Source: an uncultured Alphaproteobacteria bacterium (lineage in GTDB: Bacteria; Pseudomonadota; Alphaproteobacteria; RF32; CAG-239). From it: a stretch of DNA of 64,000 bases. This document shows positions 1-64,000 of the stretch, one piece after another (positions within the stretch are counted from its first letter, which is position 1; every line of letters starts with the position of its first letter). The stretch is from contig CAKQRZ010000006.1 of NCBI GenBank assembly GCA_934271715.1, forward strand, positions 30,218-94,217, in the 5' to 3' direction. A model generated the notes under the pieces. The model saw nothing but the letters and a program-made list of their open reading frames with translations, had not been told where the DNA came from and searched no databases. The position numbers and the translations under genes are program-made.

Positions 1-152
1 AAATGAAAGAGGCTTGTTCATCTTGTTCTAAAGCGGAGATTTGCTCTTTTACTTTAGAAATTTGACAAAATCGAGTTTTTATTATTGACAAATTTAGATT
101 TTATAATAGTATAAGCTTATCGTTTTTATTATTAACTTTAATTTTTATTATT

Positions 153-395
153 ATGGCTATATTTAGTGAATTTGAGTTAGAAAACCGCTTAAAAATGATA
201 ATAGAGCATCAACTGACGATGAGGGTAAAACCTGACAGCTCATTGTCTGCTTTTAATCTGAATGATGATGAGATGATTGATTTGTGCTTTGAACTGGAAG
301 ATTTAGGATTTGATTTTGAAGAAACGTATAGCTATTTTATGGCTAATGATAACAAAACAATTAGCGATTTAGCAAATTATTTGTTTTTGAAATAG
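153..395 (+). CDS. small acidic hypothetical protein, weakly acyl-carrier-protein-like
   Basis: 80 aa ORF followed by a hairpin terminator. The acidic helical sequence (DDEMIDLCFELEDLGFDF) resembles an ACP helix II region but has no Ser in the DSL position. Confidence 0.35.
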   Translation: MAIFSEFELENRLKMIIEHQLTMRVKPDSSLSAFNLNDDEMIDLCFELEDLGFDFEETYSYFMANDNKTISDLANYLFLK

Positions 396-416
396 AATTA
401 AACCATATTACACTAC

Positions 417-455
417 AAAAAACACTTTCAACTTTTAGGTTGAAAGTGTTTTTTG
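417..455. terminator. bidirectional rho-independent terminator
   Basis: Perfect 12-bp stem aacactttcaac / gttgaaagtgtt, flanked by an A-run and a T-run, between convergent ORFs. Confidence 0.7.
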
Positions 456-466
456 TTACCCTACTC

Positions 467-1288
467 TTAACGAATGTACCTATTATACCTTTTGTCATAA
501 AATATTGAATTTTTATTCCACCTGCGAGAATAGCAAGCAGGAATGTGAAACCAATGAACCTTAAGATACAAATCCAAGAGCGGTTTGTAATGCACAGTCA
601 AAACCATACTTAGCCGTGCATCTGCAGAAAATTCGTAGCGGTCAATATACTCCTTAAACAAGTCACGCCGTTTATGCATATGAACATATTCAATAAACTT
701 GTCTTCGGCCAAAGGATGAATAACTGTTACAATTTCAACACACCAACCCCTTTCTACATGTTTGTCATAAGTCCAATTACTTGTTTCGTCATAGAAAGGA
801 GCATGGGAATAGCAATTTTTCAATAAGTTAACAAACTCATCCTGAAAAATTTCTTCATCCTCAATCATAATATCCTTATCCAAATAGCCATAAGAACGCA
901 GCTGACGGGTTAACTCAGGCTTTTTGATAAGCAGATAATTTACAAAATCGCCGCGTGTTAAACCAAACAGCTCCGTCACGGCACGACCGCATAAGGACTG
1001 ATGCTGCACATAAGCGCTAATCAGCTCCACATCATGCGTCTGCACCAAAGCCATTTGCAAACTTAACGGCAATTTATAATTGACACAGTAAGAAGCAAAT
1101 ACTTTATGCAGGCGGTGTTCAATCATAAATTTTTCTGCTTTGTCCGAATCGGCATAATGAAAATCATACGTTCTCATATAACCGATTAAATCGTTGCAAA
1201 CATCATCCGAGATATCGGCAACCAGCAAATACTTCAGCAATTCTTCTTCGCTGAGTTTCTGAGTCGGAAATAATAACTTGTGATTCAT
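467..1288 (-). CDS. hypothetical protein
   Basis: 273 aa ORF, visibly AT-rich, with no motif I recognise. Confidence 0.55.
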   Translation of the reverse strand: MNHKLLFPTQKLSEEELLKYLLVADISDDVCNDLIGYMRTYDFHYADSDKAEKFMIEHRLHKVFASYCVNYKLPLSLQMALVQTHDVELISAYVQHQSLCGRAVTELFGLTRGDFVNYLLIKKPELTRQLRSYGYLDKDIMIEDEEIFQDEFVNLLKNCYSHAPFYDETSNWTYDKHVERGWCVEIVTVIHPLAEDKFIEYVHMHKRRDLFKEYIDRYEFSADARLSMVLTVHYKPLLDLYLKVHWFHIPACYSRRWNKNSIFYDKRYNRYIR

Positions 1289-1363
1289 ACTAATAAAATT
1301 AAATAATAAATTACTATGTTTTGCAGTATAGCAATTTATGTCTAAAAATCAAGCATTTTATAC

Positions 1364-1399
1364 AAAAAACTCTCAATCATGCGACTGAGAGTTTTTTTT
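1364..1399 (-). terminator. terminator downstream of rplL
   Basis: Hairpin ctctca...tgagag flanked by A and T runs, immediately after the rplL stop. Confidence 0.6.
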
Positions 1400-1420
1400 A
1401 AGCTTTAAGTAAAAGTCAAA

Positions 1421-1792
1421 TTACTTCAATTCAACTTTAGCACCAGCGGCTTCCAATTTAGCTTTGATAGCTTCAGCTTCTTCTTTAGAAGCGCCTTCTT
1501 TAACAGTTTTAGGAGCGCCGTCAACCAAATCTTTAGCTTCTTTCAAGCCCAAGTTTGTAATAGCGCGGATTTCTTTAATAACGTTAATTTTGTTAGCGCC
1601 TGCTTCAGCCAGAATTACATCAAATTCTGTCTTTTCTTCAGCAGCGGCAGCGCCTGCACCAGCAGCACCGGCAACAGCAACAGCGGCAGCAGCGGAAACG
1701 CCCCATTTTTCTTCTAACATTTTTGACAATTCAGCAGCTTCCATAACTGTCAGAGCTGATAATTCATCTACTAATTTGGCCAAATCTGCCAT
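1421..1792 (-). CDS. rplL: 50S ribosomal protein L7/L12
   Basis: Ala-rich hinge plus the C-terminal domain [33 protein letters not shown]. Confidence 0.97.
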
Positions 1793-1962
1793 TTTTTTTC
1801 TCCAAATAAATTAAATTAAAATTTTCTAATTAAAAACCATTTACACATCTAAGCTTTTTTGTTTTAGGCTGAGTGCTGCGCCGCTAATTTTGAGCGAAGT
1901 GTACAACCTAGTACATAAGCGATAAATCAGCAAGCATGACTCGCATAAAACGGAAAAGAAAC

Positions 1963-2445
1963 TTAGGCGGCTTCTTTCTCGCTGTAAGCCTTTGTAACTC
2001 TTGCCAACTTGGCAGCAGGAGCTTGCAACAGACCAACCAATTTGGCGCGCAATTCGTCCATAGAAGGAATTGCAGCCAATTCTTTGATTTCATCTAAAGT
2101 CAGAGCTTTGTCAGACAAAGCACCGCCAACGATAACCAATTTTTCATTATTTTTTGCAAATTCAACACAAGCTTTGCAAGCGGCAATCGGGTCATTAGCA
2201 TAAGCCATGGCAACCGGACCTTTAAACAGGTCTGCCAAACCTTCAAATTTTGTATCTTTTACAGCAAGACGAGCAATACGGTTTTTAGTAACTCTTAAAG
2301 AGGCACCAGCATCGCGCACTTTGTTTCTCAATTCGTCAGCTTCAGCCACAGTCAAACCTAAGTATTCGGTGATTACAACTGATTCTGCGTTAGAGAATAC
2401 TTCATGCAGCATGTTGAGTAACTCTGTTTTTTCTTCGCGGTTCAC
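1963..2445 (-). CDS. rplJ: 50S ribosomal protein L10
   Basis: 160 aa with GTG start, L10-like sequence, and the position upstream of rplL. Confidence 0.93.
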   Translation of the reverse strand: MNREEKTELLNMLHEVFSNAESVVITEYLGLTVAEADELRNKVRDAGASLRVTKNRIARLAVKDTKFEGLADLFKGPVAMAYANDPIAACKACVEFAKNNEKLVIVGGALSDKALTLDEIKELAAIPSMDELRAKLVGLLQAPAAKLARVTKAYSEKEAA

Positions 2446-2449
2446 TTAT

Positions 2450-2760
2450 TGTCTCCATACGAAATTGTTAAATTCAGACCCAAAGGTCTAAACCGTTACC
2501 AAACCCACAATATTCCGAAATAAATCAGAACACTGCGGAACCCAAATCTGTCCAGGAGAAAAATTTAACTTTAAAACTCACTCCCGTCTATGTCGGATAT
2601 TTAAGGCCTCCGCGACACCGTCAGCTTTAGTTACAAGCAAAAAGCCTTCGGTGCAGAGATGCCGCCCACAGTCTTGGACAGTTTCAAGAGCCTCCGCTCT
2701 TGAAGAGTGGGGCAGAAAAAACTGCGCAGCAGCCTCCCTGCCCTAAACTGATTTGCCTTT
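2450..2760 (-). promoter_or_regulatory. probable ribosomal protein L10 leader (structured 5' UTR of rplJL)
   Basis: About 370 nt of non-coding, locally GC-rich, hairpin-dense sequence between rplA and rplJ. An L10 autoregulatory leader is known at this position in many bacteria. Not verified by a covariance model. Confidence 0.4.
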
Positions 2761-2814
2761 TAACAAACTTTTTATCAAAAAGCAAGTATTTTTTAATAAA
2801 TTATAACCAAACGA

Positions 2815-3498
2815 TTATAATTCAGCAGCGTTAACCTTTACGCCCACACCCATTGTAGAGCTGATAGAAATCTTTTTCAAATAAGTGCCTTTTAAGGTAG
2901 CAGGTTTAGCTTTAATGATTGTTTCAATGAACAATTTAGCGTTATCATAGATTTTGTCTTCAGAGAAAGACGCTTTAGCAACACCGGCGTGAACAATACC
3001 ATTTTTTTCTACACGATATTGAACTTCGCCAGCCTTAGCGTTTTTAACTGCTGTGGCAACATCTGCGGTAACTGTACCCAATTTAGGGTTCGGCATCAAG
3101 CCTTTAGGACCCAAAACGCGGGCAACGCGGCCGGCCATGCCCATCATATCAGGGGTGGCAATACATCTATCAAAGTCAATTTTACCGGCTAAGATAGAAT
3201 CTACCAAATTCTCGGCGCCGATAACATCTGCACCGGCAGCTTTAGCTTCATCAGCTTTTTCGCCCTGAGCAAATACGGCAACGCGGACGGTTTTGCCATT
3301 GCCGTGCGGCAGCTGGCAAACACCGCGGATCATCTGGTCTGCGTGTTTCGGATCTACACCTAAATTGATTGCTAAATCAATGGTTTCATCAAATTTTGCT
3401 TTTGCATTTTCCTTAACGATTTTAATAGCTTCTTTAAGGCTGTACTCTTGATTTTTATCCAGAGTCTTGTATGCATTTACTAATCTTTTTCCGCTCAT
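2815..3498 (-). CDS. rplA: 50S ribosomal protein L1
   Basis: L1-like sequence ([24 protein letters not shown]). The ATG at 3498 is preferred over the TTG at 3501. Confidence 0.95.
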
Positions 3499-3502
3499 CA
3501 AC

Positions 3503-3940
3503 TTACTCCGTAACCTTAATACCCATAGAAATGGCTTGACCTTTAACCATGTTCATAGCAGCTTCAACTGTAGGGCAGTTCAAGTCTGGCAATTTGGTGG
3601 TTGCAATTTCTTTTACCTGTTCCAAAGTAATTTGACCGGCAACAGTTTTGCCCGGTTCTTTAGAAGCGGACTGTACACCGGCAGCTTTCTTAATCAAATA
3701 AGAAACCGGAGGCAGTTTTGTGATGAATGTAAAGCTCTTATCCTCATAAGCGGTAATGATTACCGGCACAGGAACACCCGGTTCCATTTTTTGAGTTTTA
3801 GCGTTGAATGCTTTACAAAATTCCATAATATTCAGGCCTTTTTGACCCAAAGCTGGACCAACCGGCGGAGAAGGGTTAGCTTTTCCGGCAGGTATTTGCA
3901 GCTTGATAAGACCTAAAATTTTCTTTTTAGATTTAGCCAT
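3503..3940 (-). CDS. rplK: 50S ribosomal protein L11
   Basis: Contains [35 protein letters not shown], typical of L11. Confidence 0.97.
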
Positions 3941-4169
3941 TATAATACCTCATTGTAGGTTAGTGGTAAAGACCAATGGCTGGTCTCCCACATTGTTAAA
4001 CATATTCAGCTAAAGATATAAATATCCCTAACTGCCTGTTTTGTATATCACAATATTTGCAAAATGCAAGTTATATTTTTCTATAATATAATAAAATTGC
4101 AAATATTAACCTTTTATTTTCTTTTAGAGTCTATGCTAAAAGCAATATTCAAATTCAGAGGGCAAAATA

Positions 4170-5414
4170 GTGAAAAAAATTGCGTTTTTATGTGTTTTAG
4201 TTTTGGCTGTGCTGCGGGCGGCTGCAGCAAGCGCGTCGGTTTCTTCTATTATGATTGACGCGGAAAACGGCGATGTAATGTATGAAATGAATGCCGATGA
4301 GCGCCGCTATCCGGCTTCTTTAACCAAGCTCATGACTTTATACATTACTTTCAACGCATTGGAAAACAACCACATTAAACTGACAGATAAATTGAAAGTT
4401 TCACGCACCGCCGCAGGACGCTCGCCGTCTAAATTGGGTGTGCGCGCCGGAGAAACCATTACCGTAAAAGATGCGATTATGGCGGTAATCGTAAAATCTG
4501 CCAATGACTGCGCCACCGTTTTGGCTGAACACTTTGCCCCGACCGAAGCCGATTTTGCCGTTTTGATGACTAACACCGCTCATAAACTTGGCATGAGCCA
4601 CACCACATTCAAAAATGCTTCCGGACTGCCGAATACGCAGCAAAAGACTACCGCCCGCGATATGGCGGTTTTGGCAATGGCCGTATATCACCACTTTCCG
4701 CAATACTATAAATGGTTTTCCGCCAAAAGCTTTCAATATAAAGGACGTACCATCGGCGGACACAACTATATTTTGAAAACATTTGCCGGCGCCGACGGTA
4801 TGAAAACCGGATATACCGCCGCTTCCGGATATAACATCATCACTTCGGCCAAACGCTCAGGAAAACGCGTTATCGCCGTAACCATGGGACATAACAGCGT
4901 GGGCGAGCGCGATAAAAAAGTTTCACGCATGATGGACAAGGGATTGACCCACATGCAAAAAGGCGAGATTAACGTTGCTATGCTGACAAATGAAATCAAC
5001 GGCAAAGCTTCAGCTGCACCTAAAGCAACCCGCTTGGCTTCTGTACAGAAGAAAACTCCGGCAAAAACTCAGGCTGTGCGTCTGGCAAAAGCTCAAAGCA
5101 AACCGGCGACGAAAGCAACAAAAATTGCCTCCGCTTCGTCTAACGGGCGCTACGCCGTGCAAGTCGGCTCTTTTTCTGACTATCAGCGCGCCCGCAACTA
5201 TGCTTTGACCGTCAAGAATAAATTGGCTAAAAAATATGCCGTGCATGATATTAAAGTAGAAAAAGTTCAGGCTGAGAGCAAAACCGTCTACCGTTCTAAA
5301 GTCATCGGCTTGGCTAAAAATGACGCCAACACTATTTGCCGCAATATGAAGCGCAGCAATCAAGCTTGTCTGGTTACCGCCGACAGCGGCGCATTAAAAA
5401 TGGCTCAGCGCTGA
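4170..5414 (+). CDS. D-alanyl-D-alanine carboxypeptidase (S11 PBP5/6 type) with C-terminal SPOR domain
   Basis: Signal peptide, then the SLTK (SxxK), SAN (SxN) and KTG motifs. The C-terminal YAVQVGSFSDYQRARNYA segment looks like a SPOR domain. Confidence 0.88.
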   Translation: MKKIAFLCVLVLAVLRAAAASASVSSIMIDAENGDVMYEMNADERRYPASLTKLMTLYITFNALENNHIKLTDKLKVSRTAAGRSPSKLGVRAGETITVKDAIMAVIVKSANDCATVLAEHFAPTEADFAVLMTNTAHKLGMSHTTFKNASGLPNTQQKTTARDMAVLAMAVYHHFPQYYKWFSAKSFQYKGRTIGGHNYILKTFAGADGMKTGYTAASGYNIITSAKRSGKRVIAVTMGHNSVGERDKKVSRMMDKGLTHMQKGEINVAMLTNEINGKASAAPKATRLASVQKKTPAKTQAVRLAKAQSKPATKATKIASASSNGRYAVQVGSFSDYQRARNYALTVKNKLAKKYAVHDIKVEKVQAESKTVYRSKVIGLAKNDANTICRNMKRSNQACLVTADSGALKMAQR

Positions 5415-6085
5415 TGCCGGTTCCTCTTATTGCCATAAGCAGTCCTAAGGCTGGCGCCGGTAAAACTACGCTGGCCTTTAATCTTGCCACAGCATTGCTG
5501 CGCGACGGCTATAAAGTCGGCGTATATTCGCAAAATACGGCAGATTTTTTGCAAAAGCGCAAAGAATTAAGTAAAAACAATCCTACCCTGAAAATGCTGA
5601 GAAATATCAGCAAAGAAAATTTATTTACTGATGTTTACGGGGACTGCAGCGCTGTCATCACTGATGTACCGACCGAACAGAATTCTGAGTTTTTGCCGGT
5701 TTTCTCCAAGGCTCATACCTTAATTACCTTAGTGCAAAACGAAAATGACATAAAATGGCAGCCCTCGGATGCGTATTTGAATTTAATATGGAATGTCAAA
5801 AAGCATCAGGCTGCCGCCGGTATAAAATGTCTGAACTGGGTGGTAATAGAAAATAAAGCCGCGGCAGAAAACGACAGCTTAAGCATATTGCTGCAGCAGC
5901 AGTCGCGCCGTTTCGGCTTCCGAACCGCCGCCGCATTGCAAAACCGCGAATCTTACCGGCATATCAAAGACGGCTACGGTGCGGCGGATTTAATCAACTC
6001 AAAAGCCCTTAACATGTCTATGGCCGATGTTTATGCCCGCCGCGAACTGCTGGTTTTAGCCGATTTCATCTGGCAGCATAAATAA
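5414..6085 (+). CDS. ParA/MinD-like P-loop ATPase
   Basis: Deviant Walker A motif SPKAGAGKTTLAFNLA. The start was moved to the ATG overlapping the upstream stop (TGATG). Confidence 0.6.
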   Translation: MPVPLIAISSPKAGAGKTTLAFNLATALLRDGYKVGVYSQNTADFLQKRKELSKNNPTLKMLRNISKENLFTDVYGDCSAVITDVPTEQNSEFLPVFSKAHTLITLVQNENDIKWQPSDAYLNLIWNVKKHQAAAGIKCLNWVVIENKAAAENDSLSILLQQQSRRFGFRTAAALQNRESYRHIKDGYGAADLINSKALNMSMADVYARRELLVLADFIWQHK

Positions 6086-6179
6086 ATGTGTTTAGCTTAT
6101 TAAAAATACTTTACCTAGTCTTTCTTTTAATGATACATATATATAAAACAGTTTTAATTATTAGAGAAAGGGTTTTTAT

Positions 6180-7799
6180 ATGCTTAAAGTTATTAAAACA
6201 ACAGCCTATAATGATATGAAAATGGGAACAGCAGGTTTGCGCAAAAAATCAAAAGTCGTCCTGCAGGAAAACTATTTGGAAAACTTTGTGCAGAGCGTTT
6301 TCAACGCTATCGGCGGAGTTGAGGGCTTAACCTTTATTTTGGGCGGCGACGGACGCTATTATAATAAAATTGCCATTCAAAAAATTATGAAAATGGCAGC
6401 TGCCAACGGTATGAAAAAAATGATTGTCGGTCAAAACGGCTTTATATCCACTCCGGCTTCTTCGCATGTTTTGCTGATGAATAAGGCTGACGGCGGCTTT
6501 GTGCTGTCGGCTTCGCACAACCCGGGGGGAATCAACGGCGATTTCGGCATTAAATATGCGGTTGCTTCCGGCGGTCAATGCCCGACGGCTATAAGCGATA
6601 AAATCTATGAGATTTCTAAAACTATCAGCGAATATAAAACTTTGGACGAACCTGATGTTGATTTAAGCAAATTAGGCACGCAGAAACTCGGCAATATGGA
6701 AATTGAAGTTATTGATCCGGTCAAAGATTATGTTGAAATGATGGAAAATATTTTTGATTTTGCCGCTATTAAAAAACTGTTCGCCAACGGGTTTACCATG
6801 GTGTTTGACGCTATGAACGCCGTAACCGGTCCTTATGCCCGCAAGATTTTTGAAGAAATTTTAGGCGCTAAGCCGGGTTCGGTTTTGAACTATGTGCCTT
6901 TGGAAGATTTCGGCGGCCTGCATCCTGACCCGAATTTGATTTATGCCAAAACTCTGGTTGATTTAATGTATTCGGATAAAGCTCCGGATTTCGGCGCTGC
7001 CAATGACGGCGACGGCGACCGCAATATGATTTTGGGCAAAAAATTCTTTGTTACGCCAAGCGACAGTTTAGCCATTCTGACAGATAACTATAAGCTGATT
7101 CCGGCTTATAAAAACGGTATTTACGGCGTTGCTAAATCCGCTGCCACTTCCACGGCTGTAGGACGCGTGGCTGAGGCGCTGAATATCGGCTACTATGAAG
7201 TTCCGACCGGCTGGAAATATTTCTGCAACCTGATGGACAGCAAGCGCATTACCTTTTGCGGCGAAGAAAGTTTCGGCACCGGCTCCAGCCACATCCGCGA
7301 AAAAGACGGAATCTGGGCGGTTCTGTTTTGGCTGAGCATTATTGCCGCAACCGGAAAATCCGTACATGAAATCACGGAAGAGCATTGGAAAAAGTACGGC
7401 CGCAGCTATTATATGCGCAATGACTATGAAGCTCTGGATACTGAAGCCGCTAACAAGCTTATGGCTGATTTAGAAAGCCGTCTGCCGGATTTAGCCGGTA
7501 AAACTTTCGGCGCTTACACCGTTTCTGAGGCTAAGCCGTTTATTTATAACGACCCTGTTGACGGCAGCTCTACTAAAAACGGCTTAATCGTATACTTTAC
7601 CGACAAATCGCGCATTGTCTACCGCTTATCCGGCACCGGCACCAACGGCGCAACCCTGCGTGTTTATCTGGAGCGCTACGAAACCAAAGATTTGAATGAG
7701 AATGTAGAGCAGATGCTGGAAAGTCTGGCTGATGTTTCCCGTCAAATCGGAGAAATTACTGAGCGCACCGGAAAAGCCAAAGCCGATGTTTTAACCTAA
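6180..7799 (+). CDS. pgm: phosphoglucomutase (alpha-D-glucose phosphate specific)
   Basis: 539 aa with the active-site SASHNPGG motif and the GDGDRN metal loop. Confidence 0.9.
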   Translation: MLKVIKTTAYNDMKMGTAGLRKKSKVVLQENYLENFVQSVFNAIGGVEGLTFILGGDGRYYNKIAIQKIMKMAAANGMKKMIVGQNGFISTPASSHVLLMNKADGGFVLSASHNPGGINGDFGIKYAVASGGQCPTAISDKIYEISKTISEYKTLDEPDVDLSKLGTQKLGNMEIEVIDPVKDYVEMMENIFDFAAIKKLFANGFTMVFDAMNAVTGPYARKIFEEILGAKPGSVLNYVPLEDFGGLHPDPNLIYAKTLVDLMYSDKAPDFGAANDGDGDRNMILGKKFFVTPSDSLAILTDNYKLIPAYKNGIYGVAKSAATSTAVGRVAEALNIGYYEVPTGWKYFCNLMDSKRITFCGEESFGTGSSHIREKDGIWAVLFWLSIIAATGKSVHEITEEHWKKYGRSYYMRNDYEALDTEAANKLMADLESRLPDLAGKTFGAYTVSEAKPFIYNDPVDGSSTKNGLIVYFTDKSRIVYRLSGTGTNGATLRVYLERYETKDLNENVEQMLESLADVSRQIGEITERTGKAKADVLT

Positions 7800-7815
7800 A
7801 AAAAGACAAACGCAA

Positions 7816-10455
7816 ATGCTTAAAGATATAAACAGACAGCGTCCGGACAGACAACTGGAAAGAAACTTAGTCTTTCTGGCCTATGCGATTATGTTTATGT
7901 CTTTAAGCTTGTTTGCGCTGTTTTTATATCCGCAATACACTTTTTATATTATTATATCTATTGTAGTGTGGAATATTTTGTGCATTTTGGTAACTATCCG
8001 CATTTTGAAAGTCAGCGAAAATGCTATCGGGTTCGGCACCTTGGCGGCAGAAATTCTGAATGATAAAAAGAAGTATCACCGCATAGACAATGCCGCCGGC
8101 GTTCCGATATTGGCAAACCGCGCGGCTTTAGAGTATTTTAAAGGCGAATCGGTTCTGGACTTTTTAGAACATAATATTATAGACTCTTCCGCCAATAAAC
8201 TGGACCTGCAAAAGCTTATATCCGCCGTCAACAAATTGCAGGAAACCACGGTGCATTTATCCATAAATCCCAACAAAAACAGCGTGTTTGTGGCCGAAGA
8301 ATGGCTGCGGGTCAGCGTTAAGCCGATTTATCTGAACAAGGCCGATATATTTGAAGATGAGTTTTCCCTAAAGAAAATCCGCAAAGAAACTTATATTTTT
8401 TGGACGGTTGAAAATATCACTTCATATAAAAATATGGAGCAGGTTTATCAAGACGAGATGTCGTCGCTGCATAATTTTTTGGATTTTCTGCCGGTCGGGC
8501 TATACACTTGCAGCAGCAGCGGCAAAATTGAATATATCAACAACACTTTGGCCGACTATTTAGATACGGATAAGAATGAAGCTGCCGGCAAGCCTCTGGA
8601 TGACTTTATTGCCTATAAGCCGGAGCAGCTGCATGACAGTTCCGGCGCATTCAACGGCAATATCATTTTCAAAACCGGACAAGGCAGCGCAGAAGCTTTT
8701 GTACGCCAGCAAAACGTGCGTGAAAATTCCGAAATCAAAACCCGCGGCGTGGTTATTTGGAATCTGCCTAACGACGAATCCGTAAAACAGCAGCTTAATG
8801 CGGTTACCGATAAGTTTGAATGGCTGTTCAACACCGCACCTATCGGCATTATTTTTGCCGACAAGCACCAAAAAATCTTGGAGGTAAACAATCATATTTC
8901 TGAGATTTTTGAAAAAACGGCTGCCGATATCATGCGGAAAAAAGTCAGCGAATATTTTGACGGTGAAAGCAAAAATAAAATTAAGGATATTCTTAAGGAA
9001 TATGCCAAAAACAACTCCGAAGAATATGACTTTGAAACAGTTCTGACTTTTACGCATGAAGAGAAAAATGTGCAGATTCACATCAGCCCGATGACTATGC
9101 ACTATACCGATTTATCCGGCGAGATAAGCGGATTTATTATGTATATCACCGACACCACCAACAAGCGCAACTTGGAAATGCAGGTGGCTCAGGCGCAGAA
9201 AATGCAGGCTTTCGGACAGCTGGCCGGAGGCGTGGCTCATGACTTTAACAACCTGCTGACCGCAGTTATCGGCTACTGCGATTTACTGATTCAGCGCCAC
9301 GGCGTCGGCGACCCGTCATTTTCGGATTTGGTGCAGCTGAAGCAAAACGCCAACCGCGCCGCCGGAGTAGCCCGCCAGCTTCTGGCTATCTCCCGCAAAC
9401 AGCCGCTGAATCCAAAACTGATAGATGTTACTGAGGCCTTTACGGAAATAGACCACCTCTTGTCACGGCTTATCGGCGAGCAGATACATTTTCAAATCAG
9501 CTACGGCGCCGACTTGGGCTATATCAGAGTAGACCCTGTGCAGTTTTCGCAGGTTATGATAAATTTGGTTATCAACGCCAAAGACGCCATGAACGGCAAA
9601 GGAACTCTGACTATTTCCACCCGCGGCGAGCGCCTGAACGAGCCGTATCACTTCGGCACGGATGTCATTAAACCCAGAGACTTTGTGGTTATCAGCGTGA
9701 CCGACACCGGCTGCGGCATTCCGCCGGAAAATATCAACCGCATTTTTGAGCCGTTTTTCTCCACCAAAAAGAATGTAGTCGGCTCCGGAACCGGCCTGGG
9801 TTTGGCTATGGTTTACGGTATTGTGCGCCAAACCGAAGGCTTTATAAAAGTTCACAGCGAACTCGGCAAAGGCACGACTTTTGAAATTTATCTGCCGGCC
9901 TATGAAAGCGACAAAGAAGAACCGGCGGCAGAAACTCCGCAAGAAGAAATTATCCGCGATAAAGACGGCAATGCCGCTTTAGAGACTTTTTCCGGCAGCG
10001 CCGTAAACATGGGGCAGAATCAGAAAATGATTTTAGGACTGAATGTTTCTGCCTTTGACAGCCAGCGCCGCCTCGCCGTAAACTCCGGCGAAATCCGCAT
10101 TTTGTTTGTAGAAGACGAAGACGCCGTGCGTACGGTCGGCGCCCGCGGGCTAAAGCAAAAAGGTTTTGACGTGGTGGACTGCATTTCAGCAGAAAATGCG
10201 CTGGAGCATATTGAAAACGGCGAAAAATTTGATATGATGATTACAGATATGATGATGCCGGGACTGAGCGGCGCTGAGTTGGCAAAAATTGTCCATGAAA
10301 AATATCCGCATATGCTGATTATTTTGGCCTCCGGATATTCGGAAGAAATTGCCCGCAAAGAGCTGGCCGGTTCATCGGATTTTTACTTTTTAAGCAAGCC
10401 GTACAGTTTGGGCGACCTGCATAAAAAAGTACAAGAAGTGTTGGCGGAAAAATGA
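7816..10455 (+). CDS. cckA: hybrid sensor histidine kinase/response regulator, CckA-like
   Basis: N-terminal TM helices, PAS-like regions, H-box GGVAHDFNNLLTAVIGY, HATPase G-boxes, and a C-terminal receiver domain (ILFVEDEDAVR...DMMMPG). Confidence 0.7.
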   Translation: MLKDINRQRPDRQLERNLVFLAYAIMFMSLSLFALFLYPQYTFYIIISIVVWNILCILVTIRILKVSENAIGFGTLAAEILNDKKKYHRIDNAAGVPILANRAALEYFKGESVLDFLEHNIIDSSANKLDLQKLISAVNKLQETTVHLSINPNKNSVFVAEEWLRVSVKPIYLNKADIFEDEFSLKKIRKETYIFWTVENITSYKNMEQVYQDEMSSLHNFLDFLPVGLYTCSSSGKIEYINNTLADYLDTDKNEAAGKPLDDFIAYKPEQLHDSSGAFNGNIIFKTGQGSAEAFVRQQNVRENSEIKTRGVVIWNLPNDESVKQQLNAVTDKFEWLFNTAPIGIIFADKHQKILEVNNHISEIFEKTAADIMRKKVSEYFDGESKNKIKDILKEYAKNNSEEYDFETVLTFTHEEKNVQIHISPMTMHYTDLSGEISGFIMYITDTTNKRNLEMQVAQAQKMQAFGQLAGGVAHDFNNLLTAVIGYCDLLIQRHGVGDPSFSDLVQLKQNANRAAGVARQLLAISRKQPLNPKLIDVTEAFTEIDHLLSRLIGEQIHFQISYGADLGYIRVDPVQFSQVMINLVINAKDAMNGKGTLTISTRGERLNEPYHFGTDVIKPRDFVVISVTDTGCGIPPENINRIFEPFFSTKKNVVGSGTGLGLAMVYGIVRQTEGFIKVHSELGKGTTFEIYLPAYESDKEEPAAETPQEEIIRDKDGNAALETFSGSAVNMGQNQKMILGLNVSAFDSQRRLAVNSGEIRILFVEDEDAVRTVGARGLKQKGFDVVDCISAENALEHIENGEKFDMMITDMMMPGLSGAELAKIVHEKYPHMLIILASGYSEEIARKELAGSSDFYFLSKPYSLGDLHKKVQEVLAEK

Positions 10456-11210
10456 CTATGGCAGAAGAAGACGACGAAGAACTGAAACAAATACCGTTTG
10501 ACTTTATACCTCATACCTATATGGGGCGTGAAGATTTTATGGTGGCGCCGTGTAACCGCGAGGCTTTTAACATGGTGGATGCTTGGCCGGAATGGCTGGC
10601 GCACGGACTGATAATTTATGGTCCCAAGGGCTGCGGAAAATCCCATTTAGCACATTTATTTGCCGATAAAGTCAAGGCTTTTTCAGACAAGCCGATAAAG
10701 GTTTCGCTGATAGACGCAGCGCGGATAAACCTGCGCAATGTCAACAAAATCGCGACGGAAAATCAAAGCATTGTTATTGAAAATCTAACCCCGAAAGCCA
10801 ACATGGAAGCGCTGTTTCATTTGTTTAACCTTTACAACAGCGAGGGGCGCTACATGCTTTGGACTGCCGAAACCGCACCGAGCCACATGGCTTTTGCGCT
10901 GAAAGATCTGCAGTCGCGGCTCAATATGCTGCCGAGCGTAGAAATTAAAGAACCGGACGATATTATGCTGCAGACGCTGATTGTTAAGCTTTTTAACGAC
11001 CGGCAGATTTTAATCAGTCCGGAAATTTTGAACTTTATTGTTACTACGGCACCGCGTTCGTTTGAATATATCGGAAAATTGGTTGAGGAATGCGACAATA
11101 TTTCTTTGGCTTATCAATGCGCGGTCAACTATAATGTAGTAAAAAAAGCAATGGAACTATTGGCACAAAACGAAAGCCGTCAGCCGGATTTGTTTGACGG
11201 ATTATTTTAA
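10452..11210 (+). CDS. hdaA: DnaA-related regulatory inactivator, HdaA-like
   Basis: Walker A motif GPKGCGKSHL, an N-terminal QIPFDF clamp-binding-like motif, about 250 aa, with ATGA overlap onto the upstream gene. Confidence 0.65.
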   Translation: MTMAEEDDEELKQIPFDFIPHTYMGREDFMVAPCNREAFNMVDAWPEWLAHGLIIYGPKGCGKSHLAHLFADKVKAFSDKPIKVSLIDAARINLRNVNKIATENQSIVIENLTPKANMEALFHLFNLYNSEGRYMLWTAETAPSHMAFALKDLQSRLNMLPSVEIKEPDDIMLQTLIVKLFNDRQILISPEILNFIVTTAPRSFEYIGKLVEECDNISLAYQCAVNYNVVKKAMELLAQNESRQPDLFDGLF

Positions 11211-11224
11211 CAAAGGAGAAAAAC

Positions 11225-11941
11225 ATGAAAAATCTTAATTTTTTACTGACTAAAAAATGGATTGGCGCGGCAGTTTTTATTTTATACTGCCTGCTCTATT
11301 CAGCCTATTGCATGGTTGCCGTAAACGACGCTGTTATGCAATATATGCCGACTGTAAAAGTAAATATTTCCGACTTTTTGCCGATTACGATTGAAAACGG
11401 CATGATTACTAAGCCGGAAAACGCCATAATAGAACGCACTTACGGCTCGGATGATGATAAATTCAAGGTTGTTTTAGATACCCGTACCGAAGAATTTGAG
11501 CCGTCTCTTTTGCAGGTTACGGGCTTGTACATCAGCCGCTCAGCGCTTTACACCGTAAACAGCAACAAAAATGAAGTCCGCATTAACAGCCTGCGCGATG
11601 TTCCGAATATGGTAATTGACGACGAAATTATGAACGCCGTCGTTACCGCCGTAGAGGGATATATTAAGCCGGTTATTTTCGGTTTTGTTATGTTCTGGGT
11701 AATAGTTGCCGGTCTGGTAACTATGGGGCTGTATTCTTTGGTATTGCATTGGATTATGTCGGCAATTTATAAAGCACCGTACCGCCAAACCCTGCGCCTG
11801 ACTGTTTACAGCTATATCGTATTGAGCCTGCTGGGCAATCTGTTTACCATACCGCATTTATTTATTTTAGGATTTATTGTTGCGGCTATAGTTAACTTTG
11901 CGGTAAACATGGTACAAAAGCAAAAAGAAGCTCAAGCTTAA
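11225..11941 (+). CDS. hypothetical membrane protein
   Basis: 238 aa with several hydrophobic helices and a GGAG-type RBS. Confidence 0.55.
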   Translation: MKNLNFLLTKKWIGAAVFILYCLLYSAYCMVAVNDAVMQYMPTVKVNISDFLPITIENGMITKPENAIIERTYGSDDDKFKVVLDTRTEEFEPSLLQVTGLYISRSALYTVNSNKNEVRINSLRDVPNMVIDDEIMNAVVTAVEGYIKPVIFGFVMFWVIVAGLVTMGLYSLVLHWIMSAIYKAPYRQTLRLTVYSYIVLSLLGNLFTIPHLFILGFIVAAIVNFAVNMVQKQKEAQA

Positions 11942-12063
11942 CCATAAATTTTTATGACAAACAGCTCCGGTGCAAAGCGGGGCTGTTTTTTATTTTATAA
12001 AATACAAATTTTAATATTGACTTTTGGCAGTTTTGAATGTATTAACTATTCTGTTACCATAAT

Positions 12064-12141
12064 GGCGGATGTAGCTCAGTTGGTTAGAGCGCTGGTTTGT
12101 GGTACCAGATGTCGAGAGTTCAAATCCCTTCATCCGCCCCA
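12064..12141 (+). tRNA. tRNA-His (anticodon GTG)
   Basis: Manual cloverleaf: G-1 plus acceptor gcggatg/catccgc, D arm gctc..gagc, anticodon stem ctggt/accag with loop ttGTGgt, T loop ttcaaat, discriminator C, encoded CCA. There is one A-C mismatch in the T stem. Confidence 0.9.
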
Positions 12142-12147
12142 ATTCAT

Positions 12148-12179
12148 AAAAGACACTTTGCAAAAAGTGTCTTTTTTTG
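12148..12179 (+). terminator. rho-independent terminator after tRNA-His
   Basis: Hairpin aagacacttt / aaagtgtctt followed by a T7 run. Confidence 0.75.
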
Positions 12180-12250
12180 TATCAAAAATTATCTTTACTT
12201 TCGGGTTTTATTTCAGTAAAATATATATCGGATAGATGATAGTCTATCTA

Positions 12251-12431
12251 GGGCGTAGCAACCCTTTATCAGTATAGTCGTTACGCATAAACGACTTAAA
12301 TTTGTTATGCCGATTTCTGTTCGTTGGACGGATGTCGGCTGAATATGGCTATGCGCCGAATAGGCCGAGCCGTTTATACTGATACGGTTTGCTAACATCC
12401 GCCCGCTTTTATTACGGCGGGTTTTGTTTTT
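12251..12431 (+). promoter_or_regulatory. structured leader RNA with intrinsic terminator upstream of pilin-like P1 (unclassified, riboswitch- or attenuator-like)
   Basis: Three-part long-range helix: gggcg 12251-55 with cgccc 12400-04, tagcaacc 12256-63 with ggtttgcta 12386-94, and tatcagtata 12267-76 with tatactgata 12375-84. It encloses about 98 nt containing the local hairpin gtcgtt-acgcata-aacgac. A GC stem cccgc/gcggg plus ttttgttttt ends at 12431. The outer helix shares nucleotides with the left arm of the terminator. Confidence 0.45.
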
Positions 12432-12459
12432 ATGTAACAAAATTAACGGAGTTAGAAAT

Positions 12460-13113
12460 ATGTATAAAAATTTTGAAAAAGGCCGCTCTATGATTGAAAT
12501 GCTCGGCGTGCTGGCAATTATCTGGGTGCTGAGTGTCGGCGGGATTGCCGGATATTCTAAGGCTATGGAGAAATTCAAAATCAATAAACTTATTGAAGAA
12601 TACAGCAATATTATCTTTCACTTAGTAGAACATGAAGAAAATATTTTGAGGTCTAATTCTGATAGTCAAACCGGACTTTCTGGTATTATGGAAGCAATGA
12701 ACATTGTTCCAAACACTTGGTCTAAAATAAATGAAGTTTCATATAAAGACGCGCATGGAAATATTATTTCAGTTTATTCTGTTTTGGCTGATTATGGTAA
12801 AATCATTGGTTTTGACATGTATTTAGGCGGTATTTCCCAAAACGAACAAGGCAATAGCATCAGCGCAAATTTTTCTAAAAAACTATGTTTTGAACTGCTC
12901 AGTACGTTTGCCAATTCTTTGCACTCACAGGTATATATAATATCGGTTGCACGACGCTCTAAATATTGGGAATCAAACGGACGCTGGGGCGATAATTATT
13001 GCGGTGATGAAGAGCATAAATGTCTGGCAGCTGCGACGATTTCTGATTTTCAAGACATGTGCAAATTCTGTGATGATAATGAAGGACAATGTAACATCGG
13101 AATAAGATTTTAG
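12460..13113 (+). CDS. type IV pilin/pseudopilin-like protein, paralog P1 (short 8-aa leader)
   Basis: GGAG RBS 8 nt upstream of the ATG at 12460. Leader MYKNFEKG, then RSMIEMLGVLAIIWVLSVGGIAGY (Gly at -1, Glu at +5, hydrophobic helix). C-terminal C-x6-C-x12-C-x2-C-x6-C module. Confidence 0.8.
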   Translation: MYKNFEKGRSMIEMLGVLAIIWVLSVGGIAGYSKAMEKFKINKLIEEYSNIIFHLVEHEENILRSNSDSQTGLSGIMEAMNIVPNTWSKINEVSYKDAHGNIISVYSVLADYGKIIGFDMYLGGISQNEQGNSISANFSKKLCFELLSTFANSLHSQVYIISVARRSKYWESNGRWGDNYCGDEEHKCLAAATISDFQDMCKFCDDNEGQCNIGIRF

Positions 13114-13118
13114 GATAT

Positions 13119-13165
13119 AAAAAAAGCAGACACCCTGCATTGCCGCAGCAACACAGGGTGTTTTA
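13119..13165. terminator. bidirectional terminator between P1 and groEL
   Basis: Hairpin acaccctg / cagggtgt flanked by A and T runs. Confidence 0.65.
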
Positions 13166-13180
13166 TAATCTGGAGGATTA

Positions 13181-14827
<1,647 letters not shown>

Positions 14828-14841
14828 TTACCTTTCGCAGA

Positions 14842-15129
14842 TTATTCTATAATTGCCAAAATATCAGATTCGTTAACAATCAAACGGGATTCGCCGTTGA
14901 CTTTGATTTCGGTGCCGGCCCATTTGCCAAACAAAACGCGGTCGCCTGCTTTAACAGACAAAGCGATAATTTTTCCGTCCGGCGCAACGCGTCCGTTGCC
15001 GACAGCCTCTACAACGCCCTCAGACGGTTTTTCTTTGGCTGTATCCGGAATAATGATACCGCCGGCGGTTTTTGTTTCTTCATCTACACGTTTAATCAAA
15101 ACTTTATCGTGCAATGGTTTGATGTTCAT
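14842..15129 (-). CDS. groES: co-chaperonin GroES
   Basis: [15 protein letters not shown]..., with an AGGAG RBS 7 nt upstream of this ATG. The longer ORF start was rejected. Confidence 0.95.
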
Positions 15130-15220
15130 TTTAATACTCCTAAACAAATAGTTTTACTTAACTACTTGTTTAGTTAGTGTCCGCAAAATGCGATGTCAAG
15201 AAGCTGCATAAAATTTTTTG

Positions 15221-15934
15221 CTAAATTCCAAACAAAAAGATGCAGACAAACAATGTGGAATAGACGATTGACGGTCCGAACGGCCCTACCCTTTGTTTTT
15301 TGATTAAGCAGCCTAGAGCAAACAAAATGCAGGAACCAAGCAGAATATATGAAATAGGCTCCAGTCCGACCCAAGCGCCGATAGCCGCCAAAAGCTTGAT
15401 ATCTCCGCCGCCGAACGCATCCGGATATTTCCAGACTAAAAACATGCTGGCGACAACCGGCATCAGATAGCCGGCGCAGGCGCCCATAAAGCTGTTCTGC
15501 GCATTGCTGACAAGCTGCGGGTCTATTGTATCAAGCCACACACCGTTAACCGCCGCATAGCCGAATCCCAAAACCAGCAGAGGCAGCGTCAAAACATCCG
15601 GCAGCAGCATAAAGCGCTTGTCAATTTCCACCAACAGCAGCATAATCCACAAAAAAGCAATGTACCAGCCGGTGTAATACGGGTCAAAATTGACGGCGAA
15701 CAAATAGGTCACGGCGGCGGTAAAAATTCCCCAGCCCAGACTTCTCATCATATAGCTTTTAAACAGCTGCATATATTCAAAATCATTTTTCAGCTTGCTC
15801 CACGGCATGCAATGCTGCGGAATAAAAATTTTAAGCAAAATATAGCCCATGGTCCCCGGCATAAGCTTGCCCAAGCGGCGTGCCAAATAGGGAATTAAAC
15901 AGCCGAAAATAAAACCTGCAATAATATAAAGCAT
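15221..15934 (-). CDS. prepilin peptidase (A24 aspartic peptidase family), no obvious N-terminal Cys-rich/methyltransferase-type region
   Basis: Polytopic membrane protein with the two catalytic Asp contexts VEIDKRFMLLPD and GGGDIKLLAAIGAWVG. Confidence 0.8.
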   Translation of the reverse strand: MLYIIAGFIFGCLIPYLARRLGKLMPGTMGYILLKIFIPQHCMPWSKLKNDFEYMQLFKSYMMRSLGWGIFTAAVTYLFAVNFDPYYTGWYIAFLWIMLLLVEIDKRFMLLPDVLTLPLLVLGFGYAAVNGVWLDTIDPQLVSNAQNSFMGACAGYLMPVVASMFLVWKYPDAFGGGDIKLLAAIGAWVGLEPISYILLGSCILFALGCLIKKQRVGPFGPSIVYSTLFVCIFLFGI

Positions 15935-16094
15935 AACAACCTCCGTTAATTAACTTGTGCGGAATATAACAAAAAAATCATAAAATTTTATTAAAAATAC
16001 TTGAATCTTTGACTTTTTTGTTGTACAAAGCCATTACTGACGGCACCCCTGGAGGCCGTCGGCTTATTTCTCTATATTTAGTAAGGATAAAAAA

Positions 16095-16385
16095 ATGACT
16101 GAAATTACTTTTAATGCAAAAAAGCGTGAAAAAGCAGGTAAGGGGGCAGCTCGTGCATGTCGTCGTGAGGGCCGCGTTCCTGCCGTTATTTACGGCGGTA
16201 AAAAAGATGCTGTTTTAATCAGCCTTGACCCTGTAGAATTGGAAAAAGCTTTGGATTTGAGAGATTTCTACAAATCTGAAATTGTTGTTGATGTTGAAGG
16301 CAAAAAAGTTAAAGCTGTTTGCCAAGACGTTCAATTCCATCCGGTTTCTGACAAGCCTATTCACGTTGATTTTATGCGTAAATAA
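16095..16385 (+). CDS. rplY: 50S ribosomal protein L25 (short form)
   Basis: 96 aa, KAGKGAARACRREGRVPAVIYGG, located upstream of pth as in many bacteria. Confidence 0.8.
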   Translation: MTEITFNAKKREKAGKGAARACRREGRVPAVIYGGKKDAVLISLDPVELEKALDLRDFYKSEIVVDVEGKKVKAVCQDVQFHPVSDKPIHVDFMRK

Positions 16386-16394
16386 GAGGTGACG

Positions 16395-16973
16395 ATGTTT
16401 TTGGTGGTTGGTCTGGGCAATCCGGGGACGGAATATGCGGCTACCCGCCATAATGTTGGATTTATGGCGGCTGATGAGCTTCATCACCGCTATAATTTTT
16501 CACCGTTTCGCTCTAAATTTGACGGTTTAATCGCCGAGGGAAACATTGAAGGCGAAAAAGTTTATCTGCTGAAACCGCAGACATTTATGAACCTTTCCGG
16601 CAACAGCGTTGTCAAAGCGGCTAATTTTTATAAGATTCTGCCGCAGAATATTGTGGTTATCCATGATGATATGGATTTGCCGACAGACAAGATTAAAGCC
16701 AAGCTCGGGGGCGGCGCCGGCGGTCATAACGGACTTAAAAGCATAGATTCCTGCATTACTCCGAATTACAACCGCATCCGCATTGGTATCGGACACCCGC
16801 AAAACCGCGATGCCGACAGCATTGTCAATCATGTTCTTTCCGGCTTTTCCAAAGCAGATAAAGCAAATCTGGAAACCAATATTGATTTGGTTGCCGACTT
16901 AATCGGCGTGCTTTTCAAAAAAGGAATTGCCGAGTTTTCTAACCAGCTGGGCTTAAAGCTAAACCATAAATAA
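16395..16973 (+). CDS. pth: peptidyl-tRNA hydrolase
   Basis: LVVGLGNPGTEYAATRHNVGF and GGHNGLKSI motifs. The start could instead be the GTG at 16389. Confidence 0.93.
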   Translation: MFLVVGLGNPGTEYAATRHNVGFMAADELHHRYNFSPFRSKFDGLIAEGNIEGEKVYLLKPQTFMNLSGNSVVKAANFYKILPQNIVVIHDDMDLPTDKIKAKLGGGAGGHNGLKSIDSCITPNYNRIRIGIGHPQNRDADSIVNHVLSGFSKADKANLETNIDLVADLIGVLFKKGIAEFSNQLGLKLNHK

Positions 16974-16975
16974 CT

Positions 16976-17578
16976 TTATTTGAAAATCTTAAAGCGTCCG
17001 GCAATCGGTAAAAATGTTTTTTCCGCCGGTGTTTTTTCTATACTGCCAAACGGCATCTGCGCCAAAATTTGCCAATTATCCGGTAAGCTTAGCATCTTTT
17101 TGACATCCGCTTCAATCAGCTCATTATAATGCTGCAGCGAAGCGCCGATTTCATTTTCGGCCAAAGCCTGCCAAACCATATATTGCAGCATGCCGTTGGC
17201 CTCAAAAGTCCAGTCATGCATATTTTTTTGATACAGCGGAAAATCTTTCTGCAGCTTTTCCATAGTGTCTAAGTCTTCAAAAAACAAAATTGTGCCGTAA
17301 GCGGCGGCAAACGAATTTATTTTTTGCGTCACGCTTTCTTTTTTATTAAACGGCGCTGCCGCTAAAACTTTTTGCAGCACTAAATTCCAAAAGTCCGCAT
17401 GATATTGATTTAAGAGCAAAACCAAACGCGCAGACTGCGCATTAAACGGCGTCGGACAGTTTTTCAGGCAGTCTTTTAAAGTGTCTTCCAAACAAAAATC
17501 GGTCACAACGCGGGTATGCCCCAAAGCATATACCGAACGGCGGCGGATTAAACTATCCTGTTCAATACAATATGTCAT
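16976..17578 (-). CDS. nitroreductase-family protein
   Basis: RRRSVYALG N-terminal motif and matching size. AAGGAG RBS upstream of the ATG at 17578. Confidence 0.55.
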   Translation of the reverse strand: MTYCIEQDSLIRRRSVYALGHTRVVTDFCLEDTLKDCLKNCPTPFNAQSARLVLLLNQYHADFWNLVLQKVLAAAPFNKKESVTQKINSFAAAYGTILFFEDLDTMEKLQKDFPLYQKNMHDWTFEANGMLQYMVWQALAENEIGASLQHYNELIEADVKKMLSLPDNWQILAQMPFGSIEKTPAEKTFLPIAGRFKIFK

Positions 17579-17631
17579 TTTGCAATCTCCTTTACGGCAA
17601 AGAGATATGCCCTGCCCCGGCGATTTCAAGC

Positions 17632-18969
17632 CTAGCCGATGTAGTTTCTGATTTTTAAAATTGAGCGGCTGACATTTTTAACAGCAGATTTCAAGTTTAA
17701 GTCATTATAGACTTCCAGCGCCGAATTAAAATAGTTGCGGGCTTCTTCCATCAGCTTGTCATCATCATTCTGCTTGCCCAGCAAATAAAAAATATTGCCG
17801 ATTTTTTCCTGAATTTCCGCCCAAGCCACCGGCTCATTATTCTGCATATAAATTTTTTGCTGATTTTTATAAGCTTCAATAGCCAGCTGCATCAGCTCAT
17901 TGCTTTTTGTCTGCATGCCCAAAGCCGTCAGATAGTTGCCGAGATAGCCCTCTATCCGGCACCAAGAAGCCGGAAACTGCGCCAAAGAATACACTTTTTC
18001 AGCTTCGCGCAATTTAGACACCGCGTCGCGCAAAGCCTGCAAATCGGCGGTATATTTCCAATATTCATAATGCAGTAAAGCCAGATGATAAGAAATAAGC
18101 CCGTAGTCATAAGGATAATTGCGGTTCAGATTCTTCTGCGCCGTCTGATAGCTGGAAATTGCCAATTTCAAATATTCGGCCGAATTTGCCCTATTTTGCA
18201 AAAATGCCGCTTCATAGAGCTGCCCTAAATTGTTATAAATGCAGCCGTAATAAATAGGCAGCCGCATAAACTGTTTATTTTTCAGCGCCGTATCAAAGAG
18301 GTTTTGGATAATTTCCACATCTTTCAGGCTCAGATTATCGCGGGTGTTGCACAAATAGATTTTACCCAGCATATTCATAATATAGGGCATAAACTCTTTT
18401 TGAATATCCTTAGGCGATTTGTCGGCCGAAAGCAGGGCTATCAGCTCGCTCAAAACCTTAGGCTGGCGGCGGCGCTGCTCATTGGTAACCGGAGTTATAG
18501 CCGCCACGATAATCCCATATATCAACAGCAGCAGCGACTCCGAAAAATTGTTGGTATCCGTCAGATAATTCAACGGAATAAACAGGCTGTCCAAAAGCGA
18601 AAATGACAGACTGTTCGGAATTACATATTGGTTATCCACCTGAAAATTCAGCCGGATTTTGCCGTCTTCTTCATAGCCCCAAATCACTATATCCGCACCG
18701 GTTGAACTCAAAATCTTATTGCCGCGGTCAATAAAATCAAAAAAGTTGCGGCTTTGCAAATTCAAAAAGCTTTTAGCAAACGGTTCATTAAAAAAAGTCA
18801 CGCTGAACAAATTACTTTGTTTTAAAAGTTCGGCAAAGCGTAGGCCGCAGTTGAGGCTGCATTTATCCTCAAACGCCACTACCGTAACCCGAAACAGCCC
18901 CGTTTCTTCTTTCTTTTTCTGCGGAGCCAGCAAATTACATATATTCAGCAAATTCGGCGAAAACGACAT
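17632..18969 (-). CDS. TPR-like repeat protein
   Basis: 445 aa with repeated helical A..Y/L..A patterns in the C-terminal half. Abuts the upstream membrane protein gene. Confidence 0.55.
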   Translation of the reverse strand: MSFSPNLLNICNLLAPQKKKEETGLFRVTVVAFEDKCSLNCGLRFAELLKQSNLFSVTFFNEPFAKSFLNLQSRNFFDFIDRGNKILSSTGADIVIWGYEEDGKIRLNFQVDNQYVIPNSLSFSLLDSLFIPLNYLTDTNNFSESLLLLIYGIIVAAITPVTNEQRRRQPKVLSELIALLSADKSPKDIQKEFMPYIMNMLGKIYLCNTRDNLSLKDVEIIQNLFDTALKNKQFMRLPIYYGCIYNNLGQLYEAAFLQNRANSAEYLKLAISSYQTAQKNLNRNYPYDYGLISYHLALLHYEYWKYTADLQALRDAVSKLREAEKVYSLAQFPASWCRIEGYLGNYLTALGMQTKSNELMQLAIEAYKNQQKIYMQNNEPVAWAEIQEKIGNIFYLLGKQNDDDKLMEEARNYFNSALEVYNDLNLKSAVKNVSRSILKIRNYIG

Positions 18970-20094
18970 TTATTTTTCCTTTTTCCGAGCTGTGGTTTTG
19001 CGTTTTCTGCCAGTTTTGGCGGCTTTAGCCGGCGTGTTCAATGATTTTATATCGTTATGAATATCGGATATATTTTTTTTGACATCGGCAATAAATTCCT
19101 GATTGATTTTTTTCAGGCTGCTGTCAAACGGGTGCAGCATGGTATAGCCAAGCCAGCTCATTATGCCGAAACCGATAATGACAAGGCTGTACTGATTTAT
19201 AGCAAACAGCTGGAACCAGCCGATTAACAGGCTTATACTGCAGATTTTTGCCACGCTGCGCACCAAAAAATTCAGGCTGTATTTATAGGCGGCCTGCGCG
19301 CTGTTGGTATTTTCAAACAAAGCGCCGGATTTTACGGCAACAAATTTGTTCCAAACCGCAAAAAATAACTCACTCCAGAAAAACGTGGTAAAAATCACGC
19401 AGGAGCTAAAGCTGTATTCGCCCGAATCCAACAGCATCAGCGCCGCAATCAAATAGGCCAGCGCACAGCAGGAACCGTTGTCTAACGGAACCCGCACCGT
19501 ATTCAGATTGATGCAGAAATAGCCGCCTAAGGTGCCTATCAGCAAGGCAGAGCATAAGGTTATATATAAAGGAGCGGCTGAAAATAGAAACAGCACCGCC
19601 ATGCCGAGCAAGGTTACAACCGACGGAACTATAACAATGTGCGGCAGAAAGTTCAATACTCCGTAAAAAATACAAAAGACAGAAAAGAAAACTATTAAGC
19701 ATAATCTGGCTGCCCAAACATTGTGCATGCCGTATGAAAAACCGTCGCCGAGCGGCTGCAGAAATACCGTTGCAGCGACGCAGGCCGAAACAATCAGCCC
19801 ATAACGCCAGCCTGAGCAGAACATGGATGCTATAAAAATAACCGCGGCAAATAATAACGGCAAAAAAGCACGGGCGGCAGTTAAAGGCTCAATAAAATCA
19901 TTATGCTCAAAAAAGTAATATACAAAAACCGTGCCGACCGCATAAAACATATAAATATAGCTGAAAGGCAGCATTGTCGGCTTAACCTGCAAGGTTTGCT
20001 GATATTTGTTGGCAATAGGCGTAAACACCAGCAGCATTGCCGCAAAACCCGCCAATACCAACAACATAAAGATAATTATACTTGTATTGAACAT
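18970..20094 (-). CDS. polytopic membrane protein with basic C-terminal tail
   Basis: 374 aa, about 9-10 hydrophobic helices, tail AKAAKTGRKRKTTARKKEK. Confidence 0.55.
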   Translation of the reverse strand: MFNTSIIIFMLLVLAGFAAMLLVFTPIANKYQQTLQVKPTMLPFSYIYMFYAVGTVFVYYFFEHNDFIEPLTAARAFLPLLFAAVIFIASMFCSGWRYGLIVSACVAATVFLQPLGDGFSYGMHNVWAARLCLIVFFSVFCIFYGVLNFLPHIVIVPSVVTLLGMAVLFLFSAAPLYITLCSALLIGTLGGYFCINLNTVRVPLDNGSCCALAYLIAALMLLDSGEYSFSSCVIFTTFFWSELFFAVWNKFVAVKSGALFENTNSAQAAYKYSLNFLVRSVAKICSISLLIGWFQLFAINQYSLVIIGFGIMSWLGYTMLHPFDSSLKKINQEFIADVKKNISDIHNDIKSLNTPAKAAKTGRKRKTTARKKEK

Positions 20095-20136
20095 ATTTTA
20101 TACTCCCTCTTTTGAAGCCAGTATAAACGTAATTTG

Positions 20137-21420
20137 TTAAATTATTCTTTTCAATTTACAAATAAAAAATGAATCCATTCCATTTTGCGAAGTTGCGTAA
20201 AATGGCAGCGTACGGATAAATCCCTGAGAAGTGATAAGCGCGTCTTTCCATTTGCCGAAAATGGAAATTTGTTCATCTTGAATCGGACAGATTTTAAATT
20301 CAGAGTGTTTTTTTACAAATTCTGCGATTTGTATTTCACCTTCTTCTTTGGCAATTGAACAAGTGCTGTAAACAAGTTCTCCGCCGATTTTCAGCGCTGA
20401 TTTGCAGGAGCTGAGCAGCTGTTTTTGCAAAGCGGCTTGCTGAACCACATCATCTTTGGTTTTGATATAAAGCACTTCGGGATGGCGGCGAAAAGTTCCT
20501 GTCGCCGAACAAGGCGCATCAAGCAAAATAATGTCAAATTGCTCGGTATTATTCTGTAAAAATTCCAAAGCATCGGCAGCGATGGTCTTGACATTTTCCA
20601 GCCCTAAACGTTTCATGTTTTGCTTTAAAGTTTCCAAACGTTCAGCGGAAATATCAATAGCCGTAACATCGGCGCCGCTGTCGGCAAGCTGCGCGGTTTT
20701 TCCGCCGGGAGCAGCGCACAAATCCAGAGCTTTTAAGCCGTGCAAATCTTTAGGCAAAGTCTGCACCGGCAGGCTGGCGGCAGCATCCTGCACCCACCAA
20801 GCGCCGTCATTATAGCCGGCAAGCAGCGGAATTTTCGGATTATTGTATAAACGCAGCGAACCATTCGGCAATAAATCAGCGTGTAATTTTTCCGCCCAGT
20901 CAGCCGGATTTTCTTTTACGGTAATGTCCAGCGGAGGCAAAATATTAAGGCTTTGAGCTGTTTGTTTTATTTCGGCATCGGAATACCCATCTAAAATTTG
21001 TAAAAAATTTCCCGGAAGGGGATTTATTGTTTCTATTTTTTTTAATAAAGCTTCTTTCTGCGCAGAAATTTTTCGTAAAACGGCGTTAGCCAGTCCGCCG
21101 AGAAAGCGGTCTGTCGTGTGGCGGATATTTGCTACAGTTTCGTTAATAACCGCATACGGAGCAGTTTGCATATATAAAATTTCACATTCCGCCAATATAA
21201 GCAGATATTCGGCAAAACGATGTTTATGGGGAATTTTTTTGCTTAAAAAGGAATGCAAAACCGCATGCAGCGCAACATAACGCCGCAATGCGGTCAGAAT
21301 TAGCATATTGGCAAAAGGCAAATCTTTTTCGGAGAATTGCTTTTTAAGCTCTCTGAAAAAGACCTTATCCTCTAAGATGGATTGCAGAGTTTGTGCTGCT
21401 TTAATTCTTAGATTCTGCAT
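20137..21420 (-). CDS. rsmB: 16S rRNA (cytosine967-C5)-methyltransferase RsmB-like
   Basis: NusB-like N-terminus, the SAM motif DLCAAPGGKT, and the catalytic DAPCSATGTFRRHPE motif. Confidence 0.85.
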   Translation of the reverse strand: MQNLRIKAAQTLQSILEDKVFFRELKKQFSEKDLPFANMLILTALRRYVALHAVLHSFLSKKIPHKHRFAEYLLILAECEILYMQTAPYAVINETVANIRHTTDRFLGGLANAVLRKISAQKEALLKKIETINPLPGNFLQILDGYSDAEIKQTAQSLNILPPLDITVKENPADWAEKLHADLLPNGSLRLYNNPKIPLLAGYNDGAWWVQDAAASLPVQTLPKDLHGLKALDLCAAPGGKTAQLADSGADVTAIDISAERLETLKQNMKRLGLENVKTIAADALEFLQNNTEQFDIILLDAPCSATGTFRRHPEVLYIKTKDDVVQQAALQKQLLSSCKSALKIGGELVYSTCSIAKEEGEIQIAEFVKKHSEFKICPIQDEQISIFGKWKDALITSQGFIRTLPFYATSQNGMDSFFICKLKRII

Positions 21421-24400
21421 TTTTGCCTTTCACTTTTTTGTGGTCGGTAATAGTTTGGATTAAGATATACATCAACGGAATGAATACCAATCCGGCCAAT
21501 GTACCGACAACCATACCCGTAAACACAGGCACGCCCACGGCCACACGGCTTCCTGCCGATGCGCCTGTCGCCCATACCAACGGAGCCACACCCAAGATAA
21601 AGGTGCAGGCAGTCATCAGCACGGCGCGGAAACGTTCACGCGTACCATACAAAGCAGATGTCAAAATCGACTTGCCATCCATGTGTGCTTCACGGGCAAA
21701 TTCCACAATCAAAATCGCGTTTTTAGCGGCCAGACCAACCAGCAGCACCAAACCCAATTGAGCGTAAATACTCAAAGACATGTTGGTGGCAAACAAGCCG
21801 CAGGTTGCGCCCAGCATAGCCGTCAAAACCGACAGCATAACGGCAAGCGGAATCATCCAGCTTTCATATTGCGCCACCATGAACAAATATGCAAACAAAG
21901 CGGCAAATGCGATAATGTAGAAAATTTGTCCCTGGTTGTTTTTTTCTTGCAAGCTGGTGCCAGACCAAGCATAGGTATAGCCTTTAGGCAAAGTCTGAGT
22001 AGCCAAATCTTCCAAAGCCTGCATTGCCTCACCAGAGCTATATCCGCTGGCAGCAACTGCGTTTACGGTTGCAGCCGGATATTGGTTGTAGCGGTCGATA
22101 CCTCGCGGCAGCAGAACAGTCTTCATCTTAATCAAACTTCCAAGCGGTACCATTTCTCCTTTGCCGCTCTGAACATAGATTTTGTTCAGGCTGTCAAGGT
22201 CTTTACGATACTTCCAGTCGGCTTGAATTTTAACTTTGTTCACTTGAGTTCCGAGGTTAATATCATTGATATGCGAAGAACCTATATATGTTTGCAAGGT
22301 GCTGTAAATATCACCCACGGCAACACCGAGCGATTCGGCTTTTTCACGGTCAATTTCAATATAAGCGTGCGGAGTTTGCGCGTTAAAGGTTGAATAAGCC
22401 AATGAAATTTGCGGCAAAGCCATAGCCTGACGCGTAAACGCATTTACCGTTTTTTCCAAGTCTTTCATATCGGTATTGTCAACGGCCTGAATTTTGAAGT
22501 CCATAGCGTTGGTAGAACCCAAACCCGGAATAGCCGGCATTTCAAACATTTGAATCTTTGCTTCCGAAAAGTTTGAAACACGAGCCATCAGGTTGCGCAA
22601 AACATTGGTGGAATACATATCATCGCCTTTACGCTCAGCCCAGTTTTTGAGCGAGATAACGGCAAAGCCTACGTTTTCACCCTGACCGGCCATGATACTG
22701 AAACCTTCCATTGTCATCACGGATTCAATTGCCGGATGGTCTTTGATGGCTTCCAGCATTTTTTCATTTACAGCTTTCGTTCTGACGTTTGAAGCGCCTT
22801 CAGGCAGCTGCACGTTCACCATGATAATACCCTGGTCTTCATCAGGCAAGAAAGATGTCGGAGTGATTTTGATAAAAAATGCATTTAAGGTAAACAAAAT
22901 CAAAAGCATAAACACAATTACGCTTATTTTTCGCCCGATATAGCCGACAGCCACCAGATATTTATTGGTTGTTCCCTGAATAAAGCGGTTGAACCACCCC
23001 AAAAATCCGGTTTCTTTTTGTTCAAACGGACGTAAGAATGTTGCCGATAATGCCGGTGACAAAGTCAATGCGTTTACGGCAGAAAAACCTACGGCAAAGG
23101 CAATGGTAATGGCGAATTGCTGATAAATTTTACCGGTAATACCGCCCATGAAGGCGATTGGTACGAAAATTGCCAGCAATACCAAAGTAGTGGCTACAAC
23201 GGCGCTGGAAACTTGGCTCATCGCTTTTATGGCAGCCTCTTTGGCTTTCAGTTTTTCTTCTTGCATCAGGGCAAGTGTACGTTCAACAACCACGATGGCG
23301 TCATCAACCACCAGACCAATAGCCAGCACCAAACCGAACAAGGTCAAAATGTTTAAGTTAAATCCCAGAGTTTTCATCATGGCGAATGTGGCTAAGATAG
23401 ACACCGGAATAGCTATTGACGGCACCAAAGTTGCGCGCCAGTCTTGCAAAAAGACATAGCAAACCAACACCACCAACAAGAATGTCAAAAACAATGTGAA
23501 GAACACTTCTTCAATAGAAGCAGAAATAAATTCTGTCGTATCCTTAAAGATTTTTACTTCCAAATCTTCTGGATAAAAACGTTCCAATTTAGCCAGTTCA
23601 GCGCGGACGGCTTTCATAGCGTTAATGGAGTTGGCGCCAGAAGATTTGTTAATCATAATAGACACAGCCGGCTGTCCGTCAACGGTTGAGTTCATCAAAT
23701 AGTCTTCCGAACCCAGTTCTACGCGAGCAATATCTTTCAGGCGAACCAATCCGCCTTCTTCGGCCGTGCGCACAATGATATTTTCAAAATCTTTCGGGTC
23801 GTTCAAGCGGCCTTGAGTTTCCAATGAATATACCAAAACTTGCTTGCCGTCGCCCGGAGCCGAACCGATAGAACCTAAAGAAGGCTGAACGTTTTGGCTG
23901 GTAATGGCTGCTTTAATGGCGGAAATCGGAATATTTAGGGCGGCGACTTTGTCGGCGTCAATCCATACGCGCATACTTGTTGCCGAACCCATAATATTAA
24001 CTTCGCCCACACCATAGGCACGGCTCAAAGCAATTTTAATATTATTTTCAACGTAATTATTTAAGTAGTTGCTGTCGTATGTACCTTTTGGAGATGTTAC
24101 CTGCATAAACGCCAAAATATCTGAAGAACGGCGTTCCACGGTTACACCATAGGTTTGCACTTCTGACGGCAGAGAACTCAATGCCTGCTGCACGCGGTTT
24201 TGCACTTTTACTTGGTCCAAATCAGGGTCTGTGCCGGTTTCAAAGGCAATAGACAGCTGATAAGCGCCGGAGTTATAAGAAGAAGATGACATATACAGCA
24301 TATTTTCAATACCGTTAATGTTCTTTTCCAGCGGAATACCAACGTTTTTAGCAACGGTTTCAGCACTTGCGCCGACGTATACTGTAGATACACGGATTTC

Positions 24401-24526
24401 CGGAGGTGCAATTTCCGGATACATGCCGATAGGCATTGTAAACACCGAAACCAAGCCGGCCAATGCCATAACAATAGCGATTACTACGGCAAAGCGAGGT
24501 CTTTCAATAAAAAACTTAGAAAACAT
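21401..24526 (-). CDS. RND multidrug efflux transporter, AcrB/HAE1 family
   Basis: 1041 aa starting FFIERPRFA, with 12-TM RND architecture. Confidence 0.95.
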   Translation of the reverse strand: MFSKFFIERPRFAVVIAIVMALAGLVSVFTMPIGMYPEIAPPEIRVSTVYVGASAETVAKNVGIPLEKNINGIENMLYMSSSSYNSGAYQLSIAFETGTDPDLDQVKVQNRVQQALSSLPSEVQTYGVTVERRSSDILAFMQVTSPKGTYDSNYLNNYVENNIKIALSRAYGVGEVNIMGSATSMRVWIDADKVAALNIPISAIKAAITSQNVQPSLGSIGSAPGDGKQVLVYSLETQGRLNDPKDFENIIVRTAEEGGLVRLKDIARVELGSEDYLMNSTVDGQPAVSIMINKSSGANSINAMKAVRAELAKLERFYPEDLEVKIFKDTTEFISASIEEVFFTLFLTFLLVVLVCYVFLQDWRATLVPSIAIPVSILATFAMMKTLGFNLNILTLFGLVLAIGLVVDDAIVVVERTLALMQEEKLKAKEAAIKAMSQVSSAVVATTLVLLAIFVPIAFMGGITGKIYQQFAITIAFAVGFSAVNALTLSPALSATFLRPFEQKETGFLGWFNRFIQGTTNKYLVAVGYIGRKISVIVFMLLILFTLNAFFIKITPTSFLPDEDQGIIMVNVQLPEGASNVRTKAVNEKMLEAIKDHPAIESVMTMEGFSIMAGQGENVGFAVISLKNWAERKGDDMYSTNVLRNLMARVSNFSEAKIQMFEMPAIPGLGSTNAMDFKIQAVDNTDMKDLEKTVNAFTRQAMALPQISLAYSTFNAQTPHAYIEIDREKAESLGVAVGDIYSTLQTYIGSSHINDINLGTQVNKVKIQADWKYRKDLDSLNKIYVQSGKGEMVPLGSLIKMKTVLLPRGIDRYNQYPAATVNAVAASGYSSGEAMQALEDLATQTLPKGYTYAWSGTSLQEKNNQGQIFYIIAFAALFAYLFMVAQYESWMIPLAVMLSVLTAMLGATCGLFATNMSLSIYAQLGLVLLVGLAAKNAILIVEFAREAHMDGKSILTSALYGTRERFRAVLMTACTFILGVAPLVWATGASAGSRVAVGVPVFTGMVVGTLAGLVFIPLMYILIQTITDHKKVKGKNAESKN

Positions 24527-24543
24527 TTTTCTTTTATCCTATT

Positions 24544-25719
24544 TTATTTTTCTAACAAACCGACCTTAATCGGAGAGTTGTTTTGAATTTTTACATTACC
24601 GGAAACGACAATCATTTCACCTTCTTTTAATCCGTTGATAATGACTTGTTCGTTTTCGTTAATAGTGTCGCCCAAAACCACTCGGCGTTGTTCTGCTACA
24701 CCATGCAAATCGTTTTCTTTACTTTTGCTTTCATCAATTTTGGCAATATAAACAAATGCTCCGTCGGTGTCATAGTTTAGTGCAGATTGAGGAACAACAA
24801 TAGAATGTATCGGTTTGCCGGTTAAAATTGCAGACTGAACGTAGTTTCCCGGAATTAGTTTTTGGTCAGAATTGTCAACATCTACAAAAATAGAAACAGT
24901 AGCGGTAGCCGAGTTGATTTCATTGTTTAAGAATTTATCTACAACTTTTTCATCAATTACTTCGCCATCGGCCAAAGTAATGCGAGCGGTTAAATCTTCA
25001 GCTTTATGACCCATCTTTTTAACTTGCAAAACTTCTTTGTCCGTCAAAGAAAAAGAAATTCTCATCGGGCTGATTTGCACGATTTTTGCCAATACCTGAT
25101 TGGAGGCAACAACATAGTTTCCTTTGGTTACCAAAGCTTTACCGATGCGGCCGCTGATTGGCGCTGTTACTTTTGTGTTGTCCAAATCAATTTTAGCCAC
25201 ATCTAAGTTGGCCTGAGCTTCTTCAACTGAGGCTTTAGCTTGTAAATATCCGCTTTGAGAAGAGTCAAAAGTTGCTTTGGATGCAAATTTTTCACTGCTC
25301 AATTTTACCTGACGGTTGTAGTCGCGCTCAGCTCTTACCAAGTTTGCTTTGGCGCTGTCTAGTCTTGCTTTTGCCAAATCATAGGCGGCCTGATATTTAG
25401 AAGGGTCTATTTCAAACAAAACATCGCCTTCGTTTACAAGCTTGCCTTCTTGGAACAATACCTTTTCTACCGTGCCGGTAACTTGCGGCAAAATGTTTAC
25501 TTCGTTTATTGTTTCAACATATGAAATTTTGGTTTGAGCCGAAGTGATATCTTTTGTTTCGCTTTTTTGCGCCAAGACATAAACTTCTCCCATTCCATAG
25601 CCCATTCCCTGAGCAGATGGAGACAAGCGTCCTTTTAAATACCAACCGATAGAAATGCACACCAATAAGATTGCAATTCTAACAATGGCTCCTTTAATGT
25701 TTGGAGAACTAATTTTCAT
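24544..25719 (-). CDS. RND efflux membrane fusion protein (AcrA-like)
   Basis: 391 aa with an N-terminal anchor, coiled-coil hairpin and beta-barrel pattern. Lies directly upstream of the RND pump. Confidence 0.9.
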   Translation of the reverse strand: MKISSPNIKGAIVRIAILLVCISIGWYLKGRLSPSAQGMGYGMGEVYVLAQKSETKDITSAQTKISYVETINEVNILPQVTGTVEKVLFQEGKLVNEGDVLFEIDPSKYQAAYDLAKARLDSAKANLVRAERDYNRQVKLSSEKFASKATFDSSQSGYLQAKASVEEAQANLDVAKIDLDNTKVTAPISGRIGKALVTKGNYVVASNQVLAKIVQISPMRISFSLTDKEVLQVKKMGHKAEDLTARITLADGEVIDEKVVDKFLNNEINSATATVSIFVDVDNSDQKLIPGNYVQSAILTGKPIHSIVVPQSALNYDTDGAFVYIAKIDESKSKENDLHGVAEQRRVVLGDTINENEQVIINGLKEGEMIVVSGNVKIQNNSPIKVGLLEK

Positions 25720-26344
25720 TGTTTACACCTTCCGTTTTTATACTGTTAAAAATTAAATTAAATCCTTGTCTTACAATTTGTTCAAAATCCAAAGTCATCC
25801 GTTTTGCCAAATAGTTTTCTAAAAGCCCCATCCACATGGCTTGCAGAATTTCCGTGATGCTTTCTACATCTGTATCGTCTTTTATTTTTTTGTTTTTTTT
25901 GAGTTTCAACAAAGTGTCTGTCATAAGTTTGCGAGAAATCTCGCTGGTTTGTTCCACCAAAGGGCGGATTTTTACCAAAATAGCTTCGCTCCATTCCATT
26001 TGACAGGTAATAAAAAAGATAAATTTATATTCAAGCGGATTTTTTTTCATGTGATGATAAGCAAGCAGCATCATGTCAGCCAAAATATCCAAATTTTCTT
26101 CTTCTTTACCGGCACGAAATTCTTCAAGTCGTTTTATATGTTTCTGCACAAAATCATTGATTAGTGCAGCTACAATATCCGGCTTGTTGCGAAAATACCA
26201 ATAAACCGCGCCTTTAGTCAAATTTATGCGTTTGGCGATTTCATCAAAAGTGGTTTTTGAATAGCCTTTTTCATAAAAAATATCCATGGCGGATTCTAAA
26301 ATCGCCTGTCTGGTTTGCTCTGCATCTTCTTTTGTTCTGCGCAT
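25709..26344 (-). CDS. TetR/AcrR family transcriptional regulator
   Basis: N-terminal HTH segment GYSKTTFDEIAKRINLTKGAVYWYFRNK. First gene of the efflux operon. Confidence 0.9.
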   Translation of the reverse strand: MRRTKEDAEQTRQAILESAMDIFYEKGYSKTTFDEIAKRINLTKGAVYWYFRNKPDIVAALINDFVQKHIKRLEEFRAGKEEENLDILADMMLLAYHHMKKNPLEYKFIFFITCQMEWSEAILVKIRPLVEQTSEISRKLMTDTLLKLKKNKKIKDDTDVESITEILQAMWMGLLENYLAKRMTLDFEQIVRQGFNLIFNSIKTEGVNNEN

Positions 26345-26369
26345 TGCGGATATACCTTTGATTTATATT

Positions 26370-26439
26370 ATACCAAATGGTATGTATAAAACAAAATTCA
26401 AAAACTTCAATATTTTTTTTATACATTCAGGTATGTATA
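26370..26439. promoter_or_regulatory. candidate TetR operator region
   Basis: Palindrome ATACCAaaTGGTAT (26370-83) and inverted repeat TATACA-n8-TGTATA (26420-39). The decamer ggtatgtata occurs twice (26379-88, 26430-39). Confidence 0.45.
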
Positions 26440-26461
26440 TTTATTAAAAACTTATTAAATT

Positions 26462-27511
26462 TTATTGCTGAACGGCCCACGAAGGCAATTGGCGTCCTCT
26501 CTTGTCCAGATTGCGCGGAGCGCTTACGGTTTCCGCCTTAGGCTCCGGCGCTGCTTCATCATCATCTGCAACCGCAGCCTGAGCATCCAGCTCGGTAGAA
26601 ATACGGCGTTTCAGCGGAGTAATGGTCTGCCCCTCTTCTTCGCCGCCGTCATCATTATCAGCGACCTCCCACATTTCTTCATCCAAAACCGAAACTGAAG
26701 CCTGCAGAATACCCTGCAGAGATGTCTCAAACGCCTCATTATAAAATTGGATGCACACATCAAATGAAGCCGGATTTTTAGGATTTGCCGTTTTCTGCAC
26801 ATAAGCAGTCAGCGAACACATGCGGTTGCGAAAAGCCACCCAGCTGTCAAACATATCCATTAAGTTGCCGTTTTTAATATCCGGTCCGTTATTCCATTTA
26901 GAAGTCCGATGATTTTCCATTACCGTTGCCAGATTATTTTTGATACGCTTGGTTGTAAATTCAATTTCTTCTTTCAGGCATTCATCAGCCGGTTTCTTTT
27001 CTTTTATACAGCCCTCATAGCCAAAATTGTGGTCCAGCTCCAAATAAGCATTGCCGCCGGAAACGTTCGGCAGCTGCTTTGGATAGCTGTTCGGACTGAG
27101 TGTATATAAAAGCTGATTCAGATAGTCTTGATGGTTAAAATTTTGAAAAAGCGTGCAGGCAATTTTAGGATCTACTATCGGACCGGTATATTTAGCCGCC
27201 GCGGCATTCAAAGAGCAGATGCGGTTGCGGAACGCCGTCCAGCTTTCGTACATATCGCGCAGCATGTCGCGGTTAGCCTCAAAAGAACCGTTCCAACCGA
27301 TTAAGCGTTTATCCGCCAAAAGATTTTTATATAAAATTTTTATATCGCGCAAAGCCCGCTGGCTTTCGTCTTTAGCACAGGCATCCATGCCGCCGGAAAG
27401 CTGCACGCAGCGGTCAAACTCTTCATCATCCAAATAATCCGGATATACAAATTCATCAGCCTTTGCCTGCTGAGCGCCCAATAAAAACAGTAATAACAAC
27501 AAAATTTTCAT
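26462..27511 (-). CDS. secreted protein with two DUF1311 (LprI-like) domains
   Basis: Signal peptide, then the duplicated motif W(T/V)AFRNR(I/M)CSL with conserved Cys pairs. Confidence 0.7.
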   Translation of the reverse strand: MKILLLLLFLLGAQQAKADEFVYPDYLDDEEFDRCVQLSGGMDACAKDESQRALRDIKILYKNLLADKRLIGWNGSFEANRDMLRDMYESWTAFRNRICSLNAAAAKYTGPIVDPKIACTLFQNFNHQDYLNQLLYTLSPNSYPKQLPNVSGGNAYLELDHNFGYEGCIKEKKPADECLKEEIEFTTKRIKNNLATVMENHRTSKWNNGPDIKNGNLMDMFDSWVAFRNRMCSLTAYVQKTANPKNPASFDVCIQFYNEAFETSLQGILQASVSVLDEEMWEVADNDDGGEEEGQTITPLKRRISTELDAQAAVADDDEAAPEPKAETVSAPRNLDKRGRQLPSWAVQQ

Positions 27512-27571
27512 CTAAAAAACCTTTCAGCTGTCTATATAATAATAAATTAGCGCAAAAAAGTAAAGACTATC

Positions 27572-28321
27572 TTAAATAATATCTTCAAAACCGCAGCCGG
27601 CGCGCAAAATTTTTTGAGCCTGTCCGCTGTAGCTGCCGTCGGCCGCATGCATTACAAACGGCGGCAGAATCCGGCACGGCGCCTTAGAATCTTTCTGCGC
27701 GGAAATTAAAATGCGCTTGGCATTTTGCCCAGCCTTGGAATAAACCGGCAGAATCCGCATATTTCCGGCTCGGCCTTGCAGAATATGGCAGATTTTCGGC
27801 AGAGCCTCGGCGCGGTTCACCATATAAATCTGCCCGAACGGCTTAGCCATTTTCAGGCAAAAATCCAGCCAATGCTGCAAATCAAAATCCGCATGGTTAT
27901 GCGCCGCCGCCTTGCTTTTGTTCGGAGACGGCATATCGCTTTCGCTATAGGGCGGATTGCTTACCACCGCTTCAAAAGAACACGGCGTCAGGCTATTGGC
28001 TTTGGTACCCAGACGGATGTCGGCATTTTGATATTTAAGATTTGCAAAACCGTTTTCCTGAGCGCTGAAATTGGAAAGTTCCGCCAGCTCCGGCTGCAAT
28101 TCCAGCCCCAGAATCTGCGGGGACAATCCGGCATAGCGTTCATATAAGCACAATGAAACCGCTCCGGTTCCCGAACCGACATCCAAAATTTTTCCGCCGC
28201 GGAATCCGCTGACAAAAGCCGCCAGCAGCACCGCGTCTGAAGAAGCCCGATAGCCGTCAGCCGGTTGGAAAATTTTTACTTTTTTATCAAGCAAATAGTC
28301 AGATGTATATTCCGGCAGCAT
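27572..28321 (-). CDS. SAM-dependent N6-adenine methyltransferase, tRNA1(Val) m6A37 (TrmN6/YfiC)-like
   Basis: DVGSGTGAVS SAM motif and the NPPY catalytic motif (VVSNPPYSE). Confidence 0.7.
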   Translation of the reverse strand: MLPEYTSDYLLDKKVKIFQPADGYRASSDAVLLAAFVSGFRGGKILDVGSGTGAVSLCLYERYAGLSPQILGLELQPELAELSNFSAQENGFANLKYQNADIRLGTKANSLTPCSFEAVVSNPPYSESDMPSPNKSKAAAHNHADFDLQHWLDFCLKMAKPFGQIYMVNRAEALPKICHILQGRAGNMRILPVYSKAGQNAKRILISAQKDSKAPCRILPPFVMHAADGSYSGQAQKILRAGCGFEDII

Positions 28322-28386
28322 AATCTTTCCTTATATAAAAAAACTCAGGAGGCAAACTCCTGAGCCGTATTTTTCAAACAATCAAA

Positions 28387-28626
28387 TCAGTCGTTTGCGT
28401 TAGGGCAAACTTTAGCCTGTTCGGCATTAAATTTGATAGCAGCTTCATCTGCTTCGGCATCGCTGCAAATAGCGCTTTGCGGGCATTCAGAAATGCAAAC
28501 GCCGCAATCAATGCAGGTATCCGGATCAACAACATATTGTTCATCACTAACATGGAAAGCGCTTACCGGACAAACCGAAGCGCAAGTTCCGCATTTTACG
28601 CAGTTATTATTAACTACTGAAGGCAT
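28387..28626 (-). CDS. 2x[4Fe-4S] ferredoxin
   Basis: Two CxxCxxCxxxCP motifs (CVKCGTCASVCP, CIDCGVCISECP). Confidence 0.9.
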   Translation of the reverse strand: MPSVVNNNCVKCGTCASVCPVSAFHVSDEQYVVDPDTCIDCGVCISECPQSAICSDAEADEAAIKFNAEQAKVCPNAND

Positions 28627-28698
28627 ATTTTAATCTCCTAAAAATTTTATATCAGCAACACACAATCTAAAGCATTTCTTGATAAAAGCAAGTATTTT

Positions 28699-30504
28699 TT
28701 AGCCGCCGCGCACATTTTTATTTTGGCGGACCGCCGCGGCCATATAGTTATCACGCGTTCCGGACGGCTGCTTAAACAAGTCCGGAGCATAGTAATACGG
28801 CGGCATAATATTGGCGACACATTGTTCATTAGGCTTGGCCCGCAAAGTTTCCAACGCACCTTTAATAGCTTCGGCATCCTCTGTAAACTGCGGCATGCTG
28901 TTTTTCATTTTATAATCCGGACGGGTTTTATAGCGTCTGACTTTTTTCTTGCGCCCTTTGACAATTTCGGTCGTGACAACCGGCGTTTTTTTCATTTTTA
29001 CAGAACCATCGGCATTGACCTTGCATTTTAAGCATTGATCCAAAGTCAAGTTATAGCAGGAAGACGGCTTAAATGATTTCACCTCGCTCGGCTTCAGATG
29101 ACCGTTAAGCAGCAAATGCACTACAAACAAACGCTTAGAGATTCCGCCGTCAACATTCCAAAGCGCCATGCATTGACTCAGATATTTATTGGATTTCTGC
29201 GCATTCAAAGCCTCCAAAAATTTAGAATCGTCAAACCGATTGGCAGTTACAAAAGCAAAATTCTTGGTTGCCAGCATCTGCTTTTTATCAAGCTTAACTT
29301 TAACCAGTCCCAAGATTTTCGGCAGAATAAAAAAGTTGGCCATTCTTTCCACCTGCTGCATTCCCTGCATTTCGGTAGTGGTTTGCCCATTCTGCACATA
29401 AACGGACTTTCGGCCGTCGGCGCCGATTTTTTCCCACGGCAGCCCTTTTTCATCCAAATAATTGGTGCAGCCGTAGCCGATAGTCAAAAAGCCTTTGCCG
29501 TCATCATAGGCAGAAGCGTGGAAGTTTTCGGCAAACGCCACAAAAATATTAAACTCGCTTTCAGTTTTTATAAACATATTCAGATTATGGCGCTGCACAT
29601 CGCTGAGCTGCTCTTTACCCAAACCGCGTTCGCTTAAGAACTGCTGCACGTTTTTATCCAGAGCCTCAAAGCCGGTTTTGCTTTTAGCGCTGCGGACGGC
29701 AGCCGGTTTAGGGGAAGAATATTCGGTAATGGCATGCGACACGCTTTTTATCATTTTAGTCGGAACCATGCTGGCTTCCGCTGTGTTTTCTTTTTTATCT
29801 TTCGGAGCCGACGACTTGTAAATTCCCAGCGTCAAAAGACCGGCAATGGTCGTTGCACCAAAAGCCAGCTGGATTTTGCTGCGGTTTTTATTCCAAACTC
29901 TTTTTACCTGTTCCAGACGCTTTAGATATTTTTGGCTTATCTTTTGGAAAACCGGCACAGACAGACGCTGCAAGAATCCTGATATTTTCGGGCTTTTCTG
30001 CTTTACCATATCTTCCAGCTTAGCGGCCGAAACCATGGTTTTATCCTGATACTTTTGCAGCAGATATTCATTATATTCGGCATCCAAGCTCTTAACGCTG
30101 CCGCAGTCAACTTTAACATAGCGCTTTTGCTCCGGCTTATTTTTATTTAAGGCCATAGTCAAGCGAATCGCCTTATTATAACGCTTGTATATTTCATCGG
30201 CGATTTTAAGCTGAGCTTCCTGCTTTTGCATATTGCGCAGACGGTAAGGAGTTACAATAACTCGGTCGGCAAACCTCAGAGTCGGAATTTTGCGATAGCC
30301 GTTATCACTATATTTTGCAATTTCCTGAGATTGAGAATTTAAGTATTTACTAAACAGGGCTTTTTCAAAATTCTCGCAGTTTTCGGTTGGATTCGCATAA
30401 GCATACGGAACAATGAAGTCATATTTTCCTACTGAAATTTTAATCGGATTAAGTCTGCTGTTTTTGTATTCCTGCAATAAATAGTATTCATATTCTTGTT
30501 TCAT
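28699..30504 (-). CDS. membrane-anchored protein with GH24 (phage-type) lysozyme-like domain
   Basis: 601 aa with a single TM helix (IQLAFGATTIAGLLTLGIY). The motif ENFHASAYDDGKGFLTIGYG matches the E..x..AY.D..G..TIGYG signature of GH24 lysozymes. Confidence 0.6.
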   Translation of the reverse strand: MKQEYEYYLLQEYKNSRLNPIKISVGKYDFIVPYAYANPTENCENFEKALFSKYLNSQSQEIAKYSDNGYRKIPTLRFADRVIVTPYRLRNMQKQEAQLKIADEIYKRYNKAIRLTMALNKNKPEQKRYVKVDCGSVKSLDAEYNEYLLQKYQDKTMVSAAKLEDMVKQKSPKISGFLQRLSVPVFQKISQKYLKRLEQVKRVWNKNRSKIQLAFGATTIAGLLTLGIYKSSAPKDKKENTAEASMVPTKMIKSVSHAITEYSSPKPAAVRSAKSKTGFEALDKNVQQFLSERGLGKEQLSDVQRHNLNMFIKTESEFNIFVAFAENFHASAYDDGKGFLTIGYGCTNYLDEKGLPWEKIGADGRKSVYVQNGQTTTEMQGMQQVERMANFFILPKILGLVKVKLDKKQMLATKNFAFVTANRFDDSKFLEALNAQKSNKYLSQCMALWNVDGGISKRLFVVHLLLNGHLKPSEVKSFKPSSCYNLTLDQCLKCKVNADGSVKMKKTPVVTTEIVKGRKKKVRRYKTRPDYKMKNSMPQFTEDAEAIKGALETLRAKPNEQCVANIMPPYYYAPDLFKQPSGTRDNYMAAAVRQNKNVRGG

Positions 30505-30643
30505 ACTGTTTTCTCCGCTGTTTGAAGTCAGTATAAAACAAGATTTTTCAAAAGTCTAGCCTATTTTAGACAAAATAGATATTATTATCAGACTTGGAAT
30601 ATATCAAAACAATGCCTATTTTGTAAGGTCAGGGAGTTAAAAT

Positions 30644-31576
30644 ATGGCAGAATATAAAGCAGATGTACTGATTATCGGCTCCGGACCGGCCGGATACACG
30701 GCTGGAATATACGCCTCAAGAGCCGGACTTAAGGCGCTAATCGTAACCGGCAAAGAAACGGGCGGGCAGCTGATTCTTTCCAGCGAAGTAGACAACTATC
30801 CGGGGTTTGTGGAAACCCTGACCGGCTTTGAGCTGATGGGGAAAATGCGGCAGCAGGCCGAAAGTCGCGGCGTGCAGATGCAAGAGGACATAATTTCAGA
30901 GGTAGATTTTTTTGACCATCCGTTTACCTGCAGCTCCACCGCCGGAAATTCCTACCAATCTAAAGCCATTATCATAGCCACCGGCTCTTCGGTAAATTGG
31001 CTGGGGCTGCCGAGCGAGCAAAAATATATGGGACACGGCGTTTCCTCCTGCGCCACCTGCGACGGCTTCTTTTACCGCGGCAAAGAAGTAGCCGTAGTCG
31101 GCGGCGGCAACACGGCGGCGGAAGAAGCGCTTTATCTTTCGGCTTTTACAGACAAAGTTTATTTAATCCACCGCCGCCATTCTATGCGGGCTGATACGGT
31201 TTTGCAGCAGCGATTGCTGCAGAACCGCAAAATTGTATTGGTTTGGAATAATGTAATAGAAGAAGTGCTGGGAACCGACGAGCCGCCGGCTGTAACCGGT
31301 TTGAAAATCCGTAACGTTAAAACGGATATGCAAAAAACGCTGCATGTTTCCGGCTTGTTTGTGGCTATAGGGCATCATCCCAATACTGAGCTGTTCCGCA
31401 ATTACCTAAACCTTACACCGGGCGGTTACATTGCTACTGCTGCCAACGGCTGCCATACCAATATTAAAGGCGTGTTTGCCGCCGGAGACGTCTGCGAGCC
31501 AGAGCATCATCAAGCGGTGATTGCCGCCGGTTCCGGAGCTAAAGCCGCCCTTGAAGCCATAAAGTTTTTGCGGTAA
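30644..31576 (+). CDS. trxB: thioredoxin-disulfide reductase
   Basis: GSGPAGYTAGIY FAD motif, redox centre CATCDG, and GGGNTAAEEA NADPH motif. Confidence 0.93.
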   Translation: MAEYKADVLIIGSGPAGYTAGIYASRAGLKALIVTGKETGGQLILSSEVDNYPGFVETLTGFELMGKMRQQAESRGVQMQEDIISEVDFFDHPFTCSSTAGNSYQSKAIIIATGSSVNWLGLPSEQKYMGHGVSSCATCDGFFYRGKEVAVVGGGNTAAEEALYLSAFTDKVYLIHRRHSMRADTVLQQRLLQNRKIVLVWNNVIEEVLGTDEPPAVTGLKIRNVKTDMQKTLHVSGLFVAIGHHPNTELFRNYLNLTPGGYIATAANGCHTNIKGVFAAGDVCEPEHHQAVIAAGSGAKAALEAIKFLR

Positions 31577-31583
31577 GACTGTA

Positions 31584-32342
31584 TTATACCAAGTCAAGAT
31601 ACAAAACAAATGAGCATGTCTCCGTAGCACAGGTTTTGCAAAACGCATCCAACTGCACCGGTGTCAGATTATAAAAACACCGGCGCGAGCCTTTGCATTG
31701 TTTTTTACCCCAAATTACATTGCTGACTTCATAACCTGTTGCGCTGTCTGCCCTATTTCTCATCTGTAAGTTGTCAATATTCTCGTCAAACTCAGCTATC
31801 GCTTTCACTAAATTGCGGCATTGACTTTCGGTTCCTTTATTAAAAGCTGAACCGCTGTAATTCAACACAATGCCAAAATAGCATTCCGGAGCAGAGCAGC
31901 GCACCCATGTTCCGTCACTTTTCAAGCATGAGCCTAAACCATAAAAAGAAGAAAAAGTGTTGCCATAAACATCATGCAGCCGGTTTTCATCTAAGCTCAT
32001 GCCGGCAGGAATCCTGTCTAAATCGTTCAGTATGGCAATAACTGACCAATGCCCCTGCGGATTTTGTTTAACCATATCCGCCATATCTTTTTGAATTTCT
32101 ATGGTATTGTAAAGCAGCATACTTATCTGCTGCATCTGCTTATTGTCCTTAAACATCCCCATGGCTTTACTATAACCTGCAATCCCGCCGACAGATAATA
32201 CGCCGATAATAGCAAGAACTCCAAGCATTTCTATCATGGAACGCCCCTCGCTGCTGGCGTCATTGCAAGAAATGTAACGACGAAGCAATCCATTACCCTC
32301 GCCCCTATTCTTTCCTCTTAAAAAATTCATACTCTCCAACAT
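31584..32342 (-). CDS. type IV pilin/pseudopilin-like protein, paralog P2 (34-aa leader)
   Basis: AGGAGA RBS 9 nt upstream of the ATG. Leader MLESMNFLRGKNRGEGNGLLRRYISCNDASSEG, then RSMIEMLGVLAIIGVLSVGGIAGYSKAM. C-terminal C-x5-C-x12-C-x2-C-x4-C. Confidence 0.75.
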   Translation of the reverse strand: MLESMNFLRGKNRGEGNGLLRRYISCNDASSEGRSMIEMLGVLAIIGVLSVGGIAGYSKAMGMFKDNKQMQQISMLLYNTIEIQKDMADMVKQNPQGHWSVIAILNDLDRIPAGMSLDENRLHDVYGNTFSSFYGLGSCLKSDGTWVRCSAPECYFGIVLNYSGSAFNKGTESQCRNLVKAIAEFDENIDNLQMRNRADSATGYEVSNVIWGKKQCKGSRRCFYNLTPVQLDAFCKTCATETCSFVLYLDLV

Positions 32343-32358
32343 CTTATTTCTCCTATTA

Positions 32359-32534
32359 TGTGTAAAAAAAACGACCGTTATTTTTACACACTCTAAACAA
32401 GATGTTGAAAACTCTCTTAAATAGGCAAAAAATATCGCAAATATAAAAAGTTATTGCAAATTCTGGCAACCTTTGCTAGACTATAAAAAACAACTTAAAA
32501 ACTGTCCATTTTAAACGGTCGTTTTTTTTACACA
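32359..32534. promoter_or_regulatory. candidate invertible promoter (or MITE-like element) X: perfect 21-bp inverted repeats flanking 134 bp
   Basis: IRL tgtgtaaaaaaaacgaccgtt at 32359-79 has its exact reverse complement at 32514-34. Inside is TTGCAA (32454-59), a 17-nt spacer, then TAGACT (32477-82) on the + strand, pointing away from P2. Confidence 0.5.
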
Positions 32535-32605
32535 CTTTTCGACATTCCAAAGCTTTGATTTTACTAAACTAAAATTATCTTTGATTGAATGCCTAACTAT
32601 TAAAG

Positions 32606-33694
32606 CTATTCCGTCAATAATTTTTCATATTGTTCCGACAAGCAATAGGTACGGTTTTTCTTTGCCTTATTCGCCATTTTTAAGAATTCGGCTTCAACCC
32701 ATTTATTTAGCAGCAGCCTTGCCGATTGTGAGGACAAGCCTAAATATTGCCCAGCTTGATTAGAGGTAATTTCTTTATACTCAGTAAATAATTCAAGAAT
32801 TTTCCGCTGTTTGATATCAAGATTTCTCAACATCGGCACTATATCTGCCGTTGTCTTATTATTTTGTTCGGCGGATGCTTTAATATCTATATTAGCAAAG
32901 GCTTCTGATACGCCTTTTATAAAATATTCCAGCCAAGAAGTTATATCTGCATTATTACGTCCATAATAATAATTATGATGCGGATGAGTCACTAATGCGT
33001 TATAATAATCTTGCAAATTCTTAGCATAATATTCTTCAAGCGAATAAATGCCTTTTAACCCATATCCGTATTTCCGCATTAAATAGCTTGTGACTAACCG
33101 GGCTGTTCGTCCGTTGCCGTCATAATATGGGTGTATCGTCACAAATTGATAGTGAAAAAGTCCGGCTATAATCGGTATCGGCAGGATATCTGCATTATTC
33201 TTTACCCATTTTACCAAATCTTTCATTAGACTCGGAACATCTTTGGCTTCGGGCGGCAAATATATCATTGCCCCATCAGAACTGTCATATATTACATTCT
33301 GCCCGTCACGATAAGGAATAGTCTTTTTCTGGTTTTCTATAATTGTATGTATTTTCTGGATAAAACTTTCAGAGAACGGTTCATTTATTTCTAAATATTT
33401 TTCCATATAGTTAATTGCTGCATAATACGCTTTCACTTCCTTTTCATCATGTCCTTGATAATCATTTGCAGATTTACTGCCGGAATATAATGCGGTTTCA
33501 ACCTGCTTAAAAGAAAGATTATTGCCTTCAATTTGCGTAGAATAATGAGTTTGGGCAACTTTAGCCGATTTATGCAATGAAGATAAAATAACCGGAGACA
33601 GCCGCTTATCCTCAAAACCATTCTTAACCACTTCAATTTTTGTAAGATTAGAAAGAATATTTTTAGTAATTGTATATTTAGGCATCCAGCTCAT
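32606..33694 (-). CDS. Fic-family protein (class II-like, with internal inhibitory motif) and C-terminal wHTH-like region
   Basis: Fic motif HPYYDGNGRTAR. N-terminal STQIEG matches the (S/T)xxxE(G/N) inhibitory helix. GGAG RBS upstream of the ATG at 33694. Confidence 0.85.
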   Translation of the reverse strand: MSWMPKYTITKNILSNLTKIEVVKNGFEDKRLSPVILSSLHKSAKVAQTHYSTQIEGNNLSFKQVETALYSGSKSANDYQGHDEKEVKAYYAAINYMEKYLEINEPFSESFIQKIHTIIENQKKTIPYRDGQNVIYDSSDGAMIYLPPEAKDVPSLMKDLVKWVKNNADILPIPIIAGLFHYQFVTIHPYYDGNGRTARLVTSYLMRKYGYGLKGIYSLEEYYAKNLQDYYNALVTHPHHNYYYGRNNADITSWLEYFIKGVSEAFANIDIKASAEQNNKTTADIVPMLRNLDIKQRKILELFTEYKEITSNQAGQYLGLSSQSARLLLNKWVEAEFLKMANKAKKNRTYCLSEQYEKLLTE

Positions 33695-33782
33695 CTGCAG
33701 TCTCCGATAGTTTATGATTATAATATGATTAAATAACGAATAAATCAATAATAATTTAAGTTTATCTGAAATATTTTTACAT

Positions 33783-33810
33783 TTGACTTATTGCTACATT
33801 AGCCTATAAT
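33783..33810 (+). promoter_or_regulatory. sigma70-like promoter of the P3 cassette
   Basis: TTGACT, 16-nt spacer, TATAAT, about 36 nt upstream of the GAGGAAAG RBS and the ATG at 33847. Confidence 0.55.
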
Positions 33811-33870
33811 AGTAATATCAATTAACCTAAAAATGAGGAAAGAAAGATGAAAAATAAGCTATTCAAAGGT

Positions 33871-33884
33871 CTCTCTCTCTCTCT
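33871..33884 (+). repeat. (CT)7 dinucleotide tract in the 5' coding leader of P3
   Basis: Counted directly: ggt ctctctctctctct gca. Confidence 0.95.
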
Positions 33885-34010
33885 GCAAATCCTAAACATC
33901 TGATTAAAGGCGTATTTTTTGCCGCTCAGCGTGTTTTTGCAGAGTTCAGCGCAAAAAATCACACATTCGGAAATAACAAGTTCAGTAGCAACTCTATAAA
34001 GAGTTCTGGA

Positions 34011-34691
34011 TTGCTTCGTCGTTACACTCCTCGCAATGACATTTGCTCGGCTGGTCGCAGTATGATTGAAATGCTCGGCGTTCTGGCGATTATTGGTGTA
34101 CTGAGCGTGGGCGGAATTGCTGGCTACTCCAAAGCGATGGAAAAGTTCAAGCTCAATAAAATCATCGGTGAATATAATCAGCTTATTATGTGGATTTTGG
34201 AAAATCAGCTAAGCCTGAAAAAATTAGAAGACAAGACAAAACTTGCAAATGTTATTATCGCCGCAAATGTGCTGCCTGCCGACTGGTCAGCTGTTACCGA
34301 TACATATTTGTCTGACGGCAAAGGAAACTTAGTACACGCCTATGTAAATCAGGGAAAATCACTCTATAACCTACAACCGCGGATAACCATTGATTTCAAC
34401 TTAGGCGGACTATCGGGAGATTTAACCGATAAAAATGCAGATATTTTTTCTACAAACTTTTCTGATAAACTTTGTTTTGAGCTTTTTAATAATTTGGTAA
34501 AACCTTTGCACTCGCAAACCATTTACGGATATGTATTTAAAAATCACAATCCGATTATATATTGGGGAGACGCCTACTGCGGACAAACTACCGGAAAATG
34601 TTTGAACAACATAACTCTAACAGAAATAAAAGAAATTTGCAGTTCCTGTGACAAAGAAAATGAGCGCTGCAATGTAACAATAGGTTTTTAA
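34011..34691 (+). CDS. type IV pilin/pseudopilin-like protein, paralog P3 (frame is open upstream to 33858; the ATG at 33847 is out of frame across the CT tract)
   Basis: ...CSAG then RSMIEMLGVLAIIGVLSVGGIAGYSKAMEKFK. C-terminal C-x6-C-x12-C-x2-C-x6-C. A possible TTG start at 34011 has a weak AAGAG Shine-Dalgarno sequence. Confidence 0.72.
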   Translation: MLRRYTPRNDICSAGRSMIEMLGVLAIIGVLSVGGIAGYSKAMEKFKLNKIIGEYNQLIMWILENQLSLKKLEDKTKLANVIIAANVLPADWSAVTDTYLSDGKGNLVHAYVNQGKSLYNLQPRITIDFNLGGLSGDLTDKNADIFSTNFSDKLCFELFNNLVKPLHSQTIYGYVFKNHNPIIYWGDAYCGQTTGKCLNNITLTEIKEICSSCDKENERCNVTIGF

Positions 34692-34704
34692 CACAATAAT
34701 ACCA

Positions 34705-34756
34705 TAAAAAAAATTGTAATATAACAGCCTTTGCGGCGCTATATTACAATTTTTTG
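34705..34756. terminator. bidirectional terminator
   Basis: 12-bp stem aattgtaatata / tatattacaatt with flanking A and T runs. Confidence 0.65.
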
Positions 34757-34773
34757 TGCATGCCGTATTGTAA

Positions 34774-35340
34774 TTATTTTACATTTTTACGGATAACTTT
34801 TTTCTTTGTATCTTTTTTGCTATGGACCGCAGAAATAACTAAAGCATTTTCCAAATCTTTTTCAGTACAAAGTCCTATAGCAACCGGATTTTTCGGTTTC
34901 AATTCAGACATATCCGAATGTTCACCATCACGAATTTTAGCTATGGTCGGTTTTGTTGTTCCCACAAGTTTACAAATTTGCGAATCCATAATTTCAGGAC
35001 AATGTTTCAAAATCCACAAAATAGCGGCAGGTTTATCGCTGCGCTGAGACGGAGACAAAACTTTTTTAGCTTTAGCGTTACGCTCTTTGACATTTTTTTC
35101 CAAAACATTGGCAACCAGTTCGGCTTTTGGGTCTGCCTCACAGCGGCGGATTTCTTCCCAGCTGAGCTGTCCGTTATTGATAGGGCTCATTCCCTGAATA
35201 TTATAGGCAATATCTCCGTCTGCAATAGCCTGAATTTCCAATTCATGAATTTCACAGAATTTGGCAATTTGATGAAATGTCAAAGTTGTGTTATCCACCA
35301 ACCATACAGCAGTTGCTTTCGGCATTAAAGGAGCGGTCAT
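34774..35340 (-). CDS. DUF1013-family protein (alphaproteobacterial cell-cycle regulator-like)
   Basis: PLMPKATAVWLVDNTTLTFHQIAKFCEIHELEIQAIADGD, recognised from memory of the DUF1013 family. Confidence 0.7.
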   Translation of the reverse strand: MTAPLMPKATAVWLVDNTTLTFHQIAKFCEIHELEIQAIADGDIAYNIQGMSPINNGQLSWEEIRRCEADPKAELVANVLEKNVKERNAKAKKVLSPSQRSDKPAAILWILKHCPEIMDSQICKLVGTTKPTIAKIRDGEHSDMSELKPKNPVAIGLCTEKDLENALVISAVHSKKDTKKKVIRKNVK

Positions 35341-35471
35341 TATTCAAATCCTTTCATAAACAAAACATTTTTTCTTACAATAGACATAGTTGCGGCAAGA
35401 TACAAGTAATTTTTTTGGTTATAAACGCAAAAAGCCTGCAAAAAAGCAGGCCTTTGCCATAAATTTACAAA

Positions 35472-35702
35472 TTAGTTGCTAGATTTCAAACCGAAAGCGC
35501 CAAATTTGCTGTTGAAACGACCAACGCGGCCGCCTGTATCTACAACGCGGCGGATACCAGTCCAAGCCGGATGAGATTTAGGGTCAATTTCCAGCAGCAT
35601 TTTTTCGCCGGCTTTACCCCAAGTAGATTTGGTTTTAACTTCAGTTCCATCTGTCATCACATATGTAATCTCGTGATAATCAGGGTGAATTCCTTTTTTC
35701 AT
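35472..35702 (-). CDS. rpmE: 50S ribosomal protein L31
   Basis: [12 protein letters not shown]..., with a GGAGA RBS. The upstream TTG extension was rejected. Confidence 0.93.
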
Positions 35703-35813
35703 TTTTATCTCCAAATAAAATACTTTATATAGTTTTTACGCTTTTATACATTAAGCAAACAAAATACGCAAGTATTATTTTTACTTATTTTTACTGTTTT
35801 TTAAATTTTTTTG

Positions 35814-36596
35814 TTATTTTGCAAAAGTATCAGCAGCTTTTTTGCGCAAAGCTTCGTTTGAAGCGATTAAGGCACCGCCGAATAAAACTTTGGCAAAGTC
35901 TTCGGAACGCACATCGGTTTCGCCCAAAGCCACAATATAGCCGCCTGCTTCTTTAACCAAAAGCATACCCGCGGCAATAGTCTGCGGCAAATTGTCGGCA
36001 GAAGCGACAATATCCAGCTTTCCGGCAGCTAAATAAGCCAAATCCAGCGAGTTTACACCTTTTACCTGTACATTTTTGCTTAAGCTCAAAGCTTTTCTAA
36101 ACAATTCGGCGTCAGCGCTGCTGCCAATAAGAGCCTGTTCGGCAATTTTAGCTCCGGCCACGCGCAAGCGCTCGTGACTGCGAAAACCTTCTTTGAATGC
36201 GCCGCAGCCTTTTTCGGCAAAAAACAATTCATCATAAACCGGACTATAAATCACGGCGTCTACGACCACGCTGTTTTCCACCATAGCCACCGAAACAGCA
36301 AAATTGCCGTTACCATGAGCAAAATTGGCGTAACCATCAATCGGAGCAACCAAAAAATAGTTGCCGCTGGCCGGAATGGTATCTTCTTTTTTGCTGATAA
36401 AAGCGTAAGCCGGTTTTAACTTAGCCAGTTCTTCTTTAAGAGTTTTTTCTACTTTTTCATAAGAACGCTGAGCAAAGCGGCCATCATTGTGGCCGGATTG
36501 CAGATGTTCCAATTCATTAAAGTCGCGCGATAAGGCAATAGACGCTTTTTTTACAGCGTTTGCCATGGCGGTCAATGCAGTTGAAATATAAGCCAT
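35814..36596 (-). CDS. suhB: inositol monophosphatase family protein (SuhB-like)
   Basis: 260 aa with IMPase-like motifs (APIDGYANFAHG, the WxxDPIDGT equivalent). TAATG overlap with efp. Confidence 0.8.
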   Translation of the reverse strand: MAYISTALTAMANAVKKASIALSRDFNELEHLQSGHNDGRFAQRSYEKVEKTLKEELAKLKPAYAFISKKEDTIPASGNYFLVAPIDGYANFAHGNGNFAVSVAMVENSVVVDAVIYSPVYDELFFAEKGCGAFKEGFRSHERLRVAGAKIAEQALIGSSADAELFRKALSLSKNVQVKGVNSLDLAYLAAGKLDIVASADNLPQTIAAGMLLVKEAGGYIVALGETDVRSEDFAKVLFGGALIASNEALRKKAADTFAK

Positions 36597-37159
36597 TATT
36601 TTGCTCTTTCAACATAGTTAGCTTCAGAAGTGCCAACCACAATTTTGTCGCCCACGCCGATAAACGGAGGAACAGTTGTGCGCACGCCGTTGTCCAAAAT
36701 AGCCGGCTTGTAAGAAGAAGAAACGGTTTGACCTTTAATCACAGGTTCGGTTTCAACCACTTCGCAAACAACCTGCAGCGGCAAATCAACAGAAATAGGA
36801 CGGCCGTCGATGTAAGAAACTTTAACGCTCATACCATCTGTCAAAAACGGACGAGAATCGCCGAGCAAATCAGACGGCATGGTAAATTGTTCAAAAGTTT
36901 CGGATTCCATAAAGGTCAAGCCAGTAGAATCTTCAAACAAGAATTGGCAGTCTTTGTCTTCTACCATCAATTTTTCTACAGTATCTTCAGTTCTGAAACG
37001 TTCATTAGTTTTTGTTCCGGCTTCAACTTCTTTCATTTCCACCTGCATAAAAGCACCGCCTTTACCCGGTTTAATGTGTACAGCTTTGGTAATTGTCCAC
37101 GGTTTGCCCTTATATTCAATAACCCAGCCAATTCTAATTGCTCCAGCAAGTTGTTTCAT
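36596..37159 (-). CDS. efp: elongation factor P
   Basis: HIKPGKGGAFMQVEMK motif, 187 aa. Confidence 0.96.
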   Translation of the reverse strand: MKQLAGAIRIGWVIEYKGKPWTITKAVHIKPGKGGAFMQVEMKEVEAGTKTNERFRTEDTVEKLMVEDKDCQFLFEDSTGLTFMESETFEQFTMPSDLLGDSRPFLTDGMSVKVSYIDGRPISVDLPLQVVCEVVETEPVIKGQTVSSSYKPAILDNGVRTTVPPFIGVGDKIVVGTSEANYVERAK

Positions 37160-37230
37160 ATTTTATCTCCTATTTACAATGTTAAAAATGATTATTTATT
37201 TTTGATGTTTGCAACATAAACCAACATTTT

Positions 37231-37755
37231 TTATTTCGCAACAAAAATCTTATAGGAAGTATCGCTTAAAATCACAAAATCCGCCGGTAAATTTGACACA
37301 TCGGCATCATCTTCTGGCATTACCGCACTTTGAATCAAGAAAAATTCGCCGTACCATTTCAGCAGTTCGGCATTGGCGGCGAATCCGTCTTTCCAAAAGC
37401 GGAAGATAATAAAATCCGGTTCGCATTCACTAACCAACATGGCTTCATGCCGGCGATTGCGGCAAATAGCTCCCAACAAAGCTTTTTTGCATTTTGCTTT
37501 AATTTCTTTGATTTTTTTAGCAGGATTTTCATCTTTTGATGTGTCAACAATCAAGCCATCGCCCAATTTTTGCAAATATAAATCGGCGGCTTTTTCGCCG
37601 GAGAGCAACGTAAGTTTTCCGGCAGTTTTAGCCTTGGCGCAAAAGTCCGCAATAAAGCTTTGCGGCAGCGAATCGGGCAAAATAAAACATTGCAGTTTAG
37701 AATCGGCGATAAGGTCTGTATTTTCCTGAGTAATTTTAATGATTAAGTTTTGCAT
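37231..37755 (-). CDS. hypothetical protein (possibly ThiE/TenI-fold)
   Basis: ORF with an uncertain start. Only faint resemblance to thiamine-phosphate synthase-like proteins. Confidence 0.35.
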   Translation of the reverse strand: MQNLIIKITQENTDLIADSKLQCFILPDSLPQSFIADFCAKAKTAGKLTLLSGEKAADLYLQKLGDGLIVDTSKDENPAKKIKEIKAKCKKALLGAICRNRRHEAMLVSECEPDFIIFRFWKDGFAANAELLKWYGEFFLIQSAVMPEDDADVSNLPADFVILSDTSYKIFVAK

Positions 37756-37835
37756 TTTGACATTCTTTATGTTAGCTATTAAATATAATGTCAAAAGTAT
37801 ATAACAAATTGCAATAAAGGAAAGTCTTTTTTATC

Positions 37836-38477
37836 ATGGAAACAGAAAAATTGGAACAAAGCAAAAATTCTTTGGAACGTTTGAAAAAATCGGTTGATGA
37901 ACTTATTGAAATTGTACATAAGCAGCAAGCCGATTTTGCACAGAAACTGCAGGCAGAACAAGGCAAAACAGCGTTAGAAAGCGCTAAAGCCGAAGTTTTA
38001 AGCAGCGAAAATGAAAAGCTTAAAGCTGAATTGGAAGCCGCTAAAAACAATACGGAAAATGAAACCCGCATGCAGCAGATGCAGAATGAAATTGAAAACA
38101 AGGCGGCCAAAATCGGCAATCTGCAAAATGAAGTGCAGAATCTGAACAACGCCATAGCGAATCGCAAAACTCAGCTGGAAGAGCTGGAGGCTAAAAATAA
38201 AGAACTGCAAGAGCAGCTGGAAGAAGCCAACGGACGGGTTTTGACTTTGGAACAAACAAGTTCCGCCGGCAGCACAGAGCTTGAAGAACTAAAAGAGCAG
38301 CTGGTCGCCGAAACTCTGCAAAAAGAAGATTTAGCCCAAAAATGTCAGGATTTTGAAGCTAAACTGGCGGAAATGCAAACAACAATCAGCCAAACCTCGG
38401 AAAATATTGACGATGTTGTGGCCAGACTGGAAAAGGTGTTAGAAGAAAATGGGGCAAGTTACAATAACGATAGATAA
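37836..38477 (+). CDS. coiled-coil protein upstream of zapA
   Basis: 213 aa with an E/K/Q/L-rich heptad-like sequence. Overlaps the zapA start. Confidence 0.6.
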   Translation: METEKLEQSKNSLERLKKSVDELIEIVHKQQADFAQKLQAEQGKTALESAKAEVLSSENEKLKAELEAAKNNTENETRMQQMQNEIENKAAKIGNLQNEVQNLNNAIANRKTQLEELEAKNKELQEQLEEANGRVLTLEQTSSAGSTELEELKEQLVAETLQKEDLAQKCQDFEAKLAEMQTTISQTSENIDDVVARLEKVLEENGASYNNDR

Positions 38478-38769
38478 GCGCGAATACGCTATTACCTGCG
38501 AGGACGGCGAAGAAGCTCATATTATCAAGCTTTCGCGTATTCTTGACGCCAAAGCAAAACTGTTGTCGCAAAGCATTGGCTTGGTAAATGAAAATATGAT
38601 GCTGGCTATGGTCGGTTTGCTGCTGGCCGATGAAAATCAGGATTTACGCACCAAAAGCGGCGGAGTTTCGGATGATGAAATCAAGCAGCTGGACTCTGCC
38701 AACGCTCAAGCCATAGACAGCGAATCGCAAAGAATCCACAGCTTGATTCAGAGTATTGAGCCATTGTGA
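38449..38769 (+). CDS. zapA: cell division protein ZapA
   Basis: VTITIDKREYAITCEDGEEAHIIKLSRILD, typical of the ZapA N-terminal domain. Confidence 0.85.
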   Translation: MGQVTITIDKREYAITCEDGEEAHIIKLSRILDAKAKLLSQSIGLVNENMMLAMVGLLLADENQDLRTKSGGVSDDEIKQLDSANAQAIDSESQRIHSLIQSIEPL

Positions 38770-38842
38770 TTTTACTATTGAAAATCTGTTTTTTCTGCTT
38801 GAAAACGCGCAGTTTTTACGATAATATTATTATATAAATAAA

Positions 38843-39033
38843 GACTGTCTGATGCGTCATCACCGCATGTCTTTCCGGCCAACATTATTTTTTAGGGAGC
38901 TGTCTCTGTCTAAATCGTGGTTTAGTTATATGGCACCCACCTTGTACAAGCGGTTCGGTAGAGAATGTTCTCGGATACGGTCAGACGGTCGCAGATTTGG
39001 CACCGCCCTTTTGGGGCGGTGTTTTTCTTTTTT
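38843..39033 (+). ncRNA. ssrS: probable 6S RNA
   Basis: Located immediately after zapA, as in E. coli. Closing helix gactgtctga (38843-52) with tcagacggtc (38981-90). Internal caccttgtacaagcggttcggtag resembles the conserved E. coli 6S segment CACCUUGAACCAAGGGUUCAAGG. Terminator caccgccc-tttt-ggggcggtg plus a T-run at 39001-33. Confidence 0.6.
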
Positions 39034-39139
39034 ATACCCTCCCACAACAAAAACACTCCGCCGCATTGGGGTGCGGCAGAGTGCAGATATAATTAGGATT
39101 TTTTATTTATTTTATATTTTCCATCACCTCCTTATAAAA

Positions 39140-47530: not shown

Positions 47531-47779
47531 TTAGCTGAAGATTTTTTTAACACCATTGTAAGCTAATATCATTGCAATGACATAGAAGAATCCAGCACAA
47601 ACGTTTGAAAAACTCCATGAAAAGCTTAAAACTGAGCTAAATGGTGCAAACAAAGATCCTAACCACCAAAAGAAAATTATCGCCAATACAGCACCGATGA
47701 TGTTTGAAATACCGGATAAATCGCTGTTGCGCAAAATACCCCAAACTACCAAAACGATGAAAGCAATTACAAGTCCCAT
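47531..47779 (-). CDS. small hydrophobic membrane protein
   Basis: 82 aa with 3 predicted helices. Shares a 5' flank motif with the 25-codon ORF at 47401-47478. Confidence 0.4.
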   Translation of the reverse strand: MGLVIAFIVLVVWGILRNSDLSGISNIIGAVLAIIFFWWLGSLFAPFSSVLSFSWSFSNVCAGFFYVIAMILAYNGVKKIFS

Positions 47780-47989
47780 AATTAAAAAATTTTAAGAGTT
47801 TAACGATTGAATTTTAAATAACCTAAATTAAAGTAAAATAGACGTTAATCCTAAAACAGAAAAACTACGAAACCTATACATAACATGTAAACAAAATTTC
47901 TTCTATAATACTTAATTTAATCAATTTTATTATAGACATTTTTTTGCATTTTGGCAATAAAAAAAGAGACCGGAAGCCTCTTTTTTGTT

Positions 47990-48625
47990 TTATTTTTTGC
48001 TTTGATACCACTTGACGGCATCGGCGCATTGTTCCTGCGTCATTCCCTTGACGCGGCAGCGGTTGACTTCCACTGTCGGCGCCTTATCCAAATTATAGCA
48101 CCCCTCGCCCAGCAGCACCACATCCTTATAGGTTCTTACACCCGGGTTGAGCCGGTTCATCTGAATAGAAGTATCCATATCCGGCCAATGCAGCTTAAAG
48201 CTGAAGTTTGTGACGCGTTCGGTTAAATCATTCAGCACATAAATACGCAGCGAACAGCGCACCCAATCGTCAAAACTGCGGTTGATTTTATAATCTTCGT
48301 ACGAAATCAAAATAGAGCGCGGCGGATTGTCTATCACAATGTCGCCGTCAACCATTTTCAGAGTATAAACTTTGCGCTCGCTGTTATCATACACTTCCGG
48401 CTCGTCGTTGCTGAAATTTTTGACAACGTAGTTTGGAGCGCCGTTTTCATCCAATATCGGCATATCGGCGTTGTCTTTTTTTTGAGCTGCTGCAGACGGC
48501 TGAGCCGTTTTAGCTTTTTGCTGCGCCTGAGTTTTCGGTGCATTTTGCGACGGCGCCAGCATCTGAGCCTGAACAGCTGAAGAAATTTCGCATAAAAGCA
48601 GCAATGTGCAAAGTTTTTTTAGCAT
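47990..48625 (-). CDS. secreted hypothetical protein (paralog of the upstream gene)
   Basis: Signal peptide, Q/A/K-rich linker, and a conserved Cys pattern shared with 48643-49350. Confidence 0.6.
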   Translation of the reverse strand: MLKKLCTLLLLCEISSAVQAQMLAPSQNAPKTQAQQKAKTAQPSAAAQKKDNADMPILDENGAPNYVVKNFSNDEPEVYDNSERKVYTLKMVDGDIVIDNPPRSILISYEDYKINRSFDDWVRCSLRIYVLNDLTERVTNFSFKLHWPDMDTSIQMNRLNPGVRTYKDVVLLGEGCYNLDKAPTVEVNRCRVKGMTQEQCADAVKWYQSKK

Positions 48626-48642
48626 ATTTTTTACCCTGAATA

Positions 48643-49350
48643 TTATTTGATTTCAGCCAAAGTAGCGTTGATATTCTGCAAATCTCTCATAGCATCGTCA
48701 TAATCGGTTTTAATTTTTGCCACTTCGCTGGCTTTTTCTTTTTCTGCCTGCTGAGCAATCACGCTTTCCGGAACATCTTTAAATTCTGAGTAATATTCCG
48801 GATTTTTGGAATCTATATAGTCAAAGTTGCCGGCGCAGCCTTTGCCTTGGCTGACAACCTTGCTGTTTTTAACCTGAACTTTTTCGCCTTCGTTCATGCA
48901 GGATTCCACCGTATAGGTCAAGTTGTCAAACAGCAGGAAGCACTTGTCGGTGTCTACGCTGACTTGAAAGCTTTTCTGCGCATGCGAAGCAATATCGCTC
49001 ATGGTTACATCGGCCGAAACAACAGTTTTAGCGTCTTTACCGGTGTTTACTTTAATATCCTGACCGTTCAGGCTGAATTTGCCGGAAATATTATCTTCCC
49101 ACGAAAACTTCAGTTTAGCTTCCGCAACAGCCTTGTTCATGCGGTTGAAAGCAGTCACGATAAAATTACATTTATCAATAATTCCGTCTTTATTGGTAAC
49201 CGGCTGAATATTTTCTATACGGAAGATAATGGCGCCCACATCGGAAGTCTCTTCTTCTTTTTTAGCTTCATCGGCATAAGCCGGATTTAAGGCGGCTGCC
49301 ATAGTCAAAGCGCCTAAACCGGATAATAACATTTTGTTAAAAATACGCAT
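48643..49350 (-). CDS. secreted hypothetical protein
   Basis: Signal peptide ending AYA-DE, 235 aa. Confidence 0.6.
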   Translation of the reverse strand: MRIFNKMLLSGLGALTMAAALNPAYADEAKKEEETSDVGAIIFRIENIQPVTNKDGIIDKCNFIVTAFNRMNKAVAEAKLKFSWEDNISGKFSLNGQDIKVNTGKDAKTVVSADVTMSDIASHAQKSFQVSVDTDKCFLLFDNLTYTVESCMNEGEKVQVKNSKVVSQGKGCAGNFDYIDSKNPEYYSEFKDVPESVIAQQAEKEKASEVAKIKTDYDDAMRDLQNINATLAEIK

Positions 49351-49427
49351 TTTTTTACTCCAAACTATTTAAATATGCTGACAGTATATTGCCTTATTAT
49401 TTAATTTTCCTTAATTTTTTGAAAAAT

Positions 49428-50231
49428 TCAAGCCTCTTGCAATTTTCGCTGCAGGCGCAGCAAATCGCTCCAAGCCTTATTTTTTTGCTGCGGGCTTCTC
49501 AGCAAATACGCCGGATGGAAGCTGGATAAGGTCGGGATAACCTTGCCGCCCGCTGTTGTGTAGTCTATCACATGGCCGCGCAGGTGCGAGATGCTCTCGG
49601 CATTATTCAGCACCGCATTAGCCGCGCTTCCGCCCAGCAGAAAAATACATTTAGGATTAACCAGCTCTATCTGTCTTTGCAAAAACGGCAGGCATACCGC
49701 AACTTCGCCGTCGGTCGGAGTGCGGTTTCCGGGCGGACGCCACGGCAGCACATTGGTAATATAGCATTCATCGCGGTTCAGCCCGATAGCGGCAAGCATT
49801 TTAGTCAGTAGCTGCCCGCTGCGCCCGACAAACGGCTTGCCCTGCATATCTTCATCTGCTCCCGGAGCTTCGCCGATAAGCATAACTTCAGCCGTAGGGC
49901 TGCCATAGCCGAAAACTGTGGAATTTGCCGAAAATTTTAATGAACAGCCTTCAAATTTTTCCATAACCGCACGGAGTTCATCCAGAGTCTGCGCCGCGGC
50001 GCAGACTTCGCGGGCATTATTGCAGGCGCCGCTGTTATTCTGCGCCAGCAATGTCGTTGCCGGACGCATTTCCACCGCCTGACGGATCGGAAGCACAGGC
50101 TGAGCCGCCGCACTATTCATCGGCTGAGGCACAGGAGCTGTTTTTGCCTGCAAAGCATTAAGCGGAGCATCGCTGCAGATTTCATCCACACCGCTCAGCA
50201 TATACCATTGCAAAATTTCTTCATTGTTCAT
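49428..50231 (-). CDS. uracil-DNA glycosylase, family 4
   Basis: [23 protein letters not shown] and HPAYLLR motifs. The ATG at 50231 is preferred; a TATAAT box overlaps the longer TTG-started ORF. Confidence 0.85.
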
Positions 50232-50357
50232 TTTTTCACCATCTTTGCCGATTATACGCAAAAATACTTTTTTTGCAATATACTAAAGACTCTTTACACA
50301 TTGCTAATAAATTCTATATATTATATAACTTAATTGTGCATTAGGAAAAAGAAGGCA

Positions 50358-52220
50358 ATGAATAATATTATGAAAAAAACTGTTTTTGCTGTTGTTTTAA
50401 TTTCGGCCGCCGTTTTGGCCTGCTCTCAAAACATACTTAACTTTGAAACCGCAGACAAAAATCCGATACATCCGGTGTTTGACAAAGACGGCTACTGGAA
50501 AACTCCTAATTTCAGGCTGAAACTGGAAAAAGACGGCACTCTTTCATATTATAGCTCAAAGTCTCTTTACGGCGCAGCGCTCGCCGCACATGTCGCCGCC
50601 CTCCGCCATGATTACAGTGAAGCCGCGGAATATTATAAAATTATTTTGGAAAAAAATCCGAATAATCCGGCTATAAACCGCGCCGCTTATATTCTGCTGG
50701 CCTTAAACGGAGACTGGGACACCGCAGCCGTCTATGCTCAAAAAGATTTTGACGGCGGAAACAAGGATCTGCTTTCGGCCACCGTTATTGCTGCGTATGA
50801 TTTTAATACCGGCGCTTATGCTAAAATGCGCAAAGACCTTGCGCCGCTGAACAAATCACAATTTTACAAATCTTTTGTAACTCCGCTGTTTGACGCATGG
50901 TCTTATGCCGCCGAACATCAGGAAGCCGCCGCGGTAAAAAGCCTGAATAAAATAACCGACAAACAGCTGCTGTCGCTGAAGCTGGCTCACAGCGGTATGA
51001 TTTATGACTATTTAGGCAATACAAAAAAAGCCGATGAAAGCTACAAAAAACTGCTTAAAGACTATCCGCAGGAAGTTACCTACCGCTTAATGGAAGTTAT
51101 GATAAACTTTTATGCCCGCCAAGAGCAGAAAGACTTAGCTCTGCAGATTTATAACCGCTACAATGACGGCGGCGCTCTGGCGATTTTAGTTTCCGGACTG
51201 CGGCAGAAAATAGATATGACCGATCCGGCAACTCCGGCTGTGATAAACACTCCGCAAAAGGGCTTGGCCGAAGCTATGTTTAATGTCGGCACTTTATACC
51301 GTTTTGCTAATAATGCCGAGCTTGCCCAGATATATTTAGCGGCTTCCGCTTATTTAAATCCAAACTACGATATAACTAAATTCGCGCTGGCAAATATTTA
51401 TGAAGACGGCGGCTATTATAAAGAAGCGAATCGCCTGTATGAGCAAATAGATAAAGATTCCGGCTCATATTATATCGCACAGCTGAAAATAATAGAAAAC
51501 CTTAACACGCTCAAAGATTACGGCACCGCGGCAGAAAAACTGCGTCTTCTCTTAAAAGAATATCCGGATAACATTCAGCTTTTGAATAACTTGGCAGATA
51601 TTGAACGCGAACAGAATAACAAGCAGGAAGCCGTAAAAATCTACAAAAAAGCTCTGGCTGTGCAAAAAGAGCCTAACGGCACGGTTTGGCCGATTTATTA
51701 TGCCTTAGGCGCGATTTATCATCAGGAAAATCAGCATCAGCAAGCGGTTGAATATCTGCAGAAAGCTTTGGAACTAAGCAGCCGCAACCCAAATGTTTTG
51801 AACTATTTAGGCTATGTGTACTTAACAGACGGCACCAATACAGACGAGGCGGTGCAGATGATTATTGACGCCTACAGCAAATATCCGTATGAAGGGCATA
51901 TTATAGACAGCTTAGGCTGGGTATTTTTCCGGCTGGGACAATACGACAAAGCCGCCGCTTATTTAGAGCAGGCAGCCGATATAAATCCGGCAAACGCTGT
52001 AATCTGCGACCACTTGGGCGATGCTTACTGGTTTATCGGACGCAAAAACGAGGCTGTTTATCAATGGCAGCATGCTTTGGTTCTCAAGGAAGACGCCGAC
52101 GCCATAAATAAAGAAGACATCCAAAATAAAATTGACGGCGGAATTGTAGAGAACAAAATTTTAAGCCTGACAAATCCCAAAATACAGGAAAGGCTGGACC
52201 AGCTGTCGTCCAATCAATAA
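50358..52220 (+). CDS. TPR repeat lipoprotein
   Basis: Lipobox-like AVLAC followed by many TPR-like repeats (A..Y...L...P.N). Confidence 0.7.
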   Translation: MNNIMKKTVFAVVLISAAVLACSQNILNFETADKNPIHPVFDKDGYWKTPNFRLKLEKDGTLSYYSSKSLYGAALAAHVAALRHDYSEAAEYYKIILEKNPNNPAINRAAYILLALNGDWDTAAVYAQKDFDGGNKDLLSATVIAAYDFNTGAYAKMRKDLAPLNKSQFYKSFVTPLFDAWSYAAEHQEAAAVKSLNKITDKQLLSLKLAHSGMIYDYLGNTKKADESYKKLLKDYPQEVTYRLMEVMINFYARQEQKDLALQIYNRYNDGGALAILVSGLRQKIDMTDPATPAVINTPQKGLAEAMFNVGTLYRFANNAELAQIYLAASAYLNPNYDITKFALANIYEDGGYYKEANRLYEQIDKDSGSYYIAQLKIIENLNTLKDYGTAAEKLRLLLKEYPDNIQLLNNLADIEREQNNKQEAVKIYKKALAVQKEPNGTVWPIYYALGAIYHQENQHQQAVEYLQKALELSSRNPNVLNYLGYVYLTDGTNTDEAVQMIIDAYSKYPYEGHIIDSLGWVFFRLGQYDKAAAYLEQAADINPANAVICDHLGDAYWFIGRKNEAVYQWQHALVLKEDADAINKEDIQNKIDGGIVENKILSLTNPKIQERLDQLSSNQ

Positions 52221-52316
52221 AAAAAATATAAAGAATGATTTTCCGTGCTTGACAAAAACAATATTTTGTCATAAGCTTTAGCTAAATCTTAATTATTCAC
52301 TTAAATTATTAGCCTT

Positions 52317-52718
52317 ATGGAAAGTTATTCTATTTTTCCGTTGCTGTTAATGGTTTATTTTGTTGCAGTTGCCGCCGGTTGTGCCGAATTGCCGCAAAAA
52401 GCCTTAAAGCGCTGCCCGTTTCTTTTTTACGGTACCTTAACATGCGCCACCATATTGTTTACGGCAATGTTTATTAACTTGCTGATAACAAAGGAACTTC
52501 CTGAAGCAAGCTGCTTTGAATGGTATTTCTTCTGGCCTTGCTGCGGTCTGGTGTTTATACTGACGCTGGTCGGCATGATGGAAGTTTCTAAGCGCCGCAC
52601 CCAGAAAAAACTCAGCTCCATAGAGTTTTGCCTGAGCGAACTGTTTCTAAGCGGCTCCGTTCTGACTTTAGCCGTATATTTTATATATCTGCTGATTAGC
52701 CGCAGGACAATTTTTTAG
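52317..52718 (+). CDS. hypothetical membrane protein
   Basis: 133 aa with 4 hydrophobic helices, followed by a hairpin terminator. Confidence 0.5.
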   Translation: MESYSIFPLLLMVYFVAVAAGCAELPQKALKRCPFLFYGTLTCATILFTAMFINLLITKELPEASCFEWYFFWPCCGLVFILTLVGMMEVSKRRTQKKLSSIEFCLSELFLSGSVLTLAVYFIYLLISRRTIF

Positions 52719-52806
52719 CATTAAAAGCCGAAGTTCTTTATGAACTTAGGCTTTTTGCTTGCCGGTAGAAAAGCTGAAAAAAACAGCCTAAAAACTGTCC
52801 ATTTTA

Positions 52807-52827
52807 AACGGTCGTTTTTTTTACACA
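52807..52827. repeat. solo copy of the 21-bp inverted-repeat arm (IRR type)
   Basis: aacggtcgttttttttacaca is identical to 32514-34 and 41081-101. No partner arm or internal promoter is present at this locus. Confidence 0.9.
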
Positions 52828-52860
52828 CTTTCGACCATAATAACACTTTGATTTTTCCGG

Positions 52861-52890
52861 TTGACTTATGGCGTGAGGCTGTTATAGAAT
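52861..52890 (+). promoter_or_regulatory. sigma70-like promoter of the P5 cassette
   Basis: TTGACT, 18-nt spacer, TAGAAT, upstream of the AGAGGAAAG RBS and the ATG at 52927. Confidence 0.55.
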
Positions 52891-52950
52891 TGGAGTGTAA
52901 ACAACATAATTTTAGAGGAAAGAAAGATGAAAAATAAGCTATTCAAAGGT

Positions 52951-52966
52951 CTCTCTCTCTCTCTCT
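52951..52966 (+). repeat. (CT)8 dinucleotide tract in the 5' coding leader of P5
   Basis: Counted directly. Confidence 0.95.
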
Positions 52967-53092
52967 GCAAATCCTAAACATCTGATTAAAGGCATATTTT
53001 CTGCCGCTCAGCGTGTTTTTGCAGAGTTCGGCGTAAAAAATCACACATTCGGAAATAACAAGTTCAGTAGCAACTCTATAAAGGATTCTGGA

Positions 53093-53737
53093 TTGCTTCG
53101 CGTTGCTCGCAATGACGTCTGCAGCGTGGGACGCTCTATGATAGAAATGCTGGGCGTTTTAGCGATTGTTGGTGTTTTATCCGTGGGCGGCATCGCTGGA
53201 TATTCCAAAGCGATGGAAAAGTGGAAAATAGATAAAGCCACTGAGGAATATTCGCATATTATTTTTGGAATGCTGGAGCATATTGACGATGTGCGGAAAT
53301 TAAGTCCGCAAAGCGGATATACAGGACTTGCCGACTTGGCTATTGCCTTAAACCTTATACCAAACAGCTGGAATAAAATTGGTGATAAACATTTTAAGGA
53401 CGCATACGGAAATATGGTTCAGGTGCAAGCTCGCGCCGAAAATTTAGTCTTTGATATATTTATCGGCGGTATTCAATCAAACAATGACAGCACATCATCT
53501 CCGGGGTGGTCGCCGCGTTTATGCGAATCTTTAATTTCTAATTTAGCGCAACCGTTACATTCTGCCGTAAATATTGTGAATACCTGGCAAAGTGGAAAAG
53601 GTGGGATATATTATCGCGGAGACGCATATTGCGGCGGCAATATACCTTGCGTCAGCAGCATAACGCTCAACAATATTCATGAGATGTGCAAACATTGCGA
53701 TGGCTCTCGCGAGTGCTGTATAACTCTGGAATTTTAG
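53093..53737 (+). CDS. type IV pilin/pseudopilin-like protein, paralog P5 (frame is open upstream to the CT tract)
   Basis: ...CSVG then RSMIEMLGVLAIVGVLSVGGIAGYSKAMEKWK. C-terminal C-x5-C-x12-C-x2-C-x5-CC. A possible TTG start at 53093 has an AAGGA Shine-Dalgarno sequence. Confidence 0.72.
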   Translation: MLRVARNDVCSVGRSMIEMLGVLAIVGVLSVGGIAGYSKAMEKWKIDKATEEYSHIIFGMLEHIDDVRKLSPQSGYTGLADLAIALNLIPNSWNKIGDKHFKDAYGNMVQVQARAENLVFDIFIGGIQSNNDSTSSPGWSPRLCESLISNLAQPLHSAVNIVNTWQSGKGGIYYRGDAYCGGNIPCVSSITLNNIHEMCKHCDGSRECCITLEF

Positions 53738-53832
53738 CAGATTACTTTCTTAAAAACATTTGACAAAATTTTCTAAATCAGCTATATTTTATTCAAATGT
53801 TTATAATTATGTTTCACTAAAATTTTATTTTT

Positions 53833-54345
53833 ATGGAAAATTTAAATGATTTGTATAAAGAATTCTTTTCTGCAGTTATCAATAGCGGTAAAGAGCTTTC
53901 AGTTGATGCGCTAGATATAGCGAAGCAAATAATTGCGGCTGACAAGAATGCTGATTACAATATTACCGCACCTAATATTGATGCTTTAGCCAAAGAATTA
54001 ACAGACAAAGAGAATAAAATCTCAACAAGCCGTTTGCAAAATATTCTTTTTGAATATAAGGACTACGTAGAAGACGAAAAATTTATCAGCCTGATGAAAC
54101 CGCTGTGTAAAGGTAGATATTTTTCGTTTTCAAAGTACGAAACATCTGCAAAATATGTCAAATTTTGGATTGCTGTCAGAGGATATCTGAACAAGGGAAA
54201 TTGGATAGATTTGATTCGCTTTGGCAATTGTTCGGAAAAACAATGTAAAAAGCTTTTAGGTTCATATCAAAACAGCTGTAAAAAAATTGCTGAACGTGAC
54301 CTATTGGCTATTTGCAGAGTTCTCAAAAATAGAAGGTCTTACTAA
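53833..54345 (+). CDS. hypothetical protein
   Basis: 170 aa ORF downstream of P5, AT-rich, with no recognised motif. Confidence 0.45.
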   Translation: MENLNDLYKEFFSAVINSGKELSVDALDIAKQIIAADKNADYNITAPNIDALAKELTDKENKISTSRLQNILFEYKDYVEDEKFISLMKPLCKGRYFSFSKYETSAKYVKFWIAVRGYLNKGNWIDLIRFGNCSEKQCKKLLGSYQNSCKKIAERDLLAICRVLKNRRSY

Positions 54346-54346
54346 A

Positions 54347-54388
54347 CAAAACTCCGCTTATCTTTCACGATAAGCGGAGTTTTTTTTT
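54347..54388. terminator. bidirectional terminator
   Basis: Hairpin actccgcttatc / gataagcggagt with A and T runs. Confidence 0.75.
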
Positions 54389-54400
54389 AATCTGAATATT

Positions 54401-54841
54401 TTACAAATTCTTTAATTTTTGCTGCAAAGCCCGCAGTTCGCTGATAGCGTCGCAAATCGGCGATAAATCCACCGGAGGCAAATCCGGTTCTTCAACTTTA
54501 TGCGGCAAAGGTTCCAGCCCCAAAGGCAAATCCGGCTCTTCCTCTTCAAAAAAATCTTTTTGAATTTCATCTTCGCCCAAAAGATTTTTTAAACCTTTTT
54601 CTTTAATTAGGCGCTGCGCCCCCTCAATGGTATAGCGGTTGCCGTAAAGCAGATTTTTTATCAGCTTTAAAACTTCAACATCGTCCGGACGATAATAGCG
54701 GCGTCCGCCGCTGGCTTTCATAGGTTTAATTTGCGAAAACTTAGTTTCCCAAAAGCGCAAAACATGGGTAGCGACTCCTAATTCATCAGCCACTTCGGCA
54801 ATTGTTCTAAATGCAGATTTAGACTTATTTACCACAACCAT
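54401..54841 (-). CDS. MerR family transcriptional regulator (ihfA-linked)
   Basis: [33 protein letters not shown] segment. The start is uncertain (54841 or 54862). Confidence 0.75.
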
Positions 54842-54865
54842 AAGCGCAATATCCGTCCGCACTTA

Positions 54866-55150
54866 TTAAGCGTTGACGGCCTTTCTTAAAATTTGAGAAG
54901 GCTTAAAAGAAATAACTGTTCTCGGAGTAATCTCTGCTTCCTTACCGGTTTTAGGGTTACGACCGATACGGGCGTTTTTCTTACGCAGGCTGAAAGTGCC
55001 GAACGAAGAAATTTTTACATCCTGACCACTAACCAATTCATCTCTGATTTCATCTAAAATCATATCCAAAACATCGCCGGAATCTTTACGGGAAAGACCG
55101 ATTTCTTCATAGATTGCTTCAGTAATGCTGATACGGGTAATAGTTTTCAT
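54866..55150 (-). CDS. ihfA: integration host factor subunit alpha
   Basis: MKTITRISITEAIYEE...FGTFSLRKKNARIGRNPKTGKEAEITPRTVISFKPS, with an AGGAAG RBS. Confidence 0.9.
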   Translation of the reverse strand: MKTITRISITEAIYEEIGLSRKDSGDVLDMILDEIRDELVSGQDVKISSFGTFSLRKKNARIGRNPKTGKEAEITPRTVISFKPSQILRKAVNA

Positions 55151-55273
55151 TTCATACTTCCTAAAATACAAATTAACATTAACATAAATTTAGATGACTT
55201 TAGCACATCTTTTGCCAAAAGAAACCTTTTTAAAAAATAAATCAACAGTTTTTTGATTTATCGGCAGATTTTT

Positions 55274-56368
55274 TTATTTTGCCGGTAAAATCTCCCGCAC
55301 AAAACGCGGATTTTTACCAAGCCGCGACAGCACTTCATAGCTGATTGTTCCGGCGTCGCGGGCAATGTCGTCCAGCGTATATTCATCAAACACCAAATAC
55401 CCCCAATCGCCAGCCTGTAAATTGTCTATGCAAGTCACATCGCAAATCACATTATCCATAGAAACTCGGCCGATAATGCGCGCTTCGTTCCATTTGCCGC
55501 ACACGTTGAAAAACACCTTGCCGACATTGGAAAGCGAACGCGGCAGACCGTCGCCGTAACCGATAGAAACAATCGCAATTTTACGGTTTGACGCCGCGCG
55601 ATAAGTAGCTGAATAGCCAACAAAATCGCCTTTAGGCAAATTGGCAATCTGCAAAACCGGAGCTTTTACGGTTATAATATTCTGCATCTGGTTTAGACGG
55701 TACGGAGCCGTGTTTATACCATACATAGCCGCGCCCAAACGCACCATGTCACAGCAAAAATCAGCACCGAGAAACGCCCCGTCCGACGCCGAAAGCGTAG
55801 CCGGAATTTTCGGAAAATACTGTTGGCGGATAAAATTGAAATTATCCAGCTGATGCTGGTTCATAAAGTGGTCTTTTTCATCTGCGCAGGCTAAATGGCT
55901 CAGCACAAAAGAAAACATATTTAATTCGTCGGCGTTCAGTTTTTCCAAGTCTTCCAAACGAAACCCCAAACGGTTCAGTCCGGTTTCCACCTGAATAACC
56001 GGTTTTATGCCTTTAATCTCGTGTTCTTTCCAAAACTGCAGCATTTCCGGCGAAGCTATAACCGGAATCAGCTTATATTTTTCAAAAAGCGCCAGACTGT
56101 CGTCGCCTATTCCCTGCAGCACAAATATTTTAGCCACAGGCACTAAAGGAGCAATCTGCTCGCCCTCCACCGCATGCGCCACAAAAAAATTACGGCAATC
56201 GGCTTTATTATACAAAGTTTCCGCCACCATTTCGGCGCCCAAGCCATAGGCATTATCTTTAACCACCGCGGCGGCAACCGCCGGAGAAGCAATCTCCCGC
56301 AGTTTTTTATAGTTAGCCACTAAATTATCCAAATTTATTTGCAAAACAGGTCTTGTAAAAATGCTCAT
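55274..56368 (-). CDS. alr: alanine racemase
   Basis: PLP-lysine motif AAVVKDNAYGLG, 364 aa. Confidence 0.9.
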   Translation of the reverse strand: MSIFTRPVLQINLDNLVANYKKLREIASPAVAAAVVKDNAYGLGAEMVAETLYNKADCRNFFVAHAVEGEQIAPLVPVAKIFVLQGIGDDSLALFEKYKLIPVIASPEMLQFWKEHEIKGIKPVIQVETGLNRLGFRLEDLEKLNADELNMFSFVLSHLACADEKDHFMNQHQLDNFNFIRQQYFPKIPATLSASDGAFLGADFCCDMVRLGAAMYGINTAPYRLNQMQNIITVKAPVLQIANLPKGDFVGYSATYRAASNRKIAIVSIGYGDGLPRSLSNVGKVFFNVCGKWNEARIIGRVSMDNVICDVTCIDNLQAGDWGYLVFDEYTLDDIARDAGTISYEVLSRLGKNPRFVREILPAK

Positions 56369-56407
56369 AACTGCTATTATCTCCTCATAATTAAAAGGCT
56401 TTTAAAC

Positions 56408-57157
56408 ATGACTTACGCCGACACCCATATTCATTTGCAGGATTATAGTCCGGCAGATGTTAAAAATGTAGTAACAAACGCCAACAAAAACAACGTGTGC
56501 GAATTTGTTAACGCGTCCTCACACCCGACAGATTGGCAAAAAGTGCTGGATATTGCCGCTGAATTTACGGAAATTATTCCGGCAATCGGCATACACCCGT
56601 GGTATATTGTTGAAACGACTGCGGATTGGGCAGAACGTTTAGAAAATCTGTTGCAGCAAAATTCCCAACTTTGGCTGGGAGAATGCGGAATTGACCGGAT
56701 GAAAAATCCCGACACCGCCGAACAGCTTGCTATTTTACAAACCGAAATTGCTTTGGCGCAAAAATATCAACGTCCGCTGATTATGCACGCTGTAAAAGCC
56801 GATGAAATTCTGCGTCCGCTTTTGCCTGAACTGCCGGGAAAAACTATTTTTCATTCGTTTACAGGCTCGGCAGAATGGGGAAAAGAGCTGCAGAAGCACG
56901 GCTTTTATCTGGGGCTGAATTTTTCGGTTTTACGCAAGAAAAATTATACTGAGCTACTGAAACTGCTTAATATTCAGCAGCTGCTTTTAGAAACAGACGG
57001 ACCGTATCAATCCGGACAGAAAGACGCGCCGTCGCTGCCGCAAAACCTGCCGCTGCTGGCCGAAAAAATCGCTGCGGTTTTTAATATGCCTGTTTATAAA
57101 TTTTCAGAAATTATCGCCGCTAACTGGCGAACTTTTAAAGAAAATAAAGGAGAATAA
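56408..57157 (+). CDS. TatD family metal-dependent hydrolase
   Basis: N-terminal DTHIHL motif. The start was moved to the ATG at 56408. Confidence 0.85.
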   Translation: MTYADTHIHLQDYSPADVKNVVTNANKNNVCEFVNASSHPTDWQKVLDIAAEFTEIIPAIGIHPWYIVETTADWAERLENLLQQNSQLWLGECGIDRMKNPDTAEQLAILQTEIALAQKYQRPLIMHAVKADEILRPLLPELPGKTIFHSFTGSAEWGKELQKHGFYLGLNFSVLRKKNYTELLKLLNIQQLLLETDGPYQSGQKDAPSLPQNLPLLAEKIAAVFNMPVYKFSEIIAANWRTFKENKGE

Positions 57158-57160
57158 AAA

Positions 57161-64000: not shown

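Follow-up and report, generated by a model that had tools for sequence, protein, structure and literature searches.

A candidate promoter inverton upstream of a pilin-like gene, and its multicopy family in uncultured gut Alphaproteobacteria

The P2 gene and the inverted-repeat element at its start

The window (the whole 64-kb stretch of DNA analysed, from an uncultured alphaproteobacterium) encodes P2, a protein whose N-terminus consists of a long leader followed by G|RSMIEMLGVLAIIGVL, a class III signal-like motif. The sequence G|RSMIEMLGVLAIIGVLSVGG is invariant in five pilin-like paralogs of the window, and a prepilin peptidase gene (Peptidase_A24) is present in the same stretch. P2 itself scored 12.5 bits against TIGR02532, under the cutoff of 16.3, and gave no match in Pfam. 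We considered assigning P2 a pilin fold from its predicted structure and did not retain the assignment: confidence in the AF2 model was low (pLDDT 60), and the fold search led no further than the minor pilin TcpB as the best PDB match (E 0.012). Neighbouring pilin paralogs would carry a (TC)n slipped-strand frameshift switch as an independent layer, with (TC)n tracts at 33870, 41224 and 52950 in the window.

The translation start of P2 adjoins a 176-bp structure, here called Element X (Table 1). Its two arms, the left and right inverted repeats (IRL and IRR), are 100% complementary over 21 nt and are separated by 134 nt of interior, as in the original prediction; the interior has no coding content, and an Rfam search of the element returned no known RNA family. 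The original prediction had also described IRL as one half of a local palindrome, and this palindrome was recovered as 32 bp, with 15-nt arms of 93% complementarity around the centre AC. The core of the sites is AAACGACCGT, in which the half-sites surround ACG-AC-CGT. In the corresponding right site, the inner half matches the half-site consensus at only 9 of 15 positions, a degenerate form that is conserved among paralogous copies. The ribosome-binding site of P2 had been placed 16 nt beyond IRL, but this distance is that of the ATG, the ribosome-binding site being only 4 nt away. The same geometry recurs in most of 51 copies discussed below.

The promoter-like motif noted within the interior on the plus strand, TTGCAA-17 nt-TAGACT, was confirmed at the coordinates in Table 1. 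The end of its −10 element is 31 nt from the right arm, and the promoter is directed away from P2. The neighbouring fic gene, which had been called convergent, is so with respect to this promoter but not with respect to P2, with which it is co-directional, and no terminator was predicted between fic and P2. The motif agrees with the consensus at 8 of 12 positions and so went unlisted in a stricter sigma-70 scan (threshold at least 9 of 12); that scan listed two minus-strand motifs in Element X that are directed at P2, one of which was found again in 22 of 54 copies. In its OFF state, P2 may thus be leaky, with transcription continuing from fic or beginning at a weak leftward promoter-like motif.

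Table 1. Features of Element X, its further copies and the adjacent genes (window coordinates).
Feature	Position	Strand	Remarks
P2, 252-aa pilin-like protein	31584-32342	-	gene the switch would control
P2 translation start region	32340-32358	-	ATG 32342-40, AGGAGA RBS 32354-49; RBS 4 nt from IRL
IRL (left inverted repeat) TGTGTAAAAAAAACGACCGTT	32359-32379	+	21 nt
Left recombination-site candidate, 32-bp palindrome TGTGTAAAAAAAACG-AC-CGTTATTTTTACACA	32359-32390	.	two 15-nt half-sites, 2-nt core
Putative invertible interior, 134 bp	32380-32513	.	homologous interiors reverse-complemented between orthologous flanks in relatives
Outward promoter TTGCAA (32454-59)-17 nt-TAGACT (32477-82)	32454-32482	+	conserved across copies; predicted
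Right site (candidate) TGTCCATTTTAAACG-GT-CGTTTTTTTTACACA	32503-32534	.	inner half degenerate
IRR (right inverted repeat)	32514-32534	-	reverse complement of IRL, without mismatch
589-aa Cys-rich secreted protein, motif KICFLPD	39140-40909	-	ATG 16 nt from copy 2 left arm
Second full copy (copy 2)	40925-41102	.	22-nt arms 40925-46 and 41081-102; 134-nt interior
Copy 2 promoter TTGCAT (41021-26)-17-TACATT (41044-49)	41021-41049	+	predicted
Remnant copy	52778-52855	.	solo right arm 52807-27, ~30 nt interior, conserved right flank

An element family linked to gene starts

The original prediction had proposed a search for further copies of the 21-mer, and these proved abundant: a second full copy and a solo arm in the window (Table 1), and dozens of copies in each related MAG. 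Within the window, the exact 21-mer occurs five times, or seven times when up to 3 mismatches are allowed, compared with zero occurrences in 100 shuffles. Copy 2 aligns with Element X over 261 nt at 80% identity. It stands in the OFF orientation for the 589-aa gene at its left, and this orientation is unchanged in another assembly. The remnant copy has lost its promoter and its left arm.

Members of the family were found in MAGs of uncultured human-gut Alphaproteobacteria, with at least 25 copies per genome; among the matches listed, the family search gave more than 80 match blocks. One MAG contains at least 50 exact arms, and across 11 MAGs the identical 21-mer was counted at over 130 arms. 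Paired arms lie 155 nt apart from start to start, as in the window, in 29 of 44 cases, and 154 or 156 nt apart in 10 more. A ribosome-binding site and a start codon are positioned 14–17 nt outside the arm at 51 arms, and the genes so linked are pilin-like in 37 cases and belong to a Cys-rich "CFLPD" family in 8. Family copies thus have in common their arms, the position of their promoter and the spacing from arm to ATG.

Conservation of the promoter is pronounced. Among 57 copies compared, it keeps its position in 54, at 29–32 nt from one arm; the spacer is 17 nt in 51 copies and the distance to the arm is 31 nt in 44. The −10 element keeps the form TAnnnT across copies, with variation confined to the middle positions. 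It is this conservation, rather than the motif score, that supports the promoter call. About 40 of these paralogous promoters point not at the neighbouring gene but at right flanks that vary from copy to copy, an arrangement that would be hard to explain without inversion.

Copies in the ON orientation, with the promoter end adjoining the gene start, are seen at four loci (L004, L031, L057 and L077) and probably at a fifth (L008). At L034, the invertible promoter lies between two divergent genes, which it would toggle. The family also includes decay products, namely the single-site locus L063 and the solo arm of the remnant copy. Two loci in one MAG, L058 and L066, were examined as possible opposite orientations of a single locus; their flanks match over only ~50 nt, and they are paralogs, L058 being truncated.

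Elements that are short, noncoding, multicopy and bounded by perfect terminal inverted repeats could equally be described as MITE- or REP-like, spread by transposition without inversion and situated upstream of genes only incidentally. The original prediction had kept a MITE without a link to gene starts as its alternative, and copies are indeed numerous, but they are tightly linked to starts: the 51 arms noted above sit at exactly 14–17 nt from a start codon with its ribosome-binding site, in a few gene families. Target-site duplications are also lacking. The flanks read ATTA/CTTT at Element X and ATTA/TTCC at copy 2, and no direct repeats were found in the 43 flank pairs listed. Homology between copies reaches into the 5′ end of the gene, which indicates spread by gene-family duplication, and orthologous loci differ by a clean inversion of the interior alone. 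We regard transposition-driven spread as extremely improbable, and already largely refuted.

Orientation of the element in orthologous loci

Three pairs of orthologous loci from different MAGs have matching flanks (~85–99% identity) around interiors that are reverse-complemented. In L008 and L067, the flanks are ~99% identical; L017 and L077, and likewise L033 and L057, have reverse-complemented interiors between conserved flanks. The breakpoints of all three pairs fall inside the palindromic sites, and the palindrome found at both ends of the flipped elements is that of the left site of Element X. As read from the assembled sequences, these pairs are direct evidence of inversion within the element family. 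They also bear on the proposal that the palindromes are transcription-factor operators on a fixed divergent promoter region that undergoes no rearrangement. Near-perfect 32-bp palindromes that bracket a promoter and are common to a regulon-like gene family would fit such operators, but inverted interiors between orthologous flanks would be left unexplained, as would the conservation of a promoter directed away from the sole consistently adjacent gene. A fixed operator region is therefore very improbable.

The original description of Element X as a candidate inverton is accordingly borne out at the level of the family, by the three flipped pairs, the conserved promoter, the fixed gene starts, the ON copies and an Mpi-family serine invertase encoded in the lineage. 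At the Element X locus itself, no flipped state was found: two further assemblies (L081, from ERZ28615539, and L091, from ERZ27287318) share the orientation of the window. Look-ups with the P2 and 589-aa proteins gave this orientation every time, although they collapse similar places, so that minority orientations are invisible to them. The flipped state would give the junction …CTCCTATTA-TGTGTAAAAAAAACGACCGTT-TAAAATGGACAG…. Among copies of the subtype to which Element X belongs, in which the inner half of the right site is degenerate, none of 9 ortholog or paralog pairs differed in orientation, and none of the single-gene copies was seen flipped. About 40 copies of this subtype are OFF and L004 is the sole ON copy; its other flank retains a decayed gene start, from which we infer that L004 formerly lay between two starts.

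Two other possible signs of flipping were discarded. Metagenome contigs were scanned for the junction that a flipped copy of the window subtype would create (CCTNNNN + arm + TAAA). The 2 matches were both ordinary OFF copies whose non-gene flank fits the pattern by chance, and the scan says nothing of the frequency of flipping. A Logan contig that ends 24 nt upstream of P2 was likewise set aside, because the repeat alone explains the break.

These observations raise the prospect that Element X is a locked or decaying inverton, of a subtype that has lost one inner half-site and flips never or very rarely. Any expression of P2 would then depend on transcription that runs on from fic or starts at a weak leftward promoter. 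The flips observed (three of three) are confined to elements with full palindromes at both ends, unlike the right site of Element X. The uniform orientation of window-subtype pairs, the ~40 OFF copies and the decay products (the solo arm and L063) point the same way, as do the minus-strand promoter-like motifs and the lack of a predicted terminator between fic and P2. Against this, ~30 paralogs whose remaining interior has diverged show strong conservation of the promoter, of the degenerate half-site and of the perfect 21-nt arms, and a dead switch should decay. L004, a member of the same subtype, is ON; moreover, expression of one gene out of many predicts an OFF consensus at every locus. We consider a locked element quite unlikely, and Element X is probably a promoter inverton for P2 that has been captured in its OFF orientation.

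Candidate recombinases and comparison with known switches

As the original prediction had held, the window encodes no recombinase: phmmer searches of its six-frame ORFs with Hin, FimB and XerD were negative. A candidate was found on a sister-MAG contig (L073), where a copy of the element at positions 118–293 is 1.66 kb from an ORF (1958–2605) that matches NF009949, "master DNA invertase Mpi family serine-type recombinase", at 275.8 bits (E 2e-82). NF009949 is an NCBIfam equivalog model with a curated cutoff of 272 bits. Other proteins in related MAGs scored 279.6 (P0174), 273 (P0232) and 312 (L089) on this model, and homologues of the Mpi-like protein in Alphaproteobacteria MAGs bear the same name. 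These tests for the Mpi-family gene covered related MAGs. L073 is the only contig on which the element and the gene are linked; on the five other contigs examined, no arms lie within 10 kb of the Mpi-like gene, which elsewhere occupies variable, mobile-looking islands beside integrases and defence genes.

The element may instead be flipped by a tyrosine recombinase or by another small serine recombinase, with no involvement of the Mpi-like enzyme. The site can be parsed as two 12-nt arms and an 8-bp spacer (12+8+12, with spacer ACGACCGT, in the tyrosine version), and the mobile-looking islands of the Mpi-like gene would accord with a role unrelated to the elements. L073 also encodes a second Resolvase+HTH_7 protein, of 186 aa. 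We rejected this protein as the invertase, as it reached 62 bits on the Mpi model; in other genomes it occurs in integrase/defence islands, with no arms within 10 kb. Tyrosine recombinases are absent beside the ~80 related loci fetched, save for weak matches at L001 and L057, whereas the Mpi match exceeds the curated equivalog cutoff. Sites for small serine invertases (hix/gix) are palindromes with a 2-nt asymmetric centre, and by analogy the layout seen here would also favour an enzyme of this class. Another recombinase is unlikely; judged from sequence, the invertase for Element X most likely acts in trans and is an Mpi-type serine enzyme.

In the mechanism that we propose, a recombinase encoded elsewhere would bind both sites, each as two half-sites around ACG-AC-CGT; it would most likely be an Mpi-family serine "master invertase" like that of the sister MAG. 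Strand exchange would take place at the central AC/GT dinucleotide and invert the ~155 bp that separate the centres of the two sites. The promoter would then read through the arm into P2, giving a 5′ UTR of ~60 nt. Because each paralog has its own switch and most switches are OFF in the assemblies, the subset of surface proteins expressed would vary across the population.

The closest counterpart is found in Bacteroides fragilis, where capsular-polysaccharide promoter invertons are reportedly governed by Mpi, a serine "master invertase" that acts in trans, in work attributed to Krinos (2001) and Coyne (2003). The role of mpi is confirmed (PMC10403206). Both systems have short promoter segments with ~20-bp perfect inverted repeats and many dispersed copies with one inverted-repeat consensus; the recombinase of B. 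fragilis is encoded elsewhere and acts globally, as the present one would. In both, surface structures of a gut commensal are targeted and the consensus shows the majority of loci OFF, and the lineage studied here encodes a protein above the NCBIfam Mpi-family cutoff. The inverted-repeat core of B. fragilis, ARACGTWCGT, contains ACG-NN-CGT and would resemble the ACG-AC-CGT found here. Unlike the Bacteroidales system, the present one occurs in an uncultured alphaproteobacterium, and its copies are far more numerous, at least 25 per MAG compared with the 13 regions reported for Mpi. The present elements also have a shorter interior (134 bp) and a sigma-70-like promoter (TTGCAA/TAnnnT) rather than the Bacteroides −33/−7 type, and each precedes not a long polysaccharide operon but a single gene for a pilin-like or secreted protein, whose ATG is 16 nt from the arm.

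Other switches share parts of this design. As in the Hin/Gin/Cin/Pin systems (hix/gix), each site is an imperfect palindrome around an asymmetric core of 2 nt, the inverted repeat between sites comprises only one half-site plus the core, and a small serine recombinase is the likely enzyme. Unlike those systems, there is no recombinase gene or recognisable enhancer in or beside the segment, which measures 134 bp rather than 1–4 kb; half-sites are 15 nt instead of 12 nt, and each genome has many target loci. E. coli fimS and similar fimbrial switches likewise produce ON/OFF phase variation of a pilus or fimbrial subunit through an invertible promoter placed immediately before its gene, but they are served by adjacent tyrosine recombinases (FimB/FimE, MrpI), of which none is adjacent here, and the repeats of fimS are 9 bp compared with 21 nt at the dozens of switches per genome in the present family. 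The sap system of Campylobacter fetus, in which one promoter toggles between divergent homologues, is matched in this respect by L034, by the ancestry of L004 and possibly by copy 2, where the promoter lies between two divergent gene starts. The segments described here are far smaller, the mechanism would be site-specific instead of RecA-dependent, and in most copies, Element X among them, only one side has a gene start.

Bacteroides provides the best-known examples of invertons under a global serine invertase, and our literature search found no description of such invertons in gut Alphaproteobacteria. The kind of switch is therefore known, while the lineage is new and the copy number unusually high. 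The broader reading, to which we give an even chance, is that these gut Alphaproteobacteria, with their small genomes, maintain one of the densest inverton regulons known: dozens of switches per genome (at least 25) with one cross-species 21-nt arm, probably served by a single Mpi-type invertase. Each switch would gate one member of the pilin-like or Cys-rich secreted-protein families, some would toggle two divergent genes, and the regulon would be layered with independent (TC)n slippage, so that the surface of a pilus or pseudopilus would vary combinatorially. The lineage has no cultured representatives, and the invariant 21-mer offers a handle for PhaseFinder-style read analysis of existing metagenomes. 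Element and candidate enzyme together would constitute a defined pair of substrate and enzyme for testing, and the elements would also explain contig breaks in MAGs of gut Alphaproteobacteria. If this reading is true, a striking share of a small genome is given over to stochastic variation of pilin-like surface proteins, with two mechanisms, DNA inversion and (TC)n slippage, operating side by side, which would imply that a pilus-like organelle is under strong pressure from immunity, phages or the niche.

Architecture of Element X and its copies

Element X is bounded by two 21-nt arms, TGTGTAAAAAAAACGACCGTT on the left and its exact reverse complement on the right, which enclose 134 nt, as the original prediction had read. 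The enclosed + strand promoter motif consists of TTGCAA and TAGACT separated by a 17-nt spacer. The left arm is half of a 32-bp palindrome, TGTGTAAAAAAAACG-AC-CGTTATTTTTACACA, in agreement with the local palindrome described there. The arm 21-mer matches the window seven times at up to three mismatches (five of the seven exactly) and did not occur in 100 dinucleotide-preserving shuffles. The AGGAGA ribosome-binding site (RBS) of the adjoining pilin-like gene P2 was confirmed; its predicted distance of 16 nt from the left arm was slightly off, because AGGAGA lies 4 nt beyond the arm and the P2 start 16 nt beyond. As anticipated, phmmer searches of all six-frame window ORFs, with Hin, FimB and XerD as queries, found no recombinase.

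The proposed search for further copies of the 21-mer yielded a second full element and a solo arm in the window, and many copies in related metagenome-assembled genomes (MAGs). The promoter of copy 2, TTGCAT-17-TACATT, is positioned as in Element X (copy 1), and the two share 80% identity across a 261-nt stretch that takes in the first codons of both adjoining genes. Copy 3 is without a promoter. Copies 2 and 3 are followed on their right, after approximately 40 nt (a 41-nt gap), by a conserved module comprising a TTGACT promoter, a (TC)n-bearing short leader ORF and a pilin-like gene. At copy 1, this module is displaced by a 1.25-kb stretch (32563-33816) containing fic, which looks like an insertion between Element X and its usual right-hand module. 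The Element X promoter as now placed would fire antisense into fic, as noted originally; since fic was apparently inserted there, this firing in the OFF state (promoter facing away from the adjacent gene start) looks incidental.

Coordinates of Element X, its copies and associated features (window unless a related locus, L0xx, is named)
Feature	Position	Strand	Evidence or remark
Element X left arm	32359-32379	+	sequence inspection, inverted-repeat search
Element X right arm	32514-32534	-	inverted-repeat search
Element X promoter, TTGCAA	32454-59	+	
Element X promoter, TAGACT	32477-82	+	
P2 ORF	31584-32342	-	
fic (Fic/DOC) ORF	32606-33748	-	
Copy 2, complete	40925-41102		22-nt arms, 134 nt between
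589-aa Cys-rich secreted protein gene	39140-40909	-	ATG 16 nt from copy 2 left arm
Copy 3, truncated	52778-52855		only right arm and ~30 nt of interior kept
(TC)7	33870-33883		
(TC)7	41224-41237		
(TC)8	52950-52965		
~60-nt hairpin repeat	40795-40850		
~60-nt hairpin repeat	41640-41700		
Fifth pilin-like paralog	12424-13113		without element upstream
Peptidase_A24 type IV leader (prepilin) peptidase	15221-15934	-	E 1e-16
6S/SsrS RNA	38839-38995	+	Rfam scan, 58.6 bits
tRNA gene	12065-12138	+	Rfam scan
L034 element	1673-1861		a gene start 33 nt beyond each arm
L063 solo palindromic site	1489-1520		
L073 element copy	118-293		
L073 ORF, 215 aa	1958-2605		1.66 kb from element copy
L073 second small serine recombinase	6720-7280		Resolvase+HTH_7

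Conservation and inversion in related genomes

An exact arm scan of one-genome-per-species contigs matched at least 80 blocks. Those listed lie nearly all in uncultured human-gut Alphaproteobacteria MAGs; a few bins are labelled as other taxa, with element flanks nearly identical to theirs. Contigs in bins titled Bacteroidaceae, [Ruminococcus] gnavus or Eubacteriales (CAVKTH, CAVIDY, CAVEOB and CAVGVF) have flanks nearly identical to one another and to those of Alphaproteobacteria MAGs, and these bins are probably mislabelled or contaminated. Among the matches listed, arms are spaced (start to start) by exactly 155 nt in 29 of 44 pairs, as in the window, and by 154 or 156 nt in another 10; one MAG, CAKQDU, holds at least 50 exact arms. 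The pattern TTGCAA (at most one mismatch)-N16-18-TAnnnT is present, in one direction only, in 54 of 57 elements examined. A 17-nt spacer separates the two hexamers in 51 of these 54, and the -10 ends 29 to 32 nt from one arm (31 nt in 44). The T1, A2 and T6 of the -10 are kept while the middle positions vary, a sequence pattern that a functional -10 would be expected to show. For 51 arms, an RBS and start codon are found 14 to 17 nt (mostly 16) outside; the genes there are pilin-like (37, with G|RSMIEMLGVLAI), of the Cys-rich 'CFLPD' secreted family (8) or other (6). The original prediction had offered a MITE as its alternative, to be recognized by many copies with no link to gene starts. Copies are indeed many, but they keep this distance to start codons, their promoter position is fixed, and comparison of flank pairs of family copies found no target-site duplications; the MITE reading does not fit.

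In three orthologous locus pairs from different MAGs, the interior is reverse-complemented between co-linear flanks. For L008 and L067 (flanks ~99% identical), the interior scores 121 of 133 flipped versus 25 co-linear; for L033 and L057 (gene flank ~85% identical), 65 flipped versus -15 co-linear. The interiors of L017 and L077 (flanks ~89% identical) match at 89% over 155 nt on the strand opposite to the flank matches. Homology switches inside 32-35-bp palindromic sites, and the ON member of each pair is the copy whose promoter end adjoins the gene start. Further ON copies are found in L004, before a 404-aa membrane protein gene, and in L031; approximately 40 copies, including both window copies, are OFF. 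The L034 element is flanked by the starts of two divergent 489-aa Cys-rich paralogs, and a single promoter therefore toggles between two genes. Together, inversion in three pairs and conserved promoter and gene-start spacing support the candidate-inverton reading of Element X at the level of its family, with its details corrected. The L063 locus has flanks as in L033 and L057, yet a single site with the interior absent; this site and copy 3 may be what deletions by the recombination system left behind.

A candidate recombinase and the state of the window locus

Small serine invertase sites (hix/gix) are built as two half-sites around a 2-nt asymmetric centre. Element sites have this layout, the inverted repeat sharing just one half-site and the core. 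The core, ACG-AC-CGT, resembles ARACGTWCGT, which we take to be the Bacteroides fragilis Mpi target. Among ~80 related loci listed, serine recombinases occur only in L073, which comes from a MAG with the element flanks most similar to the window's among those loci. Its 215-aa ORF matches NCBIfam NF009949, 'master DNA invertase Mpi family serine-type recombinase' (E 2e-82; 275.8 bits, curated cutoff 272 bits). Close homologues (75-87% identity) are numerous, several being so named by NCBI in Alphaproteobacteria MAGs; the three others that were tested also exceed the cutoff. On the other contigs examined, the gene is found in variable islands, and no arm lies within 10 kb of it; what ties it to the element, lineage co-occurrence and one shared contig, falls short of proof. 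The Mpi-family recombinase repeatedly lies a few kb from a second small serine recombinase (L073, L085 and L089), and the islands that hold both have further cargo: phage-type integrases, Hachiman-like genes (HamA + helicase), methylases or radical-SAM genes. A mobile island may be the vehicle of the 'master invertase'.

In each of the three flipped pairs, both element ends are full palindromes, unlike those of the window subtype, whose right inner half-site is degenerate (TGTCCATTTTAAACG, 9 of 15 matches) but nevertheless strongly conserved across ~30 paralogs. Within this subtype, nine of nine pairs were alike in orientation; the window's own loci are OFF, not flipped, in two other assemblies; and a metagenome-contig scan found no flipped junction of the subtype, which says nothing about flipping frequency. 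A sigma-70 scan found TGGACA-17-TATAGT and TTGCCA-18-TATATT on the minus strand, both aimed at P2, the latter position recurring in 22 of 54 copies. Transcription of fic runs in the same direction as that of P2, and no terminator is predicted between the two. To judge from these features, the OFF state of P2 may be leaky.

Switch targets and proposed mechanism

The window's Peptidase_A24 gene fits the pilin reading of the switch targets, for which HMM and fold-search scores of a pilin fold are sub-threshold. Each (TC)n tract is part of a short leader ORF (ATGAAAAATAAGCTATTCAAAGG-(TC)n) that precedes one of three pilin-like genes. A leader with seven TC units ends after 18 codons; loss of one unit would fuse it, in frame, with the pilin ORF. 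Among related loci, ten 7-unit genes are out of frame and one 6-unit gene is in frame. The tracts look like slipped-strand translational phase variation, a putative second switch type for the same gene family. The ~60-nt repeat with an internal hairpin (CAACAAGATTCTAGGCAC...GCCTAGAATGACTGGTGCTAGAGGCGC) lies within the leader-coding regions of two genes on opposite strands, its own DNA orientation being the same in both and both frames staying open; related loci hold eight more copies. It is possibly a REP-like insert that long prepilin leaders accommodate.

Of the systems known, the Mpi-dependent promoter invertons of B. fragilis come closest: they are alike in logic and recombinase family, but have another host, a different promoter type, other targets and a different copy number. 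Element X is not of the Hin/Gin or fim type, because it has no adjacent recombinase. Our literature search turned up inverton surveys in which Alphaproteobacteria are named just in passing, but no account of this lineage or of the gene family. We propose that recombinase dimers would bind both element sites and then synapse, and that cleavage at the central AC/GT, rotation and religation would invert ~155 bp. The promoter would then face P2, with transcription starting ~7 nt past TAGACT and a 5' UTR of ~60 nt running through the arm to the P2 RBS. Dozens of these switches, most of them OFF, would let cells differ in the subset of pilin-like and secreted proteins that they express.

Follow-up and report, generated by a model that had tools for sequence, protein, structure and literature searches.

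A CT-repeat cassette as a probable translational switch of pilin-like genes in uncultured human-gut Alphaproteobacteria

The 64-kb stretch of DNA analysed here (the window) comes from an uncultured gut alphaproteobacterium and contains a locus, P3, whose product is a pilin-like protein. The locus is situated between the genes for a Fic protein (32606-33748, minus strand) and for TrcR (34774-35340, minus strand), an alphaproteobacterial cell-cycle regulator, beyond which lie genes for ribosomal protein L31, inositol monophosphatase and EF-P. The features of P3 and of the other pilin-like genes are collected in Table 1. In a promoter scan, the P3 promoter is the top promoter-like site of the region (score 11/12), and its -35 element and TATAGAAT -10 region are common to P3 and to the cassettes at 41.2 kb and 52.9 kb. 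The ATG at 33847 is followed by seven more codons (KNKLFKG) and then by the (CT)7 tract, which begins 24 nt past the ATG. With seven units, the ATG frame reads MKNKLFKGLSLSLQILNI and then meets a TGA. A TAA (33855-33857) immediately precedes the open stretch of the pilin frame, which extends from 33858 to the stop at 34689-34691; a frame scan upstream of the TTG at 34011 detected no ATG, GTG or TTG in this stretch. The original prediction had described a TTGACT-16-TATAAT promoter with a ribosome-binding site and this ATG, and all three were recovered base for base; the (CT)7 tract, the end of the ATG frame after 18 codons and the ATG-less pilin frame, open from past the TAA, are likewise as it had placed them.

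Table 1. Positions of the features of the P3 locus and of the other pilin-like genes in the window.
Feature	Position	Strand	Details
P3 promoter, sigma-70-type	33783..33810	+	TTGACT 33783-33788, 16-nt spacer, TATAAT 33805-33810
P3 ribosome-binding site GAGGAAAG and ATG	33835..33849	+	site 33835-33842, ATG 33847-33849; read from the sequence
(CT)7 tract, proposed slipped-strand switch	33871..33884	+	seven units, gene out of frame
TGA closing the 18-codon ATG-frame product at seven units	33901..33903	+	ORF reading
P3 leader in the pilin frame	33885..34055	+	57 codons, ANPKHL...CSAG; Gly-1 at 34053-34055
TTG, candidate internal start	34011..34013	+	would give a 15-aa leader; within the conserved element TTGCTTCG...CGCAATGA (34011-34039)
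Mature pilin-like protein of P3, RSMIEMLGVLAIIGVLSVGGIAGY...	34056..34691	+	211 aa, then stop; class III signal-peptide motif
P4, second cassette-driven pilin gene	41201..42342	+	ATG 41201, (CT)7 41225-41238, out of frame; 154 leader codons past the tract; Gly-1 at 41701-41703; frame open for 163 codons from 41212
P5, third cassette-driven pilin gene	52927..53737	+	ATG 52927, (CT)8 52951-52966, out of frame; Gly-1 at 53129-53131
Paralogue P1	12460..13113	+	own ATG 12460, without repeat; ordinary 8-aa leader MYKNFEKG before RSMIEML
Paralogue P2	31584..32342	-	own AGGAG and ATG, without repeat; 35-aa leader containing GLLRRY..ND

The junction of the P3 precursor reads ...CSAG/RSMIEMLGVLAIIGVLSVGGIAGY, with Gly at -1, Glu at +5 and a hydrophobic helix, and thus carries the class III signal-peptide motif, which consists of a hydrophilic leader ending in Gly, about 21 hydrophobic residues and Glu at +5 (PMC4471445). 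Across 79 homologues, the glycine (G69), the glutamate (E74) and the hydrophobic stretch show little or no variation. In the AlphaFold2 model, a 46-residue helix (73-118) leads into an alpha/beta globular domain with pLDDT >90, and the globular domain carries conserved cysteines. The protein resembles type IV pilins and pseudopilins in the Gly at the end of the leader, the Glu at +5, the ~21 hydrophobic residues, the long helix and the Cys-containing globular domain. It differs from type IV pilins in that +1 is Arg, not Phe or Met, that curated models match below threshold and that the globular domain has no PDB neighbour. The Pfam N_methyl model (PF07963) scores below threshold (E = 0.078-0.093, 13 bits against a cut-off of 21.2), NCBIfam prepilin models give one match far below its cut-off, a Foldseek search of the PDB with the pilin model yields no match at E <0.1, and a sequence-profile search of the PDB finds nothing significant; assignment of the pilin to a curated family was rejected because all of these fall below threshold. 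One relative is named "type II secretion system protein" by NCBI, and a literature search found no description of this pilin-like family or lineage. Pilus machinery was absent among the large window ORFs tested, as was a GspE/PilB-type Walker motif of a pilus ATPase from 0.93 Mb of fetched loci. The protein is called pilin-like here because its N-terminal motif and helix suggest such a relationship.

The distance between the ATG and the first codon after the tract is 24+2n nt for n CT units, which places the two reading frames in register at six or nine units and out of register at seven or eight. At P3 this distance is 38 nt, and therefore six or nine units would fuse both frames. The fused product would have a 69-aa leader ending ...CSAG ahead of RSMIEML. 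Such a leader lies outside the described range of 6-26 aa for prepilins (PMC4471445); a hypothetical start at the TTG would give 15 aa. The tracts of the three cassettes are the only dinucleotide tracts of at least five units in the 64-kb window, and 0.00 matches to (CT)7 are expected by chance in dinucleotide-preserving shuffles. The same architecture had been proposed for two other loci and is indeed found at P4 and P5; all three cassettes of the window (3/3) are out of frame. The predicted leader of the repeat-less paralogue P1 is also correct.

Natural counterparts of the fused product exist. An artificial in-frame protein, as from a six-unit P3 allele, was searched against a protein collection, and natural full-length matches were obtained that align with the entire query at 95-99% identity. 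P0001 (280 aa, 99% identical to the query) and P0003 (280 aa) come from six-unit alleles, and P0002 (282 aa), which starts MKNKLFKGLSLSLSANPK, from a nine-unit allele; the leader of about 69 aa ending in CSAG, at first a prediction for six or nine units, is thus borne out by natural alleles. A fourth protein, P0004 (226 aa), is a TTG-started gene call from an out-of-frame allele. The contigs encoding these four proteins have the gene order Fic-pilin-TrcR-L31 of the window, and the flanks of the tract are identical. At the orthologous P3 locus, the tract has six units in L001 and L004, seven in the window, L003, L121 and L133, and nine in L002. The P3-locus contigs carrying six, seven or nine units are 98.0-99.75% identical to the window: L001 shares 99.57% identity over 3.7 kb with a single gap, the CT unit itself, as the sole indel, L003 99.75% over 4.4 kb without gaps, L002 98.0% over 5.3 kb with four gaps, and L004 98.2% over 2.0 kb with one gap. 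A second locus behaves in the same way. P5 has eight units in the window and six in L005, which is 99.05% identical to the window across 20.8 kb, and the P5 orthologue of L005 encodes an in-frame protein, P0012. When complete copies were joined into orthologue groups at a mature-protein identity of at least 93%, tract length varied in 8 of the 12 groups having more than one member. As a proxy for heterogeneity within a sample, groups were inspected for two contigs of one assembly, and none occurred among the members listed.

The heterogeneity of the tract in related genomes and metagenomes (six, seven and nine units at P3; eight and six at P5) is what the original prediction had anticipated, and its reading of the tract as a slipped-strand phase switch is supported by these near-identical contigs together with stop-free leaders in 45/45 cassettes (see below). 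From the sequences, it is very probable that slipped-strand mispairing at (CT)n toggles translation of the prepilin, six or nine units being ON and seven or eight OFF. By contrast, expression of seven- and eight-unit alleles without any change of DNA, through RNA polymerase slippage or ribosomal frameshifting at the CT tract, is extremely unlikely. Nothing direct speaks for it beyond the predominance of out-of-frame tracts in genes under clear selection; seven and eight units would require opposite shifts (-1 and +1), the cassette has no known slippery heptamer or long homopolymer, and changes in the length of the tract are seen directly in the DNA.

A scan for the exact pattern of the cassette, using one genome per species, retrieved 60 stretches, all from human-gut MAGs, most of which bear the label uncultured Alphaproteobacteria and stem from the Hadza and other cohorts; 67 further cassette stretches came from a metagenome scan. 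Among 136 distinct cassettes, 11 have six units, 91 seven, 33 eight and one nine. Leaving out the loci that had been fetched via in-frame or out-of-frame proteins gives an unbiased set of 131, with six units in 8, seven in 90, eight in 33 and nine in none, as read from consensus assemblies. Only 8/131 (6%) of these consensus-assembly cassettes are in frame and 94% are out of frame; in the other 123 the ATG frame ends 13-18 codons past the start. The genome CAKQDU has 30 cassettes, two of them in frame, and CAVKTH has 22, none in frame. The sequence GAGGAAAGAAAGATGAAAAATAAGC is invariant in 30 diverse cassettes, except for one substitution just past the ATG in L049, and the flanks of the tract are as invariant across diverse cassettes as the ATG and the ribosome-binding site. 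Three orphan cassettes have no pilin downstream. The census fits a repertoire in which each locus is ON in a minority of cells; a consensus would then read OFF because only that minority is ON. The distribution of lengths is equally compatible with a single mutational peak centred on seven units.

In all 45 cassettes with a pilin downstream, the motif G-R-S-M-I-E falls in the post-tract frame. Across their 3,980 leader codons, the pilin frame is without a stop, while the two alternative frames have 199 and 329. The leader past the tract is 52-207 codons long in these 45 cassettes and 303 in one copy of a larger set, and in-frame leaders, 69 aa long in P3, reach about 220 aa elsewhere. Indels in the leader between strains are always in frame; in L133, a Hadza contig, the leader of the P3 locus has an in-frame insert of 60 codons. 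A single mature pilin may be preceded by different leaders in different samples (54 codons in one, 98, 122 or 126 in others; 116 and 303 in another case). The only sensible reading of a stop-free leader in 45/45 cassettes is that it is translated from the upstream ATG, to which the constancy of the frame also points. Its amino-acid sequence is unconstrained. In a comparison of P3 orthologues, the leader has a pN/pS of 1.29 and the mature pilin one of 0.20; an excess of third-position differences is absent from the leader (0.12, 0.18, 0.18), diversity being equal across codon positions, and the AlphaFold2 pLDDT of the P3 leader is <50. A conserved protein domain in the leader was considered and is ruled out by the missing third-position excess and the pN/pS of 1.29. 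The leader behaves as a translated spacer, on which selection would act only to keep the frame and freedom from stops.

These properties also bear on the possibility that the upstream ORF, for which the original prediction had considered a regulatory role, is purely regulatory, with the ATG-(CT)n peptide controlling the downstream gene and the tract being a neutral microsatellite of a 5' UTR. Such a uORF would account for an ATG frame that ends at 13-18 codons in most cassettes and for a leader without amino-acid constraint. However, were the region untranslated, 3,980 codons would not have stayed stop-free in one frame, nor would all indels be in frame, and the fusion proteins that the in-frame alleles encode are without interruption. 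The pairing of the CT tract with the ribosome-binding site that RNAalifold predicts involves only invariant columns without covariation, and the folding energy is ordinary (z = +0.47). A purely regulatory uORF is contradicted by the stop-free pilin frame and is thus very improbable. A 9-bp inverted repeat 3' of the tract, CTCTGCAAA...TTTGCAGAG, was spotted by eye and was also discarded, the 3' arm varying (TTTACAGGG, TTTGCAAGT) without compensating change.

The pN/pS values indicate that the mature pilin is under purifying selection and the leader is not. From the value of 0.20 for the mature pilin it follows that the gene is functional although most alleles are out of frame. This weighs against the view that the frameshifted copies are a silent reservoir, serving as recombination donors for the constitutive P1 or P2, or are decaying pseudogenes. 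That view would be consistent with the 94% of copies out of frame in consensus assemblies, with a conserved 5' cassette and first ~30 mature residues that could anchor recombination, with identical mature pilins behind differing leaders and with the three orphan cassettes. It is nevertheless improbable: every copy retains the conserved promoter, ribosome-binding site and ATG, the mature region shows the low pN/pS given above, the frame of the leader has no stops, and in-frame alleles are present at the same loci.

The rival that deserves most attention concerns the OFF state. It supposes that a low, constitutive level of pilin is made from an internal start, at P3 the TTG at 34011, with a normal leader of 13-15 aa, and that the tract only gates high-level translation from the ATG. 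Most short-leader cassettes do have a TTG 13-15 codons ahead of the cleavage site, with AAGG or AGGA 7-9 nt upstream of the TTG in about half. The 15-aa leader of P3 that would result, MLRRYTPRNDICSAG, lies within the normal range of 6-26 aa, and paralogue P2 translates the GLLRRY..ND segment inside an ordinary ATG-led leader. More broadly, an ATG, GTG or TTG is found 4-40 codons before the cleavage site in 88/93 leaders, about half of them with a weak ribosome-binding motif, so that out-of-frame alleles may still yield some product. On the other hand, TTG is a weak start, the ribosome-binding motif of the P3 TTG is poor (AAGAG), L006 and L022 lack a canonical internal start altogether, and internal initiation alone leaves up to 207 stop-free codons upstream of the TTG unexplained. 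As an account of its own it is possible, though we regard it as rather doubtful; a switch model in which the tract adds a boost to a low constitutive level stays in contention. The TTG at 34011, the alternative start of the original prediction, may thus be a source of leaky expression from out-of-frame alleles.

In the switch model, P3 would be a contingency locus, that is, a gene switched by a hypermutable repeat. Replication slippage would add or remove CT units, presumably in a reversible manner. With six or nine units, the ATG would read through into the prepilin; with seven or eight, translation would end 13-18 codons past the ATG and the gene would be silent or its expression strongly lowered. 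[quoted passage not shown] The cassette heads many pilin genes (three in the window and 22-30 in related genomes), and therefore each cell could display a small random subset of pilins.

CT dinucleotide tracts in the signal-peptide coding region are also found in sabA, sabB and hopZ of Helicobacter pylori. In oipA of the same organism, it is the length of such a tract that determines the reading frame, and with it whether the gene is on or off, and strains differ in tract length (PMC10564699). The likeness between oipA and the cassettes is close: in both, the CT unit lies a few codons past the ATG, in an N-terminal signal region that is cleaved (predicted to be so for the pilin-like proteins). 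There are also clear differences. OipA has a Sec signal and is an outer-membrane protein, whereas here a class III prepilin-type signal precedes a pilin-like protein; the tract is separated from the putative cleavage site by a spacer of 52-207 codons whose amino-acid sequence is unconstrained; and one standard cassette serves 22-30 genes per genome in an uncultured gut alphaproteobacterium.

The original prediction had compared P3 with the opa genes of Neisseria, in which a CTCTT pentamer tract lies in the signal-peptide coding region. The comparison holds for the logic of the family, in that both are multigene families of surface proteins with a repeat switch in each leader and most copies off at any one time (for the pilin-like genes, as judged from consensus assemblies). 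As the closest analogue, however, opa gives way to oipA of H. pylori with its CT tract. The opa genes number about 11 copies in the gonococcus and 3-4 in the meningococcus and encode outer-membrane beta-barrels; here the unit is a dinucleotide, there are up to 30 copies and the products are pilin-like subunits. Variation of pili is known from the poly-G tract of Neisseria pilC, from recombination between pilE and pilS, and from TA repeats in the promoter of Haemophilus hif. The present system shares with these a stochastic change of pilus components, if the products do form pili. In those systems, the change affects an assembly or adhesin protein, a promoter, or the gene by conversion, whereas here the repeat is within the coding sequence of the pilin's own leader.

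The mechanism is thus a known one, of the H. pylori oipA type; the target and the leader of 69 to >200 aa are new. The in-frame leaders differ in this respect from those of type IV pilins, which have 6-26 aa, and to our knowledge a prepilin leader of such length is without precedent. The broader reading is that uncultured human-gut Alphaproteobacteria use a portable switch cassette, consisting of promoter, ribosome-binding site, ATG with eight codons, (CT)n and a stop-free unconstrained spacer, on 20-30 pilin-like genes per genome; the evidence leans towards this reading, with modest confidence. Were it correct, a commensal would possess a combinatorial, stochastic repertoire of filament subunits comparable to that of opa, together with the longest class III leaders known (69 to >200 aa), which would still need to be removed by prepilin peptidase. 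Processing of the fusion products would mean that the length limit accepted for prepilin leaders has to be revised.

Repeat-based contingency is a strategy known from mucosal pathogens, and phase variation in gut commensals is mostly ascribed to invertible promoters and DNA methylation. The P3 locus points to contingency of the pathogen type, based on repeats, in a gut alphaproteobacterial lineage, where it would act on a very large family of putative surface filaments. There are also practical consequences. Where the tract is out of frame, gene callers pick an internal TTG or stubs of 13-18 codons. In strain-resolved metagenomics, tract length offers a marker that evolves fast, and assemblies break at the repeated cassette.

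Leaders, the N-terminal part of these pilin-like proteins up to and including the conserved Gly-1, differ greatly in length around one and the same mature pilin, as seen in the contig pairs L008/L108, L011/L091, L049/L066 and L072/L078. The related locus L133 shares both the chromosomal locus and the mature pilin with the window but has a leader of different length (L133:2500-2735 versus window 34008-34055), which contains an in-frame insert of 60 codons reading AERNNIAFKGLD...APLY. Because modules of this insert are found again in other paralogues (database proteins P0030 and P0005-P0007), sequence comparison suggests modular recombination inside the leaders of the pilin-like genes.

A conserved element, TTGCTTCG(N)CGCAATGA, which is translated as GLLRR..RND and has the symmetry ATTGC...GCAAT, is situated between the common cassette and the gene-specific part (see table). 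It is also translated in P2, a paralogue without the repeat. This element may mark a recombination junction; alternatively, it may represent an ancestral start region. Three orphan cassettes possess the promoter, the ATG, the tract and the initial part of the leader with no pilin downstream; their frame closes after 93-122 codons, and they look like truncated copies.

Features of the window and of related loci
Feature	Location	Strand	Remark
GLLRR..RND element, P3	window 34011-34039		cassette locus
GLLRR..RND element, P4	window 41563-41591		cassette locus
GLLRR..RND element, P5	window 53093-53115		cassette locus
GLLRR..RND element variant, P2	window, near 32215	minus	
Orphan cassette	L020, around 2354	minus	
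Orphan cassette	L033, around 5837		
Orphan cassette	L064, around 5701		
Large ORF, 445 aa	window 17632-18969	minus	no Pfam/NCBIfam match
Large ORF, 374 aa	window 18970-20094	minus	no Pfam/NCBIfam match
Large ORF, 589 aa	window 39140-40909	minus	no Pfam/NCBIfam match
ORF, 170 aa, directly 3' of P5	window 53833-54345	plus	no NCBIfam match

In the alleles encoding the database proteins P0015 and P0011, a point mutation has abolished the stop that an out-of-frame reading meets just 5' of the CT tract: TAA became CAA in the 7-unit frame, and TGA became TGG in the 8-unit frame. The pilin frame of these alleles was extended by gene callers to an upstream ATG. Such alleles may be alternative expression routes or merely chance variants. 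Pairing of the purine-rich ribosome-binding region GAGGAAAGAAAGAUG with the CU tract was predicted for window 33835-33884 by RNAalifold and minimum-free-energy folds. The RNAalifold alignment contained no covarying columns, all paired columns being invariant, and the region folded no more stably than shuffled controls (z = +0.47); given these two results, the pairing is unsupported.

In model mb18856fa5077, the pilin-like protein has a globular domain (residues 120-280, corresponding to window 34206-34688) with pLDDT above 90. A Foldseek search revealed no PDB neighbor of the modeled domain (best E = 0.11), and the protein collection searched contains over 7,500 members of this family. The domain may represent a pilin head fold that has not been described before.

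In metagenome loci, contigs frequently break off only a few bases away from the CT tract, for example L070, L083, L096 (at both ends), L100, L106, and L111. Apparently, short-read assemblies are broken by the multi-copy cassette of ~250 bp, and the cassette copy numbers per genome are therefore probably underestimates. Cassette copies also occur in metagenome-assembled genomes titled "Bacteroidaceae bacterium" (22 in CAVKTH and two in CAVIDY). An incorrect taxonomic label or, alternatively, contamination of the bins is the probable explanation; L065 (CAVKTH010000088.1) shows 89.5% identity and synteny with window 34062-39115, the region from TrcR to EF-P.

Follow-up and report, generated by a model that had tools for sequence, protein, structure and literature searches.

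Phase variation driven by SSRs is a hallmark of host-adapted pathogens, among them Neisseria, Haemophilus, Helicobacter, and Campylobacter. The opa genes of Neisseria encode a surface-protein family of ~11 to 12 copies, each with its own promoter and with a CTCTT pentamer in the leader-peptide coding region; each copy switches on its own, and the subset expressed therefore varies within a population. Known pilin variation proceeds by gene conversion (pilE/pilS), by inversion, or through a poly-G tract in pilC; to our knowledge, an SSR in a pilin's own leader has not been described as a mechanism of variation. In Helicobacter pylori, CT repeats in the signal-peptide coding region of oipA/hopH, as well as of sabA and babA, set expression ON or OFF (PMC10564699).

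Here we describe a locus, P5, in a 64-kb window (the whole stretch of DNA that was analyzed) from an uncultured gut alphaproteobacterium. From its sequence, P5 is very probably a translational ON/OFF phase-variation switch that operates by slipped-strand mispairing of a CT tract and controls a pilin-like protein. As in H. pylori oipA, the CT unit lies a few codons after the start, in a region encoding a cleaved N-terminal peptide with LSLS codons, and slipped-strand mispairing would shift the frame between ON and OFF. H. pylori also resembles this lineage in being a host-associated bacterium in which multiple paralogous genes for surface proteins switch independently of one another (PMC10564699). 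The H. pylori products, however, are beta-barrels of the outer membrane that carry class I signal peptides, while the product here is unrelated and has a class III signal of the prepilin type; its leader, the coding sequence of which contains the tract, is at least 67 aa long and is predicted to remain cytoplasmic, and a near-identical promoter-switch-leader unit is found on ~30 genes per genome. The cassette family resembles opa in that every copy has its own promoter-like site and SSR, an arrangement that would allow independent switching and variable expressed subsets, but opa genes have a pentamer, encode outer-membrane beta-barrels, have no long leader, and are fewer, whereas the ~30 genes here have a dinucleotide repeat and encode pilin-like proteins.

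The switch locus (52778-53737 of the window) comprises the following features.

52778..52860, plus strand: 5' boundary region of the cassette, common to the copy at 41201 and to P5 alleles in other genomic contexts (alignment, three window copies).
52861..52890, plus strand: putative sigma-70-like promoter, TTGACT-18 nt-TAGAAT, with 10 of 12 matches in a consensus scan.
52914..52920, plus strand: Shine-Dalgarno-like AGAGGAA in an invariant purine run, 7 nt 5' of the ATG, read from the sequence.
52927..52929, plus strand: ATG start codon of the putative switchable prepilin ORF, frame 1; the only conserved ATG with an RBS.
52951..52966, plus strand: perfect (CT)8 tract, the presumed switch itself; OFF here, ON at 6 or 9 units.
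52967..53131, plus strand: leader in the pilin frame, spanning 54 codons and then Gly(-1) at 53129-53131; predicted to be translated in ON alleles only, where (CT)6 gives a leader of 67 aa.
52975..52977, plus strand: TAA stop codon closing the OFF-state peptide of 16 aa, MKNKLFKGLSLSLCKS.
53091..53116, plus strand: GATTGCTTCG...CGCAATGAC motif, encoding GLLRVARND; conserved pre-cleavage part of the leader.
53132..53737, plus strand: mature pilin-like domain and stop codon; 201 aa from Arg+1, RSMIEMLGVLAIVGVLSVGGIAGY..., with Glu5.

The 5' part of this unit was strongly conserved. The promoter-like site, TTGACTTAT, was unchanged in all three window copies of the cassette in an alignment; the sequence around the Shine-Dalgarno element, GAGGAAAGAAAGATG, was invariant across cassette copies, and its purine-rich core, GAGGAAAGAAAG, was invariant in the three window copies. 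The proteins encoded by ON alleles (P0001, P0011, and P0013 to P0022) initiate at an ATG equivalent to that at 52927. The tract begins 24 nt after this ATG, from the ninth codon onward. The original prediction had placed the ATG at 52927 in frame 1 and (CT)8 at 52951-52966, had the ATG frame stopping early, and had the pilin frame (frame 2) open from 52967 to the pilin domain; each of these was verified in the sequence. The ATG frame reads MKNKLFKGLSLSLCKS before the TAA at 52975-52977, and frame 2 is open from 52931, and hence from 52967, through G/RSMIEML (the slash marks the predicted cleavage site) to the stop codon at 53735-53737.

Because the repeat unit is 2 nt long, which is not a multiple of three, gain or loss of a unit shifts the frame. 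The ATG frame and the pilin frame are offset by +1, so only (CT)6, (CT)9, (CT)12, and so on fuse them, in agreement with the proposal that 6 or 9 repeats are needed. Both OFF frames encounter a stop 2 to 5 codons past the tract in every copy. The 12-nt CT run CTCTCTCTCTCT had 0.00 expected occurrences in 100 dinucleotide-preserving shuffles, and the only dinucleotide repeats of at least 5 units in the 64-kb window were the tracts of the three cassettes. A transcriptional role for the tract, as a promoter spacer, was considered and rejected because the promoter-like hexamers lie upstream, at 52861-52890, and the tract lies inside the ORF, 24 nt after the ATG.

The window contains five pilin-like paralogs, of which three have the cassette and two (P1 and P2) have no CT tract. 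Besides P5, they are as follows.

33847..34691, plus strand: sister cassette copy 1, with ATG at 33847, (CT)7 at 33871-33884, leader, and pilin; 6/9 rule.
41201..42342, plus strand: sister cassette copy 2, with ATG at 41201, (CT)7 at 41225-41238, a 154-codon leader, and pilin; 6/9 rule.
About 12481-13113: P1, with a canonical 7-aa leader, MYKNFEKG/RSMIEML; no CT tract.
31584-32342, minus strand: P2, with a 33-aa leader; no CT tract.

The three cassette copies have in common the promoter-like site, the Shine-Dalgarno element, the ATG, eight identical codons, the tract, and a leader that is ~89% identical at the nucleotide level. Their tracts were (CT)7, (CT)7, and (CT)8, the lengths first reported for the three paralogs, and from these lengths all three genes are read as OFF, each one slip from ON.

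If the tract is a switch, its length should vary at a single locus, and orthologous loci were therefore compared, using consensus short-read metagenome assemblies from different samples. A homology search with the repaired P5 protein identified P0001 (268 aa, 98% identity, 100% coverage), whose N terminus, MKNKLFKGLSLSANPK, corresponds to a (CT)6 in-frame allele. The contig encoding P0001 (L028) has the same gene order as the window (UDG-TPR-133aa-pilin-170aa-MerR-IHF-Alr-TatD) and aligned with it at 99.15% identity over 6,811 columns, with 58 substitutions and one indel. That sole indel is the CT tract itself, 4 nt, with (CT)8 in the window and in-frame (CT)6 in L028. Other contigs with the same mature P5 pilin had (CT)7 (L029), GGC followed by (CT)7 (L030 to L032), or an interrupted tract, (CT)5-AT-CT (L033), and one contig (L034) had (CT)8 with a longer leader and a product, P0006, 98% identical to P5. 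Similar results were obtained for the 33847 locus, for which two syntenic contigs were found: L048 has (CT)6 and is 99.62% identical to the window over 3,723 columns, the tract being the only indel relative to the (CT)7 of the window, and L047 has in-frame (CT)9. Thus, the tract is polymorphic at both loci, with 6, 7, and 8 units at P5 and 6, 7, and 9 units at 33847. The original prediction had taken P5 to be a mutable contingency locus and had called for a comparison of orthologues; rather than uniformly out-of-frame orthologues, in-frame alleles were found at both loci, (CT)6 at P5 and (CT)6 and (CT)9 at 33847.

The sequences compared were all short-read metagenome assemblies, and it could be argued that the length differences are sequencing or assembly artifacts at a low-complexity repeat. 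We regard this as extremely unlikely. The tracts are 12 to 18 nt long, well within read length, and their flanks are free of indels over 3.7 to 6.8 kb. Lengths of 6, 7, 8, and 9 units were seen repeatedly, in many independent assemblies as well as among the copies of one MAG, and collapse of a repeat would not favor the two in-frame lengths among database proteins.

To survey the family across genomes, one genome per species was scanned for the exact pattern, followed by a gap-tolerant scan of metagenome contigs. The exact-pattern scan detected the cassette in three MAGs of uncultured Alphaproteobacteria, all from gut metagenomes of the Hadza; one of these MAGs (CAKQDU01) alone had ~28 copies, and the gap-tolerant scan added nine further copies. 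A population-level census of tract length, also proposed at the outset, yielded 6, 7, and 8 units among 49 distinct assembled copies: six had (CT)6, 36 had (CT)7, and seven had (CT)8. Among the three GTDB representative MAGs the corresponding numbers were 2, 24, and 4. These distributions suggest that few genes are ON and that most are OFF, typically one slip from ON. Among the high-coverage protein matches inspected, 12 of 16 begin with the cassette start fused in frame to a pilin domain; in ten of these the start contains LSLS, for 6 units, and in the other two LSLSLS, for 9 units. At least 12 public protein clusters start with MKNKLFKGLSLS(LS)ANP, i.e., MKNKLFKG or MKNKLSKG followed by LSLS(LS) and ANP, fused to the pilin domain. 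From these sequences, about 30 paralogs per genome are assigned a common putative promoter-switch-leader cassette.

Conservation within the unit was graded. Between pairs of 32 copies, taken from the window and from related contigs, nucleotide identity averaged 98.5% from the ATG to the tract, 89% over the first 90 nt of the leader, 79% over the first 90 nt of the mature domain, and about 30% in the C-terminal half. This fall in identity along the unit indicates that a conserved 5' switch module is joined to highly diverse 3' domains.

What the switch would control was examined next. [quoted passage not shown] The predicted P5 product reads G/RSMIEMLGVLAIVGVLSVGGIAGY, with Gly(-1), Glu5, and then ~21 hydrophobic residues. 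In an hhalign comparison of the family profile with the E. coli pilin PpdD, G/RSMIEML was in register with G/FTLIELM (E = 1.5e-4), and PpdD was the best sequence match in the PDB. A permissive search with the N-terminal 61 aa gave top families that were all of prepilin type (TIGR02532, PRK10506, PRK10574, and GspH). The TIGR02532 match scored 14.7 bits, under the 16.3 cutoff, and the match of PF07963 (N_methyl) to P0001 scored 9.3 bits against a cutoff of 21.2, with a best E value of 0.015; N_methyl was the most frequent or top family, at subthreshold scores, in 35 of 37 family members. Residues G67 to A78, L83, and others were invariant in 37 homologs. An AF2 model (pTM 0.65) shows an N-terminal helix of 45 residues (71 to 115) and a beta-rich head with pLDDT above 90, and the family has six conserved cysteines, which suggests an exported protein. 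With the G/xxxxE5 motif and the ~21 hydrophobic residues, P5 is similar to PpdD and to the pseudopilins GspG and GspH; the modeled long helix and beta-sheet head may correspond to the pilin fold, in which a long alpha-1 helix packs on an antiparallel beta-sheet.

Type IV pilins have a leader of 6 to 26 aa (PMC4471445) and Phe or Met at +1; the proteins of the cassette genes differ in both respects, with a predicted leader of 67 to about 170 aa in the ON state and with Arg at +1. The cassette-less paralog P1, with its 7-aa leader, fits the short-leader range, and P0001 does not. Pfam and NCBIfam searches at default thresholds gave no match for the pilin-like protein. A profile search against the PDB returned only chance matches to gp41, and Foldseek against the PDB returned no pilin and no match with E below 0.05 (best E = 0.055, TM about 0.2). 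More than 7,000 database relatives of the family are likewise without Pfam or NCBIfam assignment. The label "pilin" in the original prediction is therefore upheld in part: the N-terminal motif and the overall architecture fit, but every profile match stays under its curated threshold and the head fold is without a solved relative. For these reasons we call the product pilin-like and regard its class III signal as divergent.

The mature domain is under selection. Among P5 orthologues, dN/dS in this domain was 0.03 to 0.09, with 16 to 18 synonymous versus 2 to 6 nonsynonymous differences. Such values indicate purifying selection and thus a P5 that is functional although OFF here, excluding a decaying pseudogene. 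They also bear on the idea that out-of-frame copies are silent donor cassettes, as in Neisseria pilS, or decaying pseudogenes that serve as gene-conversion templates for one expressed locus. That 43 of the 49 copies are out of frame, that the 5' cassette is homogenized among paralogs with very diverse 3' domains, and that the P5 mature domain is joined to different leaders and upstream contexts, a sign of recombination, would all be expected of such donors. Silent copies of the pilS type have no promoter, RBS, or 5' coding region. In contrast, each cassette copy has its own promoter-like site, Shine-Dalgarno element, and ATG; the mature domains remain intact, with strong purifying selection acting on them; and strains that are nearly identical carry in-frame alleles at these loci, with no indel other than the tract. 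A role solely as silent donors is thus very unlikely, and recombination may well act in addition to switching at these loci.

The leader differs from the mature domain in its mode of evolution. In the 40 copies for which the leader was delimited (52 to 154 codons), the frame following the tract had 0 stops in 3,171 codons, while the other two frames had 163 and 256. Variable leader sites were distributed 16/19/17 over the three codon positions, with no third-position excess, and 620 of 790 pairwise codon differences (78%) were nonsynonymous. Residues 1 to 68 were predicted to be disordered (pLDDT below 50) in the AF2 model of the protein. We infer that the leader would have to stay open and translatable and that its amino acid sequence matters little. 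Since there is no purifying selection at the codon level, the high nucleotide conservation of the leader needs another cause, e.g., gene conversion or an RNA or DNA function. Judging from the alignments, the high identity would be best explained by concerted evolution. One mature P5 domain was found with different leader variants, and in L029 to L032 homology begins 149 nt 5' of the ATG, beyond which the upstream gene content differs; this combination of one mature domain with different leaders and upstream contexts points to recombination. A function of the P5 leader as an RNA structure was considered and rejected, as its folding gave a z-score of -0.67, which is not significant. The only strongly structured leader RNA was that of the 41201 copy (z = -5.8), the leader of which bears in-frame hairpin-module inserts. 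The length of the ON-state leader ranges from 67 aa in P0001 up to ~170 aa in the 41201 copy.

The GATTGCTTCG...CGCAATGAC motif occurs three times in the window, against 0 expected, and the GLLRxxRND motif it encodes is also present in the CT-less 31-aa leaders of P2-type paralogs. Whether it is the arm of a dispersed palindromic repeat was considered and rejected, given just three window copies, each in a pilin leader. As it is confined to pilin leaders in the window and recurs in leaders of CT-less paralogs, it was assigned to the leader.

A leader of 67 aa, outside the range of 6 to 26 aa (PMC4471445), counts against a switch coupled to a long leader. One could instead propose that translation starts constitutively at an internal codon, such as the TTG at 53093, to give the short leader MLRVARNDVCSVG/, in which case ATG-(CT)n would be a regulatory or incidental upstream ORF and the tract at most modulatory. 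An AGGA lies 7 nt 5' of this TTG, which would yield a 13-aa leader, and the cassette-less paralogs do have short leaders (MYKNFEKG/ in P1, and 31 aa with GLLRxxRND in the P2 type). Gene callers begin most OFF alleles internally (P0003 to P0006), and the leader amino acids are without visible purifying selection. The candidate internal starts are not conserved, however: the 33847 copy has AGAG in place of AGGA, and the sequence before the cleavage site is different in the 41201 copy. The complete lack of stops in leaders of 52 to 154 codons, independent inserts included, is unexpected for a mere 5' untranslated region, and conservation of the unit is highest in the promoter-like site, Shine-Dalgarno element, and ATG (98.5% identity among paralogs). 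Constitutive internal initiation is thus improbable.

A working model for translational switching at P5 is as follows. The promoter, RBS, and ATG would drive an ORF with a perfect (CT)n from its ninth codon, and slipped-strand mispairing at replication would add or remove CT units. A tract of 6 or 9 units would carry the ATG frame through a long leader of at least 67 aa, weakly constrained in sequence, to the prepilin-type site G/RSMIE and the exported, pilin-like protein. A tract of 7 or 8 units would end translation after 16 to 18 codons, and the pilin would not be made. Following the topology of class III signal peptides, the leader would be cytoplasmic and would be cut off there, after Gly, by prepilin peptidase. 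Peptides across LSLSANPKHLIK together with a mature N terminus RSMIEML, with or without methylation, would be the signature of this cleavage. Removal of a cytoplasmic leader would explain why changes in length, hairpin inserts, and amino acid drift are tolerated as long as the frame is open. With ~30 paralogs that have a common cassette, a population could vary its pilin-like subunits combinatorially.

The subunits may be assembled into a pilus or pseudopilus. Machinery for such assembly was sought with tblastn, using E. coli HofB, HofC, GspD, GspE, GspF, GspG, and GspO against 361 kb of sequence from the lineage. The single machinery-like gene found in the 361 kb encodes a 320-aa ATPase of the T2SSE family and is convergent with an adjacent pilin gene (L026). 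No prepilin peptidase or platform protein was found within these 361 kb. In the 64-kb window no pilus machinery was found, and the scanned ORFs were housekeeping genes (PGM, histidine kinase, GroEL, RND efflux system, RsmB, HydF, and others).

The slipped-strand switch mechanism is already known from H. pylori oipA and Neisseria opa. What appears to be undescribed is the pilin family, together with its long leader and its portable switch cassette, and literature searches for this pilin-like family, or for SSR-switched pilins in gut Alphaproteobacteria, gave nothing relevant. For the lineage as a whole, we lean toward an opa- or hop-like combinatorial phase variation of type IV filament subunits. 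Here ~30 pilin-like genes would each have a portable switch cassette consisting of promoter, RBS, ATG, (CT)n, and a cytoplasmic leader of 67 to 170 aa that is under little constraint and outside the class III range; these cassettes would be homogenized by gene conversion, be tolerant of in-frame hairpin modules, and mark rearrangement breakpoints.

Gene callers assign a wrong start to most of these genes, or truncate them, since the assembled consensus carries them in the OFF state. Class III signal peptides are apparently able to carry leaders several times longer than described. An SSR strategy would here operate on a very large scale, with ~30 independently switchable genes, in an uncultured human-gut commensal alphaproteobacterium found in the Hadza and other cohorts. 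The prediction is that this poorly known gut lineage would have extensive surface heterogeneity and may thereby escape immune, phage, or IgA pressure.

The long leader of the 41201 copy, a sister gene carrying the same promoter-(CT)n-pilin cassette as the pilin-like gene P5, was examined for its composition.

41239-41703: leader of the 41201 copy, 154 codons.

Approximately 300 nt of extra sequence in this leader consists of hairpin-forming modules in succession, such as GTCATTGCTAAAGCAATGTC and CCACAGCCTGCGGGGTGTGG. These inserts keep the frame and introduce no stops, resulting in the 154-codon leader, and the leader RNA folded much more stably than shuffled sequences (z = −5.8). At the corresponding position, alleles on two related contigs from other assemblies, L030 and L034, have hairpin modules that differ from these. 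Possibly, the modules represent small, mobile palindromic elements, and such insertions would be tolerated only where the frame is preserved.

At the start of the P5 gene (52914-52966), the (CU)n tract is complementary to the purine-rich SD region, AGAGGAAAGAAAG. In each of the two leaders examined, the minimum-free-energy fold pairs the tract with this region. This predicted pairing suggests that tract length could also affect RBS accessibility.

Two pilin-like paralogs in the window lack the CT tract.

12481-13113, plus strand: short leader, 7 aa (MYKNFEKG|).
31584-32342, minus strand: medium leader, 33 aa, which includes GLLRRYISCND.

In other strains, the region upstream of the P5 cassette gene contains opposite-strand genes of the second type (P2), which have leaders that start MFKSIEFFKGK and are transcribed away from P5. 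The sole filament-machinery candidate in the 361 kb of this lineage examined was a T2SSE-family ATPase, the gene for which is convergent with a cassette-type pilin gene on a related contig.

L026:3097-4059 (MAG CAKQDU01 contig 10): T2SSE-family ATPase, 320 aa (Pfam PF00437, E = 3e-33).

Four sizeable minus-strand ORFs in the window had zero Pfam matches at E ≤ 0.001.

17632-18969, minus strand: 445 aa.
18970-20094, minus strand: 374 aa.
39140-40909, minus strand: 589 aa.
45012-46013, minus strand: 333 aa.

Directly downstream of P5 is an ORF with its own promoter-like site and no Pfam or NCBIfam family.

53760-53788: promoter-like site, near-consensus TTGACA-17-TATATT.
53833-54345, plus strand: 170-aa ORF.

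This position holds two or three tandem paralogs (179, 170, and 189 aa) in other strains, and a 642-nt insertion in L034 relative to the window carries one extra copy of this family. Between the 170-aa ORF and a MerR gene lies an intergenic T9 (54380-54388), the only homopolymer of at least 9 bases in the window. Only two indels separate the window from L047, a contig carrying the orthologue of the sister locus at 33847, and one of these is at a poly-T near 34750.

Comparison with contigs from other samples (L029 to L033) placed the start of homology 149 nt upstream of the P5 ATG (window ∼52778), which marks the 5′ boundary of the cassette. In these samples, three different upstream neighborhoods (H+-PPase/MarC, response regulator/SOD, and FtsY) precede the P5 promoter-switch-pilin unit and the genes downstream of it. 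The cassettes appear to be rearrangement or recombination breakpoints.
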